Source of the DNA: a virus
Lineage: Duplodnaviria; Caudoviricetes
Virus record (IMG/VR): IMGVR_UViG_3300020045_003500
Span: 1-40,359 of that record
Strand: one strand, 5' to 3'
DNA length: 40,359 nt
The notes beneath the pieces were generated by a model that worked only from the letters and a program-made list of their open reading frames with translations, made no database searches and was not told the origin of the DNA. A program made the position numbers and the translations under genes. This document shows, piece after piece, positions 1 through 40,359 of the stretch; position 1 is the stretch's first letter, and the number at the start of each line of letters is the position of its first letter.

Positions 1-121
1 CAGAAATAGGGTACCTATGTTTTGGTCCTTAACTATCGTTTTAACTGACCCTGGGTTGACTGATGTCGCTGTATGAGTTCCTGTTCCAGTATCAGTTATA
101 TTAACTCCCGTTCCAGCTTCA
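1..121. repeat. Terminal direct repeat copy 1 (circularity overlap)
   Basis: Identical to 40239-40359 (121 bp); an ORF reads through the junction. Confidence 0.97.
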
Positions 122-471
122 GCGAGAGTTATTGTTGTAGCCAGCTTAAAAGTTGTACCGCTTAATTTTATAACGAAGTAATTAGTAGCAAGCGATAACC
201 CAGCTGGCAAGGTGCCACTACTTGTAAGTTGTACGCAAGTTCCAGTATCAGGGACTTGACCTCCAGTAGTGCATATATCGGTAGTATCATCAGCCGTGAA
301 TGTCTGAGCGAACGATGTGTGGAATAAAGTGGCAACGCCTTTTTGAGATTTAACTGCGCCTGGAAACGCTTCGATGTCAGCTTTCTTCATTAAAGCGATA
401 CCACCACCAAGGTAAGGAGAATCTACGATCCCGTTTTGCCAGTCTCTAATTGTTATCGGTTCATTTGTCAT
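1..471 (-). CDS. N-terminal part of tail nozzle / tail tubular protein B-like protein; continues across the junction into 40238..39030 (559 aa total)
   Basis: ATG at 471 overlaps the TGA of the upstream ORF. Translates open as MTNEPITIRDWQNGIVDSPYLGGG...TSSGTLPAGLSLATNYFVIK...GTLFL and joins the 39030 ORF in frame (471+1209=1680 nt). Confidence 0.85.
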   Translation of the reverse strand, partial: MTNEPITIRDWQNGIVDSPYLGGGIALMKKADIEAFPGAVKSQKGVATLFHTSFAQTFTADDTTDICTTGGQVPDTGTCVQLTSSGTLPAGLSLATNYFVIKLSGTTFKLATTITLAEAGTGVNITDTGTGTHTATSVNPGSVKTIVKDQNIGTLFL

Positions 472-752
472 CTTTTCTCTAATATTGTTTCTATCCGCTC
501 TAACCTGTTACCTATCTCTATAATTGCTTTATCCCTATCATCGGCATTCTTATTATAAATCAAATGTGCGGCACTAATCACTTGTATATCTCTCTGCATC
601 AAAGCAATATTTAGTTCTATCTGATTCATCCTTTCGTTAGCTTGAAGGACTGGATTATTTATATAATTCATTAACCAGAAAGTAGTGGCCGCTATAGACA
701 AAGCAAGTGATACTTCATTGAATAATATTTTCTTTATTTTTTCGTTGTCCAT
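468..752 (-). CDS. Small membrane protein, one TM plus coiled coil (possible holin-like/lysis accessory)
   Basis: Hydrophobic stretch VSLALSIAATTFWLM followed by a heptad-like region; MDNEK start preferred over 767. Confidence 0.55.
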   Translation of the reverse strand: MDNEKIKKILFNEVSLALSIAATTFWLMNYINNPVLQANERMNQIELNIALMQRDIQVISAAHLIYNKNADDRDKAIIEIGNRLERIETILEKR

Positions 753-756
753 GTCT

Positions 757-1836
757 TTATCTTGCACTTGGTACTATTCCCGACCCGATTATATCTTTGA
801 CTCTTGTGCCGCCAGCTGTATCTACTGTAAATGTAGGAGTTGCGATTGACGATGTAGCGCTCGTAACGGCAGTAGCTGGCACGGTCACAGTAATAGTTTC
901 TTGAGCCGTTATGTTGTAAGTGGCAAACGCATCCCACGTAATCGTGACTACCGTATCAGAGGTTCGCACTACACCTCCCAGACTTTGTAGTGCCTTAGGC
1001 ACAAGATTCCAACCGAGAGCTTCAGATTGAGCAGAAGTTATTCCTGCTATGATTTCATCTCTTTGTAAGTCAAAAGAACCTGCACCAGCGGCTATCCAAG
1101 TATCGTTTACTAGAGTAATTATTAAAGTTTTACCACCAGCTACGATATCCGCCTCTGTTACACTGGCAGTGATTGTGCCTGAAATGGTGGCTGGAGATGG
1201 CCTAAAAGCCCATTGACCAGCAGCGGTAGCTTGACTAGCAGCCACGTTAGTAGCTGTAGCATCTCCAGTAGCTCCGATTGCGGCAAATCTTTGTGCAATT
1301 ACGCTTATATTAGAACCACCAGACGAGATGTTATTAGCCAATGTAGACCAGCTACCACCTGGCATGCTCACGGCAGTATCACTATTTACTTGGTACCCAC
1401 CTAAAACATAGGCGCCAGAAGTAACCGTAGTAATTGTTCCAGCAACAGGAGAAGTTGCCCCGTCTTGGTAGGTAGCATTCCCAGACATTGCTTCATCTTC
1501 TGGAGTAGTAGCGTGAACGCCCCTTAATGTACCAGCCCACCAAGACTTATCATCGTTAACGCCAGCGGTGAAGGTATAACTACTAGCTTCTGAAGCGACA
1601 TCTGTGATCTTCTTATAAAATATAGATATCTGAGTATCATTACCACTCGTTCCAGCGACTTGGTCGGCTGTTACCCAAGGACTGCCTGGGCTTCCAACTA
1701 GGGGAGAGTCATCTTCAACTCCCACAATCACTACAATATAGTCTCCATTAGCAGGAGTTCCGCCAGCGGGCCTAGTAACTGTGAAATCACCAGTTGTGTC
1801 TGATCCTGTATTTGAATCTATTAGTGATATTGCCAT
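757..1836 (-). CDS. Virion structural protein (beta-rich fibre/decoration-like)
   Basis: 359 aa, Thr/Ala/Gly/Ser-rich, inside the structural operon. Confidence 0.6.
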   Translation of the reverse strand: MAISLIDSNTGSDTTGDFTVTRPAGGTPANGDYIVVIVGVEDDSPLVGSPGSPWVTADQVAGTSGNDTQISIFYKKITDVASEASSYTFTAGVNDDKSWWAGTLRGVHATTPEDEAMSGNATYQDGATSPVAGTITTVTSGAYVLGGYQVNSDTAVSMPGGSWSTLANNISSGGSNISVIAQRFAAIGATGDATATNVAASQATAAGQWAFRPSPATISGTITASVTEADIVAGGKTLIITLVNDTWIAAGAGSFDLQRDEIIAGITSAQSEALGWNLVPKALQSLGGVVRTSDTVVTITWDAFATYNITAQETITVTVPATAVTSATSSIATPTFTVDTAGGTRVKDIIGSGIVPSAR

Positions 1837-1837
1837 A

Positions 1838-3520
1838 TTATCCTATCGATATTGTGAAATATGTCACGACTATACTAACACTCCCTGTAACTGGATCTTC
1901 ACACGTTACTCTTAACTCTTGGTCTGATGCACCAATACCTATTATCCCTGCCCCAGTTCCTTCAACGATACCTGATCCTGCAGCAATGCCTGGATGGAAC
2001 AACACAACTCCTGCTGCATCAGCCGCTGGCGTGTTAGCTGTACCAAATCCTATTCTTACAGATACATCTACTGTATTAGCGTTGTCTGCAGTCACGGATA
2101 CTTTTGTCACTACCAAAGCAGTTCCAGCAGCTACGGCGCCCAGTAAGTCAGTATCAGTCTGAGCGCCATCGGCATCAGTTACTTGTAAGTTTTTAGTGAT
2201 AGTATTGGGATGGCCTGAAATGACAAACTGCAGACCATTTCTCATAGCAAGTAAATCTGTTCTGTCGGCCGCTGCCACAGCAGCTGGAGTTGCGCCTAAA
2301 TCAACAGCTCTTGCTCCAATTTTAACTGGGTTACCAGAATCAACTCCGTCATGAGCAACATTGCCCCCCACGTATAAGACTCCTTGAGCCGACATTCTTA
2401 AGTTACCGAACTGATTTTCTGTAACCGTCTGTGGAGAAGTGTCGTCAAATTGAGCTATCAAACCTACCGCTTGGATACCACCACCAGTAGAGTTAGTAGC
2501 GTTCACTACTTCACGAGTTCGGTCCCAACCAGAACCATCGAATACATAGTTCATGCCAGCTACAATCATCTGATTATTAGTGTTAACGACATCGTCAGCT
2601 CCATCTGTAAGCATCACAATAGGGTTTGTGCCGTCACCAATTATTAATCCTCCAGCTGCAGCATCAACTGTATGTGAGCCTCCTCCGTCAAATATTTCTA
2701 CTTTTAAATAACCATTAGCATCTACTTGTAATGCTGTAAATTCATTTGTTGTATTAGCGAGTGTAGTATCAGCATCACGTCTCACAGCAAGCATAAGTTG
2801 GCCTTTGCTTGTAGCTTCCGCATAAGTATCGGTCCCTGCTACAAAGATTGTATCGTCTAGTAACTGAACGGAAGTGACTATATTCCCAGTATCGGCATCT
2901 ATAGTCTGAAGTAAGGCAAGGGCAGCTGCTGAATTAACATCTATTACCCATAAAGCTCCATTAGCATTTGTATGTAATGGTTCATAATCATTCTCTGCGC
3001 CTGACCTAGCATTTAACGTATCGTCTCTTATAGCAAGCATCTGTATGCCTGGGTCTTGGTCTGAATGTGCCGCATCTTCTAATAAGACAAGATTGTCTAT
3101 AAGTTGTAGGGCTGTTAAAGCAGCGCCATTCTCTTGAACCACAAACGTTCCAGCGTTAGTTACCGCATGAGATGGGACAGAGGCCAGAGATACGGGTTGT
3201 GTAGCTTGCCAAAATGTACCAGTTACGGCAACTGTCGGCATTGTGAGAACATCTATTTGAAGGTTGCCGTCTGAATCTGTTTTTAATATTTGGTAGTTCG
3301 TGCCATCCGTACCTAATGCCAAATTACCTACATCAGCAGCATCAACGGCTTCGCCGTCTGTTACTGCGGTTGCAAGGCCAGATATAGTCACAGAAGCATC
3401 TACCAGTAAGCGATGAGTCGTTGGATCAGCCCAAACTACTACACTGGCGTTGTCGTTAACGTTACTTTTAGCAATTAAGGCTGTTACCGAATTTGTTGTC
3501 CTATCAGTTGCTTCCGCCAT
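1838..3520 (-). CDS. Fibre/spike-like structural protein with internal repeats
   Basis: 560 aa; repeated LA(I/V)R.D...L...NANG.L.V modules; N-terminal ADPTTHRLLV motif shared with neighbours. Confidence 0.65.
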   Translation of the reverse strand: MAEATDRTTNSVTALIAKSNVNDNASVVVWADPTTHRLLVDASVTISGLATAVTDGEAVDAADVGNLALGTDGTNYQILKTDSDGNLQIDVLTMPTVAVTGTFWQATQPVSLASVPSHAVTNAGTFVVQENGAALTALQLIDNLVLLEDAAHSDQDPGIQMLAIRDDTLNARSGAENDYEPLHTNANGALWVIDVNSAAALALLQTIDADTGNIVTSVQLLDDTIFVAGTDTYAEATSKGQLMLAVRRDADTTLANTTNEFTALQVDANGYLKVEIFDGGGSHTVDAAAGGLIIGDGTNPIVMLTDGADDVVNTNNQMIVAGMNYVFDGSGWDRTREVVNATNSTGGGIQAVGLIAQFDDTSPQTVTENQFGNLRMSAQGVLYVGGNVAHDGVDSGNPVKIGARAVDLGATPAAVAAADRTDLLAMRNGLQFVISGHPNTITKNLQVTDADGAQTDTDLLGAVAAGTALVVTKVSVTADNANTVDVSVRIGFGTANTPAADAAGVVLFHPGIAAGSGIVEGTGAGIIGIGASDQELRVTCEDPVTGSVSIVVTYFTISIG

Positions 3521-4232
3521 TTTTGTTTAATATTTCTTGTTTAGCTCTTCCTAATGTTGCATATTGGTCTTTAAGCTGTTTCTCTCGGTCATCTTGTTCT
3601 CTCTTGAATCTATCTAATTCTACGGCACGATCTTCGTTTATCTTTCTACCATCTACAATCTCTTTCTCTCTAAGAACAATATTTTCGTTAGCCTTTTGAA
3701 CCGCTTCGTGATGTTCCAACCACTTTTCAGATAACGAGTTAGCCGATCTCTTGATTTCAGCTTCAGCCGCTTCTATCCCTGCTTCACGTTTATTAAGTGA
3801 CAACTCTCGGTCATCAGCAGATTCTTCTTTTTTGGTAAGTGCAACATCTCTTTTTTGAATATCTTTCTCTTTCGTCTTAACTCTGTCCTCACGACTGGAT
3901 AATCCAGCGATCGTGTCTTTTACTTCTTGTAGTTTCCTGTCAGTTTCCTTTTTAATCTCATTTACTGGTTTAAGCGCCTCTACTTTTCGGGACTCTAATC
4001 CCTTCACTTCGCCCAAGAGGATAGATTTCTTAGTTTCTAGCTCGGCTTCGTTTTTAACTAACCGTAGATCCTCGTCTACCCTCGCTCTTTCACTTTTCTC
4101 GTACTCCCTTAAGTCATTAACGCTCTTTATTAACTTCCTTTCTTCTTTCCTTAGTGCGGTAACACTAACTTCTAAGGATTTAGTACCCCTTGATTGTTCT
4201 TTCTTGGTTGTTTCTGGGGTTAGTAACTTCAT
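3504..4232 (-). CDS. Coiled-coil protein
   Basis: 242 aa, E/K/R-rich heptads throughout. Confidence 0.7.
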   Translation of the reverse strand: MKLLTPETTKKEQSRGTKSLEVSVTALRKEERKLIKSVNDLREYEKSERARVDEDLRLVKNEAELETKKSILLGEVKGLESRKVEALKPVNEIKKETDRKLQEVKDTIAGLSSREDRVKTKEKDIQKRDVALTKKEESADDRELSLNKREAGIEAAEAEIKRSANSLSEKWLEHHEAVQKANENIVLREKEIVDGRKINEDRAVELDRFKREQDDREKQLKDQYATLGRAKQEILNKNGGSN

Positions 4233-4238
4233 TAAAAA

Positions 4239-5048
4239 TTAATCAAACCTCGGAATTATGCCTGCATTAGTAGCAAAAGTAAGTGCAGTTGGGTCTAAGG
4301 TAGCAGGTAGAACGCCAGCAGATACTACTGTTGTTCCTGCATAATCAGGCTCGCCAGTTATAGTTAGTAAGGCTTGATGGGCATCGGTTGTCGCCTGACT
4401 GGCAAGTAAATTCAAGTTTACCGTACCTCCATTAGCTACAACTGAAAACCAGTAATTGCCTGCCGTTACAGCAACTGGAGTAATACTTGTACTGTAAGCT
4501 GTGTTGGCGGCAGCTATACTTGGAGTAGTGCCACTTAAGATTTGAGTTTGCCCGTCTTCAGAATAAAGTACAAAATCAAATGTACTTGCAGTGGTGAAAG
4601 AACTTGAACAAGCTATCGTTACTTTACTAACAGTAATTCCGAATGGAAGGTAATACAGTCCGTGATAAGCAGTTGTATTTGCTGTAATTGCAGGGCTATC
4701 ACCAACAAGAAGTCTCATATGAGCAGGGATAGGCACCATCGTAGACACGCTCGAACTACCAGCCGTATCCCATATTGGGTTGGCACCTGCTCCTTGAGTT
4801 TTTAAGAATTTCCCAGAAGTGCCTGCGGCTAAGTTAACCCAGTTAGTGCCGTTATGGTAAATGATGTCTCCTTGTGCGCCAGAGGTAATAACTACATCGG
4901 ATAACCCGTCAAGCGTTCCACCTACAGCACTTACAAGTAACCTATGTGTTGTTGGATCGGCATAAACTACAACTGGTGTAGCGCCATCGACATCTGAGAC
5001 AGCTAGTAATGTCGGGACTCTATTATCGTCTCTTTTAGCGTTAGCCAT
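4239..5048 (-). CDS. Fibre-like structural protein
   Basis: MANAKRDDN..ADPTTHRLLV N-terminus, LDGLSDV..GDIIYHNGTNWVNL fibre-like segment, beta-sandwich-like C-terminus. Confidence 0.65.
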   Translation of the reverse strand: MANAKRDDNRVPTLLAVSDVDGATPVVVYADPTTHRLLVSAVGGTLDGLSDVVITSGAQGDIIYHNGTNWVNLAAGTSGKFLKTQGAGANPIWDTAGSSSVSTMVPIPAHMRLLVGDSPAITANTTAYHGLYYLPFGITVSKVTIACSSSFTTASTFDFVLYSEDGQTQILSGTTPSIAAANTAYSTSITPVAVTAGNYWFSVVANGGTVNLNLLASQATTDAHQALLTITGEPDYAGTTVVSAGVLPATLDPTALTFATNAGIIPRFD

Positions 5049-5051
5049 ATT

Positions 5052-5327
5052 TTAAGTTGATTTTACTAATAGTTCTCCAGTAGCTGGATCTGCGTAAATA
5101 GGAACAGGTGTTAATCCATCGGCACTCGATACGGCAATGAGTAAAGGCACACCATTATCATCCCGTTTTGCCTGGTCTCCAGACAAGTCACTCCCCGTTG
5201 ATCCGTCAGCAGTCGCAAGCCTATGAGTAGTAGGACTAGCTTTTACTAGAACAGGAGTCGAACCATCAGAATTACTTGCGGCAATTAGTGTCGGTACTCC
5301 GTTATCATCCCGTTTTGCGTTAGCCAT
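5052..5327 (-). CDS. Small protein made of two copies of the AKRDDN.VP motif
   Basis: 91 aa with an internal duplication (AKRDDNGVPTLIAAS / AKRDDNGVPLLIAVS). Confidence 0.75.
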   Translation of the reverse strand: MANAKRDDNGVPTLIAASNSDGSTPVLVKASPTTHRLATADGSTGSDLSGDQAKRDDNGVPLLIAVSSADGLTPVPIYADPATGELLVKST

Positions 5328-5339
5328 TAAACTGTGAAC

Positions 5340-5843
5340 TTATTTTTCTTGTTTAGGGGCATTATCGACTGGTTTGCCCTCAAATTCTTCTTCATCTTCG
5401 TCAAAGTCTGCAGGAACTACAATCTGTGGTTCGTCAGGGTTTTGTTTCTTACTCTCAGCCTTAGCCTTTGGTTTACGAGTGGAAGTTCTTGTCTTGTTTT
5501 TATTAACTGATGCAATAACGGCTTCTTCAGCATCGTTACTGGTTTCTCCTTGGCCTAGCTCGTCAGAGCCATCTATCACGTAAGCTTTGTTAAACAATTC
5601 CATAAATAACGGAACTTGTTTCGGAAACTTAGGAGAAGTCATCTTCTCTCCATCTGGATAAACAGGTCTGCCGTCAGGCAACCTTCTTAGTAACTCTCGG
5701 TTAACTAAATGTTTAGCGTAGTGTCGAGCAAGATAATCTGGCATATACAAGGATTCACCTGGGGCAAATGTCCTAGGTTTACCGTCATAGTAGCCAGTAT
5801 ATTCTTCATTCGAGAAATTTGTGAATAATGCGGTTTGTGTCAT
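5340..5843 (-). CDS. Hypothetical phage protein (structural operon)
   Basis: Open frame; ATG after an A-rich leader preferred over GTG at 5870. Confidence 0.6.
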   Translation of the reverse strand: MTQTALFTNFSNEEYTGYYDGKPRTFAPGESLYMPDYLARHYAKHLVNRELLRRLPDGRPVYPDGEKMTSPKFPKQVPLFMELFNKAYVIDGSDELGQGETSNDAEEAVIASVNKNKTRTSTRKPKAKAESKKQNPDEPQIVVPADFDEDEEEFEGKPVDNAPKQEK

Positions 5844-5930
5844 TTTATTTTTATGTAAGGGGGCAGTCACTTACTTTTAATGCCCAAGTGGCGCCAACGA
5901 TTCCACGTTATTTTTGCGTTGGCCTTTCTT

Positions 5931-5988
5931 GGTCCTTGCCTCGATCCTGCCCTCCTCCTCACGAGATGGGCAGAACGAAGCAACGACC
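5931..5988 (-). other. Long intergenic RNA hairpin, copy 1 of a two-copy motif
   Basis: GGTC-TTGCTTCG-TTCTGCCC...GGGCAGGA-CGAGGCAA-GACC; similar to 32401-32455. Confidence 0.65.
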
Positions 5989-5994
5989 GACCTA

Positions 5995-6726
5995 TTAGTC
6001 GATTGTTAAGAAGCAGAGAGCAAAGTCTGTAGAAGCTGCGCCATGCAGAGCATAGCCAACCGTTGCGGCAAGTGATGCATCGGCTCTGGAGACAACTGTA
6101 CCTGTTACAGAAGTTTCTGCAGAGACAAGGTCGTTACCTACAACAACTGTTCCTTGTGCAAGAATACCTGCAATTCCATGAGTTTGGACCCATCCAAACT
6201 CTAAAGTCGGAATTGCGTACTGTGCAACGCCTACTGGACCTGAAGACTTAGTCGTTGGAGAAGCAATTATACTCATATAAGGATTGACTTTCACGTCTAC
6301 CTTACATGTGCCTGTGGTTGCAACTCTAACTGGCTCTTCAAGATTGAAAGTAACTACTGCGCCAGAGGCGGCAGTGTTGCCTTTAAGCTTGTAGAGTTGA
6401 CCTACGCCAAGGGTTCCCTCTGATACCAGAAGAAAGCCGCCAGCAAGTAAGTCGGCCGCAAGAGTTACTGTGTCAGTTGACACGATTGTTAAATCACCGA
6501 TAGAAGCGTTAGTGATGGTAATTTCCTGTTCATTAGAAGTATCTTCGGCTTTCGCTTGCTGCGTTTTACCAACAACGAGAGCAGAACCACCAGCTTTGCA
6601 GTAGCGGTATCCACGACCATCGTTAGATAGGATGTATTCACCAATATTGTGGGCTGCAGTAGTTTTCGATTCGTAGATGCCTTGTGCGGCTACGGTTACT
6701 GGACCTGTTAATTGAGTTATCGTCAT
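5995..6726 (-). CDS. Capsid cement/decoration protein
   Basis: DGRGYRYCKAG and VGVAQYAI..EFGWVQTHG motifs typical of phage decoration proteins; lies after the MCP. Confidence 0.65.
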   Translation of the reverse strand: MTITQLTGPVTVAAQGIYESKTTAAHNIGEYILSNDGRGYRYCKAGGSALVVGKTQQAKAEDTSNEQEITITNASIGDLTIVSTDTVTLAADLLAGGFLLVSEGTLGVGQLYKLKGNTAASGAVVTFNLEEPVRVATTGTCKVDVKVNPYMSIIASPTTKSSGPVGVAQYAIPTLEFGWVQTHGIAGILAQGTVVVGNDLVSAETSVTGTVVSRADASLAATVGYALHGAASTDFALCFLTID

Positions 6727-6765
6727 TTTTTTGTGTTTTAAGTGTTTGAGTTTATCTTATCGACC

Positions 6766-7542
6766 TTAGCTGAACGGAGTTGATTGCGTTTCAGTTGCAG
6801 TTAGGAATATTCCTTCGACCCACCATCGGGTTGCGCTAATTGCGACCAAGTGACACCAGCTTCCTACCGTCTTACCACCAGTCGTTGTTCCATTAAGCGT
6901 AATTATAAGGTCATCGCTTACATCAGGAACGAATACATCTGTATCTGCAGCGGTATCAACAATCTCGATAGAGCCTGTCAAGAGGTCAGCTGCACCAGCG
7001 GTGATAGTCTGATCGGTAGCAATGATAGTTGCTACAAACCAGAATTCCATCCCAATGTCAGCAGCGCTAATTGCAGGAAGAGTGAAGTCAGTAGCTGCAC
7101 CGTCAAGGAGCATAACCGATCCGCTCATACCGACAGTCATAGTGGTATTTCCGCTTGAAGCCAGCACATTTCTCTTGAATTTAAGTGTAGCAGCACTCGC
7201 ATCAATAGCAGTTGCACCTGCAGCTGCACCAATAGTGACAGCGCCAGTCGATACAGTTCCAATTGCGATTGTTCCAGAGCCTTTGGCATCAACAGATAAG
7301 CTTGCGTTAGAACCTGAGGATATAACGGCAGCCGCCACAGTTCCTGCAGCAGTTGCGCCAGTAACCTTAAGACCAGCGGCCATTGAACCAGTTGAAGCAT
7401 CTACTTGGAGTGCTGGGTTAGTAGATCCATTAGGACCTACGGCGAAGGCAGCAGCAGCGGCACTCGTAATAGCTTGCATGTTAGTGCTGTTTTCAGCGCC
7501 TTGCATTAATGCTGGATCGTAATCTCTTTCTTGTATAGTCAT
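6766..7542 (-). CDS. Minor capsid/decoration or head fibre protein
   Basis: Ala/Thr/Gly-rich, FTLPA..GMEFWF motif, directly after the MCP. Confidence 0.55.
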   Translation of the reverse strand: MTIQERDYDPALMQGAENSTNMQAITSAAAAAFAVGPNGSTNPALQVDASTGSMAAGLKVTGATAAGTVAAAVISSGSNASLSVDAKGSGTIAIGTVSTGAVTIGAAAGATAIDASAATLKFKRNVLASSGNTTMTVGMSGSVMLLDGAATDFTLPAISAADIGMEFWFVATIIATDQTITAGAADLLTGSIEIVDTAADTDVFVPDVSDDLIITLNGTTTGGKTVGSWCHLVAISATRWWVEGIFLTATETQSTPFS

Positions 7543-7572
7543 ATTTTTATTATGGTTATTTTGATTACGACC

Positions 7573-8595
7573 TTAAATTCCTGTTATCCCAGTTAATTTT
7601 CCGTGTCTCTTAGGATTGGTAGTTATGAGCTGTCCACCGAAGTAGATGTGACCCACGACTGATCCAGCGTTAGCAGGGATAATCCAATCAGACCATGAGA
7701 ATCCTAGACCTATCGGAGCTTCATAGTCATTTCCTTCAATTTGACTCTTGTAAGCAATCGGTTTGGCATTGTAGAAAGGCAAGGCGTAGAAGTCTACAAA
7801 GTTCTCGTTCAAAGCAATCAAAGCACCTGAAGTACACTTCTCATCCATTAAGATTGGCTTAGCATTGTATTCCAATGCGGTGAAACCAGTACCTCCAGTC
7901 ATACCCTTCATACTCGAGGCTTCTTTCATGATTCTTTCTTGTGGCCTTAAGAGTTGTCCGTATAAGTTGAAGACTGTTTCAGTTGTGTAGAAAGCAGTCG
8001 GCTTCTGTGCGCCAGAAGTTACCGCAGCCCACAATGTGTCTACTTTAGCGAGTGTCAAAGTTCCGCTTGAAGCGGTAACGGTTGAATCTAGGTATGGATC
8101 GTAGGTAGCACGAGTTAATCCGCCATAAGCGGCCAACGTTGTACCATCATCGACAATACCTGAGAGACCCATCGGGTCCTTGCTGCTGTTTCCAGTTCCG
8201 TCTGAGTAGAAAATAGTACCGAGGTCATCGGCCATATCTTCAGTATCGGACTGAATAGTCAATTTCATCAGATCCAACACTTTATCTTCGGTGTCGGCTA
8301 CTGATAATTCATCCCCTGGTAATGCAACTGTGATTTGATAGAAGCTCGGAGTAAATTCGAAGAACTGTCTATTATCGGTTGCGGCTGTAGAGAATGTATC
8401 GAACCCACGGAATGACTGACCAGTGGTGTTCTTTGATACTTTAATCGGCACTCTGAGAGTGCGACCACTCCATTGTTTACTTGCACGTACTACACGTTGA
8501 AAGAAAACATTGGAATTAAGGACGACATCGACTACGTATGGCAGATATTTCTGCTTGACAGTAGTCTGAATCCTTTGTCCGTATAATTCTGTCAT
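7573..8595 (-). CDS. Major capsid protein (HK97 fold)
   Basis: 340 aa after portal and scaffold; IFYSDGTGNSSKDPMGLSGIV and GQLITTNPKRHGKLTGIT are characteristic. Confidence 0.88.
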   Translation of the reverse strand: MTELYGQRIQTTVKQKYLPYVVDVVLNSNVFFQRVVRASKQWSGRTLRVPIKVSKNTTGQSFRGFDTFSTAATDNRQFFEFTPSFYQITVALPGDELSVADTEDKVLDLMKLTIQSDTEDMADDLGTIFYSDGTGNSSKDPMGLSGIVDDGTTLAAYGGLTRATYDPYLDSTVTASSGTLTLAKVDTLWAAVTSGAQKPTAFYTTETVFNLYGQLLRPQERIMKEASSMKGMTGGTGFTALEYNAKPILMDEKCTSGALIALNENFVDFYALPFYNAKPIAYKSQIEGNDYEAPIGLGFSWSDWIIPANAGSVVGHIYFGGQLITTNPKRHGKLTGITGI

Positions 8596-8631
8596 TTTAT
8601 TTTATCTTTATTGTTTATTTAATCTATCCGA

Positions 8632-9447
8632 TTACCACGGCCTCATTCCTGGACCCTTAAAGTCATCTGAGGTCTTGACATCGGTCGGCTTGGTTTCAGC
8701 ACGATTATCGGATGTTGTTGCGCCTGCAATCTTCTTTTTCTCATCTAATGCGTTCTTGGCTTGAAATACTTCGGCAGGCTTCATCATTTTGAATGCCGCC
8801 TTGTAGTTCCAACGCCCTTTAGTATCGACGAGTTCGTTATCGAGAACGAATTTGAGCAGTTTATTTCTGTCGACCCTATCCCCTTGAGGATTTATTGTTT
8901 TGTCTTGCTCTATCTCGGTTACTTGCTGATTCATATAATCAGTAGCTTCCTTGATTAGTTTTTGCTCGTTATCACTTTTCTCTTTTTGGGAGTTAATGAT
9001 TTCGTCTCGTAACTTTTTAAAGTTCTGGTCTTGGAATGCCTTGAAAGCGTTCCAAGCATCTTGATCACCACCAAACCATTCTGGGACTTCTTCGGGAAGA
9101 TTGCCGTTATTAGATTCCTTTTTAGGAGTAATAGAAGCAAATCTCTGTTCGAATTCTTCCCTTAACTTATTCATCTCATCAACGTGGCGAGTTTCTAGGC
9201 TATTAAACCTGCCCTTCCAGTCATTTTCTCTCTCGAGCCACCTTGGATGCTTTGAAAAGTCATCCGCACCTGTACCGTCACCTTTATCTCCTACGCCAGA
9301 CTTTTGTTCCCCGTCTTGCGATTGGGTCTGATCGGTATTTGTTTCTTTGCCCTCTGACGAGGAGGCGGAGTTATCATTCTCCGTGTTCTCGACTGGAAAG
9401 GCTGGTGACCCTTCCGTTCTGAACGACGTCATATTTTCTTCGGTCAT
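8632..9447 (-). CDS. Capsid scaffolding protein (putative)
   Basis: Acidic disordered N-terminus then helical region; lies between portal and MCP. Confidence 0.7.
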   Translation of the reverse strand: MTEENMTSFRTEGSPAFPVENTENDNSASSSEGKETNTDQTQSQDGEQKSGVGDKGDGTGADDFSKHPRWLERENDWKGRFNSLETRHVDEMNKLREEFEQRFASITPKKESNNGNLPEEVPEWFGGDQDAWNAFKAFQDQNFKKLRDEIINSQKEKSDNEQKLIKEATDYMNQQVTEIEQDKTINPQGDRVDRNKLLKFVLDNELVDTKGRWNYKAAFKMMKPAEVFQAKNALDEKKKIAGATTSDNRAETKPTDVKTSDDFKGPGMRPW

Positions 9448-9491
9448 GTTGTTAAAGTAGTGGTTGAGCGAATTCCACATTTGCGCTCACA

Positions 9492-9506
9492 TTGTTTATA
9501 TTATTA
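9492..9506 (-). promoter_or_regulatory. Putative late promoter motif (TAATAATATAAACAA)
   Basis: Related to motifs at 15050 and 38090. Confidence 0.45.
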
Positions 9507-9527
9507 ACGTAATTCTAACTACTTAAG

Positions 9528-11438
9528 TTATGGTCCTGTATCTGCGTTCGCTGTCGGTACTTGAGAGAGGATCGACCCACCTTTTTTCTTGGATCCCCCT
9601 CGCATCTCCATTTTCATTCCTTCACGTTCCATAGTCTGACTGTGTGATTGAGTAGATTTGTGTTCATTTACCGCTAGTTCCGCTGCCGCAGCTGCCGATT
9701 TCATTTGCATCGCTTGTTGAACTTGTGGGTTATTAGGATACATAAGTTCTGGCACGTTGGCTTCTAACCACACGTTAGCGGCCATTTCTTCATAGTTAGG
9801 AAACTCGAATATCTTTAATAGGTCTTTGGTAGCAATTCTATTAAGTTTAGCGAGTTCAAGAGCTTCATTCCTAATTGTTAGATTATCTTTAGGTAGTAAC
9901 GAGCCTTCCTTGACAGATATCTTTATTTTAGGTGGAACGGCGCCAGCTACAAATTGGAATCCTGTATCGTATACGTATAAGAGTTGAACGAGTTGGTTAT
10001 AAATTCTATCAGCAAATTGTTCAAGGTACTCGGAGACGCCCCCATTGCGATCAGCATCTAAGCCTGTACTTAATATCTTACCACGGACTGTATCTTCTGT
10101 AGCAAGACCCGCTTGTGAGCGACCCTTGATTCCGAATATATCTCTAATTCTTTCACGAGTGTCGTTTCTGTCGTTATAAACGTCAGATGGTAAACCTGTA
10201 GGCGAGTACTGGTCAATAGCTTCTCTCGGTGATCCCGATGGTATCGCTACAACACCGCCTTTTCTTAGGGCCTCGCTTACTCCTTTAGCTTGTCCTTGAG
10301 TTAAACCCGATCGTTCCAATGAGACCACAAGGCCACCATTCATGCGATCAGCATTTTTGTCTATCTGTTTGTTTCTCTTGTTGATTCGGTCTTGATTAGA
10401 TAGATTCTGATTTATTAAAGAAGTCTTATCCATCGGTTGTTGGCCGAGGTTAAAGATAGACATAAACTCAAATGGCATCCTCGGAGTAGTAAAATGATTG
10501 ATACCTTTTACTGGTTCTGCCTGCGATGGAGATTCATTCCCGTAATCATCTACTGAGGTTGTAGGTTCTGATTCTTGGTCGTAGTTCCAATGCGGATTTT
10601 TCTTCTTCAGCAGAATAGTCTTACCAAGTTTCCAGCACATGTATTCTGGAGTCCACCATTCAATGAACTGCATCTCAGTTCCTAAATCATTTTTAACTTT
10701 AGCATTTATAGCTTCTATAGCTTTAACATTTTCTGGAGTGTCTCCGATTATTTTAATAACCTTAGCGGCTTCCATTTTTCGATACTCACCGACACGGTTA
10801 CCATTATATCCATCCTCGTCTACTGTTGCTTCTGGATCTAATATAACTTTCTGCGGTCTTATAATTCTTACAATAGGAATTTGTCGATCTAAATCGTATC
10901 CGAACTTAGCAACACCTAATTGATAAATAATCCAATGTCGCCCAGCTTTTTGTAATTTGAGGCGGATCGTATTTTCATCTGCAAGATCTATTAAACGGCC
11001 TTTGACTTTAGCGACATATGCTGTTTGTACTGGCGTTTCATTCCCCTGTGCATCAAGTTCCGATTTATCAATACTCACAAGCGGCTCTGGGTTACGCCTT
11101 GTAGCCATCGGCAAATAAGTTTCTACTCCTTCAAATATAATATTATCAACGTTCGGTCGTGTCTTATCGGCTGCAGGCAAATCAAATTGCTTGCCTAACC
11201 AATACTTCTCGTTTTCTTCTATTTGTTTTATCCAACTCTGTTTGGCATCAGAGTCGTTCCAAGATTTTTCCCACTTTTCGGTGAGTTTAATAATCTCGTC
11301 ATCAGATAAATCAAGTGTAAGCTCTGGAAGTTTCTCAGAGACTACACCTTCTTTTGTTTCGTCAGTAATTTCACCTGGTCTTTTGTTTATATCGGACCCA
11401 AGTGATTTGTACGCTGTTACTCCTGTTTCTTCTGCCAT
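9528..11438 (-). CDS. Portal protein (P22-like)
   Basis: 636 aa directly downstream of TerL; ENEKYWLGKQ..NIIFEGVE N-terminal pattern and helical C-terminus. Confidence 0.85.
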   Translation of the reverse strand: MAEETGVTAYKSLGSDINKRPGEITDETKEGVVSEKLPELTLDLSDDEIIKLTEKWEKSWNDSDAKQSWIKQIEENEKYWLGKQFDLPAADKTRPNVDNIIFEGVETYLPMATRRNPEPLVSIDKSELDAQGNETPVQTAYVAKVKGRLIDLADENTIRLKLQKAGRHWIIYQLGVAKFGYDLDRQIPIVRIIRPQKVILDPEATVDEDGYNGNRVGEYRKMEAAKVIKIIGDTPENVKAIEAINAKVKNDLGTEMQFIEWWTPEYMCWKLGKTILLKKKNPHWNYDQESEPTTSVDDYGNESPSQAEPVKGINHFTTPRMPFEFMSIFNLGQQPMDKTSLINQNLSNQDRINKRNKQIDKNADRMNGGLVVSLERSGLTQGQAKGVSEALRKGGVVAIPSGSPREAIDQYSPTGLPSDVYNDRNDTRERIRDIFGIKGRSQAGLATEDTVRGKILSTGLDADRNGGVSEYLEQFADRIYNQLVQLLYVYDTGFQFVAGAVPPKIKISVKEGSLLPKDNLTIRNEALELAKLNRIATKDLLKIFEFPNYEEMAANVWLEANVPELMYPNNPQVQQAMQMKSAAAAAELAVNEHKSTQSHSQTMEREGMKMEMRGGSKKKGGSILSQVPTANADTGP

Positions 11439-11452
11439 TTAGTTGTGTAATT

Positions 11453-11491
11453 AAAAAGGGCTGCACGACACTTTTCTGATGTCTGCAGCCC
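11453..11491 (-). terminator. Intrinsic terminator/attenuator hairpin in the portal leader
   Basis: GGGCTGCA-GACA...TGTC-G-TGCAGCCC followed by TTTTT. Confidence 0.7.
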
Positions 11492-11532
11492 AACCTATTT
11501 CGAGATTTGGAGAGGTCTATCTACTTGACTTT

Positions 11533-11569
11533 ATTATATATTATTGGTGTTGACTTGTCCTGTGGATAA
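11533..11569 (-). promoter_or_regulatory. DnaA box plus -10 (TATAAT) upstream of portal
   Basis: TTATCCACA (11569-11561), 22 nt, TATAAT (11538-11533); no clear -35. Confidence 0.55.
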
Positions 11570-11722
11570 CTTTTCTTCCGTCTTTTTCTTGCATTTCCCA
11601 CATACGAAGAGAGGAGGTAGATCGTGTCTAGGGATAGTATATTTGGCTAATTCTTCGTTACAAGCTTCACATATCTTAGAACTCGTGGTAATTCCTTTAG
11701 GCAAACTCATCCTATACGCCAA
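11534..11722 (-). CDS. Small zinc-finger protein
   Basis: CEAC and CGKC motifs. Confidence 0.55.
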   Translation of the reverse strand: MAYRMSLPKGITTSSKICEACNEELAKYTIPRHDLPPLFVCGKCKKKTEEKLSTGQVNTNNI

Positions 11723-13380
11723 TCATCTTCTTTTTCTTCGTTCTCGTCAAGTGAGCGCTCGACTAATTTAGTAAACATTTCGTCTGGATTAAAATCTACT
11801 GTCTGATCAGGATTCACCATATAACTATTCGGTTTAGGATCTACTTGTGGCGTTATAATCATTCCCATTCCAGCAAAGCGACTCATCCCAACACGCCAGA
11901 ACACCGTTGCAAGCGCTCTATGGTCTCGACCACTACGAATCCATTTGTAACCTTTGACCGAATTAGTATCTGGATCTAGCACTTTCATTTTAGCGAGGTT
12001 GTTCCAGTCTAACCAGTACTCAAACCAATCATCCATAGTACCGTGAACTGGTATGCGTGCGTTCCTGAATTCATCCACTACAAGTTGTATCATTCGATTC
12101 CTGTCTACAATAACGGCGCCGTGTTCATCTCCTTTGCCCCATGTCATTAGCTCGTTCTTTTTTCTATCACCTGTTAAGTAGCACAAGTAGACTCTGCCTG
12201 GCCAACGTTCTGCAAATGCACGTGATCCTATTAGATCTCCACCAGCATCGATTATGGCAATTGCTTTCGGCCATCTTTTCATTTGGTTATCAATCTCTCC
12301 GTAATCGTTACAATCTCCGTGAAAGAACAATCCTTTTTTATTCCCCATTACATAATCGAGACGGAGTCCTGTATCAATTCCAATAACAACTCTTTCATCA
12401 TCTGTTGGCGCCCATGCGGTATTTGTTAAGTTCTTAAAGAAGCTGTCACGTAAGAGTTTTGACGATTCATCAGCATACGGGAGACCTAATATCTTAGTGT
12501 AAAAGAACTCTAAGGTCGTATCTTTATTTTGATACTTAGCGATAATATCTGCAGCCGATACCCACGGTGCGATTAGCAACGGGACCCAGTAACCACTAAT
12601 CTTCTTACTTTTATCTTTAGCAACCCATTGCCCGTTTCTTCTTACATAATCTGGTAATACTTTGCGACACTTCTTGCAGATATAGGTTTTGTTTTCTATA
12701 TCGATAGACATCTTCGCAGGATTCTCTGTATCCCAGCTTAGATATTGCCAAGTCTCACAATGAGGACATTTTATAAACCAATGCTTTTGATCGCTTTGTA
12801 GCCAGTCGGCATGTATGCCTGTTTCTGGTAGCGAAGGATGGCTGAACGTATGGACCTGCTTAAACTTAGAATGTTGCAAGCGAGCTTGGTAGTCTGCGAT
12901 AACATCTAACTTAGAACTATCTTTCTCATCGTGAACAAGTCGGTCGGCAGTAACCATGATAGCGGCTTTCTTAGTAAAAGTTCCTCTGAAGTAAATCATA
13001 GAGTTGCCGACTTGTTTCTGCTCGATGGAGTCTTTATCAGCCACATCGTTAATCATCGACTTGTTATTGGCGATAATACGGTTGACTTTACCACCTACGA
13101 ACACACGCACGTCTTGGTCAGTCGGTAAAGTATAAATTATATCCATCTTATACTGCTTGGCATCGTTATGATTTTTAAGGATCTCTAGGGTTGATAGGCC
13201 AATCTGTGCTGCTTTCATAACGCACATTAGTTGGGATTGGTCAGCGTATATATCAAATAAGAACGGATGCGAGTCGAATTCTATTCTGTCTCCCTTCTCG
13301 TTCTTTATATCGTTTTCAATAAGCCATTCGTGGATATCCTGATACGTGGATGTTTTGTCGTTAAGGAATTGTAGTGTCAT
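11707..13380 (-). CDS. Terminase large subunit (lambda GpA-like)
   Basis: MKAAQIGLS Walker A-like, HDE Walker B-like, CPHC/CKKC zinc ribbon, IGID nuclease motif. Confidence 0.92.
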   Translation of the reverse strand: MTLQFLNDKTSTYQDIHEWLIENDIKNEKGDRIEFDSHPFLFDIYADQSQLMCVMKAAQIGLSTLEILKNHNDAKQYKMDIIYTLPTDQDVRVFVGGKVNRIIANNKSMINDVADKDSIEQKQVGNSMIYFRGTFTKKAAIMVTADRLVHDEKDSSKLDVIADYQARLQHSKFKQVHTFSHPSLPETGIHADWLQSDQKHWFIKCPHCETWQYLSWDTENPAKMSIDIENKTYICKKCRKVLPDYVRRNGQWVAKDKSKKISGYWVPLLIAPWVSAADIIAKYQNKDTTLEFFYTKILGLPYADESSKLLRDSFFKNLTNTAWAPTDDERVVIGIDTGLRLDYVMGNKKGLFFHGDCNDYGEIDNQMKRWPKAIAIIDAGGDLIGSRAFAERWPGRVYLCYLTGDRKKNELMTWGKGDEHGAVIVDRNRMIQLVVDEFRNARIPVHGTMDDWFEYWLDWNNLAKMKVLDPDTNSVKGYKWIRSGRDHRALATVFWRVGMSRFAGMGMIITPQVDPKPNSYMVNPDQTVDFNPDEMFTKLVERSLDENEEKEDDWRIG

Positions 13381-13603
13381 TCTTGTAGTATGATACTTCT
13401 CCAAAGTCTTTAACTACAACAACACGACCGTCTGCGTATAATTTCCTGACGTGACCACAGTAGGCACACACGACAACGGCATGGATAGAGTTATCTACTG
13501 CCTCGTAACTGTTCGAGTAAGTACCCATTGTGGTTGATAAATTTGACCGTGAGTAGTCTACATCTGTCTTTACTAAGAACAATATGTGATTGCAGTTATT
13601 CAT
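13361..13603 (-). CDS. Hypothetical protein (C.H / CAYC metal-binding)
   Basis: ATGA-coupled to the upstream gene. Confidence 0.5.
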   Translation of the reverse strand: MNNCNHILFLVKTDVDYSRSNLSTTMGTYSNSYEAVDNSIHAVVVCAYCGHVRKLYADGRVVVVKDFGEVSYYKNDTTIP

Positions 13604-14010
13604 TTGTTTTTCGATTTACTTTTTATCATTTTAATTGCTCCGTTACCGTCTATCACGTTTCCGTACATTGGTCCCGATAACTGACCAGCAAGATATATCA
13701 AGAACTGATTTCTTCGGTTTCTATCTCTAACTCTTGCACACATGAAGTCGTACTGTTTGGCATAAGCCTCGGATTCTTGAGCGATGCGGAATATCGGATC
13801 GGTTAAATATCTTGCCCACCACGCATCAGGATCTAAGCCTTGCTGCTCCGAGTGAGTTTCTTCATGCTCCATCACATCTTCGGATATCTCTGTACCGCCT
13901 GGGTTATAAATCTTATCTCCGTAGGTAAATATAACTCTCGTTTCGTCTGGTCTCATACCAGCTGCAATTACTGAATCCCAAATTGGTGGCCGTTCGTTAA
14001 TTATCTTCAT
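13600..14010 (-). CDS. HExxH-motif protein (putative metallopeptidase)
   Basis: HEETH plus downstream ESEAY. Confidence 0.6.
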   Translation of the reverse strand: MKIINERPPIWDSVIAAGMRPDETRVIFTYGDKIYNPGGTEISEDVMEHEETHSEQQGLDPDAWWARYLTDPIFRIAQESEAYAKQYDFMCARVRDRNRRNQFLIYLAGQLSGPMYGNVIDGNGAIKMIKSKSKNK

Positions 14011-14039
14011 CTTTTCTTTTCTTTTATTGGGGGGGTGAG

Positions 14040-14198
14040 TTATTTTTCTTTACAATCGCTACAAATATTTTCATCAAAGTCAAAGCAATCTTGACATACT
14101 ACTCTCCCGCAATTAGTACATTCGTGGGCAACGCTGGCTTCTTTGTTAGTACAAATCGGGCAAACATCTTCGTCTTGTTTTTTCTTTTTTATATTCAT
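14040..14198 (-). CDS. 52-aa double zinc-finger microprotein (not in ORF track)
   Basis: MNIKKKKQDEDVCPICTNKEASVAHECTNCGRVVCQDCFDFDENICSDCKEK: four CxxC; ATGA-coupled. Confidence 0.7.
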   Translation of the reverse strand: MNIKKKKQDEDVCPICTNKEASVAHECTNCGRVVCQDCFDFDENICSDCKEK

Positions 14199-14350
14199 TT
14201 AGGTATTTGTTTTATTCCGTTCTTTCTCTTTTGGATTCTTCTTTTCATTTTAAGGCATATACAATTAACGTTATGATTAATGTTCTTGCCGATTACTCTT
14301 TCGCATGGATGAAGCAACGACTGTTCACGTTCAGTTAAATCACTTCTCAT
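14195..14350 (-). CDS. 51-aa basic hypothetical protein (not in ORF track)
   Basis: MRSDLTEREQSLLHPCE...IKQIPK; fills the gap after TerS. Confidence 0.45.
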   Translation of the reverse strand: MRSDLTEREQSLLHPCERVIGKNINHNVNCICLKMKRRIQKRKNGIKQIPK

Positions 14351-14846
14351 CTTTTATTTCCCCGTCTTGTTTCGCTTTTTCTATACTTCGTTTGACTAGA
14401 TTAGTTTTAAGCTTCTGATGCATCTCGGCAATAATAGCCTTATCTTCTGATGGAGTTCCGTCTCCAACGTCTCCACTATGTTCTATCTTTAGTTTTTCAC
14501 CATAAGCGGCCGATTCTTTTCTTTCTACTAACCAACGAGACATTGTTATATCTCCAGCTTCTATAATCTTGGCGATATTTAACTTAGCTCTTAATGGCAA
14601 GCGCTCCCTAAGACTAGCCAATCTCTCTTTTAATTCTGGGTTTTCGTTCATCCATCTATGATAAGTAGACGGAACGATATTGGCATAAAAACAAGTTTGC
14701 TCGATTGTAGCATCCACTCCAGCCGCTTCTTCTAATTTAGCGACAAGAATATCGTCTAATTTTGATGGTCTGCCGACATTTTTATACCTGAATTCGTGCT
14801 TTGTCGGCCTACCCCCTTTGTTCTTTTCTGGTGTAACTTCTGCCAT
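14340..14846 (-). CDS. Terminase small subunit
   Basis: GRPSKL followed by HTH-like ATIEQTCFYANIVPSTYHRW; WLVERK..YG..KIEHSG tail. Confidence 0.8.
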   Translation of the reverse strand: MAEVTPEKNKGGRPTKHEFRYKNVGRPSKLDDILVAKLEEAAGVDATIEQTCFYANIVPSTYHRWMNENPELKERLASLRERLPLRAKLNIAKIIEAGDITMSRWLVERKESAAYGEKLKIEHSGDVGDGTPSEDKAIIAEMHQKLKTNLVKRSIEKAKQDGEIKDEK

Positions 14847-15047
14847 TTATTTGTTGGTTAGACGCTTAATCAAATCATCAAATTCTTTGGCCGTTTTTTC
14901 CTCGTACTCTATACGGTCTGCCGCTTGTCTTAATGCACCAGCTGGAGTGACGTATATTGCTGGCACCGATCGTGTAGTAGAATGATCAGGCATCATTTCT
15001 CTTACCCTATTTAACAGCTCTAAATCTTTTTCTGTTATTTCAATCAT
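14847..15047 (-). CDS. Hypothetical protein
   Basis: 66 aa, abuts TerS. Confidence 0.55.
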   Translation of the reverse strand: MIEITEKDLELLNRVREMMPDHSTTRSVPAIYVTPAGALRQAADRIEYEEKTAKEFDDLIKRLTNK

Positions 15048-15049
15048 CG

Positions 15050-15076
15050 TTGTTTATATTATATCACATCCACTAA
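15050..15076 (-). promoter_or_regulatory. Putative late promoter (extended -10, TGATATAAT-ATAAACAA)
   Basis: TTAGTG-GATG-TGATATAATATAAACAA; near-copy at 38090. Confidence 0.55.
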
Positions 15077-15084
15077 TAGAAAGA

Positions 15085-16371
15085 TTAAGCCGCCCATTGA
15101 ATCTCCTCTCCGTTCTTGATAACTGTCATATCCTCTTTGTACTTGCACCATCTTGAAACTATCGCATCTACGTATTTGGGATCGAGTTCAATCATCCTTG
15201 ATTTTCTTCCTAGTTGTTCACAAGCAATCATAAGTGACCCTGATCCTGCGAACGCATCGAGAACTATATCACCTGCTTCGCTGGACCTCTTTAGCGCTCT
15301 TTCTGCTAACTGAACTGGCTTTTGTGTCGGATGAATGTATTTGTTGGTATTATCCCTTTTCTGGTAGATGATGTCCAAATTCTCTGCGAACGTTTTCTGA
15401 TCGAGTGTCCACAACTCTGAGAAGGTTGAGAACGTCATATTTTGGTAGTGTGTCTGCCCTTTCTTCCAGCCCACCATGCACGGCTCATATATTCGGTGAT
15501 AGAGTTGCCCTGGCGAGAAGATTAAGCCGTTTTTAAGCCACAAGATTATCTGACTCATGTGCCAATTAGACTCTTTGAATGCTTGCATGTTTACATCTGT
15601 TAGTCTGTTAGCGAACCACCAATAAATTGAAGCATCATCGGTTGAGAAGTCATGTAATTGTTTGAGCGATTTCTTATAGAATTCTAGCGCTTCTTCTGGT
15701 GTTTTATCATCATTAAAAATACGACCGCCTGTTCCCCCGAACTTATCGGATGAATAGCTGTACTGTTGTTTCTTCTTACCAGAATATTTGTCTGGCATCC
15801 CAGCTGACGATTGGTAGTCTATTGAATATGGAGGGTCTGTAAATATTAAACGGGCTTTTTCATCACCTAATAAGTTCTTGTATGTGTTCGCATCTTCCGA
15901 GTTTCCGCATATTATCTTGTGTTGACCTAGTTGGTAAACGTCTCCTATCTCAGTTTTTGGGACACCTACCATTGAGAGATCTGGATGATCTTCTTTGGTT
16001 TCGAGTATTAAGTCCGAGTCAAATCCTGTTAGATCTATCATTTCGAGCGAGATTTGTTTTAACTCCTCGATTACTATCTCCATATCCCAATCGGATTCAT
16101 TTAGGCGGTTATCAGCTAGTCTGTAGGATCTAGCCTTTTCTTCCGATAGGTCTACTTCAAGCGTTGGCACAAAGCTTAAACCAAGTAATTGAGCTGCGAT
16201 ATAACGACCGTGTCCGACAATAATCACACCATTCTTGTCAACTACAATCGGTTGGTTAAATCCGAACTCTCTTATAGAGTCAGCTATTTTCTTGATCTGT
16301 TTATCTGGATGCGCTTTTGCGTTCTTTGCGTACGGTTCTATCTCTGCAATTGGCCGCTCGACTATATTCAT
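15085..16371 (-). CDS. ParB/Srx N-terminal domain fused to N4/N6 DNA methyltransferase
   Basis: PYAKNAKAH..FGFNQPIVVD..GHGR (ParB-N); TDPPY, HPTQKP, VLDAFAGSGS (MTase). Confidence 0.92.
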   Translation of the reverse strand: MNIVERPIAEIEPYAKNAKAHPDKQIKKIADSIREFGFNQPIVVDKNGVIIVGHGRYIAAQLLGLSFVPTLEVDLSEEKARSYRLADNRLNESDWDMEIVIEELKQISLEMIDLTGFDSDLILETKEDHPDLSMVGVPKTEIGDVYQLGQHKIICGNSEDANTYKNLLGDEKARLIFTDPPYSIDYQSSAGMPDKYSGKKKQQYSYSSDKFGGTGGRIFNDDKTPEEALEFYKKSLKQLHDFSTDDASIYWWFANRLTDVNMQAFKESNWHMSQIILWLKNGLIFSPGQLYHRIYEPCMVGWKKGQTHYQNMTFSTFSELWTLDQKTFAENLDIIYQKRDNTNKYIHPTQKPVQLAERALKRSSEAGDIVLDAFAGSGSLMIACEQLGRKSRMIELDPKYVDAIVSRWCKYKEDMTVIKNGEEIQWAA

Positions 16372-16665
16372 TTAACTAAGGTTACTTATTGCCTTGTTTA
16401 AGTCTGCGTTAGCACTTTCACTCTCTGGGTCAGCGATTTTAATGTTAACTCTGGCATCTTCTTTGATCCCCGATATTCTGAGTATGGTCCTGATAGCTTG
16501 TGCTGTTTTACCTTCCTTGCCGATTACTTGACCACGATCCTCTTTCAATGTGTAAAGAGTAAGTAATACTCCCATGTCGTCTGTTCTAGATTCTACTCTA
16601 ATTTCTTCTGGATGATCTACTAAAGCTTTAGCGATCGTTTCTAATAGTTCTTTGGATTTCTGCAT
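16372..16665 (-). CDS. khpA: KH-domain RNA-binding protein (KhpA/YlqC-like)
   Basis: IAKALVDHPEEI...GQVIGKEGKTAQAIRTIL with GxxG loop. Confidence 0.88.
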   Translation of the reverse strand: MQKSKELLETIAKALVDHPEEIRVESRTDDMGVLLTLYTLKEDRGQVIGKEGKTAQAIRTILRISGIKEDARVNIKIADPESESANADLNKAISNLS

Positions 16666-16685
16666 TTTTAATTGTTTCGTTTTTA

Positions 16686-17288
16686 TTAGTTTACTGTGAC
16701 TGTTACTTCTTCACTCACACCATTTGTCGTGAATGTGATGGTGTGGTCTCCTGATGTTTTAAACTCATAATGAAATGGATAGTAAGAAACGAATGTCTTT
16801 TTACCGTTAGGGTAAATTGGCGTTAGGTCTCCAGTTCCGACTAGCTCTTTATTTTGACTCGCATCGGTTGCTTCTACCACAACCGTTGCATCTTTCACTA
16901 CGACTCCATCTTCATTTCTAATGATGGCGCCGATTTCTATGTAGTTTAGTTCATCTACTATCTCGGGACTAGCCTGGTATGTCCTACCAAGGCCCTTGCC
17001 TCCGATCGGACTTATGATTTCTATGGTTGTCATTGATGTATTTTGTTGTCCTTGGGTTTGTATTGGTTGAGTAACGGTGATTATTGGGACATATTGGGTC
17101 GGAATGGCGATAGTTGAGTCACTTGGGGTCGTTATGCTCGACTGGTACTCAACGATGGCATCCTGGGCGATTTCTATCGAACTGTTGGCTATTTCTCTGG
17201 CAATAGGCTCGAGTGGCGTACCAACTGACGATATGAAGAATGATAGGGCGAACTGTAGTAAAGTGATAACGGATATAAAGCTTGTCAT
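16686..17288 (-). CDS. Membrane-anchored/secreted protein with Ig-like C-terminus
   Basis: Hydrophobic N-terminus, Thr/Pro linker, beta-rich end (GDHTITFTTNGVSEEVTVTV). Confidence 0.6.
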   Translation of the reverse strand: MTSFISVITLLQFALSFFISSVGTPLEPIAREIANSSIEIAQDAIVEYQSSITTPSDSTIAIPTQYVPIITVTQPIQTQGQQNTSMTTIEIISPIGGKGLGRTYQASPEIVDELNYIEIGAIIRNEDGVVVKDATVVVEATDASQNKELVGTGDLTPIYPNGKKTFVSYYPFHYEFKTSGDHTITFTTNGVSEEVTVTVN

Positions 17289-17294
17289 GTTTCA

Positions 17295-17331
17295 ATTATA
17301 GCAGGCGGTCGGTATAGTAGCAAGTGGATAA
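17295..17331 (-). promoter_or_regulatory. Sigma70 promoter with operator and DnaA box (probably leaderless transcript)
   Basis: TTATCCAC-TTGCTA-17 nt-TATAAT-6 nt-ATG. Confidence 0.75.
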
Positions 17332-18855
17332 CTATTTCTTATCTTTCTGAGATTCCACAATGATTCCCGTGCTAGTTAAGAGTATTGAAGCGATAGACAC
17401 GGCACTCTCTACTTGAGCAATCAGCACGTCTACTGGATCTATTACTCCTACTTCCATAAACTTACCGACCTCGCCAGTGACCACGTTTTGCGCTTCGTCT
17501 GGTTCAAATTCTATCTCGTCATCCATACCCATATTTTCCCTCAATTGTTTAGCTGGATATTTCAAGGCTGCGTTGAGAATCGGGCTTGATGTTTTAAGTC
17601 TAGCCAATGCAAGCCCACTTCCACAGACAACTCCGTGGTTAAAGGCGGATTTAGTCGCATTAACAGCATCTTCCACTTTGTATTTCAAAGCCTTTCTCTC
17701 ATTCTCTGTCGGAGCACCGACTTTAATAACTGCCATTGAATTGGTAAATGTAGCAAGGCGAGCCTGTAGTTCCTGTTTCGGTCCTTCCTGACTCTCAGAT
17801 TCGATGGCCATTTTAATCATATTAACCACCTTACTCATTTCCATCTTACTGCCCTTTGGACCTACGATGATTGATTCATCACGTCTGCATATAAACTTTT
17901 CCGCACGGCCTAAGTCTGAGACTTCTGCGTTCTCTAGTTTGTCTCCTTTTGCAGAACTAAATACCTTACCGCCTGTCATTAAGGCCATATCTTCAAGGAT
18001 CGTTGACCTGTTGGTCCTGTTCGGTGACACAACCGCAACCACTAAGAATTTGCCTTGCATTCTGTTAACTACAGCTGTAGCCAATGCGGAACTTTCCATA
18101 TTGTCACAGATAACCACCAACTCTCTCTTGTTCTCGGCCGCCATTTTCTCCATGATTTTTACGATATCGTTATTCTCAGTAATCCTGTAATCGGTCATCA
18201 AGATATATGGCTTCTCAAGGATCGTTTCCATCCTTTCTGGATTTGTAATCATATACGGGCTGATATAGCCAGTAGGGATTTTTATGCCACTAGACATTTC
18301 GGTCGTAGTTTCCATAGTCGGAGACTTATCAATCGTAATCATACCTTCTTTGCCTAATTTGAAATACAAATCGGATATAGTCGTAGCAATCTTTTCGTTA
18401 TCGAATGAAATAAGCGCCACCTTTTTAAGATCCTCTTTGGTCTTTATAGGTTTGGCGCTTTTTATTAATTTTGACTTAACTTCTTCCAACCCCCTTAGTA
18501 ACTCAAGCTCTACTTTGTGACCATCGAATCTGCTTTTGCGGCTAACTTCGTTGATTATTGACTCAAGCATTAGCAATGCACCAGTCGTGCCGTCACCAAC
18601 TCTATCGTTAGTCTTAATCGCTGCTTCTCTGATGATGCTCACAATAGCGTTCTCGGCTGGATCTGATAACTCAAAGTCTCTAGCAATCTGCACACCGTCA
18701 TCTACAACCATTTTATATGGGTTCTTAGATATGATTACTTTGTTGGCCGCTGGCCCGAATGTAGGCTTTATAAAACTCACAATCTTGTTAACGGCCGACT
18801 TAATCGTATCAAACGTCTTATCGTGTACTATCCTGATTTCTGTTTCGTTCGTCAT
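17332..18855 (-). CDS. groL: Chaperonin GroEL (divergent)
   Basis: PTFGP, DDGVQIAR, VGDGTT, GYISPY, AVIKVGA.TE.E, VEDAV.AT, GVIDP. Confidence 0.95.
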   Translation of the reverse strand: MTNETEIRIVHDKTFDTIKSAVNKIVSFIKPTFGPAANKVIISKNPYKMVVDDGVQIARDFELSDPAENAIVSIIREAAIKTNDRVGDGTTGALLMLESIINEVSRKSRFDGHKVELELLRGLEEVKSKLIKSAKPIKTKEDLKKVALISFDNEKIATTISDLYFKLGKEGMITIDKSPTMETTTEMSSGIKIPTGYISPYMITNPERMETILEKPYILMTDYRITENNDIVKIMEKMAAENKRELVVICDNMESSALATAVVNRMQGKFLVVAVVSPNRTNRSTILEDMALMTGGKVFSSAKGDKLENAEVSDLGRAEKFICRRDESIIVGPKGSKMEMSKVVNMIKMAIESESQEGPKQELQARLATFTNSMAVIKVGAPTENERKALKYKVEDAVNATKSAFNHGVVCGSGLALARLKTSSPILNAALKYPAKQLRENMGMDDEIEFEPDEAQNVVTGEVGKFMEVGVIDPVDVLIAQVESAVSIASILLTSTGIIVESQKDKK

Positions 18856-19112
18856 ATTCTTATTATTGTTTGTTCTGGTTGATAAATTCTTTTGTAAATT
18901 CTCTTTGTGACTCCATTCTTTTGAGCGAAGTTACGGACATGGTCTTTCAGGTACTCGGTATTCTTCACTCTGCCTCGGTAGCCTTTATTGTATCGCTTGT
19001 GTACTCCGCATATTAAGCACTTTTCGTGTTTAGCACGTGGCGTGTCGTGAATAACTTCCATCTGATGTGGTATACCTCGGTACCTACATCCTAAGTCTCC
19101 CGTGTACCTCAT
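18852..19112 (-). CDS. Basic hypothetical protein, possible zinc binder
   Basis: C..H..CLIC; coupled to both groES and groEL. Confidence 0.55.
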   Translation of the reverse strand: MRYTGDLGCRYRGIPHQMEVIHDTPRAKHEKCLICGVHKRYNKGYRGRVKNTEYLKDHVRNFAQKNGVTKRIYKRIYQPEQTIIRI

Positions 19113-19402
19113 CAGTCCTCTACAAAGGCCAATATATCTTCGTCAAATAAGAGAATGTAATCGACCTCATCGTTACTTTTCCCTATACTAATCATTTCGC
19201 CAGCGAAGGCTGCGTACATTACACGATCACCTTTCTTGATGTCTTTTATCCCATCACCAATTGCGATTACCGTACCTATTGCCTTTTGTTCTTTTTCTAC
19301 GCTGTCAGGAGTTATGATCCCGTGTTCAGACACTTTCGGTTCTTTGCCGTCTGGTTCTACTAAAACTTGTTTGCCACGAGGGCGTATCTTTGGTTTTTTC
19401 AT
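19112..19402 (-). CDS. groS: Co-chaperonin GroES
   Basis: IRPRGKQVLV, GIITPDS, GTVIAIG, IKKGDRVMY, EDILA. Confidence 0.93.
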   Translation of the reverse strand: MKKPKIRPRGKQVLVEPDGKEPKVSEHGIITPDSVEKEQKAIGTVIAIGDGIKDIKKGDRVMYAAFAGEMISIGKSNDEVDYILLFDEDILAFVED

Positions 19403-19635
19403 CTTATGTAATAGCTTTTTAATCTCTTTAAGTTATCGAGAACAAGATTAATCTCTTTTTTCCCTACTCCGTTCATCCCTCTCATGTCTTGTAGTAAGGC
19501 CACAAGAGCATCTTGTTTTAACTGTGACGTCATCAACTTCTCAAAGGCAGTAGCAATCTTAATAATTGAAGAAGCTAACACTTCTGGTGTTTCTGGGTTC
19601 TGTTCGTTTTTAATTACTCTGACATTTCTGGCCAT
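19399..19635 (-). CDS. Hypothetical protein
   Basis: 78 aa, ATGA-coupled to groES. Confidence 0.55.
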   Translation of the reverse strand: MARNVRVIKNEQNPETPEVLASSIIKIATAFEKLMTSQLKQDALVALLQDMRGMNGVGKKEINLVLDNLKRLKSYYIR

Positions 19636-19638
19636 AGA

Positions 19639-19959
19639 TTATAGTTCTAACCTGCTAATAAAGTCTTTTATTCGACTTGTTGCATCTTGAACAACTGCTC
19701 TACCTTCTCGTATGGCAGATGGTATTAAAGCTAAGTTTTCTATAGTAACTTCCACATTATCTTTTTCAGGAGAGCTAATTCTCATAGCTGGTTCAAGCCT
19801 TTTACCAAGTTCATCTATCACTAAGGTTAGGCTTGTAACCGATTCTCTTAACGCTGAAATTTCACGACTGGTTTGACCCTCTCCTCGTTCTGTTTTAGTT
19901 TGCAAACTACCCACTAGACCACCTGCACTATATGCCCTCACTTCTGATTCTCCATTCAT
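19639..19959 (-). CDS. Hypothetical helical protein
   Basis: 106 aa in a tight operon. Confidence 0.55.
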   Translation of the reverse strand: MNGESEVRAYSAGGLVGSLQTKTERGEGQTSREISALRESVTSLTLVIDELGKRLEPAMRISSPEKDNVEVTIENLALIPSAIREGRAVVQDATSRIKDFISRLEL

Positions 19960-19963
19960 AGTT

Positions 19964-20209
19964 TTATTGTAATTCGTCTATTGTTGTATTGAGACCTTTC
20001 TTTTTATTTTCTTCGATTATTTCTTCTCTAGCTTCATCGGCTTCATCGGGAGGCATATATACCATTCCTTTCGGTCGTGGTCCTGCATTACTTATCGCAG
20101 TTCCTACCGTTCTAGCCGTGTGAAGAATGGGAGACTTAAAGAATGTAATCGTCACAACAATTAAAGTTGCAACGACTAAGCCTGCGATTAATCCTAGTAT
20201 AAATTCCAT
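19964..20209 (-). CDS. Small single-TM membrane protein
   Basis: FILGLIAGLVVATLIVVTITFF. Confidence 0.6.
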   Translation of the reverse strand: MEFILGLIAGLVVATLIVVTITFFKSPILHTARTVGTAISNAGPRPKGMVYMPPDEADEAREEIIEENKKKGLNTTIDELQ

Positions 20210-20500
20210 TTAAGCTACTTCTAAGTCTGACTTTGGTTTATCGACTTTACTTGGTTTATCACGCTGACTATCATCGTAGTAAACGGGAACAGCTTGAATA
20301 GTACCATTGGGAGCAATTGTTGCTCGTGCCATCAAGCCAATCTTGTGCTTCTCATACAAAGGGATAATTTCGCTCTGAAATACTTTTATCCTTTTCTCAA
20401 AGTCCTCTTTAGCCAACTGACGTTCGGCTATTTTAATGGCTTCTTCTTTTTTAGGATCTACTTCTTCTACAGGTTGAACTGGTACTGGTTTCTCTTTCAT
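20210..20500 (-). CDS. Hypothetical protein
   Basis: 96 aa, ATGA-coupled. Confidence 0.55.
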   Translation of the reverse strand: MKEKPVPVQPVEEVDPKKEEAIKIAERQLAKEDFEKRIKVFQSEIIPLYEKHKIGLMARATIAPNGTIQAVPVYYDDSQRDKPSKVDKPKSDLEVA

Positions 20501-20664
20501 TTGTTATTTACTTTATCTTTCTCGACCTTTTTAGGCCATCTAGCATCTGATCCTCGTTTGCCTATTTCACGCATATGTTGTCTGTTTTTAGAAACAGAAA
20601 GGCCGCCTTTTCTTCCAAGTTGTACAGCAGCAGGATTTTTCTTTTTCTTCGTTAAGTTACTCAT
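20497..20664 (-). CDS. 55-aa KGG-motif basic protein (not in ORF track)
   Basis: MSNLTKKKKNPAAVQLGRKGGLSVSKNRQHMREIGKRGSDARWPKK...; directly after a promoter. Confidence 0.8.
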   Translation of the reverse strand: MSNLTKKKKNPAAVQLGRKGGLSVSKNRQHMREIGKRGSDARWPKKVEKDKVNNK

Positions 20665-20673
20665 ATAGTTCGT

Positions 20674-20717
20674 ATCTTATACCAACCGCTTGGGATAGGC
20701 AAGTGATCTGTGGATAA
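20674..20717 (-). promoter_or_regulatory. Sigma70 promoter with operator and DnaA box
   Basis: TTATCCACA-6 nt-TTGCCT-17 nt-TAAGAT. Confidence 0.7.
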
Positions 20718-21671
20718 TTACAGGTACTCATCCCAAGTGAAACCGTTACCGAAATGGCCCCACATGGCAGTGTCCTCATAAATCGGTTGTCTTAAATCCA
20801 ATTCTCTTATTATCGATTCGGGTCTTAAATCTTCACCAGCAATCACACCTTGTTCTTGGCCGTTAACTATCAATGTAGCTTGTAGCGGTTCTGGTTTCCC
20901 GATCACATAAGCCAGATAACAGTATACTTCTTCAGCATGGAACTGTTTTAAGAATTTAACGGATAGCGCTCGAGCCATATAGGCGCCAGATCTGTCTACT
21001 TTTGTTGGGTCCTTTCCGCTAAATGCACCACCTCCAACTGGTACACGTGATCCGTAGGCATCTACTACAATCTTTCTGCCTGTTAGTCCTGTATCGGCAT
21101 CAAATCCACCGACACTCCAGTCACCAGCTTCGTTTAAGAACATTCGACCACACGATCTGCCTTTGAGCCAATCAAATACTATTTCTTCGAGTAGGAGAGT
21201 GCCGACATTTTGAAAACTAGCCACAATCGCTTGGATTCCGTCATCGTTAACAGTTACCTGAGTTTTGCCGTCATATGGGTATCTCTCGTAGATAAATCTG
21301 CATAAATCTCTTGCAAGTTGATATTCTAATGGCATCAGCTCTGGCGTTTCATTACAAGCGTATCCAACCATTATTCCTTGATCGCCAGCGCCACCCTTAT
21401 CTACGCCTTGAGCAATTTCATTCGATTGTTTTACTAAGTTCACTTGAACTCCGACATTAGGCACAATTCTCTTAACGATTGCTGGGATATCCACGAATGC
21501 ATTAGTCGTTAGTTCTCCTGTTACGGTTACTATGCCGTGGCCTCCCATCGTCTCAACTGCAACCCTACTCATTGGGTCTTGTCTTAAACATTCATCCAGT
21601 ATTGCATCGCTTATGCGGTCACAAATCTTGTCTGGGTGACGAGGCGAAACACTTTCAGCCGTCCTTATCAT
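20718..21671 (-). CDS. metK: S-adenosylmethionine synthetase
   Basis: ESVS..HPDKICD, GAGDQG, DGKTQVT, GLTGRKI..D.YG, GGGAFSGKDPTKVDRS, GHFG. ATG at 21671 overlaps the HNH stop. Confidence 0.96.
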   Translation of the reverse strand: MIRTAESVSPRHPDKICDRISDAILDECLRQDPMSRVAVETMGGHGIVTVTGELTTNAFVDIPAIVKRIVPNVGVQVNLVKQSNEIAQGVDKGGAGDQGIMVGYACNETPELMPLEYQLARDLCRFIYERYPYDGKTQVTVNDDGIQAIVASFQNVGTLLLEEIVFDWLKGRSCGRMFLNEAGDWSVGGFDADTGLTGRKIVVDAYGSRVPVGGGAFSGKDPTKVDRSGAYMARALSVKFLKQFHAEEVYCYLAYVIGKPEPLQATLIVNGQEQGVIAGEDLRPESIIRELDLRQPIYEDTAMWGHFGNGFTWDEYL

Positions 21672-22264
21672 AATAGGTTTTCCCATTTTTTTCTTATTAT
21701 CTGTCCGATAACAGACATTTCTTCTGAATTAAAAATATCTAGTTTAACAAAATTACAAATACCACAAGCCAATACAATGTTGCCTATCTCATATTTACCT
21801 TTCGGCTTTATCCTATCAATAGTAAGCCTCCCCCTCATTTTGCCTTTAGCGAATTTCTTACATAATTCTTCTGGGATCCCACAATACACACATTCTCTAG
21901 TCTGCTTCAGATACCAGTCAATAAACTCTTGTTGAGATATTGAAATATTTTCTAAACCACGTTTTACTAAACTACGATAGATGCCCTTAGGAGATTTTAT
22001 ATACAATTGCATTTTCTCTTTTACCTTCTCGGGGTTTCTAGCTATCCAATTTCTTTGATAACCTCTACTTCTTTCTCTGTTAGCAATAACATTTTCTCTA
22101 GTTCTCTTATAAGTGCAATCTTTACACACAGTCATCTTTCTGTCCTTATTAACTCTCGGATTTGCAAAAACTCTACCCGTATTAAAGAAGTTATCAAGCG
22201 ACTTGCCCTTAAGACACTTTGAGCAAACTTTCATTGGCGTTACAAATTCCGCAGTTCTAATCAT
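21668..22264 (-). CDS. HNH (homing-type) endonuclease with MetK-like first ~10 residues
   Basis: KVCSKC..CKDC zinc finger; CVYCG, LTIDRI..GKYEIGNIVLACGICNFVK. Confidence 0.85.
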   Translation of the reverse strand: MIRTAEFVTPMKVCSKCLKGKSLDNFFNTGRVFANPRVNKDRKMTVCKDCTYKRTRENVIANRERSRGYQRNWIARNPEKVKEKMQLYIKSPKGIYRSLVKRGLENISISQQEFIDWYLKQTRECVYCGIPEELCKKFAKGKMRGRLTIDRIKPKGKYEIGNIVLACGICNFVKLDIFNSEEMSVIGQIIRKKWENLL

Positions 22265-22397
22265 TTTTATTATTATACTCCATCTTCCAATCTATTTGTA
22301 GAGTTTGTCTTGATAGTTCTTTTAATTGAGGGCGGTATTCAATCATTCTTTTTCTTTTATATCTACCCAGCTGTTTTCTTTGTTAGTGTCTTTCATT

Positions 22398-22640
22398 TTA
22401 GTCATCGCTAAATGGGTTTTTATTCTTTTCTTCTTTCCAAATTTCTTTTAAGAGCTTAAATGCTTCAGCGGTTTCTTCTTCACTTAAATAAAATCCAATT
22501 CCCTCATCACCATCAGTTATGATGTAAAGTCGCCCATAATTTGAATTGCCTAAACAAATCTTAACTTTCGCTTCGTCATAATCTGGGACTTCCGCCCAAA
22601 CCTCTTCGTGTTTCTTAACTTGTTTCTTATATATCTTCAT
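22398..22640 (-). CDS. Hypothetical protein
   Basis: 80 aa, ATGA-coupled. Confidence 0.5.
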   Translation of the reverse strand: MKIYKKQVKKHEEVWAEVPDYDEAKVKICLGNSNYGRLYIITDGDEGIGFYLSEEETAEAFKLLKEIWKEEKNKNPFSDD

Positions 22641-22813
22641 TTCTTAGTGAGTTTCTTTGATTTGTTGGATAGGGGAGTGAGATAATCTATTATTTCGTTT
22701 ATTTTATCCACAATTTCCTGTTTACTAACGCTTTCGTAGTCAAGGTAAGGAATGTCGTGTTGTTCGGCATATAATGGCTCTACTACTATTTTCTCTATCT
22801 TTTTAGTTTTCAT
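22637..22813 (-). CDS. 58-aa hypothetical protein (not in ORF track)
   Basis: MKTKKIEKIVVEP...IVDKINEIIDYL...; ATGA overlaps at both ends. Confidence 0.55.
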   Translation of the reverse strand: MKTKKIEKIVVEPLYAEQHDIPYLDYESVSKQEIVDKINEIIDYLTPLSNKSKKLTKK

Positions 22814-23022
22814 TGGTTAGTCATCTGTTTAATAATCAAGTCTATACTTTTAACCGTCTTGGTTTGATTTTGGATTACGCTGTCATTAAACTTAATTTGC
22901 TCTTCTAAAACACCCCTCACTCCCCTATCTACACTTATCACCTTAAAAACTGCCCACGCTGAAGTAAAAGCTGACAGTGAAGCTAAAATTGACACCGCTA
23001 GTAATAATTTATATATTTTCAT
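22810..23022 (-). CDS. Small membrane protein
   Basis: N-terminal hydrophobic helix. Confidence 0.5.
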   Translation of the reverse strand: MKIYKLLLAVSILASLSAFTSAWAVFKVISVDRGVRGVLEEQIKFNDSVIQNQTKTVKSIDLIIKQMTNQ

Positions 23023-23072
23023 TGTTTCTTTTTCTTACCTTTTCTTTTTAGAGACATTAGTTTTTTAAGTTC

Positions 23073-23243
23073 TTATCTAGTTCCTTCGTTCATATTAGCC
23101 ATTAAAATGCTGGCATCTTGCATATCGACTGTTCCATCTCTATTCAAATCATAGTTAGGATCTACAGGTTTGTTGTTAAGCCATAGGTGAATAAATAAGG
23201 CTAAGGCTATTAAGGTTAAAGTTGCAAAGAATACTTTTATCAT
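23073..23243 (-). CDS. 56-aa TM microprotein with one dockerin/EF-hand-like repeat (not in ORF track)
   Basis: MIKVFFATLTLIALALFIHLWL...YDLNRDGTVDMQDASILMAN. Confidence 0.7.
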   Translation of the reverse strand: MIKVFFATLTLIALALFIHLWLNNKPVDPNYDLNRDGTVDMQDASILMANMNEGTR

Positions 23244-23716
23244 TTTTTTGTTGTTAGCGGATCTAGGCCAAAGTTCTCTGTTGGCGGCGCCTCGATCCCT
23301 GTTAGGTTTTGTATGTTCATGATGTAATCACAGAACTCTCCGACTCCAAGCTCCGTTGTACTGCGTTTCATTCTTACTTTCTCGCCAAGGACTTCGACCA
23401 CTCCTTGTGTTAAGAATTTTCCCTTAAATAGTTCATGCAGCCTGTCCAAGTCTGGCTCTCCTGTTTCGTAAGCGATTAATGGGAGATACACCCCCCAGTA
23501 ATAGTTATTTTGAGCGATCGTGCGTTTGGGTTTGCGGTTATTAAGAACGATATTTATCTGTTCGCCTGGCTTAAACTTGTTAATTTGATGTTGATACCAG
23601 CGTTTGTTGTTGATAGTAAGCTTGTTAGCCACGCCATCTGGTTCTCTGGTAATCGTTGCCGAGAAGCTCTGGCTATAAGTTACCTCCTGCGATTTTTTCT
23701 TCTGGTTGTTCATCAT
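23240..23716 (-). CDS. NinB/Orf-like recombination protein
   Basis: RTIAQNNYYW...LHELFK..FL...STTELGVGEF..Y. Confidence 0.7.
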   Translation of the reverse strand: MMNNQKKKSQEVTYSQSFSATITREPDGVANKLTINNKRWYQHQINKFKPGEQINIVLNNRKPKRTIAQNNYYWGVYLPLIAYETGEPDLDRLHELFKGKFLTQGVVEVLGEKVRMKRSTTELGVGEFCDYIMNIQNLTGIEAPPTENFGLDPLTTKK

Positions 23717-23894
23717 TTTCTGATCCCTGACTCATTAGAATCGTTACCAAGTTTTCTTTGGCATTCCTGATATCCTCGTTAGCATCACCAACAGTTTTAG
23801 GACTCATACCTGGTACGTACCTTTCCACTTCAGCCTTTATCAAATTCTCGAACGCATCTACAAACTGTCTTGTGCTTTTTTCTATTTCATCCAT
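23673..23894 (-). CDS. Hypothetical protein
   Basis: MDEIEK start; the track's TTG start at 23939 is the -35 box. Confidence 0.55.
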   Translation of the reverse strand: MDEIEKSTRQFVDAFENLIKAEVERYVPGMSPKTVGDANEDIRNAKENLVTILMSQGSENDEQPEEKIAGGNL

Positions 23895-23910
23895 GTTTTT
23901 GTTTCTTTTT

Positions 23911-23954
23911 ATTATAGCGAACGCTCGGTATCGTGTCAACTAAGCTGTGGATAA
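23911..23954 (-). promoter_or_regulatory. Consensus sigma70 promoter with operator and DnaA box
   Basis: TTATCCACA-6 nt-TTGACA-17 nt-TATAAT. Confidence 0.88.
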
Positions 23955-24383
23955 CTCCTTGATCTCTTGTTTTAGCGCCATTTCAATTTTACTCCACTCA
24001 TACACGCCCATTGGGTGCGGTTTTCTGTCGGCAATAACTCGTTGTAGCAAAGCCCATCTTTCTTCGCCTATCTTCTGTCGGATCAGCTCGTAATAAACCA
24101 ACGGCTCGCGTTTCTTGAAGTAGAAATGGTGATTTAGACACAAACACACAACCAGTCTTGAATCCCCGTATGAGATACTGTGAGCTCGAGAGTTTAAGTG
24201 TTCCGCTTGCAGTATAAGTTCACCATCGTTCCTGTATCCACCACAAGCGCCAGCACGAAAGTCATCGCGTAGAATGCATCCTCCATCCCTTAAAATCACT
24301 AACTGTCTGAGTGATGCCTGTATGCGGTCTTTCATTATCGCAGACGGACTGGATCCCTTTTGTTTCATTCTACTTTTCTTCAT
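23940..24383 (-). CDS. NinG/Rap-like HNH nuclease
   Basis: VILRDGGC...LQAEHL.SR...CLCLNHH; start moved to MKKSR because the tRNA occupies the upstream part. Confidence 0.65.
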   Translation of the reverse strand: MKKSRMKQKGSSPSAIMKDRIQASLRQLVILRDGGCILRDDFRAGACGGYRNDGELILQAEHLNSRAHSISYGDSRLVVCLCLNHHFYFKKREPLVYYELIRQKIGEERWALLQRVIADRKPHPMGVYEWSKIEMALKQEIKELSTA

Positions 24384-24395
24384 AAATTTTATTAG

Positions 24396-24467
24396 TGGGA
24401 TAGGGAGGGATCGAACCTCCTCCGTTGGTTTCACAAACCAGAGTGCTATCCGTTACACCACTACCCC
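24396..24467 (-). tRNA. tRNA-His (GTG), atypical: no G-1, A73, no encoded CCA
   Basis: GGGGTAG/CTATCCC acceptor, GTGT/GCAC D stem, loop TTGTGAA, GGAGG-TTCGATC-CCTCC T arm; 72 nt. Confidence 0.88.
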
Positions 24468-24471
24468 GTGG

Positions 24472-25353
24472 TTAGAATTCTAACCCTTCACCTACATCGA
24501 CCACCTGTAACCCTTGCTCGCGCCACATACGAATCACACTTGGGCGATCATCAATTACTTCTACAATCCAACTCTTATTTCTGAAATGCGATCGGAGGAT
24601 ATCAGCTTTAACTTGGTCGTCTGGTCGTTTATCATCGGCACGCCTCATAAACAGCGCTTCATAAGGTATTACTCCTTTGAATGCTTTATCGATCCATATT
24701 TTTGTTTGCTCTCTGTAAGTATCTGGTCGACCAGTAACTATGAAAATCTTACGGCCCTTATCCACATGACTCAAAAGTAAATCAATCACTTTCACGTTCA
24801 CTTCGTCAGCTGGCGCTGCAGCAAAGAACCCTTTCCAATCTTTCTTCTGACCTTCGGGGACTTTAACAAAGTGAAGGCGGTGATCGATGTTCGCAAGCGT
24901 TCCGTCTATATCACAAATCACTACTCCTTGCTCTGGAGTAGGGTATAAACCACTTTGCATGGCCATTCCGACTATCACACTCTCACCAACGCGGTCATCG
25001 CCACGCACAGCATCCCTCGCAAGACATTCTTCCATTGTAGTTGGCATTTTATAGACTTGAGTTTTTGCGTTCATTTCTTTCCCTAAATCTACCCAACTCT
25101 GCAACGTTCTTGGATTTAAGTTAGTGTCATCGATTATCACATTCACATCATCCGCCAAAAATCCTTTAGCAAGCATCCTTGCAGCCGATCGGGTAATATC
25201 TTCATTGCGACCACTCCACTTATCGAAGTGCAACATGGTACGAAGTAAATCTTTGTTGATTCTTACTCCGTTACCCATCTTTTTTAACATCGCTGCTGCT
25301 TCTGTGGATTTACCCGATGCTGGCAAACCTTGCATTATTACAATTTTACTCAT
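24472..25353 (-). CDS. Polynucleotide 5'-kinase/3'-phosphatase (T4 PseT-like)
   Basis: GLPASGKST P-loop, IIDDTN, DIDGT HAD motif, TGR, DDRPSV. Confidence 0.93.
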   Translation of the reverse strand: MSKIVIMQGLPASGKSTEAAAMLKKMGNGVRINKDLLRTMLHFDKWSGRNEDITRSAARMLAKGFLADDVNVIIDDTNLNPRTLQSWVDLGKEMNAKTQVYKMPTTMEECLARDAVRGDDRVGESVIVGMAMQSGLYPTPEQGVVICDIDGTLANIDHRLHFVKVPEGQKKDWKGFFAAAPADEVNVKVIDLLLSHVDKGRKIFIVTGRPDTYREQTKIWIDKAFKGVIPYEALFMRRADDKRPDDQVKADILRSHFRNKSWIVEVIDDRPSVIRMWREQGLQVVDVGEGLEF

Positions 25354-26444
25354 GAATCTATATCGTTTTTGAATCCACTCTGACCTTTAGGACGAATGAT
25401 GCGCCATATCGCCAAACTAGGATTTTTGTCATCGAGTATTGAAAACGCCACGCCCGTGTACCTAGTCATTTTCTTAATTATTTCAGCTTGGTCTTTTCTG
25501 TTATCTGTTACACCTTGAGCCGTGTAGTAAGCCCTGAACGCATCATCGTATATGGAAATATATTGTTCCTTCAATTTTTCTTGCACAGACCTTACCCAAT
25601 TAAAGAATTCGTCAGGAACTTTATTAAGTAAATCGTTTAAGTCTTTGCCGTCACGCAAGTGTTCCCAGATCGCAATTTCTGACACTCCAGTTACAAGTTT
25701 GTGAAGTCGCACGTATTCAGGAAACTTTATCTTCATCCTTACATTTTCTTTGGGATAGTAAATAACAAACCCTTCACTATTTGGTTCATCCATCTTACAT
25801 AAGAGGTCAATATCCGTTACAGGAATTTCTCTGGCTTCTCGAATCGGTTCTGGCATTAACATTAAACTTCCAATAGAGTTGCCACTCTGAATTTCTATCG
25901 AATCTAAATGAACAAGCCCAGAAAAGTCGTAATTAACCACGATTCTATTCTCTGGATATATTATCTCAAACAAGTGAGTAATGTTCTTATCAATGCCGTA
26001 AGGGATATCATGCATACGCACATTGGTTTCTAACCACTTCGTAGCCCATAACGCCTGATCGGATGTAAAAGAGCCTCTGGTAGCAATTTGAGTGCGCCCG
26101 TTGAGGGTATACATGATACCGAGTGAACCATCCAATTTTTGAGTTACTAACGGATGACCCTTTGGTATCTCAATGCCTTTCGTGATCCACTCCCCATAGT
26201 TAAAGAATTTAGGGAATGGTCGCGCTAGTATCTCGCCTGTTTCAACGTTTAAGATTAAGCCACGGCATTGGGTAGTTACTTTATCCCAAGCATGAGAGAA
26301 CTGACAGAGCTGCGTGTAGTTAAAAATCCGCACATTTGGATCTTCTGGATGGGATTGTTCCGAGATTAACTTTTTTTCGATGTACGGAAGTATCTCTGCG
26401 TAACTTGGCACCTCTTTGAACACTTTAACTTCACCGTTTATCAT
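25350..26444 (-). CDS. RNA ligase (T4 Rnl1-like)
   Basis: CRGLI, ARPFPKFFN, KLDGSL (motif I), ATRGSF, FEII, EGFVI, KIK. Confidence 0.92.
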   Translation of the reverse strand: MINGEVKVFKEVPSYAEILPYIEKKLISEQSHPEDPNVRIFNYTQLCQFSHAWDKVTTQCRGLILNVETGEILARPFPKFFNYGEWITKGIEIPKGHPLVTQKLDGSLGIMYTLNGRTQIATRGSFTSDQALWATKWLETNVRMHDIPYGIDKNITHLFEIIYPENRIVVNYDFSGLVHLDSIEIQSGNSIGSLMLMPEPIREAREIPVTDIDLLCKMDEPNSEGFVIYYPKENVRMKIKFPEYVRLHKLVTGVSEIAIWEHLRDGKDLNDLLNKVPDEFFNWVRSVQEKLKEQYISIYDDAFRAYYTAQGVTDNRKDQAEIIKKMTRYTGVAFSILDDKNPSLAIWRIIRPKGQSGFKNDIDS

Positions 26445-26710
26445 CGTGGTACTTTTACTCTATTCTCATCGTAAAACGACCCGACTGGTTTCCAGAATTT
26501 ATACAACATTTCATCATAAGAAACAGACTGAAAGTAATCGTAAGGTTCTTGCCAGTTAAAACCATTTTTCATTAACCATTTTGCTTTTTCAGAAGCCATG
26601 TCCAAGATTCTACGTCTTTCTTCTGCCACCCAGTTATTTCTTAACATCAGAAATAAACAAAGTGCTTGTATACAAAGAAAAAATGAAATTAGTAAGTAAT
26701 TGTAATTCAT
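26441..26710 (-). CDS. Small membrane protein
   Basis: MNYNYLLISFFLCIQALCLFLML; ATGA-coupled. Confidence 0.55.
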   Translation of the reverse strand: MNYNYLLISFFLCIQALCLFLMLRNNWVAEERRRILDMASEKAKWLMKNGFNWQEPYDYFQSVSYDEMLYKFWKPVGSFYDENRVKVPR

Positions 26711-26928
26711 AGCTCTGTAATCTTGTACTGACTTCCTGTTAGCCAAGCAATGATTTCGACTATATCGTCTTTGGCTATTTTTTCTTTCCAGACTTCATCG
26801 TTCGGATCGGACATAATCTGGGTAGCGAATTCTCTAAGTTGCGCTTCGTTTATTGGATTATCTGGAGGCATGATCGTTCCGATCGGGGCCTCGATTTTAT
26901 AAAGTTTTTGTTGTGTTTCGTTATTCAT
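26707..26928 (-). CDS. Hypothetical protein
   Basis: 73 aa. Confidence 0.55.
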   Translation of the reverse strand: MNNETQQKLYKIEAPIGTIMPPDNPINEAQLREFATQIMSDPNDEVWKEKIAKDDIVEIIAWLTGSQYKITEL

Positions 26929-27079
26929 CGATTTTTTTTAATCTTCTAAGTTTGCGACCTGATAGTTCTGTTTGGCTGATTCCGCATTTAGTGCATTCAG
27001 CTCCTGGTATCGGGAAGTTATGACCAAACCTCTGGTTGTAACAATCTGCATCTTTTTTTAACTGTTCTCTGTCTAACAT
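26921..27079 (-). CDS. 52-aa zinc-ribbon microprotein (not in ORF track)
   Basis: MLDREQLKKDADCYNQRFGHNFPIPGAECTKCG... Confidence 0.55.
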   Translation of the reverse strand: MLDREQLKKDADCYNQRFGHNFPIPGAECTKCGISQTELSGRKLRRLKKIDE

Positions 27080-27245
27080 ATTATCTTTAGTTACTTTAAT
27101 AACGTTAGTGGTAATATTATCTATTGTTGTTGTTGTACCTGTGGATAACTCGGGTCATTTCCTGAAAATTCTCTATTCTATTGGGGTTTTCGAGTGTTTT
27201 ACTTGTGGATGAACTGTGGATAACCTGTTAGTTACCTGTGGACTT
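27080..27245. other. Putative DnaA-dependent replication origin (oriC-like)
   Basis: Four co-oriented boxes (two degenerate) at 11-bp pitch (27237, 27226, 27215, 27204); perfect box at 27140 followed by GG, a trinucleotide run and an AT-rich tract. Confidence 0.75.
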
Positions 27246-27654
27246 AGAAAGGCAGGTCGGACTCGTCTATCTGGACAGTCGGTACTTCTGGTTCGGCCTG
27301 TACCGTGTCGGTTTCGTCTGTCTTACTTCTCTTGTGTCCGAATTGCATACTATCGACTACTATTTCGGTTGTCTGCCTCTTACTGCCGTCTTTGGCTTCC
27401 CACGATCTGGTTTGTAGTCGACCTTCTACGTATAAACCATTTCCTTTAGTCATGTATTGTTTAATCAGCTCCGCTGTTTTCCCGAAAGCAACTAGATTGT
27501 GAAACTCTGCGGATTCTTGTTTCTGGCCATCTTTACCTCTCCACGTTCTATTTGTAGCGAGCGAGAAATTACACACATCAGTTCCTGATGGTAGCTTCTT
27601 GAGTTCAGGGTCACGAGTTAAGTTACCGTACAAAAACACTTTATTTATAAACAT
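27244..27654 (-). CDS. ssb: Single-stranded DNA-binding protein
   Basis: NKVFLYGNLTRDPE, VEGRLQTRSW, acidic DLPF tail. Confidence 0.97.
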   Translation of the reverse strand: MFINKVFLYGNLTRDPELKKLPSGTDVCNFSLATNRTWRGKDGQKQESAEFHNLVAFGKTAELIKQYMTKGNGLYVEGRLQTRSWEAKDGSKRQTTEIVVDSMQFGHKRSKTDETDTVQAEPEVPTVQIDESDLPF

Positions 27655-27658
27655 CTAG

Positions 27659-28309
27659 TTATAGTAGCTCTTTTTGGCATAGTTCTTGTATGCCCGACCA
27701 TGCATTTCGAATGCGCTTGGTCATTTTTATTATGTCCGTCATATCTCGTTTGGTAGGGAAGCGCCAGATCTCGCCAGTTGGTCTTAAACGGCCGTCAGGA
27801 TCGTATTCCACCTCTACGTTCACTAATTCTATGTCTTGTGGTATTTTGCCCGTTTTTAGCCAAATGGCGGTGGTGTAGAAGCCAATCTGGCCTGACTCAT
27901 CTACCATCTTTTGAGTCCAACGTCTCACAGAAGTCTTGTATTCTTTGAAAGCCGTGTAATCAGACTTAGCGGTGTCGGGTAATGAGAGAAGGGGAATCGG
28001 GTCTTTACCATTTTCTAAGACTGGCACAAATATATTTGTCTTATCTCTTTCGAAGTATATTTTGATTCCTTTCTCATCCGTAACTGGTCTGTCCATCAGT
28101 TCGAATTTGGGTAATTTTGCGGCCATTAGGTCGAGGAATGGGTCGCCAGTTGCTTCGTCTGACTCCAATCCCTCGGCAAATTGGCTACCATAGGCCATAT
28201 TTCGGTTTATGCGCTGTTTTTTCTTGTAAATGTACTGTTCAACGTAAAGTTCGGGCGATCGTTCAAACAGGGTCATTTGGCTGAAGCTGAGGTATGGTTT
28301 TGGGGTCAT
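27659..28309 (-). CDS. PD-(D/E)XK exonuclease (recombination partner of Bet)
   Basis: YLSFSQ, PD..EYKTS, Q..FY motifs. Confidence 0.75.
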   Translation of the reverse strand: MTPKPYLSFSQMTLFERSPELYVEQYIYKKKQRINRNMAYGSQFAEGLESDEATGDPFLDLMAAKLPKFELMDRPVTDEKGIKIYFERDKTNIFVPVLENGKDPIPLLSLPDTAKSDYTAFKEYKTSVRRWTQKMVDESGQIGFYTTAIWLKTGKIPQDIELVNVEVEYDPDGRLRPTGEIWRFPTKRDMTDIIKMTKRIRNAWSGIQELCQKELL

Positions 28310-28313
28310 CGTC

Positions 28314-29183
28314 TTATGTCTTTGATGTTAGCTCTTCCACTCTCAAATTTATGGTTCTAATTAAGTCTGCCTTCTGACTAGGCGTGTATTTATCAGAATT
28401 CTCTACTTTGCTCTTATAGTCAATTAACTGGTCAAGCGTAGCAGTTTTAAACGCAGCGCTTAGTGTTTCGTAGCCTTTTTGTGTCTTATCGGCTTGGTTG
28501 TCTACTTGCACCGTGCGATCCATTTCCTCTTGAGCGTACATTCCGCTTAGAAGCTTTGGAAACGTCTTACGTAACGCTAATGCCTCGGCACACTTCCCAA
28601 GCATCAGGTAGGGTCGTATATGCCATTGGAAGCCCATCTTTGGTCCTGGGTAGTATTCTTCCCAGCGTGCGGTGGCCGTGAATGGTAATCTTTGGCCCTC
28701 GAGCATTTTGTAGACTGTGACCGTTGCTTTTAGCGGCACAGTGATTTTCTTCTTATCCAATTCGATTTCCTTCTCGCCTTCGAATATCGGATCATCGTTT
28801 CCAGCATAAGTTCCACTTGATTCTGCAATGCTTCTGAATCCGTCTATGGACACTTGTATCGCTCTGATTTCCTTTCCAGATTTACTATCCCAGCGTGGCA
28901 CGAGGAAGACTTGTTTTAAGAATGGATTGAGGTTGGCGCCTTTGCATACTTGGATGAATAGACGTAATTCATCGTCATCAGCGCCTTTGGCGATAGTGTT
29001 CTTGATTAAGGCAAGCTGTGTCTTAGTGAGCTTTCCGAACGCATCAGCTGGTGCAATTTCTCTATTCTCGAATACTTTCTCGATTACACGTACTTCTTTC
29101 TTCTCGGTAGGTGTTAGTTCTGGCTGTTTTTCTGGTTCTTGAGATACTGGCGTTTCTAATTTTTCTTCTGTTTTTTTAGTCAT
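28314..29183 (-). CDS. bet: Bet/RecT single-strand annealing protein
   Basis: DDELRLF..C...LNPF.KQ, VSIDGFR.IA, P.LMLGKCAEALALRK.FP. Confidence 0.9.
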   Translation of the reverse strand: MTKKTEEKLETPVSQEPEKQPELTPTEKKEVRVIEKVFENREIAPADAFGKLTKTQLALIKNTIAKGADDDELRLFIQVCKGANLNPFLKQVFLVPRWDSKSGKEIRAIQVSIDGFRSIAESSGTYAGNDDPIFEGEKEIELDKKKITVPLKATVTVYKMLEGQRLPFTATARWEEYYPGPKMGFQWHIRPYLMLGKCAEALALRKTFPKLLSGMYAQEEMDRTVQVDNQADKTQKGYETLSAAFKTATLDQLIDYKSKVENSDKYTPSQKADLIRTINLRVEELTSKT

Positions 29184-29493
29184 GGTTTTTATTTGTTATT
29201 ACGCTTGATTTAACTTCTTTGAAGTACAAGTCTCGTTCGACACCGAGTCCTCTTACCTTAAGTTCTTCTAACTCTTGGAGTCCGAAGCTTCCCCACCCAT
29301 CTTCTGGACTGCCGAGTCCATATAAGGTCGCATACCCATAGAATATCTTTGTTTCTGGGTCATATTCGGTAGCGTACCAAGCAGCTGGTGTGAAGGCGTG
29401 AAAGAATTTGGCAATGATTATCGGATCGGGATTGTTCTCTTGAGATCCGATTTCTGCGAAGCGATCAATCAGTTCTTTGGTGAGTAGTTTCAT
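29176..29493 (-). CDS. DUF2958-like protein
   Basis: MKLLT..IIAKFF..WYATEYD..FYGY..WGSF.L.ELE..VERDLYF. Confidence 0.75.
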   Translation of the reverse strand: MKLLTKELIDRFAEIGSQENNPDPIIIAKFFHAFTPAAWYATEYDPETKIFYGYATLYGLGSPEDGWGSFGLQELEELKVRGLGVERDLYFKEVKSSVITNKNHD

Positions 29494-29494
29494 G

Positions 29495-30085
29495 TTATAT
29501 TTTCCCGATTGATCCGCTTTCCTCGGTGTAGACTTCGACTCCTGGAATGATCGTTCCATCTAAGGCTAATCGTCTGATTAAGACCATGTCAGGCACAAGA
29601 TAGTCACGAGGGATTAAAGCCTCATTAGTGATTCTTACTTTTCTATTGACCCTTATCTGAAATTCGCCGACTTTGCCTCGAGTGGTGTTATCGACTCTTA
29701 CTATCTCATCCATCTTTCGTTCTGCAGTTTCAATCTTTAGCGTACCTTTCTCGGCTCTCGCTGCAATCTTAGCCTCTTCGGCTTTCACTTCTGCATCTCT
29801 CTGTCGCTTGTAGTCGATGAGCTTGCGTTTAATTATATCGCCAGCTTTTTCGTATTGTTCTTCAAGCGGTCTGAATAGATCACGCACGTTTCGCAATGAT
29901 TCGTTAAGCGGTTTAGTGATGGATTCCTTTTTATTTGTTATTTGGGACCCGATCTCCTTCAACTTAGTTCCGATATCGATTGCGAGTACGTAATCATCAG
30001 CAGTCTTTATCTCCATCTCGTTGGCTTGGTTTTCCAGTTTGGATATTTGAGCCTTGAGAGGTGTCAGTTCTTTATTTTCAATCAT
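29495..30085 (-). CDS. Coiled-coil phage protein (Gp157/Gam-like neighbour of recombinase)
   Basis: Long coiled coil, then LIPRDYL.PD...IPGV.VY. Confidence 0.6.
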   Translation of the reverse strand: MIENKELTPLKAQISKLENQANEMEIKTADDYVLAIDIGTKLKEIGSQITNKKESITKPLNESLRNVRDLFRPLEEQYEKAGDIIKRKLIDYKRQRDAEVKAEEAKIAARAEKGTLKIETAERKMDEIVRVDNTTRGKVGEFQIRVNRKVRITNEALIPRDYLVPDMVLIRRLALDGTIIPGVEVYTEESGSIGKI

Positions 30086-30134
30086 GTTTTATTCTTTTGT
30101 TAATCTTCTGTCACTTCGACCTTTCGGCACTCCT

Positions 30135-30178
30135 ATTATACCAAGCGTTCGGTATAATAGGAAGCGGAAAGTGGATAA
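30135..30178 (-). promoter_or_regulatory. Sigma70 promoter with operator and DnaA box
   Basis: TTATCCACT-6 nt-TTCCTA-17 nt-TATAAT; TATTATACC/GGTATAATA inverted repeat. Confidence 0.72.
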
Positions 30179-30358
30179 CTATATCTCTATAGTTTTAATG
30201 AAGACATCATACTTATTGGATCCTCTTCGTTTCCGAATAGCCGCATCGTAGATAGAATTGATGTCTGGATTAGCCACGTCTTTTAAGTTCTGGACTAATC
30301 CTTCAGCTTCTTTTTTTGAGAACGGGCCTTTGTACGTCTTTTGCCAGATGTGCTTCAT
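30179..30358 (-). CDS. Hypothetical protein
   Basis: MKHIWQK start via ATGA overlap. Confidence 0.5.
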   Translation of the reverse strand: MKHIWQKTYKGPFSKKEAEGLVQNLKDVANPDINSIYDAAIRKRRGSNKYDVFIKTIEI

Positions 30359-30504
30359 TGTCTGGCCATTGGCGGTATGTTTTCCGACATTGTATTCCTC
30401 CAGCACTCTGCGGTTACTGGATCGCAAGTGGGGAACATATGCGATTCATCTCTTAGTCCGAACGCCCAGTTGATGGCGTTCAGTATTCTTTTTATTAAGT
30501 TCAT
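30355..30504 (-). CDS. 49-aa hypothetical protein (not in ORF track)
   Basis: MNLIKRILNAINWAFG...; TAATG and ATGA coupling at both ends. Confidence 0.45.
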   Translation of the reverse strand: MNLIKRILNAINWAFGLRDESHMFPTCDPVTAECWRNTMSENIPPMARQ

Positions 30505-30959
30505 TAGTATTTCCTAAGTTCTTTAGGTACTACTTTGAGGCCTCGACGTAAGCCTCGGTTTATCTTTTCTCGGATGTATGAGTCGTATCGTGATTTGTGT
30601 TTTCTCTTTATAGGCATTCCTAATTCCCTCATTCTGGTATAAGCCCACTCCGTAGCGTTATGCTCCGCCAACGCTCTATTTGTTCCGTTTCGGTAGCTGG
30701 CATTCTCAGCTACGATGTGTCCGATTTCATGGAAGGCTGTGAGGAATCTTCCATAAGATGTAGGCACGTTAGCAAGACAAATCTTTCTATCTTCAACGTG
30801 AGCATGAGCTCGACTATGTCCTAGAGGTACTTGCGATCCTCTGCATCGGCATCGGAAGCATACATTTATGCCGTGCTTCATTACCTCATCACCAAACTTT
30901 TGCTGATACCAGTCAGACTTTTCTTTCTTCAGTTTCTGAAGTTCTTCGATTGGTAGCAT
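30504..30959 (-). CDS. HExxH metalloprotein (ImmA/IrrE-like motif)
   Basis: AFHEIGH...AEHNATEWA; first gene after the early promoter. Confidence 0.6.
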   Translation of the reverse strand: MLPIEELQKLKKEKSDWYQQKFGDEVMKHGINVCFRCRCRGSQVPLGHSRAHAHVEDRKICLANVPTSYGRFLTAFHEIGHIVAENASYRNGTNRALAEHNATEWAYTRMRELGMPIKRKHKSRYDSYIREKINRGLRRGLKVVPKELRKY

Positions 30960-31090
30960 ATTTATTTTCTGCGCCGAGGGTAAGTCTTGTTATTAGTTTT
31001 GAGCTACCCTGTTTGCAGTGATTTTTTGTCGACCTTTGGTTTGTATTATTTTCTGTTTTTAAGGTGCAGTCACTCTCTATCAGTATCTTA

Positions 31091-31144
31091 AGTATAAGCG
31101 ACCGCTCGGTATAAGTCAAATCGGTATAGCTGAAATGTGGATAA
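31091..31144 (-). promoter_or_regulatory. Early sigma70 promoter with operator, extra half-site and DnaA box
   Basis: TTATCCACA-16 nt-TTGACT-17 nt-TATACT. Confidence 0.8.
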
Positions 31145-31255
31145 CTGGCAGAGGCTTAAAAGCTCGTATTTATGCGGTTTTTCTGATATTCTACGACATT
31201 TTAAGTAACTAAAGTCAAGCCAAATCGTTTAATATATTAGGCTATAGCAATTAAC

Positions 31256-31308
31256 CAAAAAGGAGATATCCTTTTCCACCCCAGTCCGCTTGCGAACTTT
31301 AAGGGGTG
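31256..31308 (-). terminator. Probable terminator ending the lysis/late transcript
   Basis: CACCCC..GGGGTG hairpin, then AAAAGGA-TATC-TCCTTTTT. Confidence 0.45.
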
Positions 31309-31311
31309 TTT

Positions 31312-31401
31312 TTATTTCAACCAGTAATACTTAATCCAAAACGCAATATACCAAGCACTCGCAACGACAATTATTATTCTGCCGCCATATTGTTGGATCA
31401 T
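31312..31401 (-). CDS. 29-aa hydrophobic/aromatic peptide (not in ORF track)
   Basis: MIQQYGGRIIIVVASAWYIAFWIKYYWLK; ATGA-coupled to the lysozyme-like gene. Confidence 0.45.
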   Translation of the reverse strand: MIQQYGGRIIIVVASAWYIAFWIKYYWLK

Positions 31402-31877
31402 ACTCTCACAACAGGAGGCGATCCATGCTTCCTAATGCAGTCGGGGAATTCTCTTGTCCATTTAACATCGGGATCTTCGATCATCCGTGTCATTATTTCT
31501 TCTTGATGCCATCGACTCATCAAGTTGTTTCGCCAGTCAGCATCATCCCATTCACGCCAGTTAAAAAGATCGTATTTAATAACGTATCCCTTAAATGTAG
31601 GGGGCTTGAATTGATAGAGGCTGTAACTTGGCGTTCCGTCTAAATCATTTGGATTTATAGCCATTTGATTATCGGAGGACTCGCACATCCTCATTTTTTG
31701 ACGCCAATCTTCGTAAGTATAAGATTGGACTTTTGTTATAGCTTCTGCCGATTCGGGAATGTTATTTAACTGAATCGATATCGGTTTTAGTTGAGCGTGA
31801 ACTGCGCTTACTAAAACTAAAGCTATTAACCATATTATTGTAACTACGATTCTTCTTATCCACTTTTGTCTTTTCAA
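31398..31877 (-). CDS. Lysozyme-like/lytic transglycosylase with N-terminal TM or signal
   Basis: CESS..AIN...SYSLYQF..TF lysozyme-superfamily pattern. Confidence 0.72.
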   Translation of the reverse strand: MKRQKWIRRIVVTIIWLIALVLVSAVHAQLKPISIQLNNIPESAEAITKVQSYTYEDWRQKMRMCESSDNQMAINPNDLDGTPSYSLYQFKPPTFKGYVIKYDLFNWREWDDADWRNNLMSRWHQEEIMTRMIEDPDVKWTREFPDCIRKHGSPPVVRV

Positions 31878-31963
31878 AGTTGCTCTTTCGCAAGAGCTAT
31901 CCCTTTATTACACACTCAGGGATTAACTATATTATTCTTAACCTTTCTCTGTGCCAATATATG

Positions 31964-32035
31964 TTCCACCTGTTGGAATTGCACCAACTACCTTTGGCTT
32001 ATGAGACCAAAATGCATCTGTTACACCTAGGCGGG
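31964..32035 (-). tRNA. Degenerate tRNA(CAT)-like element (Met/fMet-like)
   Basis: CCCGCCT/AGGTGGA acceptor (C1:A72), TTGGT-CTCATAA-GCCAA, GTTGG-TGCAATT-CCAAC; lacks U8 and the D-loop GG. Confidence 0.65.
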
Positions 32036-32038
32036 ATC

Positions 32039-32209
32039 TAAGAGGCTTAAGCGGAAGCTTGGGTTTGTGATGACTACATTTGGTCGAAGAAATATGGTCA
32101 TCGGAGACATTGGGCTTTCATCACCAGCTTCCGCTTCAGTCGCAGTGCAATGAATGCATACTGCTGTTGTTGGTGATACATCGTACCAAGCTCCTGCTTA
32201 AACCTCTTA
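32039..32209 (-). ncRNA. Putative 171-nt structured RNA closed by a 24-bp stem
   Basis: 32209-32186 pairs with 32062-32039 (1 mismatch, 2 G-U), with internal hairpins. Confidence 0.6.
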
Positions 32210-32303
32210 ATTCAGTTGTAAAGGAGAGGGCTTTGACACGAATGTCGCAGCCCTCGAGTGTGGGAGGAGTGAGTCTCAAAATAGAGACTCGGTGGGATAG
32301 ATT

Positions 32304-32320
32304 TGGATCACCTCCTTTCT
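32304..32320 (-). promoter_or_regulatory. 17-nt perfect complement of the canonical 16S rRNA 3' tail (extended SD), no start codon
   Basis: Minus strand reads AGAAAGGAGGTGATCCA. Confidence 0.75.
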
Positions 32321-32400
32321 AAATGAACTGGTGAGGAAGTTAAGTCCTAATTGTGCCGTAGCACATGAGGGTCGATGCCCTACGTTGGGTTCGGACCTAA

Positions 32401-32455
32401 CTCCCTCGTTCCTGCTCTTCTCCTTTCCTTATGGGAGACGAGCAGAGCCAGAGAG
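32401..32455 (-). other. Long RNA hairpin, copy 2 of the two-copy motif
   Basis: TCTGCTC-G-TCTCC...GGAGA-A-GAGCAGG directly after the holin stop. Confidence 0.65.
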
Positions 32456-32686
32456 TTAAACCTTGCCTAGTATCTTACCTTTCTCATCAGTCAATAAGTT
32501 TTTAACGATGTAACCTAATCCTGCTACAGCGCCAACGGTAAACAGTAAACTCCAATCAGCCGTTAAAATATCAAAGCCAGGTACATTGACCCAGTCCGCT
32601 AGTTTAGCGACGACAGATGTTAAAACTGCCGTTACTGCTCCTTTGAGGAGATCTCTAAGGTTTAATCTAAATAATTTTGTTTGCAT
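32456..32686 (-). CDS. Holin (putative, 2 TM)
   Basis: MQTKLFRLNLRDLLKGAVTAV...LGYIVKNLLTD; next to the endolysin. Confidence 0.7.
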   Translation of the reverse strand: MQTKLFRLNLRDLLKGAVTAVLTSVVAKLADWVNVPGFDILTADWSLLFTVGAVAGLGYIVKNLLTDEKGKILGKV

Positions 32687-32735
32687 TTTTTTGTTTGATT
32701 TTGCCGACCTTTTATGCCGACTGCTCGCTATTTTT

Positions 32736-32779
32736 ATTATACTACGAATCCAGTCTCGATTGTAGCGCTTTGTGGATAA
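32736..32779 (-). promoter_or_regulatory. DnaA box plus -10 promoter for holin and ncRNA island
   Basis: TTATCCACA-29 nt-TATAAT; weak -35. Confidence 0.6.
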
Positions 32780-32780
32780 C

Positions 32781-33863
32781 TTACGAGCCATATAATTCAT
32801 TCAATTTTGCTCTTGTTTTTGGTCCTACCCATCTACCATTTACGCTCAAAATCTCTGACTCCGAGGCCACTTGGTACTTTCTCTGAAAATCTATAACCGC
32901 TTTTCTTGTGATCTCGCCATAGTATCCAGTCGGTTCTACATTAAACACACCGTTTACTTTGAGAGCAAACTGAAGTCTCTTAACTTCTTCACTTCTTTCT
33001 CCAAAATATATGGTCTTAGTAAAATAGTAATGGAACTCAGGCGGTGGCGGTGCAATAACTCTAGGATTAACCGAGAACCCCATCGCATATGGAATCGTAT
33101 AATCTAGGGCAAATCTCTTTCTGAACGGATCGTAGTGGTCAAACACATCCCACCATTGGCCCTCTTCTAAGTCGAATATTGAAGTCGCATGTGCCACTCC
33201 AAACCCACAAGTTAACAAGATTTCTGATGTATTCCACGGAGGGCAGACAGCGGTGGCTACTTGAAGAGGCGACTTCCTAAGATTAGTAGCATACCTGGCT
33301 AATGTTGTAGTCTCGGGAGTGTTCAGTCCTATCCATTCATATTTGACTTCGAATCGGTTTTTGAATTGTAACGCTTTATCCTTCAGTTCCTGTGGGATCT
33401 CTTTGTAGAACTCGCTCCATTCGAATATTCCTATGAACTCCCAGTCTTTTTGCGGAAGTAGTCCGTGATTTCTAATACTGTCAGCTACAGCTGGTAGTGA
33501 GTTACCATTAGTAGTGGTCCCACTCATCTTGGCCGTGAAACGGTCAGAGAAGTTGACTCTATTGTTTATATCTACGTATCCATTAGTTACCAACCAGTTA
33601 AAATCATCAGTCGATAGAATGCCTTGGTTGATCTTAAAGTTAAGCACCGTCTCTATCACATTCAACGCTGAAAAACTAACACATGCCATAGTGTCAAATG
33701 TACTCACTTTTTGACGTTCGTCAGTAGGTAGGTAAGAAGTCCAATCTCCCGATGGATTCAGCTCAATGTCAGCAATACCTGTTTCTGCGCCAGCAACGAA
33801 GTCCAACGGCTTCGGTGCAACTTCTATGAATCCTGTATTTTTATTTAGTTCTAGTTTTGTCAT
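32781..33863 (-). CDS. Papain-like cysteine peptidase with C-terminal peptidoglycan-binding domain (putative endolysin)
   Basis: Q..MACVSFSA, HA, FDHY catalytic pattern; EVKRLQ..TGYYGEITRKAV..FQ..VGPKTRAKLN. Confidence 0.8.
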   Translation of the reverse strand: MTKLELNKNTGFIEVAPKPLDFVAGAETGIADIELNPSGDWTSYLPTDERQKVSTFDTMACVSFSALNVIETVLNFKINQGILSTDDFNWLVTNGYVDINNRVNFSDRFTAKMSGTTTNGNSLPAVADSIRNHGLLPQKDWEFIGIFEWSEFYKEIPQELKDKALQFKNRFEVKYEWIGLNTPETTTLARYATNLRKSPLQVATAVCPPWNTSEILLTCGFGVAHATSIFDLEEGQWWDVFDHYDPFRKRFALDYTIPYAMGFSVNPRVIAPPPPEFHYYFTKTIYFGERSEEVKRLQFALKVNGVFNVEPTGYYGEITRKAVIDFQRKYQVASESEILSVNGRWVGPKTRAKLNELYGS

Positions 33864-33866
33864 TTT

Positions 33867-35780
33867 TTATTTTGGTAGTTTTCCTCGACCTTCGTGAAGT
33901 AGTTCGAAGTAGCGTTTTTCGTAATCTACAATTAATTCGTTTCTCACATCTTCACTTTTAATTTCGTCTATTTTATTACGAATGAACTCGAAGTCTTTTT
34001 CCGTAGTAGCAACATTTATGGCCTCTCTAAGCATGTCTGAGTTAGGTTCTACGCCATTTTTAAGCTCGTTTCTGGATTGATTTATTATCTTAATAACAGG
34101 AACAGATAAAGCTAAGGCAGCGCCTACTCCAATTGCAGTTCCTAATGACGATCGACCAGCGTTTGCGCCCCCCTGGGATTTTGGGACTTTACTGCCAAAC
34201 ACGGAAGTAGCCTTCACTATTCCAGACTTTGTGGCCATATCTTTCAGAGTAGAGACTATTACACTATCAGATGCACCATCCAAACTACGGATGATTTTAA
34301 GGTTTTTCGCCAACTGTTCTTCTAAATCTAAGGCATTTAGTGTTTTTAGACCTACATTAGATGGGAAGAATAACTTAGATATAAAGGCCTTAGGGCCTCC
34401 GAACGTAGCCATATCTAGAGCATTAGCGGCGCCTCTAAATAACTTCTCGAATATATTCCTTTCCGATACTTTTTGCTCTAGTTTATTGACACTTTTAACC
34501 ATCTTGTCGACAAGGCCCTTAACCTTGATTGAATCTGTAATCTCTTTATCTAAGGCTCTAGCGGTATCGTCTGGTAAGAATGACCTTGCGGCTTCTTTTA
34601 ATCCCTTCCTAGTGTTTTCGAATGTTACAGCGTTAACGCTGGTTAACGGATCTCCCATTTTGTTGAATGCTTTACTCTTGAAGGTGCTACCGTACTCTCT
34701 TGCGATGAAGTTGATCTCGTTTGGACTTAAGCCATCTCGTTCTGCTTGAGATATAATCGATTGTACTCTTAACCTCTCGGATGGATTTCGAGTCTTTGTG
34801 TAAAGCTCTTTTAAGTCGTTTAGAGCATCCTTCACGAAGTTAGTCTTTGCTTGTACTTTTCGGCCACCACTTTCTGCGGTGATAACCTTATCAAGTTCAT
34901 TCATCTTCACTATCTTGGGAGACGCCTTAAACGCTTCGTCAACCTGATTCATGTTTTTGTCTATATGACTCTCTAACTTTCTAGATAAATCTTCGTAAGT
35001 TTTCACGCCAGTAGTGTCTACCTTAGACAATACTTTAACTCCAACCTTGGCCTCGCCAGGATGTCCTTGTAAGACCTTACCAGCAGCAGATTTGGCAAGT
35101 TCTGGGGTCACTGATGGTTTACCTAATGCAGATTTCACACTCTTATAACCTTCACTTATTCCACGAGTTGCCAAAGGAACAGCAGCACCAACAGCGCCAC
35201 CAATACCAGCGCCAATAGCGGTTTCTTTCAAGACGTCAACAGCACCTTTATCTTCTTGTAAAGCTCGGCCACCACCGAACATTGCGCCAGACTTTGCACC
35301 TAGTATTGATCCTTGTCTTACGGCAGATCCAAGCGTACTTTTTAGTGCGGTTTGCACTCCAGTTTTAGCCGCTCCTCCCCCTGCCAGATATGATGCAGAT
35401 TCTAAGCCCTCGCCAGCAACTTGCTTGAATCCAGAGAAGCCTGGTTTTATAGATTTAGCCTTAAATTTGCCTAATAACGGCAAGTTAACCTCTATGTCTT
35501 GGCCTTGATCTAGCTGTGATAAGGCGCCAGTCTGAGCCTCTTTACCGAGTATACCAGTCGTAGCGGCAGCTTGTGTGGCCCTTACCGCTGGGCGGACAAG
35601 TAATGTGTTTATTGGTTCCTTTACGATTCTTTTTAATAGACCATCCTCTACTGGTCTTTCTTCTTGTTGTGGTTGTTGAGCAGACTTTTGTCTTAACGCC
35701 TCGAATGCCGCAGATCCACTACCACCAGCTCCAACAGTACCAGTAGATTTAGATTTTAACTTTTCGAACGTTGTTGTCAT
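33867..35780 (-). CDS. Internal virion/DNA ejection protein (putative)
   Basis: 637 aa, Gly/Ala hydrophobic stretches and helices, podoviral position. Confidence 0.6.
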   Translation of the reverse strand: MTTTFEKLKSKSTGTVGAGGSGSAAFEALRQKSAQQPQQEERPVEDGLLKRIVKEPINTLLVRPAVRATQAAATTGILGKEAQTGALSQLDQGQDIEVNLPLLGKFKAKSIKPGFSGFKQVAGEGLESASYLAGGGAAKTGVQTALKSTLGSAVRQGSILGAKSGAMFGGGRALQEDKGAVDVLKETAIGAGIGGAVGAAVPLATRGISEGYKSVKSALGKPSVTPELAKSAAGKVLQGHPGEAKVGVKVLSKVDTTGVKTYEDLSRKLESHIDKNMNQVDEAFKASPKIVKMNELDKVITAESGGRKVQAKTNFVKDALNDLKELYTKTRNPSERLRVQSIISQAERDGLSPNEINFIAREYGSTFKSKAFNKMGDPLTSVNAVTFENTRKGLKEAARSFLPDDTARALDKEITDSIKVKGLVDKMVKSVNKLEQKVSERNIFEKLFRGAANALDMATFGGPKAFISKLFFPSNVGLKTLNALDLEEQLAKNLKIIRSLDGASDSVIVSTLKDMATKSGIVKATSVFGSKVPKSQGGANAGRSSLGTAIGVGAALALSVPVIKIINQSRNELKNGVEPNSDMLREAINVATTEKDFEFIRNKIDEIKSEDVRNELIVDYEKRYFELLHEGRGKLPK

Positions 35781-35781
35781 T

Positions 35782-37182
35782 TTAGTCGTATTCTACGTTG
35801 TTACCTTCTCTTAAAAGTTCGTCTATTTCAGCTCTACTTGCAGTAGAGGTTATAGTTTCCCCACTAGGAGACGTTACTTTAACTATAGCTTCTAGGCCTG
35901 CAGCAGTAGTAAAGACTCCACGGATTTTCTTCAACTCTTTGGCGAACTCCGCTTCTGATAGATTTCTACCTAAGGCAGATGCAGATCTATCCAAAGTTCT
36001 GCTCTCGTAGTCGGATATTGCACCTGATCCTTTAAGTGCGGACCTCTTATCTAATGCTAGTAAACCTTTAAGTTGATTGTATTTATTAGCTGTAGCGGAT
36101 CCCGAAGTAAATGGTATAGAACCAGTTTGTATCGGCCCCGATATCGTGCCTGCGTTACTTATGATGTCATTAACAAGTTGTACATTCCCAAGCATAGAAC
36201 TCACATCTTTCTGACCTGCAGCATCAGCAGCAGCTTTAGCTTCGTCAATTGCGACCCTTCTAGCATCCAAAGCATAGTTAAGACCAAATTGTCTTTTATC
36301 TTCTTCGAATTTTCTCTCGGATAAACTATCACTAAGAGCACCTCTCTTTTTATCTTCAGCTAAGGCATCTGATTTTAATCCAAATTCTTTATTAAATCTT
36401 TCATTTTCGGCAGCCATTGTACGGGCATTTTCAGCAGCCGATCTCTCTGTTTCAGCTTGCTTATCAGCTCTATCTAGTGCGAATCTAGAAGCCTCTAATG
36501 AGGATTGTCTTTGCGCCTGTAACCTTGCAAGTTTCGATTGTAACGGCTCGGCTAATGTGTTAGCACGTTTCTCTATTGATGAGAGTTGACCAGTAATAAA
36601 TTCTAAGGGAATGGCTTTATCTTCGGTCCCAGTAAATGCCGCCTTAGTCGATGCAATAAGCCTATCTAGGTCCTCTTGAGTTGATAATTCTGCAGGACTT
36701 AACTTTAAGCTCTGCTCATATGAATTTTGAGCTAGTTGTAACGCTCTAAATGTTTCGGGAGACAAGTCACCGAACATACTTTTATTTTTGGCGGCTGCAG
36801 CTGCGGAAGTTGCGCCAGCGGCATTTTCGGCCTCTATTTTTGCTGCATCTTCAGCACTCACTCCGTTGGATCCTCCCAAACTGGCCAAAAGAGCGTTACC
36901 TTTCGCCAAAAGGTCGTTAGTATTGTAAGGGAGGTTACTTGGTGTCGCTTGGGTCTTAAAAGTGCTGGAAAGGGGCTTTTTGAGGTCAGCCGTGGGTGTT
37001 ATAGGCACATTATAGCCACCATATGTCTGATAAGTGGTCGAACTGGGGAATATTGATGTCTTTGGTTTAACTGGGCCTATAAACCCAGTTTGAGCTGTTT
37101 GCGGTGATGTTAAATTTGCCGTTGGCGACTTGAACAGGTTTGTGAACGGACTTATTAAACTTTTGAAATCTAGTGTTGCCAT
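35782..37182 (-). CDS. Internal virion/DNA ejection protein (putative)
   Basis: Coiled coil, RQF repeats, LKGSGAISDYE motif. Confidence 0.62.
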   Translation of the reverse strand: MATLDFKSLISPFTNLFKSPTANLTSPQTAQTGFIGPVKPKTSIFPSSTTYQTYGGYNVPITPTADLKKPLSSTFKTQATPSNLPYNTNDLLAKGNALLASLGGSNGVSAEDAAKIEAENAAGATSAAAAAKNKSMFGDLSPETFRALQLAQNSYEQSLKLSPAELSTQEDLDRLIASTKAAFTGTEDKAIPLEFITGQLSSIEKRANTLAEPLQSKLARLQAQRQSSLEASRFALDRADKQAETERSAAENARTMAAENERFNKEFGLKSDALAEDKKRGALSDSLSERKFEEDKRQFGLNYALDARRVAIDEAKAAADAAGQKDVSSMLGNVQLVNDIISNAGTISGPIQTGSIPFTSGSATANKYNQLKGLLALDKRSALKGSGAISDYESRTLDRSASALGRNLSEAEFAKELKKIRGVFTTAAGLEAIVKVTSPSGETITSTASRAEIDELLREGNNVEYD

Positions 37183-37183
37183 T

Positions 37184-38080
37184 TTATAGTGATATTGTCA
37201 AATTAGGGTTTAGGATCGACTCATCCCCCCCATCGTCTAGTACCATTGATAAATCATTTACTCCGTATGTCTTGAATAAATCTCTAATTCCTTCGTCAAG
37301 TAAGTTCTTGAATTCTGTGGCACGTTCGTCTTGTTCTTTGTGCCAGTATCTGTGAGCTGCATATATTTCTGGTAAATCTTGGTAAGCTTCTGGTAATAAT
37401 GACATCTGTCCGAGAGTGTAAGTAGCAGAACCTGCAGCGATTGATGTGCCACCATATTCTCTTACTGTCTCTAAATGAGTCGTATCAGTAACACTCCCGA
37501 TTTCATACCATACACCGTCACCAGTAAGAGCCGTGTCTGCATGAGTGATACGAACCCAACGACCGACCATTTGAGAAGTCCAAGAAGTACCGCTCCCAGT
37601 CAAAGTTTCGTCTCCATTAGTAATCGATACAATCGTTCCTGTCGTGTAGTCCGCAATTCCTAAATCTATTACTCTAATCTTTGCGTTTATTGAAATCACA
37701 TTGCTTGCTGTCGCAGGTCTCGGCCAAAGACCGAGTTGTCCGTTATAAACGAACCAGTATTCAGGGGTATCCGATGTTTGAACTGAGTAATGTAACTGGT
37801 CCCAAAATTCTCTTGAAGGAGCTGGCTTCGGATTGTAACGTGTACCGCTTACTGTAACGAATACGCTCTCAACTTGGTCGACATCGTAAGGCAATTCCAC
37901 GAATGTTGTATTAGCTGCCGTGACAGCGGTCCTTAATCTATGAATGAACGGCCAATCAGCCTTTGCAATTAAGCGCCTGTGAAAATCGTTCATCTTATTA
38001 TCGCCATAAGTCAAGTTAGCGCTCGATGTATTTTTTGTATCTATTCCGTAATCCGTACGGAGCGTGGTGTAAGATTTCAT
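37184..38080 (-). CDS. Head-tail adaptor (tail tubular protein A-like)
   Basis: DWPF, LPYD, GLWPRP, LPEAYQD motifs. Confidence 0.72.
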   Translation of the reverse strand: MKSYTTLRTDYGIDTKNTSSANLTYGDNKMNDFHRRLIAKADWPFIHRLRTAVTAANTTFVELPYDVDQVESVFVTVSGTRYNPKPAPSREFWDQLHYSVQTSDTPEYWFVYNGQLGLWPRPATASNVISINAKIRVIDLGIADYTTGTIVSITNGDETLTGSGTSWTSQMVGRWVRITHADTALTGDGVWYEIGSVTDTTHLETVREYGGTSIAAGSATYTLGQMSLLPEAYQDLPEIYAAHRYWHKEQDERATEFKNLLDEGIRDLFKTYGVNDLSMVLDDGGDESILNPNLTISL

Positions 38081-38089
38081 TTGTGTTTA

Positions 38090-38117
38090 TTGTTTATATT
38101 TTATCATATTTCACTAA
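38090..38117 (-). promoter_or_regulatory. Putative late promoter (TGATAAAAT-ATAAACAA)
   Basis: Near-copy of the 15050 motif. Confidence 0.5.
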
Positions 38118-39028
38118 AATGTGTGGTGCATTATAAAGTAATTCATTGCTATACTTGCTTGGTTTGCTGCCCATGCACCACTTATCCAATCTGTTGCGAT
38201 TTGCCAGAGAACGGCTGGACTTCCTGTTGGGATATTGGTGGTGTGCGTTCCCAATAGAATCTCGTTTGCATAGAAAGCTATAGAAGTTGTTGTTATTTCA
38301 AATCTAAAATTAAAAGTGTCGGATAAAATCGGGTCTCCATTCGTATCTAACGCCCAAGTAGTCGTTACATCGGTCTGGGTCTGAGTTGTGCCATTGGCAT
38401 TGGTTATATAAACCACACCAGCCGCTCCTCCACTTTTAGTAATTTTTATACCTATATGATTATTAGTCCAAGTGAAAGCCAATCCTCCAGTAGAGTACGG
38501 CCGACCTATCCCAAAGAAGGCAGCGAACTCATTAGCATTTGCAGTATGATTGGTATTCCAAGAAAACGTTCCCAATCCAACGACTTTAGTTATTTTTTGA
38601 TAAGTAAGAGAAGTATGTACGTTTCCATATTCCAAGGCCGCTCCCGTACCGTCTCCAAATGTTATAACGGATACTATGCTATTAGAGAAGTTAACTTCGT
38701 CATTGGCCGTGCCTTCAAACTCTGTGAATCCTGATGTAGAGGGGAAATCTTTGAATAAAATGAAAGGATCTGGCGTAACTAAGTTAGCTTCGATTACGGT
38801 TACTAAGTCTTGCCATGTTCCGTCTCCTCTAAGATAATCTCCTGTATCGTCACTTAATTTAGGTAGGTAACCATGATTGATTTCGTTCGCATTACCTTCG
38901 GTAACATCAATAAACTCAACTTCGACATCTTTAACTTTACTAATACCAAGACCAGTATGGTTATGATCGGCCACAGGTCGTTTATCGAGTTCGCTATTTA
39001 TTAATTTTTTAATTTCTTCTTCGTTCAT
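38114..39028 (-). CDS. Tail fibre/receptor-binding protein (putative)
   Basis: HNHTG, YLRGDGTW, lectin-like C-terminus (FYANE.LLGTHTTNIP). Confidence 0.65.
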   Translation of the reverse strand: MNEEEIKKLINSELDKRPVADHNHTGLGISKVKDVEVEFIDVTEGNANEINHGYLPKLSDDTGDYLRGDGTWQDLVTVIEANLVTPDPFILFKDFPSTSGFTEFEGTANDEVNFSNSIVSVITFGDGTGAALEYGNVHTSLTYQKITKVVGLGTFSWNTNHTANANEFAAFFGIGRPYSTGGLAFTWTNNHIGIKITKSGGAAGVVYITNANGTTQTQTDVTTTWALDTNGDPILSDTFNFRFEITTTSIAFYANEILLGTHTTNIPTGSPAVLWQIATDWISGAWAANQASIAMNYFIMHHTF

Positions 39029-39029
39029 T

Positions 39030-40238
39030 TTAAGGTCTTAGTTGAATCCATAATAACTCAAAATCGCCATCCATTTCGACTTGTATTTGGATGTTTTCTA
39101 AATCTATTAAACCTATCGCATCGTTAATAAATGATATTGCTGAGTTGTCTGCTGTAAAAGTATCTAGAGTGGTAAAGGAACTGGTGGTATCTTGTCTGTA
39201 ACTTACTCTCAAGTGACCAGAACTAACTACTTTACCAACTCGGACTTCTAATTCAGAAAATTTTCCTTTTGATATCTTAGTTGCTAGGGGTATCAAGGCG
39301 GAATGGATAATAGTTTCAAATGATGAGTAACGGCTACCTAAACTACGATCAGCACCACTTGCATAACCCATATAATAGAAATCGGTTTCGGCGAATATAG
39401 ATAATGCGTTAACGTATGCCGTGGATGGTGCATTATCCATTAGTAAACGACCGTCTGGATAAAGAATATAACAACCCGATCCACCTGATAGAGTGCTCGT
39501 GACTCCGAATAACAAAGCACCATTTCTGGCCGCAATACCACCCCAAATTACAGGCGATGACGTTAATGTGCCAGCGTTATTAACTACGTAATCTGGGAGT
39601 TTTGTGACGAAACTCACATAAGTTCCTTGTGTTCTGTATATATTTCCTTTAGTTCCAGCGAGAATATAAACTAAGTCACCAATGTTTTGTAATTTCTTAG
39701 CCGAGGCTTCTGGAACTAATAATGGGAGTCTAAATGAAGAAGATACCCTGTCCCACGGATATATCTTATTGTACGTATTCCCAGCAGCGAGTAAGAGTGC
39801 ACCTAACTCTGCTAAATGGTTCAGTACCTCACTCTGATACGTATCAAGAGCTTGGCTGTTGTAAGTATAGGTTGCTGCATTAGACGGGAGGAACACTTGA
39901 CCAGTATTCTCTTGGATACTTCCAACATATCTAGCATCACAGAAGTAAATGATATTATCTTGACCTACTAAAGAATGGTGACTATTACCCGATCCAGAAG
40001 AGCTATTAAGCGCTTTCCAACTATTAGTCCAACTCGGTGTTTTTAAATTTGAAAGAGCTGTTATTTCTGATACGTCAATCGCTGCATTTCTAAAAACGAA
40101 TAGATATACTTTACTTCCATCTGAAACTCTAAAGATGGCAAGACCGTTCCCCTCACCATTCGTCAATGTATTTCCACTAAATAACAAAGCCCTTGTAGTG
40201 CTGCTCGGTAGAAACCATACGATCCCGTTGGAATCATA
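39030..40238 (-). CDS. C-terminal part of tail nozzle / tail tubular protein B-like protein (starts at 471)
   Basis: Beta-propeller-like repeats; frame stays open through the junction. Confidence 0.8.
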   Translation of the reverse strand, partial: YDSNGIVWFLPSSTTRALLFSGNTLTNGEGNGLAIFRVSDGSKVYLFVFRNAAIDVSEITALSNLKTPSWTNSWKALNSSSGSGNSHHSLVGQDNIIYFCDARYVGSIQENTGQVFLPSNAATYTYNSQALDTYQSEVLNHLAELGALLLAAGNTYNKIYPWDRVSSSFRLPLLVPEASAKKLQNIGDLVYILAGTKGNIYRTQGTYVSFVTKLPDYVVNNAGTLTSSPVIWGGIAARNGALLFGVTSTLSGGSGCYILYPDGRLLMDNAPSTAYVNALSIFAETDFYYMGYASGADRSLGSRYSSFETIIHSALIPLATKISKGKFSELEVRVGKVVSSGHLRVSYRQDTTSSFTTLDTFTADNSAISFINDAIGLIDLENIQIQVEMDGDFELLWIQLRP

Positions 40239-40359
40239 CAGAAATAGGGTACCTATGTTTTGGTCCTTAACTATCGTTTTAACTGACCCTGGGTTGACTG
40301 ATGTCGCTGTATGAGTTCCTGTTCCAGTATCAGTTATATTAACTCCCGTTCCAGCTTCA
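40239..40359. repeat. Terminal direct repeat copy 2
   Basis: Identical to 1-121. Confidence 0.97.

Follow-up and report, generated by a model that had tools for sequence, protein, structure and literature searches.

Bacterial origins of the BUS type are described by a rule that asks for a DnaA box with at most 2 mismatches, and for at least 3 trios with a central adenine within 16 bp of that box (PMC8287927). The same source finds a tandem pair of co-oriented boxes at the trios in 57% of origins, a feature that is not obligatory, and it already suspects that trios without a middle adenine exist. In B. subtilis, it is residue Asn187 of DnaA that reads the middle adenine of the trio, and with T or G in its place both strand separation and initiation are reduced (PMC10721633). 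Two other systems are also relevant: in T. maritima, working extended trios can lie farther from the box (PMC10316083), and in E. coli, TTGT is a single-strand motif of DnaA (PMC10797057).

We have analyzed an element of 166 bp that lies just after the ssb gene of a phage. Its likeness to the BUS of bacterial oriC lies in the shared orientation of its boxes, in the in-register triplets that adjoin a box on the TGTGGATAA strand, in an AT-rich tract beyond these triplets, and in a cluster of boxes upstream. It is unlike the BUS in that it sits on a phage, in the initiator slot, and has a single proximal box (PMC8287927, PMC10721633), and in that its four proximal triplets have a middle T, with canonical triplets starting at 19 bp. 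The T. maritima extended trios are alike in that the working trios there are farther from the box (PMC10316083). The E. coli DUE, with its motifs TTGT and TTATT, is alike in that the element has TTGT four times on the strand that reads the box as TGTGGATAA (PMC10797057); however, no 13-mers are seen in the element, and E. coli is remote from the likely host. Iteron plasmid replicons are alike in being mobile elements that use host DnaA sites near their replication slot (PMC10797057). The T5-like injection-stop pairs are also ordered DnaA boxes in a phage non-coding region, but as described they lie in inverted repeats, away from the T5 origins, with a proposed role in injection and no mention of trios (bioRxiv 10.1101/866236). 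Iteron and lambdoid replicons differ from the element in requiring their own initiator (O or Rep) together with iterons, and none was found in this phage. Lambdoid replicons (lambda pO) have helper boxes for host DnaA alongside their own initiator O and its iterons. The combination that characterizes the lambdoid O/DnaD-like class, a wHTH initiator gene plus iterons, was not found in the phage, and initiators were found in 38 of its relatives.

The phage and its origin-like element

The window, that is, the whole stretch of 40,359 nucleotides that was analyzed, is a complete circular phage record of 40 kb (IMGVR_UViG_3300020045_003500; 121-bp terminal repeat, class direct terminal repeats, 100% complete). 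All of its sizeable genes lie on the minus strand. PHROG and Pfam identify capsid, terminase, RecT, SSB, NinB and accessory genes, and many of the ORFs have no match in either library. The original prediction took this phage to have no initiator of its own, and our searches of the circle agree with it. Among 60 phage ORFs, no initiator, loader, helicase, primase, polymerase or integrase has a PHROG or Pfam match, and 47 further ORFs (164 are listed in all) have no replication-gene match in PHROG. The 882 six-frame stop-to-stop segments of the circle were compared with 69 initiators and loaders taken from relatives, and the lowest E-value, 0.007, belonged to an HNH-type protein.

The left border of the slot is ssb (27244..27654, minus strand; Pfam SSB E-value 5.8e-39, PHROG 44), and its right border is a conserved 73-aa gene (26707..26928, minus strand). 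A conserved 216-aa gene between recT and ssb (27659..28309, minus strand), with no library match, serves as the marker of the phage family; we provisionally call it exo, from its position and a PD-(D/E)XK-like pattern. Directly after the element comes a 52-aa ORF (26921..27079, minus strand), which has no PHROG or Pfam match and no longer homologue, and whose Atlas clusters are all unnamed.

Elsewhere in the genome, the accessory genes at 15085-26444 include GroEL, GroES, KhpA, SAM synthetase and a ParB-fused DNA methyltransferase. In the same region, an RNA ligase with polynucleotide kinase adjoins tRNA-His, and together they are likely a tRNA-repair module. A stretch of ~570 bp (31880-32455) has no long sense ORF and several hairpin-like stretches, and contains a weak tRNA match (31964-32035; Rfam 40 bits, not called by ARAGORN). 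A search for Rfam families across the whole genome gave two tRNA matches only, neither in the element.

A Patescibacterium is the likely host. Across 185,579 prokaryotic genomes, the marker gene occurs in 2 contigs, which bear the labels Parcubacteria and Moraniibacteriota, and it is also present in one further genome of the class to which the Moraniibacteriota genome belongs (2 of 401 including the first). These contigs may be free phage contigs that were binned along with the host genomes. DnaA was found in 144 of the 151 genomes that were sampled from the host phylum.

The element is read on the minus strand, and we count the mismatches of its 9-mers against TTATCCACA. It begins with four 9-mers at a pitch of 11 bp: a first, degenerate one with 3 mismatches that overlaps the ssb stop codon (27245-27237), a second with 4 mismatches (27234-27226), a perfect DnaA box (27223-27215), and a box with 1 mismatch (27212-27204). 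The first two are too degenerate to count as boxes alone and count only through the pitch; degenerate units like the second occur in other phage arrays. A spacer of 55 bp (27149..27203) leads to the proximal DnaA box (27148-27140), which is again perfect and would be the entry point for unwinding. After GG comes a TAC-AAC run, which on the plus strand is (TTG)4 (27124..27135); it starts 4 bp from the proximal box, and its triplets are putative variant DnaA-trios. The last part (27080..27123, minus strand) combines distal in-register triplets, the canonical ATA, TTA and CTA among them, with an AT-rich tract, and would be the unwinding element. The layout claimed in the original prediction, with its four 9-mers at 11-bp pitch, 55-bp spacer, box followed by GG and AT-rich tract, is thus present in all its parts and at the spacing it gave.

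We find this element to be a real, non-random feature. Perfect boxes number 9 in the phage genome, against a mean of 0.47 in Markov-3 simulations (0 of 300 reach 9), and sites with at most 1 mismatch are in total near chance (17 vs. 13). Three boxes of the same orientation, none with more than 1 mismatch, come together within 100 bp in 1 of 300 simulations, and in 0.7% of trials that scatter the 14 observed minus-strand sites at random. The (TTG)4 is the genome's only trinucleotide run of four copies, and 16 of the 20 triplets after the proximal box end in A, which is equalled at 14 of ~80,000 positions. AT content over 27080-27137 is 78%, against 58% for the genome, and in a ranking by nearest-neighbour energy only one 60-bp window of the genome is less stable than that at 27065 (its rank is eighth with 40-bp windows and fifth with 100-bp windows). 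In hosts, 39.0 Mb contain 623 perfect boxes (16 per Mb), and the reversed control has 259. Phages commonly carry box arrays at 11-bp pitch, with ~160 stretches for one pattern, so the array alone is weak evidence, and it is the slot and the layout that carry the argument.

The exact junction pattern of the element has 0 matches in viral contigs, and BLASTN of the element against 50,697 annotated phages gives 4 short weak matches, none of them informative. Skew, whether total or at four-fold sites, shows no inversion in the phage or in 5 related records, and no common pattern among relatives. We dismissed a structured RNA or a hairpin origin because the strand folds no better than shuffled sequences (179 of 200 shuffles fold as well).

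Boxes of a different type are scattered over the phage genome. Single minus-strand boxes stand 22-39 bp before a -10-like hexamer at 11561, 17323, 20709, 23946, 30170, 31136 and 32771, and these are likely DnaA-controlled phage promoters. They account for 7 of the 9 sense boxes. In relatives, such a hexamer follows 53 of 69 boxes of this kind, at distances that peak at 21-23 and at 30-32 bp and so differ by one helical turn; in hosts the pairing is present but weaker (24 of 41 genomes). Single promoter boxes are found family-wide, even directly before initiator genes, and 1 to 5 perfect boxes are present in each complete relative that has an initiator. Because initiator-bearing relatives share them, the promoter boxes say nothing special about the replication of this phage, and the proposal that they imply a DnaA-hijacking lifestyle does not stand.

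Could the element itself have come from promoter-type boxes that were duplicated by slippage, next to a microsatellite arisen by chance, with no function as an origin? Relatives do have one box-plus-promoter at the equivalent position, the proximal box overlaps with the one weak sigma-70-like site that was found (0.9 expected), and the three-trio rule is a loose one that 19-40% of random positions in the phage genome satisfy. But of the sense boxes of the phage, only the two perfect ones in the element lack a -10-like hexamer at 22-39 bp (there is none at 21-39 bp), both the cluster and the repeat are rare by simulation, and the three-part layout is found in three divergent lineages. We regard such an accident as very improbable.

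The initiator slot in the phage family

Family loci were collected by the marker gene and RecT. We used this phage, L001, L003-L080 and L254-L272, and excluded the weaker RecT matches L273-L332 from the slot count. Dereplication results in 74 lineages, of which 32 are too short for typing and 42 are informative. Typing covers the DNA seen: in it, 38 of the 42 lineages have an initiator without an array, 3 have an array without an initiator, 1 has neither, and none has both (Fisher p 3.5e-4). The array lineages are this phage, L022 and L023/L024; in all three, boxes at 11-bp pitch are followed by a spacer, one perfect box, triplets and an AT-rich tract. The L022 and L023/L024 contigs are only 1.5-3 kb long, and among the array lineages genome-wide absence of an initiator is established for this phage alone.

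Initiators were called using the relatives' own ORFs as queries; 16 of the 38 were checked in PHROG, where all 16 match initiator, O-like or DnaD-like families, and the others were called by similarity. They lie at most 1.3 kb after the marker gene in 27 lineages, farther downstream in 10, and upstream in 1. The conserved 73-aa gene comes after the initiator region in 7 relatives and after the array in L022 and L024, and all three arrays precede it. As to conservation of the array near ssb, the layout does recur in the slot of two other lineages.

The three arrays resemble each other in organization. Measured from start to start, the last array box and the proximal box are 64 bp apart in this phage, 52 bp in L023 and 76 bp in L022, each of these distances being near a whole number of helical turns (n = 3). 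The 9-mer of the fourth box (27204..27212) also ends the array of L022. An alignment of the three arrays and one host tract has the layout in common, and base-level homology is not convincing. In the marker-gene tree the three array lineages are grouped in 0 of 200 bootstrap trees, and the supported branches are compatible with one origin.

An array of boxes may also serve to dock or titrate host DnaA, either as a datA-like sink or for the control of downstream genes, and the phage would then replicate by recombination-dependent restart, using RecT, a nuclease, NinB and host restart proteins. Sites like datA and DARS have an IHF or Fis site and an effect on the nucleotide state of DnaA. Phage box arrays are common and often without trios, the phage has genes for RecT and NinB, and one relative, G424 (L009; linear, 58.6 kb, 94% complete, 9 perfect boxes), has neither array nor recognizable initiator, so the family can apparently dispense with both. 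The T5-like box pairs are another case of boxes away from origins (bioRxiv 10.1101/866236), and TTG trios work poorly for B. subtilis DnaA (PMC10721633). A separate proximal box, in-register triplets and a tract of low stability, however, would all be superfluous in a sink. Moreover, the two other slot lineages carry canonical trios at modal spacing, and the 38 initiator-bearing lineages have the same recombination genes and yet, in the DNA seen, no arrays. On these grounds we hold docking or titration to be unlikely. G424 also has a long gene block that by eye resembles glycosyltransferases and sugar enzymes.

The element could also be the origin for a phage initiator that goes unrecognized (the 52-aa ORF, for instance, or a different orphan) and for which DnaA is no more than a helper, as in iteron plasmids, or it could be the remnant of a deleted initiator. 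There are many phage ORFs without a library match from which to choose. The array of L022 is followed by a 106-aa ORF (L022:1521-1841) whose nearest named Atlas clusters are Rep C-terminal domains (0.82-0.83, a lead only), and by eye the 55-bp spacer holds a stretch like the initiator linker repeats of some relatives. What makes this explanation quite improbable is that iteron-like repeats other than the box units are not seen in the element, that no long sense-strand open frame spans it, that the 52-aa ORF has no longer homologue and is different from the ORFs after the other two arrays, and that the initiator genes of relatives have no array within or next to them.

The ORFs found after the other two arrays deserve a description. 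The one in L022 has stand-alone homologues of ~85-100 aa on host chromosomes, in 15 of 401 genomes (L333-L347), mostly just before def-like and fmt-like genes (labels by eye). It is possible that this 106-aa protein is a helicase-loading adaptor. It has 0 relatives in viral contigs and no homologue in this phage. In L024, a 75-aa ORF with a helix-turn-helix comes after the array (L024:1152-1379); its PHROG match is weak and unnamed, and its helix-turn-helix appears to resemble the DnaA domain IV signature.

The initiator genes of the relatives have N-terminal and C-terminal domains that are freely recombined between lineages, and the slot is therefore a recombination hot spot. In L010, L028 and L057, short repeats and an inverted copy of the repeat from the initiator linker both stand ahead of the initiator gene, in the region after ssb.

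The TTG run and the origins of likely hosts

Compared with the published rule (PMC8287927), the perfect box at 27140-27148 is within the mismatch limit, and the first three trios with a central A begin 19 bp from it, beyond the limit of 16 bp; in L022 and L023 the canonical trios stand at 12 and 13 bp. The tandem pair is absent, since the proximal box is single and the next one is 55 bp upstream, and an AT-rich, easily melted tract does follow the trios. Because its canonical run starts at 19 bp, the element is not a member of the BUS-type oriC class by the published trio rule; by layout and position, it appears to work like one.

Since the TTG run fails the rule, and trios without the adenine are suspected in PMC8287927, we examined the origins of hosts. 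Regions after dnaA numbered 113; parsing succeeded for 106 of them, of which 84 fit the published rule. Host origins mostly have an overlapping box pair with CTA/TTA triplets. In 61 host tracts, CAA is the commonest triplet that interrupts canonical runs (9; the next has 7), and two hosts with CAA-dominated runs carry Thr or Ser where most have Asn. We placed the site equivalent to Asn187 by the spacing of Asn187, Ile190, Ile193 and Arg202 (PMC10721633), without aligning the B. subtilis DnaA itself. The sample, which is enriched for one order, consists of 127 hosts examined, 120 aligned, and 95 with a parsed downstream region.

We say that an origin has a CAA/CAG run if three in-register triplets of the CAA/CAG type lie within 16 bp of the box and are followed by an AT-rich tail, a definition made after seeing the data. 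Such box-proximal CAA/CAG (TTG/CTG) runs are found in 9 of the 14 hosts with Ser, Thr or His at the site, in 2 of 76 with Asn and in 1 of 5 others, counts that are not independent because kin share traits. The 7 clades with Ser, Thr or His divide into 3 with a clear run, 1 in which it is doubtful (L365, at an upstream box) and 3 in which it is missing; one of these last, L082 (Thr), has a canonical-like tract and was not parsed for the count of 9 in 14. A CAA/CAG pattern follows a random position in 0.3-0.4% of cases, and in 0.05% when the AT-rich tail is included.

The proximal box is the only one of the phage's 17 boxes that passes the CAA/CAG test, and it also ranks best among the 17 on a trio score trained on host origins. 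The order of box, 4-5 bp, CAA/CAG run and AT-rich tail is shared with Patescibacteria dnaA-dnaN origins: the 4-bp spacer between box and run is as in L518, L525 and L528, spacers of 4-5 bp with the triplets are also seen in L533 and L534, and the spacer is longer in L348, L503 and L377. These eight Patescibacteria origins, in which CAA/CAG triplets go with Ser, Thr or His, are a finding in their own right. The original prediction spoke of a mimic of a bacterial oriC. In layout the element does resemble host dnaA-dnaN origins, but it is no copy of their sequence: its proximal box is single where theirs are mostly overlapping pairs, and the likeness that was found is not one of alignable sequence. 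The prediction was also right that the run reads TTG on the plus strand, and not the canonical TAG/TAA; for this non-canonical run we now have counterparts in hosts.

Two of the three family-bearing genomes belong to one class, and a strict pattern run over 401 genomes of it revealed no TTG-trio origin: it had 12 matches, vs. 15 in the control, and not one was beside dnaA. Among 401 host-phylum genomes, the pattern (CAA)3CA had 14 matches, and the interval from dnaA to dnaN contained none of them; L348 shows this pattern to be too strict.

We also tried to assign the host by the identity of its KhpA to that of the phage, and rejected this approach: identities are 45-49% in 5 Ser/Thr/His genomes and 40-57% in 58 of 61 others, with no signal that separates them. 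The family marker has 0 matches in the 5 host genomes of the Ser/Thr/His type.

A pattern scan of viral contigs returned 15 matches, of which two, L232 and L235, pass the CAA/CAG test, and 13 are in or overlap ORFs or do not have the layout. L232 (~4990-5200) and L235 (218-241) are unrelated viral contigs in which a box is followed by a CAA run and then by an AT-rich tract; L232 has a full array with a tandem pair, ahead of terminase-like genes. Four other unrelated viral contigs, L107, L109, L182 and L190, have a box pair, ~50 bp, a single box, canonical trios and an AT-rich tract.

A proposed mechanism and what it would mean

We think that the element is quite probably a phage replication origin that is opened by host DnaA, in place of an initiator gene. 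The phage likely borrows the DnaA of its host, because the origin layout sits where most relatives keep their initiator gene. By analogy with the BUS model, ATP-DnaA of the host would gather on the 11-bp array and the proximal box, and polymerize onto the TTG-bearing strand. The DnaA filament would then melt the AT-rich tract, after which the host helicase, primase and polymerase would be loaded, with the phage SSB helping. With less conviction, we suggest from the host origins that a host DnaA with Ser, Thr or His at the site equivalent to Asn187 may be what reads the TTG trios. If the host DnaA has Asn instead, the distal canonical triplets could serve, like the extended trios of T. maritima (PMC10316083). 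That the phage replicates as a minichromosome, and possibly switches later to recombination-dependent replication, as the original prediction had it, finds no support in our analysis.

A more general picture can be drawn, which is tentative and on the doubtful side. The slot would be an exchangeable cassette, filled either by a phage initiator or by a host-type DnaA origin of 150-200 bp, and TTG would be a second trio code, read by DnaA proteins with Ser, Thr or His. The origin would then set the host range, and would record a natural change in the single-strand specificity of DnaA.

In the literature searched, with most subscription journals outside its scope, we found no phage that swaps its initiator for an oriC-type module. 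Nor did we find TTG trios in Patescibacteria there; Table S2 of PMC8287927 may contain relevant origins. Both the exchange with an initiator gene in the slot and the link of trio sequence to a DnaA residue are specific, and each can be tested directly.

The origins with CAA/CAG triplets in Patescibacteria are candidates for the trios without a middle adenine suspected in PMC8287927. The link of the trio to one residue of DnaA offers a direct test of how DnaA reads single-stranded DNA, and a way of narrowing down the hosts for phages of uncultured bacteria. If our reading of the element is true, it is possible for a tailed phage to lose its initiator and to begin replicating from a copy of the logic of its host's origin, which may account for part of the many phage genomes that have no initiator. 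Replication of this phage would then be tied to the DnaA state of a tiny symbiotic host.

Follow-up and report, generated by a model that had tools for sequence, protein, structure and literature searches.

A Shine-Dalgarno (SD) sequence without a start codon is said to stabilize RNA in the cryIIIA transcript. It has been reported that a strong SD without a start codon stabilizes downstream RNA in Bacilli (PMC3997798). The STAB-SD of Bacillus thuringiensis cryIIIA comes from a group with RNase J, and a 30S roadblock has been proposed for it. Small mRNAs of the rreB/rreR type in Alphaproteobacteria are perfectly complementary to the 16S 3' end over 17 nt; tight 30S binding of rreB was demonstrated, an mRNA with the 17-nt SD co-sedimented with 30S subunits, and a start-to-stop mutant remained ribosome-bound and was longer-lived (PMC5711450). 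In Bacteroidota, rpsU carries an exceptionally strong, extended SD where ordinary genes ignore SD pairing, and this translated gene is described as being under bS21 autoregulation (PMC9976891). Also, the GP20-a RNA motif (Rfam RF02991) is found upstream of phage scaffold-type genes.

The locus compared here with these systems lies in a window of 40,359 nt, which is the complete virus record IMGVR_UViG_3300020045_003500 (40,359 bp) with direct terminal repeats. The original prediction held that the window carries an exact 17-nt complement of the 16S tail, very unlikely by chance, with no start codon at initiating distance, in a phage whose genes use no SD, and all of this was borne out. The 17-mer is present on the minus strand, which is also the coding strand of the phage (Table 1); it is the site of the sole AAGGAGG on both strands of the genome (chance expectation ~1e-5), and ATG, GTG and TTG are absent 5–13 nt behind GGAGG. 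With a real CPR 16S 3' end (L299) the perfect complement reaches 18 nt. In computed energies, the 17-mer site was the strongest anti-SD binder of the genome, at -26.1 kcal/mol, followed by a site at -16.6. Among 53 gene starts tested, no SD signal was found (median -2.0 versus -2.9 at random places), and the starts were A-rich instead (58% versus 34%). We found that the SD is followed by an AUCU tag, which the original prediction had overlooked and which is conserved in related copies. A GTG within the SD and the AUC of the tag share a common frame and are followed by stops after 11 and 8 codons, respectively, the latter frame ending at TGA (32278-32276).

Table 1. Features of the window discussed in the text.
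Feature	Position	Strand	Basis or remark
Extended Shine-Dalgarno AGAAAGGAGGTGATCCA, 17–18 nt complementary to the canonical 16S 3' end	32304..32321 (17-mer 32320-32304)	(-)	Sequence
AUCU tag, AUC 8 nt behind GGAGG (start-codon spacing)	32299..32302	(-)	Sequence
Two predicted hairpins and anti-SD-like tracts (CACC 32294-32291, TCCTTT 32225-32220)	32220..32294	(-)	Predicted fold-back on SD
Upstream hairpin holding CTTCCTC tract, 15 bp, z -6.6	32333..32407	(-)	Predicted fold
Small membrane-type ORF upstream of SD	32456..32686	(-)	Holin-like by position after endolysin-like gene
Closed multibranch RNA, ~170 nt	32039..32209	(-)	Predicted fold
17 nt shared exactly with 16S helix 45 of G270 (its tip and 3' strand)	32119..32135	(-)	16S comparison
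tRNA, CAU anticodon, C1:A72 mismatch, initiator type	31964..32035	(-)	Anticodon arm identical to G158 tRNA
KhpA-type KH-domain protein	16372..16665	(-)	Supports Paceibacteria host; tie to SD element a candidate

Compared with STAB-SD, the phage element has a longer complement (17–18 nt), AUCU at start spacing and structure directly behind it, and it heads a non-coding RNA and a tRNA, not an mRNA; related copies in prophages lie, by position, in mRNA leaders. The element may work like STAB-SD, yet we do not class it as one because no mRNA lies behind it here and 30S docking is a prediction. Similarly, its complement is of at least 16 nt, as in rreB/rreR, but rreB starts with GTG and encodes a conserved, weakly translated 14-aa peptide (PMC5711450), and the phage element has neither. 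Matches from Caulobacterales in the genome collection were GTG-led small ORFs and were set apart as rreB-type look-alikes. Whereas the rpsU SD precedes a translated gene, no ORF lies behind the phage SD, and no bS21 was found among the 47 phage proteins scanned. A weak GP20-a match (E 0.44) in L183 is located downstream of the SD-AUCU element there, with no overlap, and the window has no match.

The region 32455-32036 folds far better than shuffles (z -10). Two hairpins are predicted behind the SD, as had been proposed; the companion proposal, that an upstream CTTCCTCAC could occlude the SD, was dropped, and CTTCCTCACC was likewise rejected as an occluder, because folding predictions place the tract inside a separate 15-bp hairpin. 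For the SD, they indicate pairing with the two downstream tracts instead, and the opening cost of the SD is 7.8 kcal/mol versus -26.1 for the duplex. Rfam gave no gathering-score match over the element, either in the window or in 20 + 18 related loci; the window shows no called terminator-like site around the element and no RBS behind it. Several other identities were rejected: a 16S fragment or primer carry-over (the sequence behind the match is not 16S), a peptide ending in ERR-stop or read in the KGGDP/RKEVI frames (no start codon in the window; frames not shared), and an integration core (no integrase among the 47 proteins scanned). Type I toxin mRNAs have a start codon and a small hydrophobic peptide behind a sequestered SD, and neither was present in the three-frame translation, so this identity was rejected as well. 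The ORF upstream of the SD matched no holin profile, and its putative holin-like role comes from its position.

Behind the hairpins, the closed multibranch fold had no Rfam match and no homologue in 50 viral records or 301 genomes. It is followed by the CAU tRNA (32035-31964), presumably of initiator type by the usual hallmarks. Within the fold, 17 nt are identical to part of the last 16S helix of G270, which we take to be helix 45; these are predicted to form a GGAA-capped tip (tip pairs 0.66–0.95) on a 7-bp stem with 32178-32172, ~170 nt downstream of the SD, in a single case. This match of 17 nt exceeded the longest found in 3000 shuffles (14) and in the remaining tiles of the window apart from the SD (12); it came to notice post hoc, with a 16S picked once the match had been seen, and GNRA-capped stems are common. 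The helix-45-like word was found within 400 nt of 0/126 other copies, and it was rejected as a homologue signal because its 17 viral matches sit in long open frames. The SD, the helix-45-like hairpin and the initiator-type tRNA all lie within 360 nt, and the region holds two adjoining 16S pieces, one antisense and one sense. We list the helix-45 echo as an unexplained match.

Viral contigs were scanned for the 15-mer without selection for AUCU, and the 120 listed of ~310 loci collapsed, after removal of near-duplicates, to 101 loci (55 in long frames, 23 start-led, 22 start-less and 1 rRNA). Among these listed loci, AUCU was present 0–4 nt behind the 15-mer in 13/22 start-less non-coding copies versus 0/22 at a +20 offset, and in 1/23 start-led copies. 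It was also found behind 17/55 listed copies classed as coding, which counts against a dummy site; these are in part one protein family and probably include some misclassed loci. When viral, genome and metagenome scans were pooled, we obtained 213 non-redundant SD-AUCU sites, 127 of them start-less, including one subset that was pre-selected for AUCUAA and probably holds chance matches. The spacing from GGAGG to AUC was 7–10 nt in 114/127 start-less copies, a range also seen for true starts that follow this SD. The spacers between SD and AUCU vary from 0 to 3 nt, so that the copies have no frame in common, and the length of AUC-led frames ranges from 1 to >40 codons; therefore, no conserved peptide follows AUC. 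A stricter pattern in the genome collection matched 54 contigs, about one third of them titled CPR; the sites in these CPR contigs are mostly intergenic and start-less.

A compact H-type pseudoknot was predicted in 40/127 start-less copies (8.9 expected from shuffles) and in 7/60 coding sites (5.0 expected), and its first stem covaries (CCC/GGG, CGG/CCG, CGU/ACG and others). Among the 87 copies not selected for AUCUAA, the pseudoknot was present in 33/49 with C behind AUCU and in 4/28 with A. A terminator-like hairpin within 90 nt behind SD-AUCU was found in 26/85 copies, compared with 2.8 expected. The window element fits the motif definition (AAGGAGGUGAU, AUCU 6–10 nt behind GGAGG, non-coding, structure directly behind); it has A behind AUCU, then hairpins, with a pseudoknot score of 0, and lies outside the subclass whose H-type pseudoknot starts 0–2 nt after AUCU. 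An unrelated viral contig (L004) is identical to the window copy over 23 nt and likewise has A, hairpins and a CAU tRNA downstream. This contig also has a closed multibranch fold of ~200 nt (L004:1222-1420) upstream of its copy, with a region z of -4.5 and no Rfam match. The sequence of the site, its complementarity, the recurrence of the tag and the structure behind the tag are all observed. No earlier description of the SD-AUCU tag was found in the literature searched, although it may be among the 224 motifs of PMC5737381; as far as that literature and Rfam reach, the tag and the pseudoknot subclass are undescribed.

With regard to gene context, we scanned 37/80 upstream and 34/71 downstream ORFs from viral and phage-like loci, which yields uncontrolled counts. 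Downstream, 9/34 were seven scaffolds and two prohead proteases; in addition, there were two endolysins, two methyltransferases and a single terminase, portal, tail protein and holin each, the rest being unknown or unmatched. The 37 upstream ORFs included five holins, four portal or minor head proteins, and a single major head protein, endolysin and helicase. As a separate observation, a start-less SD-AUCU copy (L596:1001-1022) lies among 8 arrayed tRNA genes and follows tRNA-Asn at a distance of 12 nt.

A profile scan of the phage proteins identified terminase, capsid, RecT, SSB, GroEL/ES, MetK, RNA ligase, polynucleotide kinase and KhpA, and no integrase was found among the 47 scanned. The named relatives of KhpA are mostly from Patescibacteria, it matches 279/301 genomes of the class to which the Paceibacterota record G001 belongs, and the phage tRNA has the same anticodon arm as an initiator-type tRNA from Paceibacteria (G158). 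Because both point to that class, the host is likely a member of Paceibacteria (CPR). Finer placement by KhpA or tRNA failed, the best matches falling on both sides of the anti-SD split. The genes for RNA ligase, polynucleotide kinase and tRNA-His are grouped (24395-26444) and likely form a tRNA repair module.

The 16S tails of the host class were sorted by hand from 150 listed of 161 ends, with one genome with two conflicting ends set aside; 66/146 were canonical, 21 partial (keeping CUCCU) and 59 lost, some of these last being wobble-compatible. This agrees with a report in which an anti-SD was detected in 48% of Parcubacteria (PMC9297842). Among three carriers of the motif with a known tail, G001 and G003 had no anti-SD in their binned 16S and G005 had both, which counts against tail pairing; the mismatch in G001 and G003 is possibly due to mis-binning. 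In a separate observation (L619-L638), the 59 class genomes without canonical anti-SD in binned 16S contained AAGGAGGTGAT 72 times versus 22 for the reversed control, and 13/20 copies led ATG or GTG at normal spacing, mostly before small unknown proteins; mis-binning, wobble pairing and gene transfer are candidate reasons for this excess.

We also examined SD use in long genes of the host class, within a stretch of 20 kb per genome for 10 anti-SD-bearing and 10 anti-SD-less genomes, with a simple ORF caller. Sites of SD strength were found at 16/164 genes versus 12/144 internal ATG controls in the former, and at 17/155 versus 15/134 in the latter. At the level of the host class, host mRNAs are as SD-less as phage mRNAs; therefore, an anti-SD sponge would not separate the two, and the takeover of translation by such a sponge, the second alternative in the original prediction, found no support. 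The same conclusion came from related phages, represented by 50 records (49/80 capsid relatives, mainly the longer ones, and L002; 10 at least 90% complete and 40 fragments). None showed a copy: 0/29 AGGAGGTG matches had AUCU at 6–10 nt, with a pattern that misses about 1/4 of sites, and a family-wide takeover system was rejected on this basis. The non-coding region of the window had no homologue in these records, with DNA matches at chance level only. Because no copy was found in the 50 related records, the element looks accessory in this phage group. SD use varies within the group, since a complete capsid relative has SD-led genes (G325:C1:21033 and 28271).

We tentatively interpret the site as a dummy ribosome-binding site, with a chance of being right that is close to even: a 30S subunit would dock on the extended SD, with AUC in the start position, and shield the RNA behind it from RNase J. 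A late transcript would be cut upstream of the SD, and with AUC in place the initiator tRNA would not lock in and no productive start would follow. RNase J would then trim 5'-to-3' up to the parked 30S, where it is likely to be blocked. By the rules of RNase P processing and tRNA identity, RNase P would release the tRNA at 32035, leaving a folded RNA of ~290 nt attached to the 30S. Where the motif occurs in Firmicutes-type prophages, it would serve to increase scaffold, capsid or endolysin mRNA relative to upstream cistrons. The suggestion of a 5' stabilizer, the other arm of the original prediction, appears to fit because RNase J scored over the cut-off in 58/61 host-class genomes (a class-level result) and related copies mark boundaries ahead of high-copy phage genes. 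In addition to RNase J, the AUCU enrichment, start-like spacing, absence of a conserved peptide, gene context, balance of duplex against opening cost and the precedents of STAB-SD and rreB argue for the dummy site. Against it count the canonical tails, only 66/146 in the listed ends of the class with the host unplaced, and the STAB-SD model, which predicts neither AUCU nor a pseudoknot. Also, a closed fold and a tRNA behind the SD need little 5' protection, a terminator-like hairpin in 26/85 copies leaves little to stabilize, the gene-context counts are uncontrolled, and the dummy site does not account for the fixed U as fourth base of the tag.

The chief rival, which is compatible with the stabilizer, treats AUC as a weak, IF3-sensitive start that opens a micro-ORF or a start-stop. 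The structure behind it (a terminator, a hairpin covering the next RBS, or a pseudoknot) would be switched by the footprint of the ribosome, making a sensor of free ribosomes. IF3 discriminates against near-cognate starts such as AUC. This reading matches the start spacing and the structure beginning 1–2 nt after AUCU, inside the initiation footprint; UAA or UAG is a frequent second codon (in part a result of the AUCUAA selection), the 5' arm of the terminator begins within 12 nt in 11/85 copies, in L005, L261, L445, L532 and L598 a second SD closely follows and can pair with the bases behind AUCU, and many pseudoknot copies begin at the stop codon of the upstream gene. However, the window has neither a called terminator-like site near the element nor a following RBS, the copies share no conserved peptide, and the literature search found nothing on AUC starts with IF3, and we regard such a switch as unlikely, if worth serious attention. 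The pairing of AUCU(A) with AGAU of the 16S 790 loop, as a second rRNA contact in a two-point 30S clamp, would account for the fixed U. The window AUCUAUCC can pair with this loop with one bulge (-11.3 kcal/mol), L005, L261 and L445 carry its exact complement ATCTAATCC, and the tag is rarely flanked by G on either side. Yet TCC followed ATCTAA in 2/34 non-coding copies versus 2/51 coding or start-led controls, those cases can pair with the second SD instead, and a mismatched C follows AUCU in 49/87 copies; extended 790-loop pairing, which showed no enrichment over controls, was rejected, and we would be surprised if the clamp proved real.

Instead of acting in cis, the released RNA might be a 30S decoy in trans, which parks subunits or titrates factors of the 16S 3' end and reshapes initiation late in infection. 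The clustering of SD, helix-45-like hairpin and initiator-type tRNA, the length of the helix match relative to shuffles and other tiles, the KhpA, RNA ligase and polynucleotide kinase encoded by the phage, and the short RNAs that terminator-backed copies would yield are consistent with a decoy. But SD-less host-class genes leave it no selectivity, the helix match was post hoc and is missing near the other copies, none of the 50 related records showed a copy, and 20-fold overproduction of rreB RNA with its 17-nt SD left growth unchanged (PMC5711450); such a decoy seems improbable. A broader version appears no more probable to us: in an RNA of ribosome parts, the dummy start would clamp the 30S tail with a near-cognate P-site codon, the helix-45 look-alike would divert factors of the 16S 3' end, and the initiator-type tRNA would come from the same transcript, so that initiation is retuned, and SD-AUCU-pseudoknot would be a widespread RNA class acting in the decoding region of the parked 30S. 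The site may also be idle here: it would be a hitchhiker or a piece of host rDNA once taken up, carried in a lineage with a missing or hidden anti-SD. No copy was found in the 50 capsid-related records, ten of them at least 90% complete, about half of the class has no canonical tail among the ends listed (and the reported detection in Parcubacteria is 48%; PMC9297842), two adjoining 16S pieces occur in the region, and in three genomes the match reaches 21 nt, running into the 16S trailer. We estimate that finding this 3-base trailer extension in 3 of ~66 genomes is close to what chance would give; besides, the perfect match is followed by a family tag instead of 16S sequence, the unrelated viral contig L004 is identical over 23 nt, and the region folds far better than shuffles. 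Idleness has a small chance in our view.

With these copies, a lone 17-mer becomes a recognizable SD-AUCU-structure motif of gut-type prophages, CPR phages and CPR chromosomes, and the covarying pseudoknot subclass sits at places where scaffold, capsid or lysis proteins call for more phage mRNA. If the stabilizer reading is true, the motif would be a transferable means of adjusting protein ratios within late operons. It also bears on the question why roughly half of Paceibacteria retain an anti-SD for which their ordinary genes have no use, and poses a puzzle in the perfect SD elements of genomes with no such tail in their binned 16S. If tail pairing is true, GAAUCACC tails should accompany GGUGAUUC elements.

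Some copies showed further features. A hairpin with a loop of the GG-CUAAUCC-CC type lies behind the SD in L055, L290, L294, L298, L455, L516, L518, L592 and G182:C2:93156-93208 and may be a further subclass. A viral protein family (…RKEVIQS…; L081, L048, L006, L057 and others) encodes the SD word near its C-terminus, and TCT tends to stay behind this word despite a codon shift, so the motif may be embedded in coding sequence. In L297, an extended SD precedes a short ORF, which we take to be pqqA, upstream of a gene that looks like pqqB. On CPR chromosomes (L245, L256 and L273), SD-AUCU and a terminator-like hairpin lie between two conserved genes, presumably ftsX and pyrG, and form a candidate attenuator.
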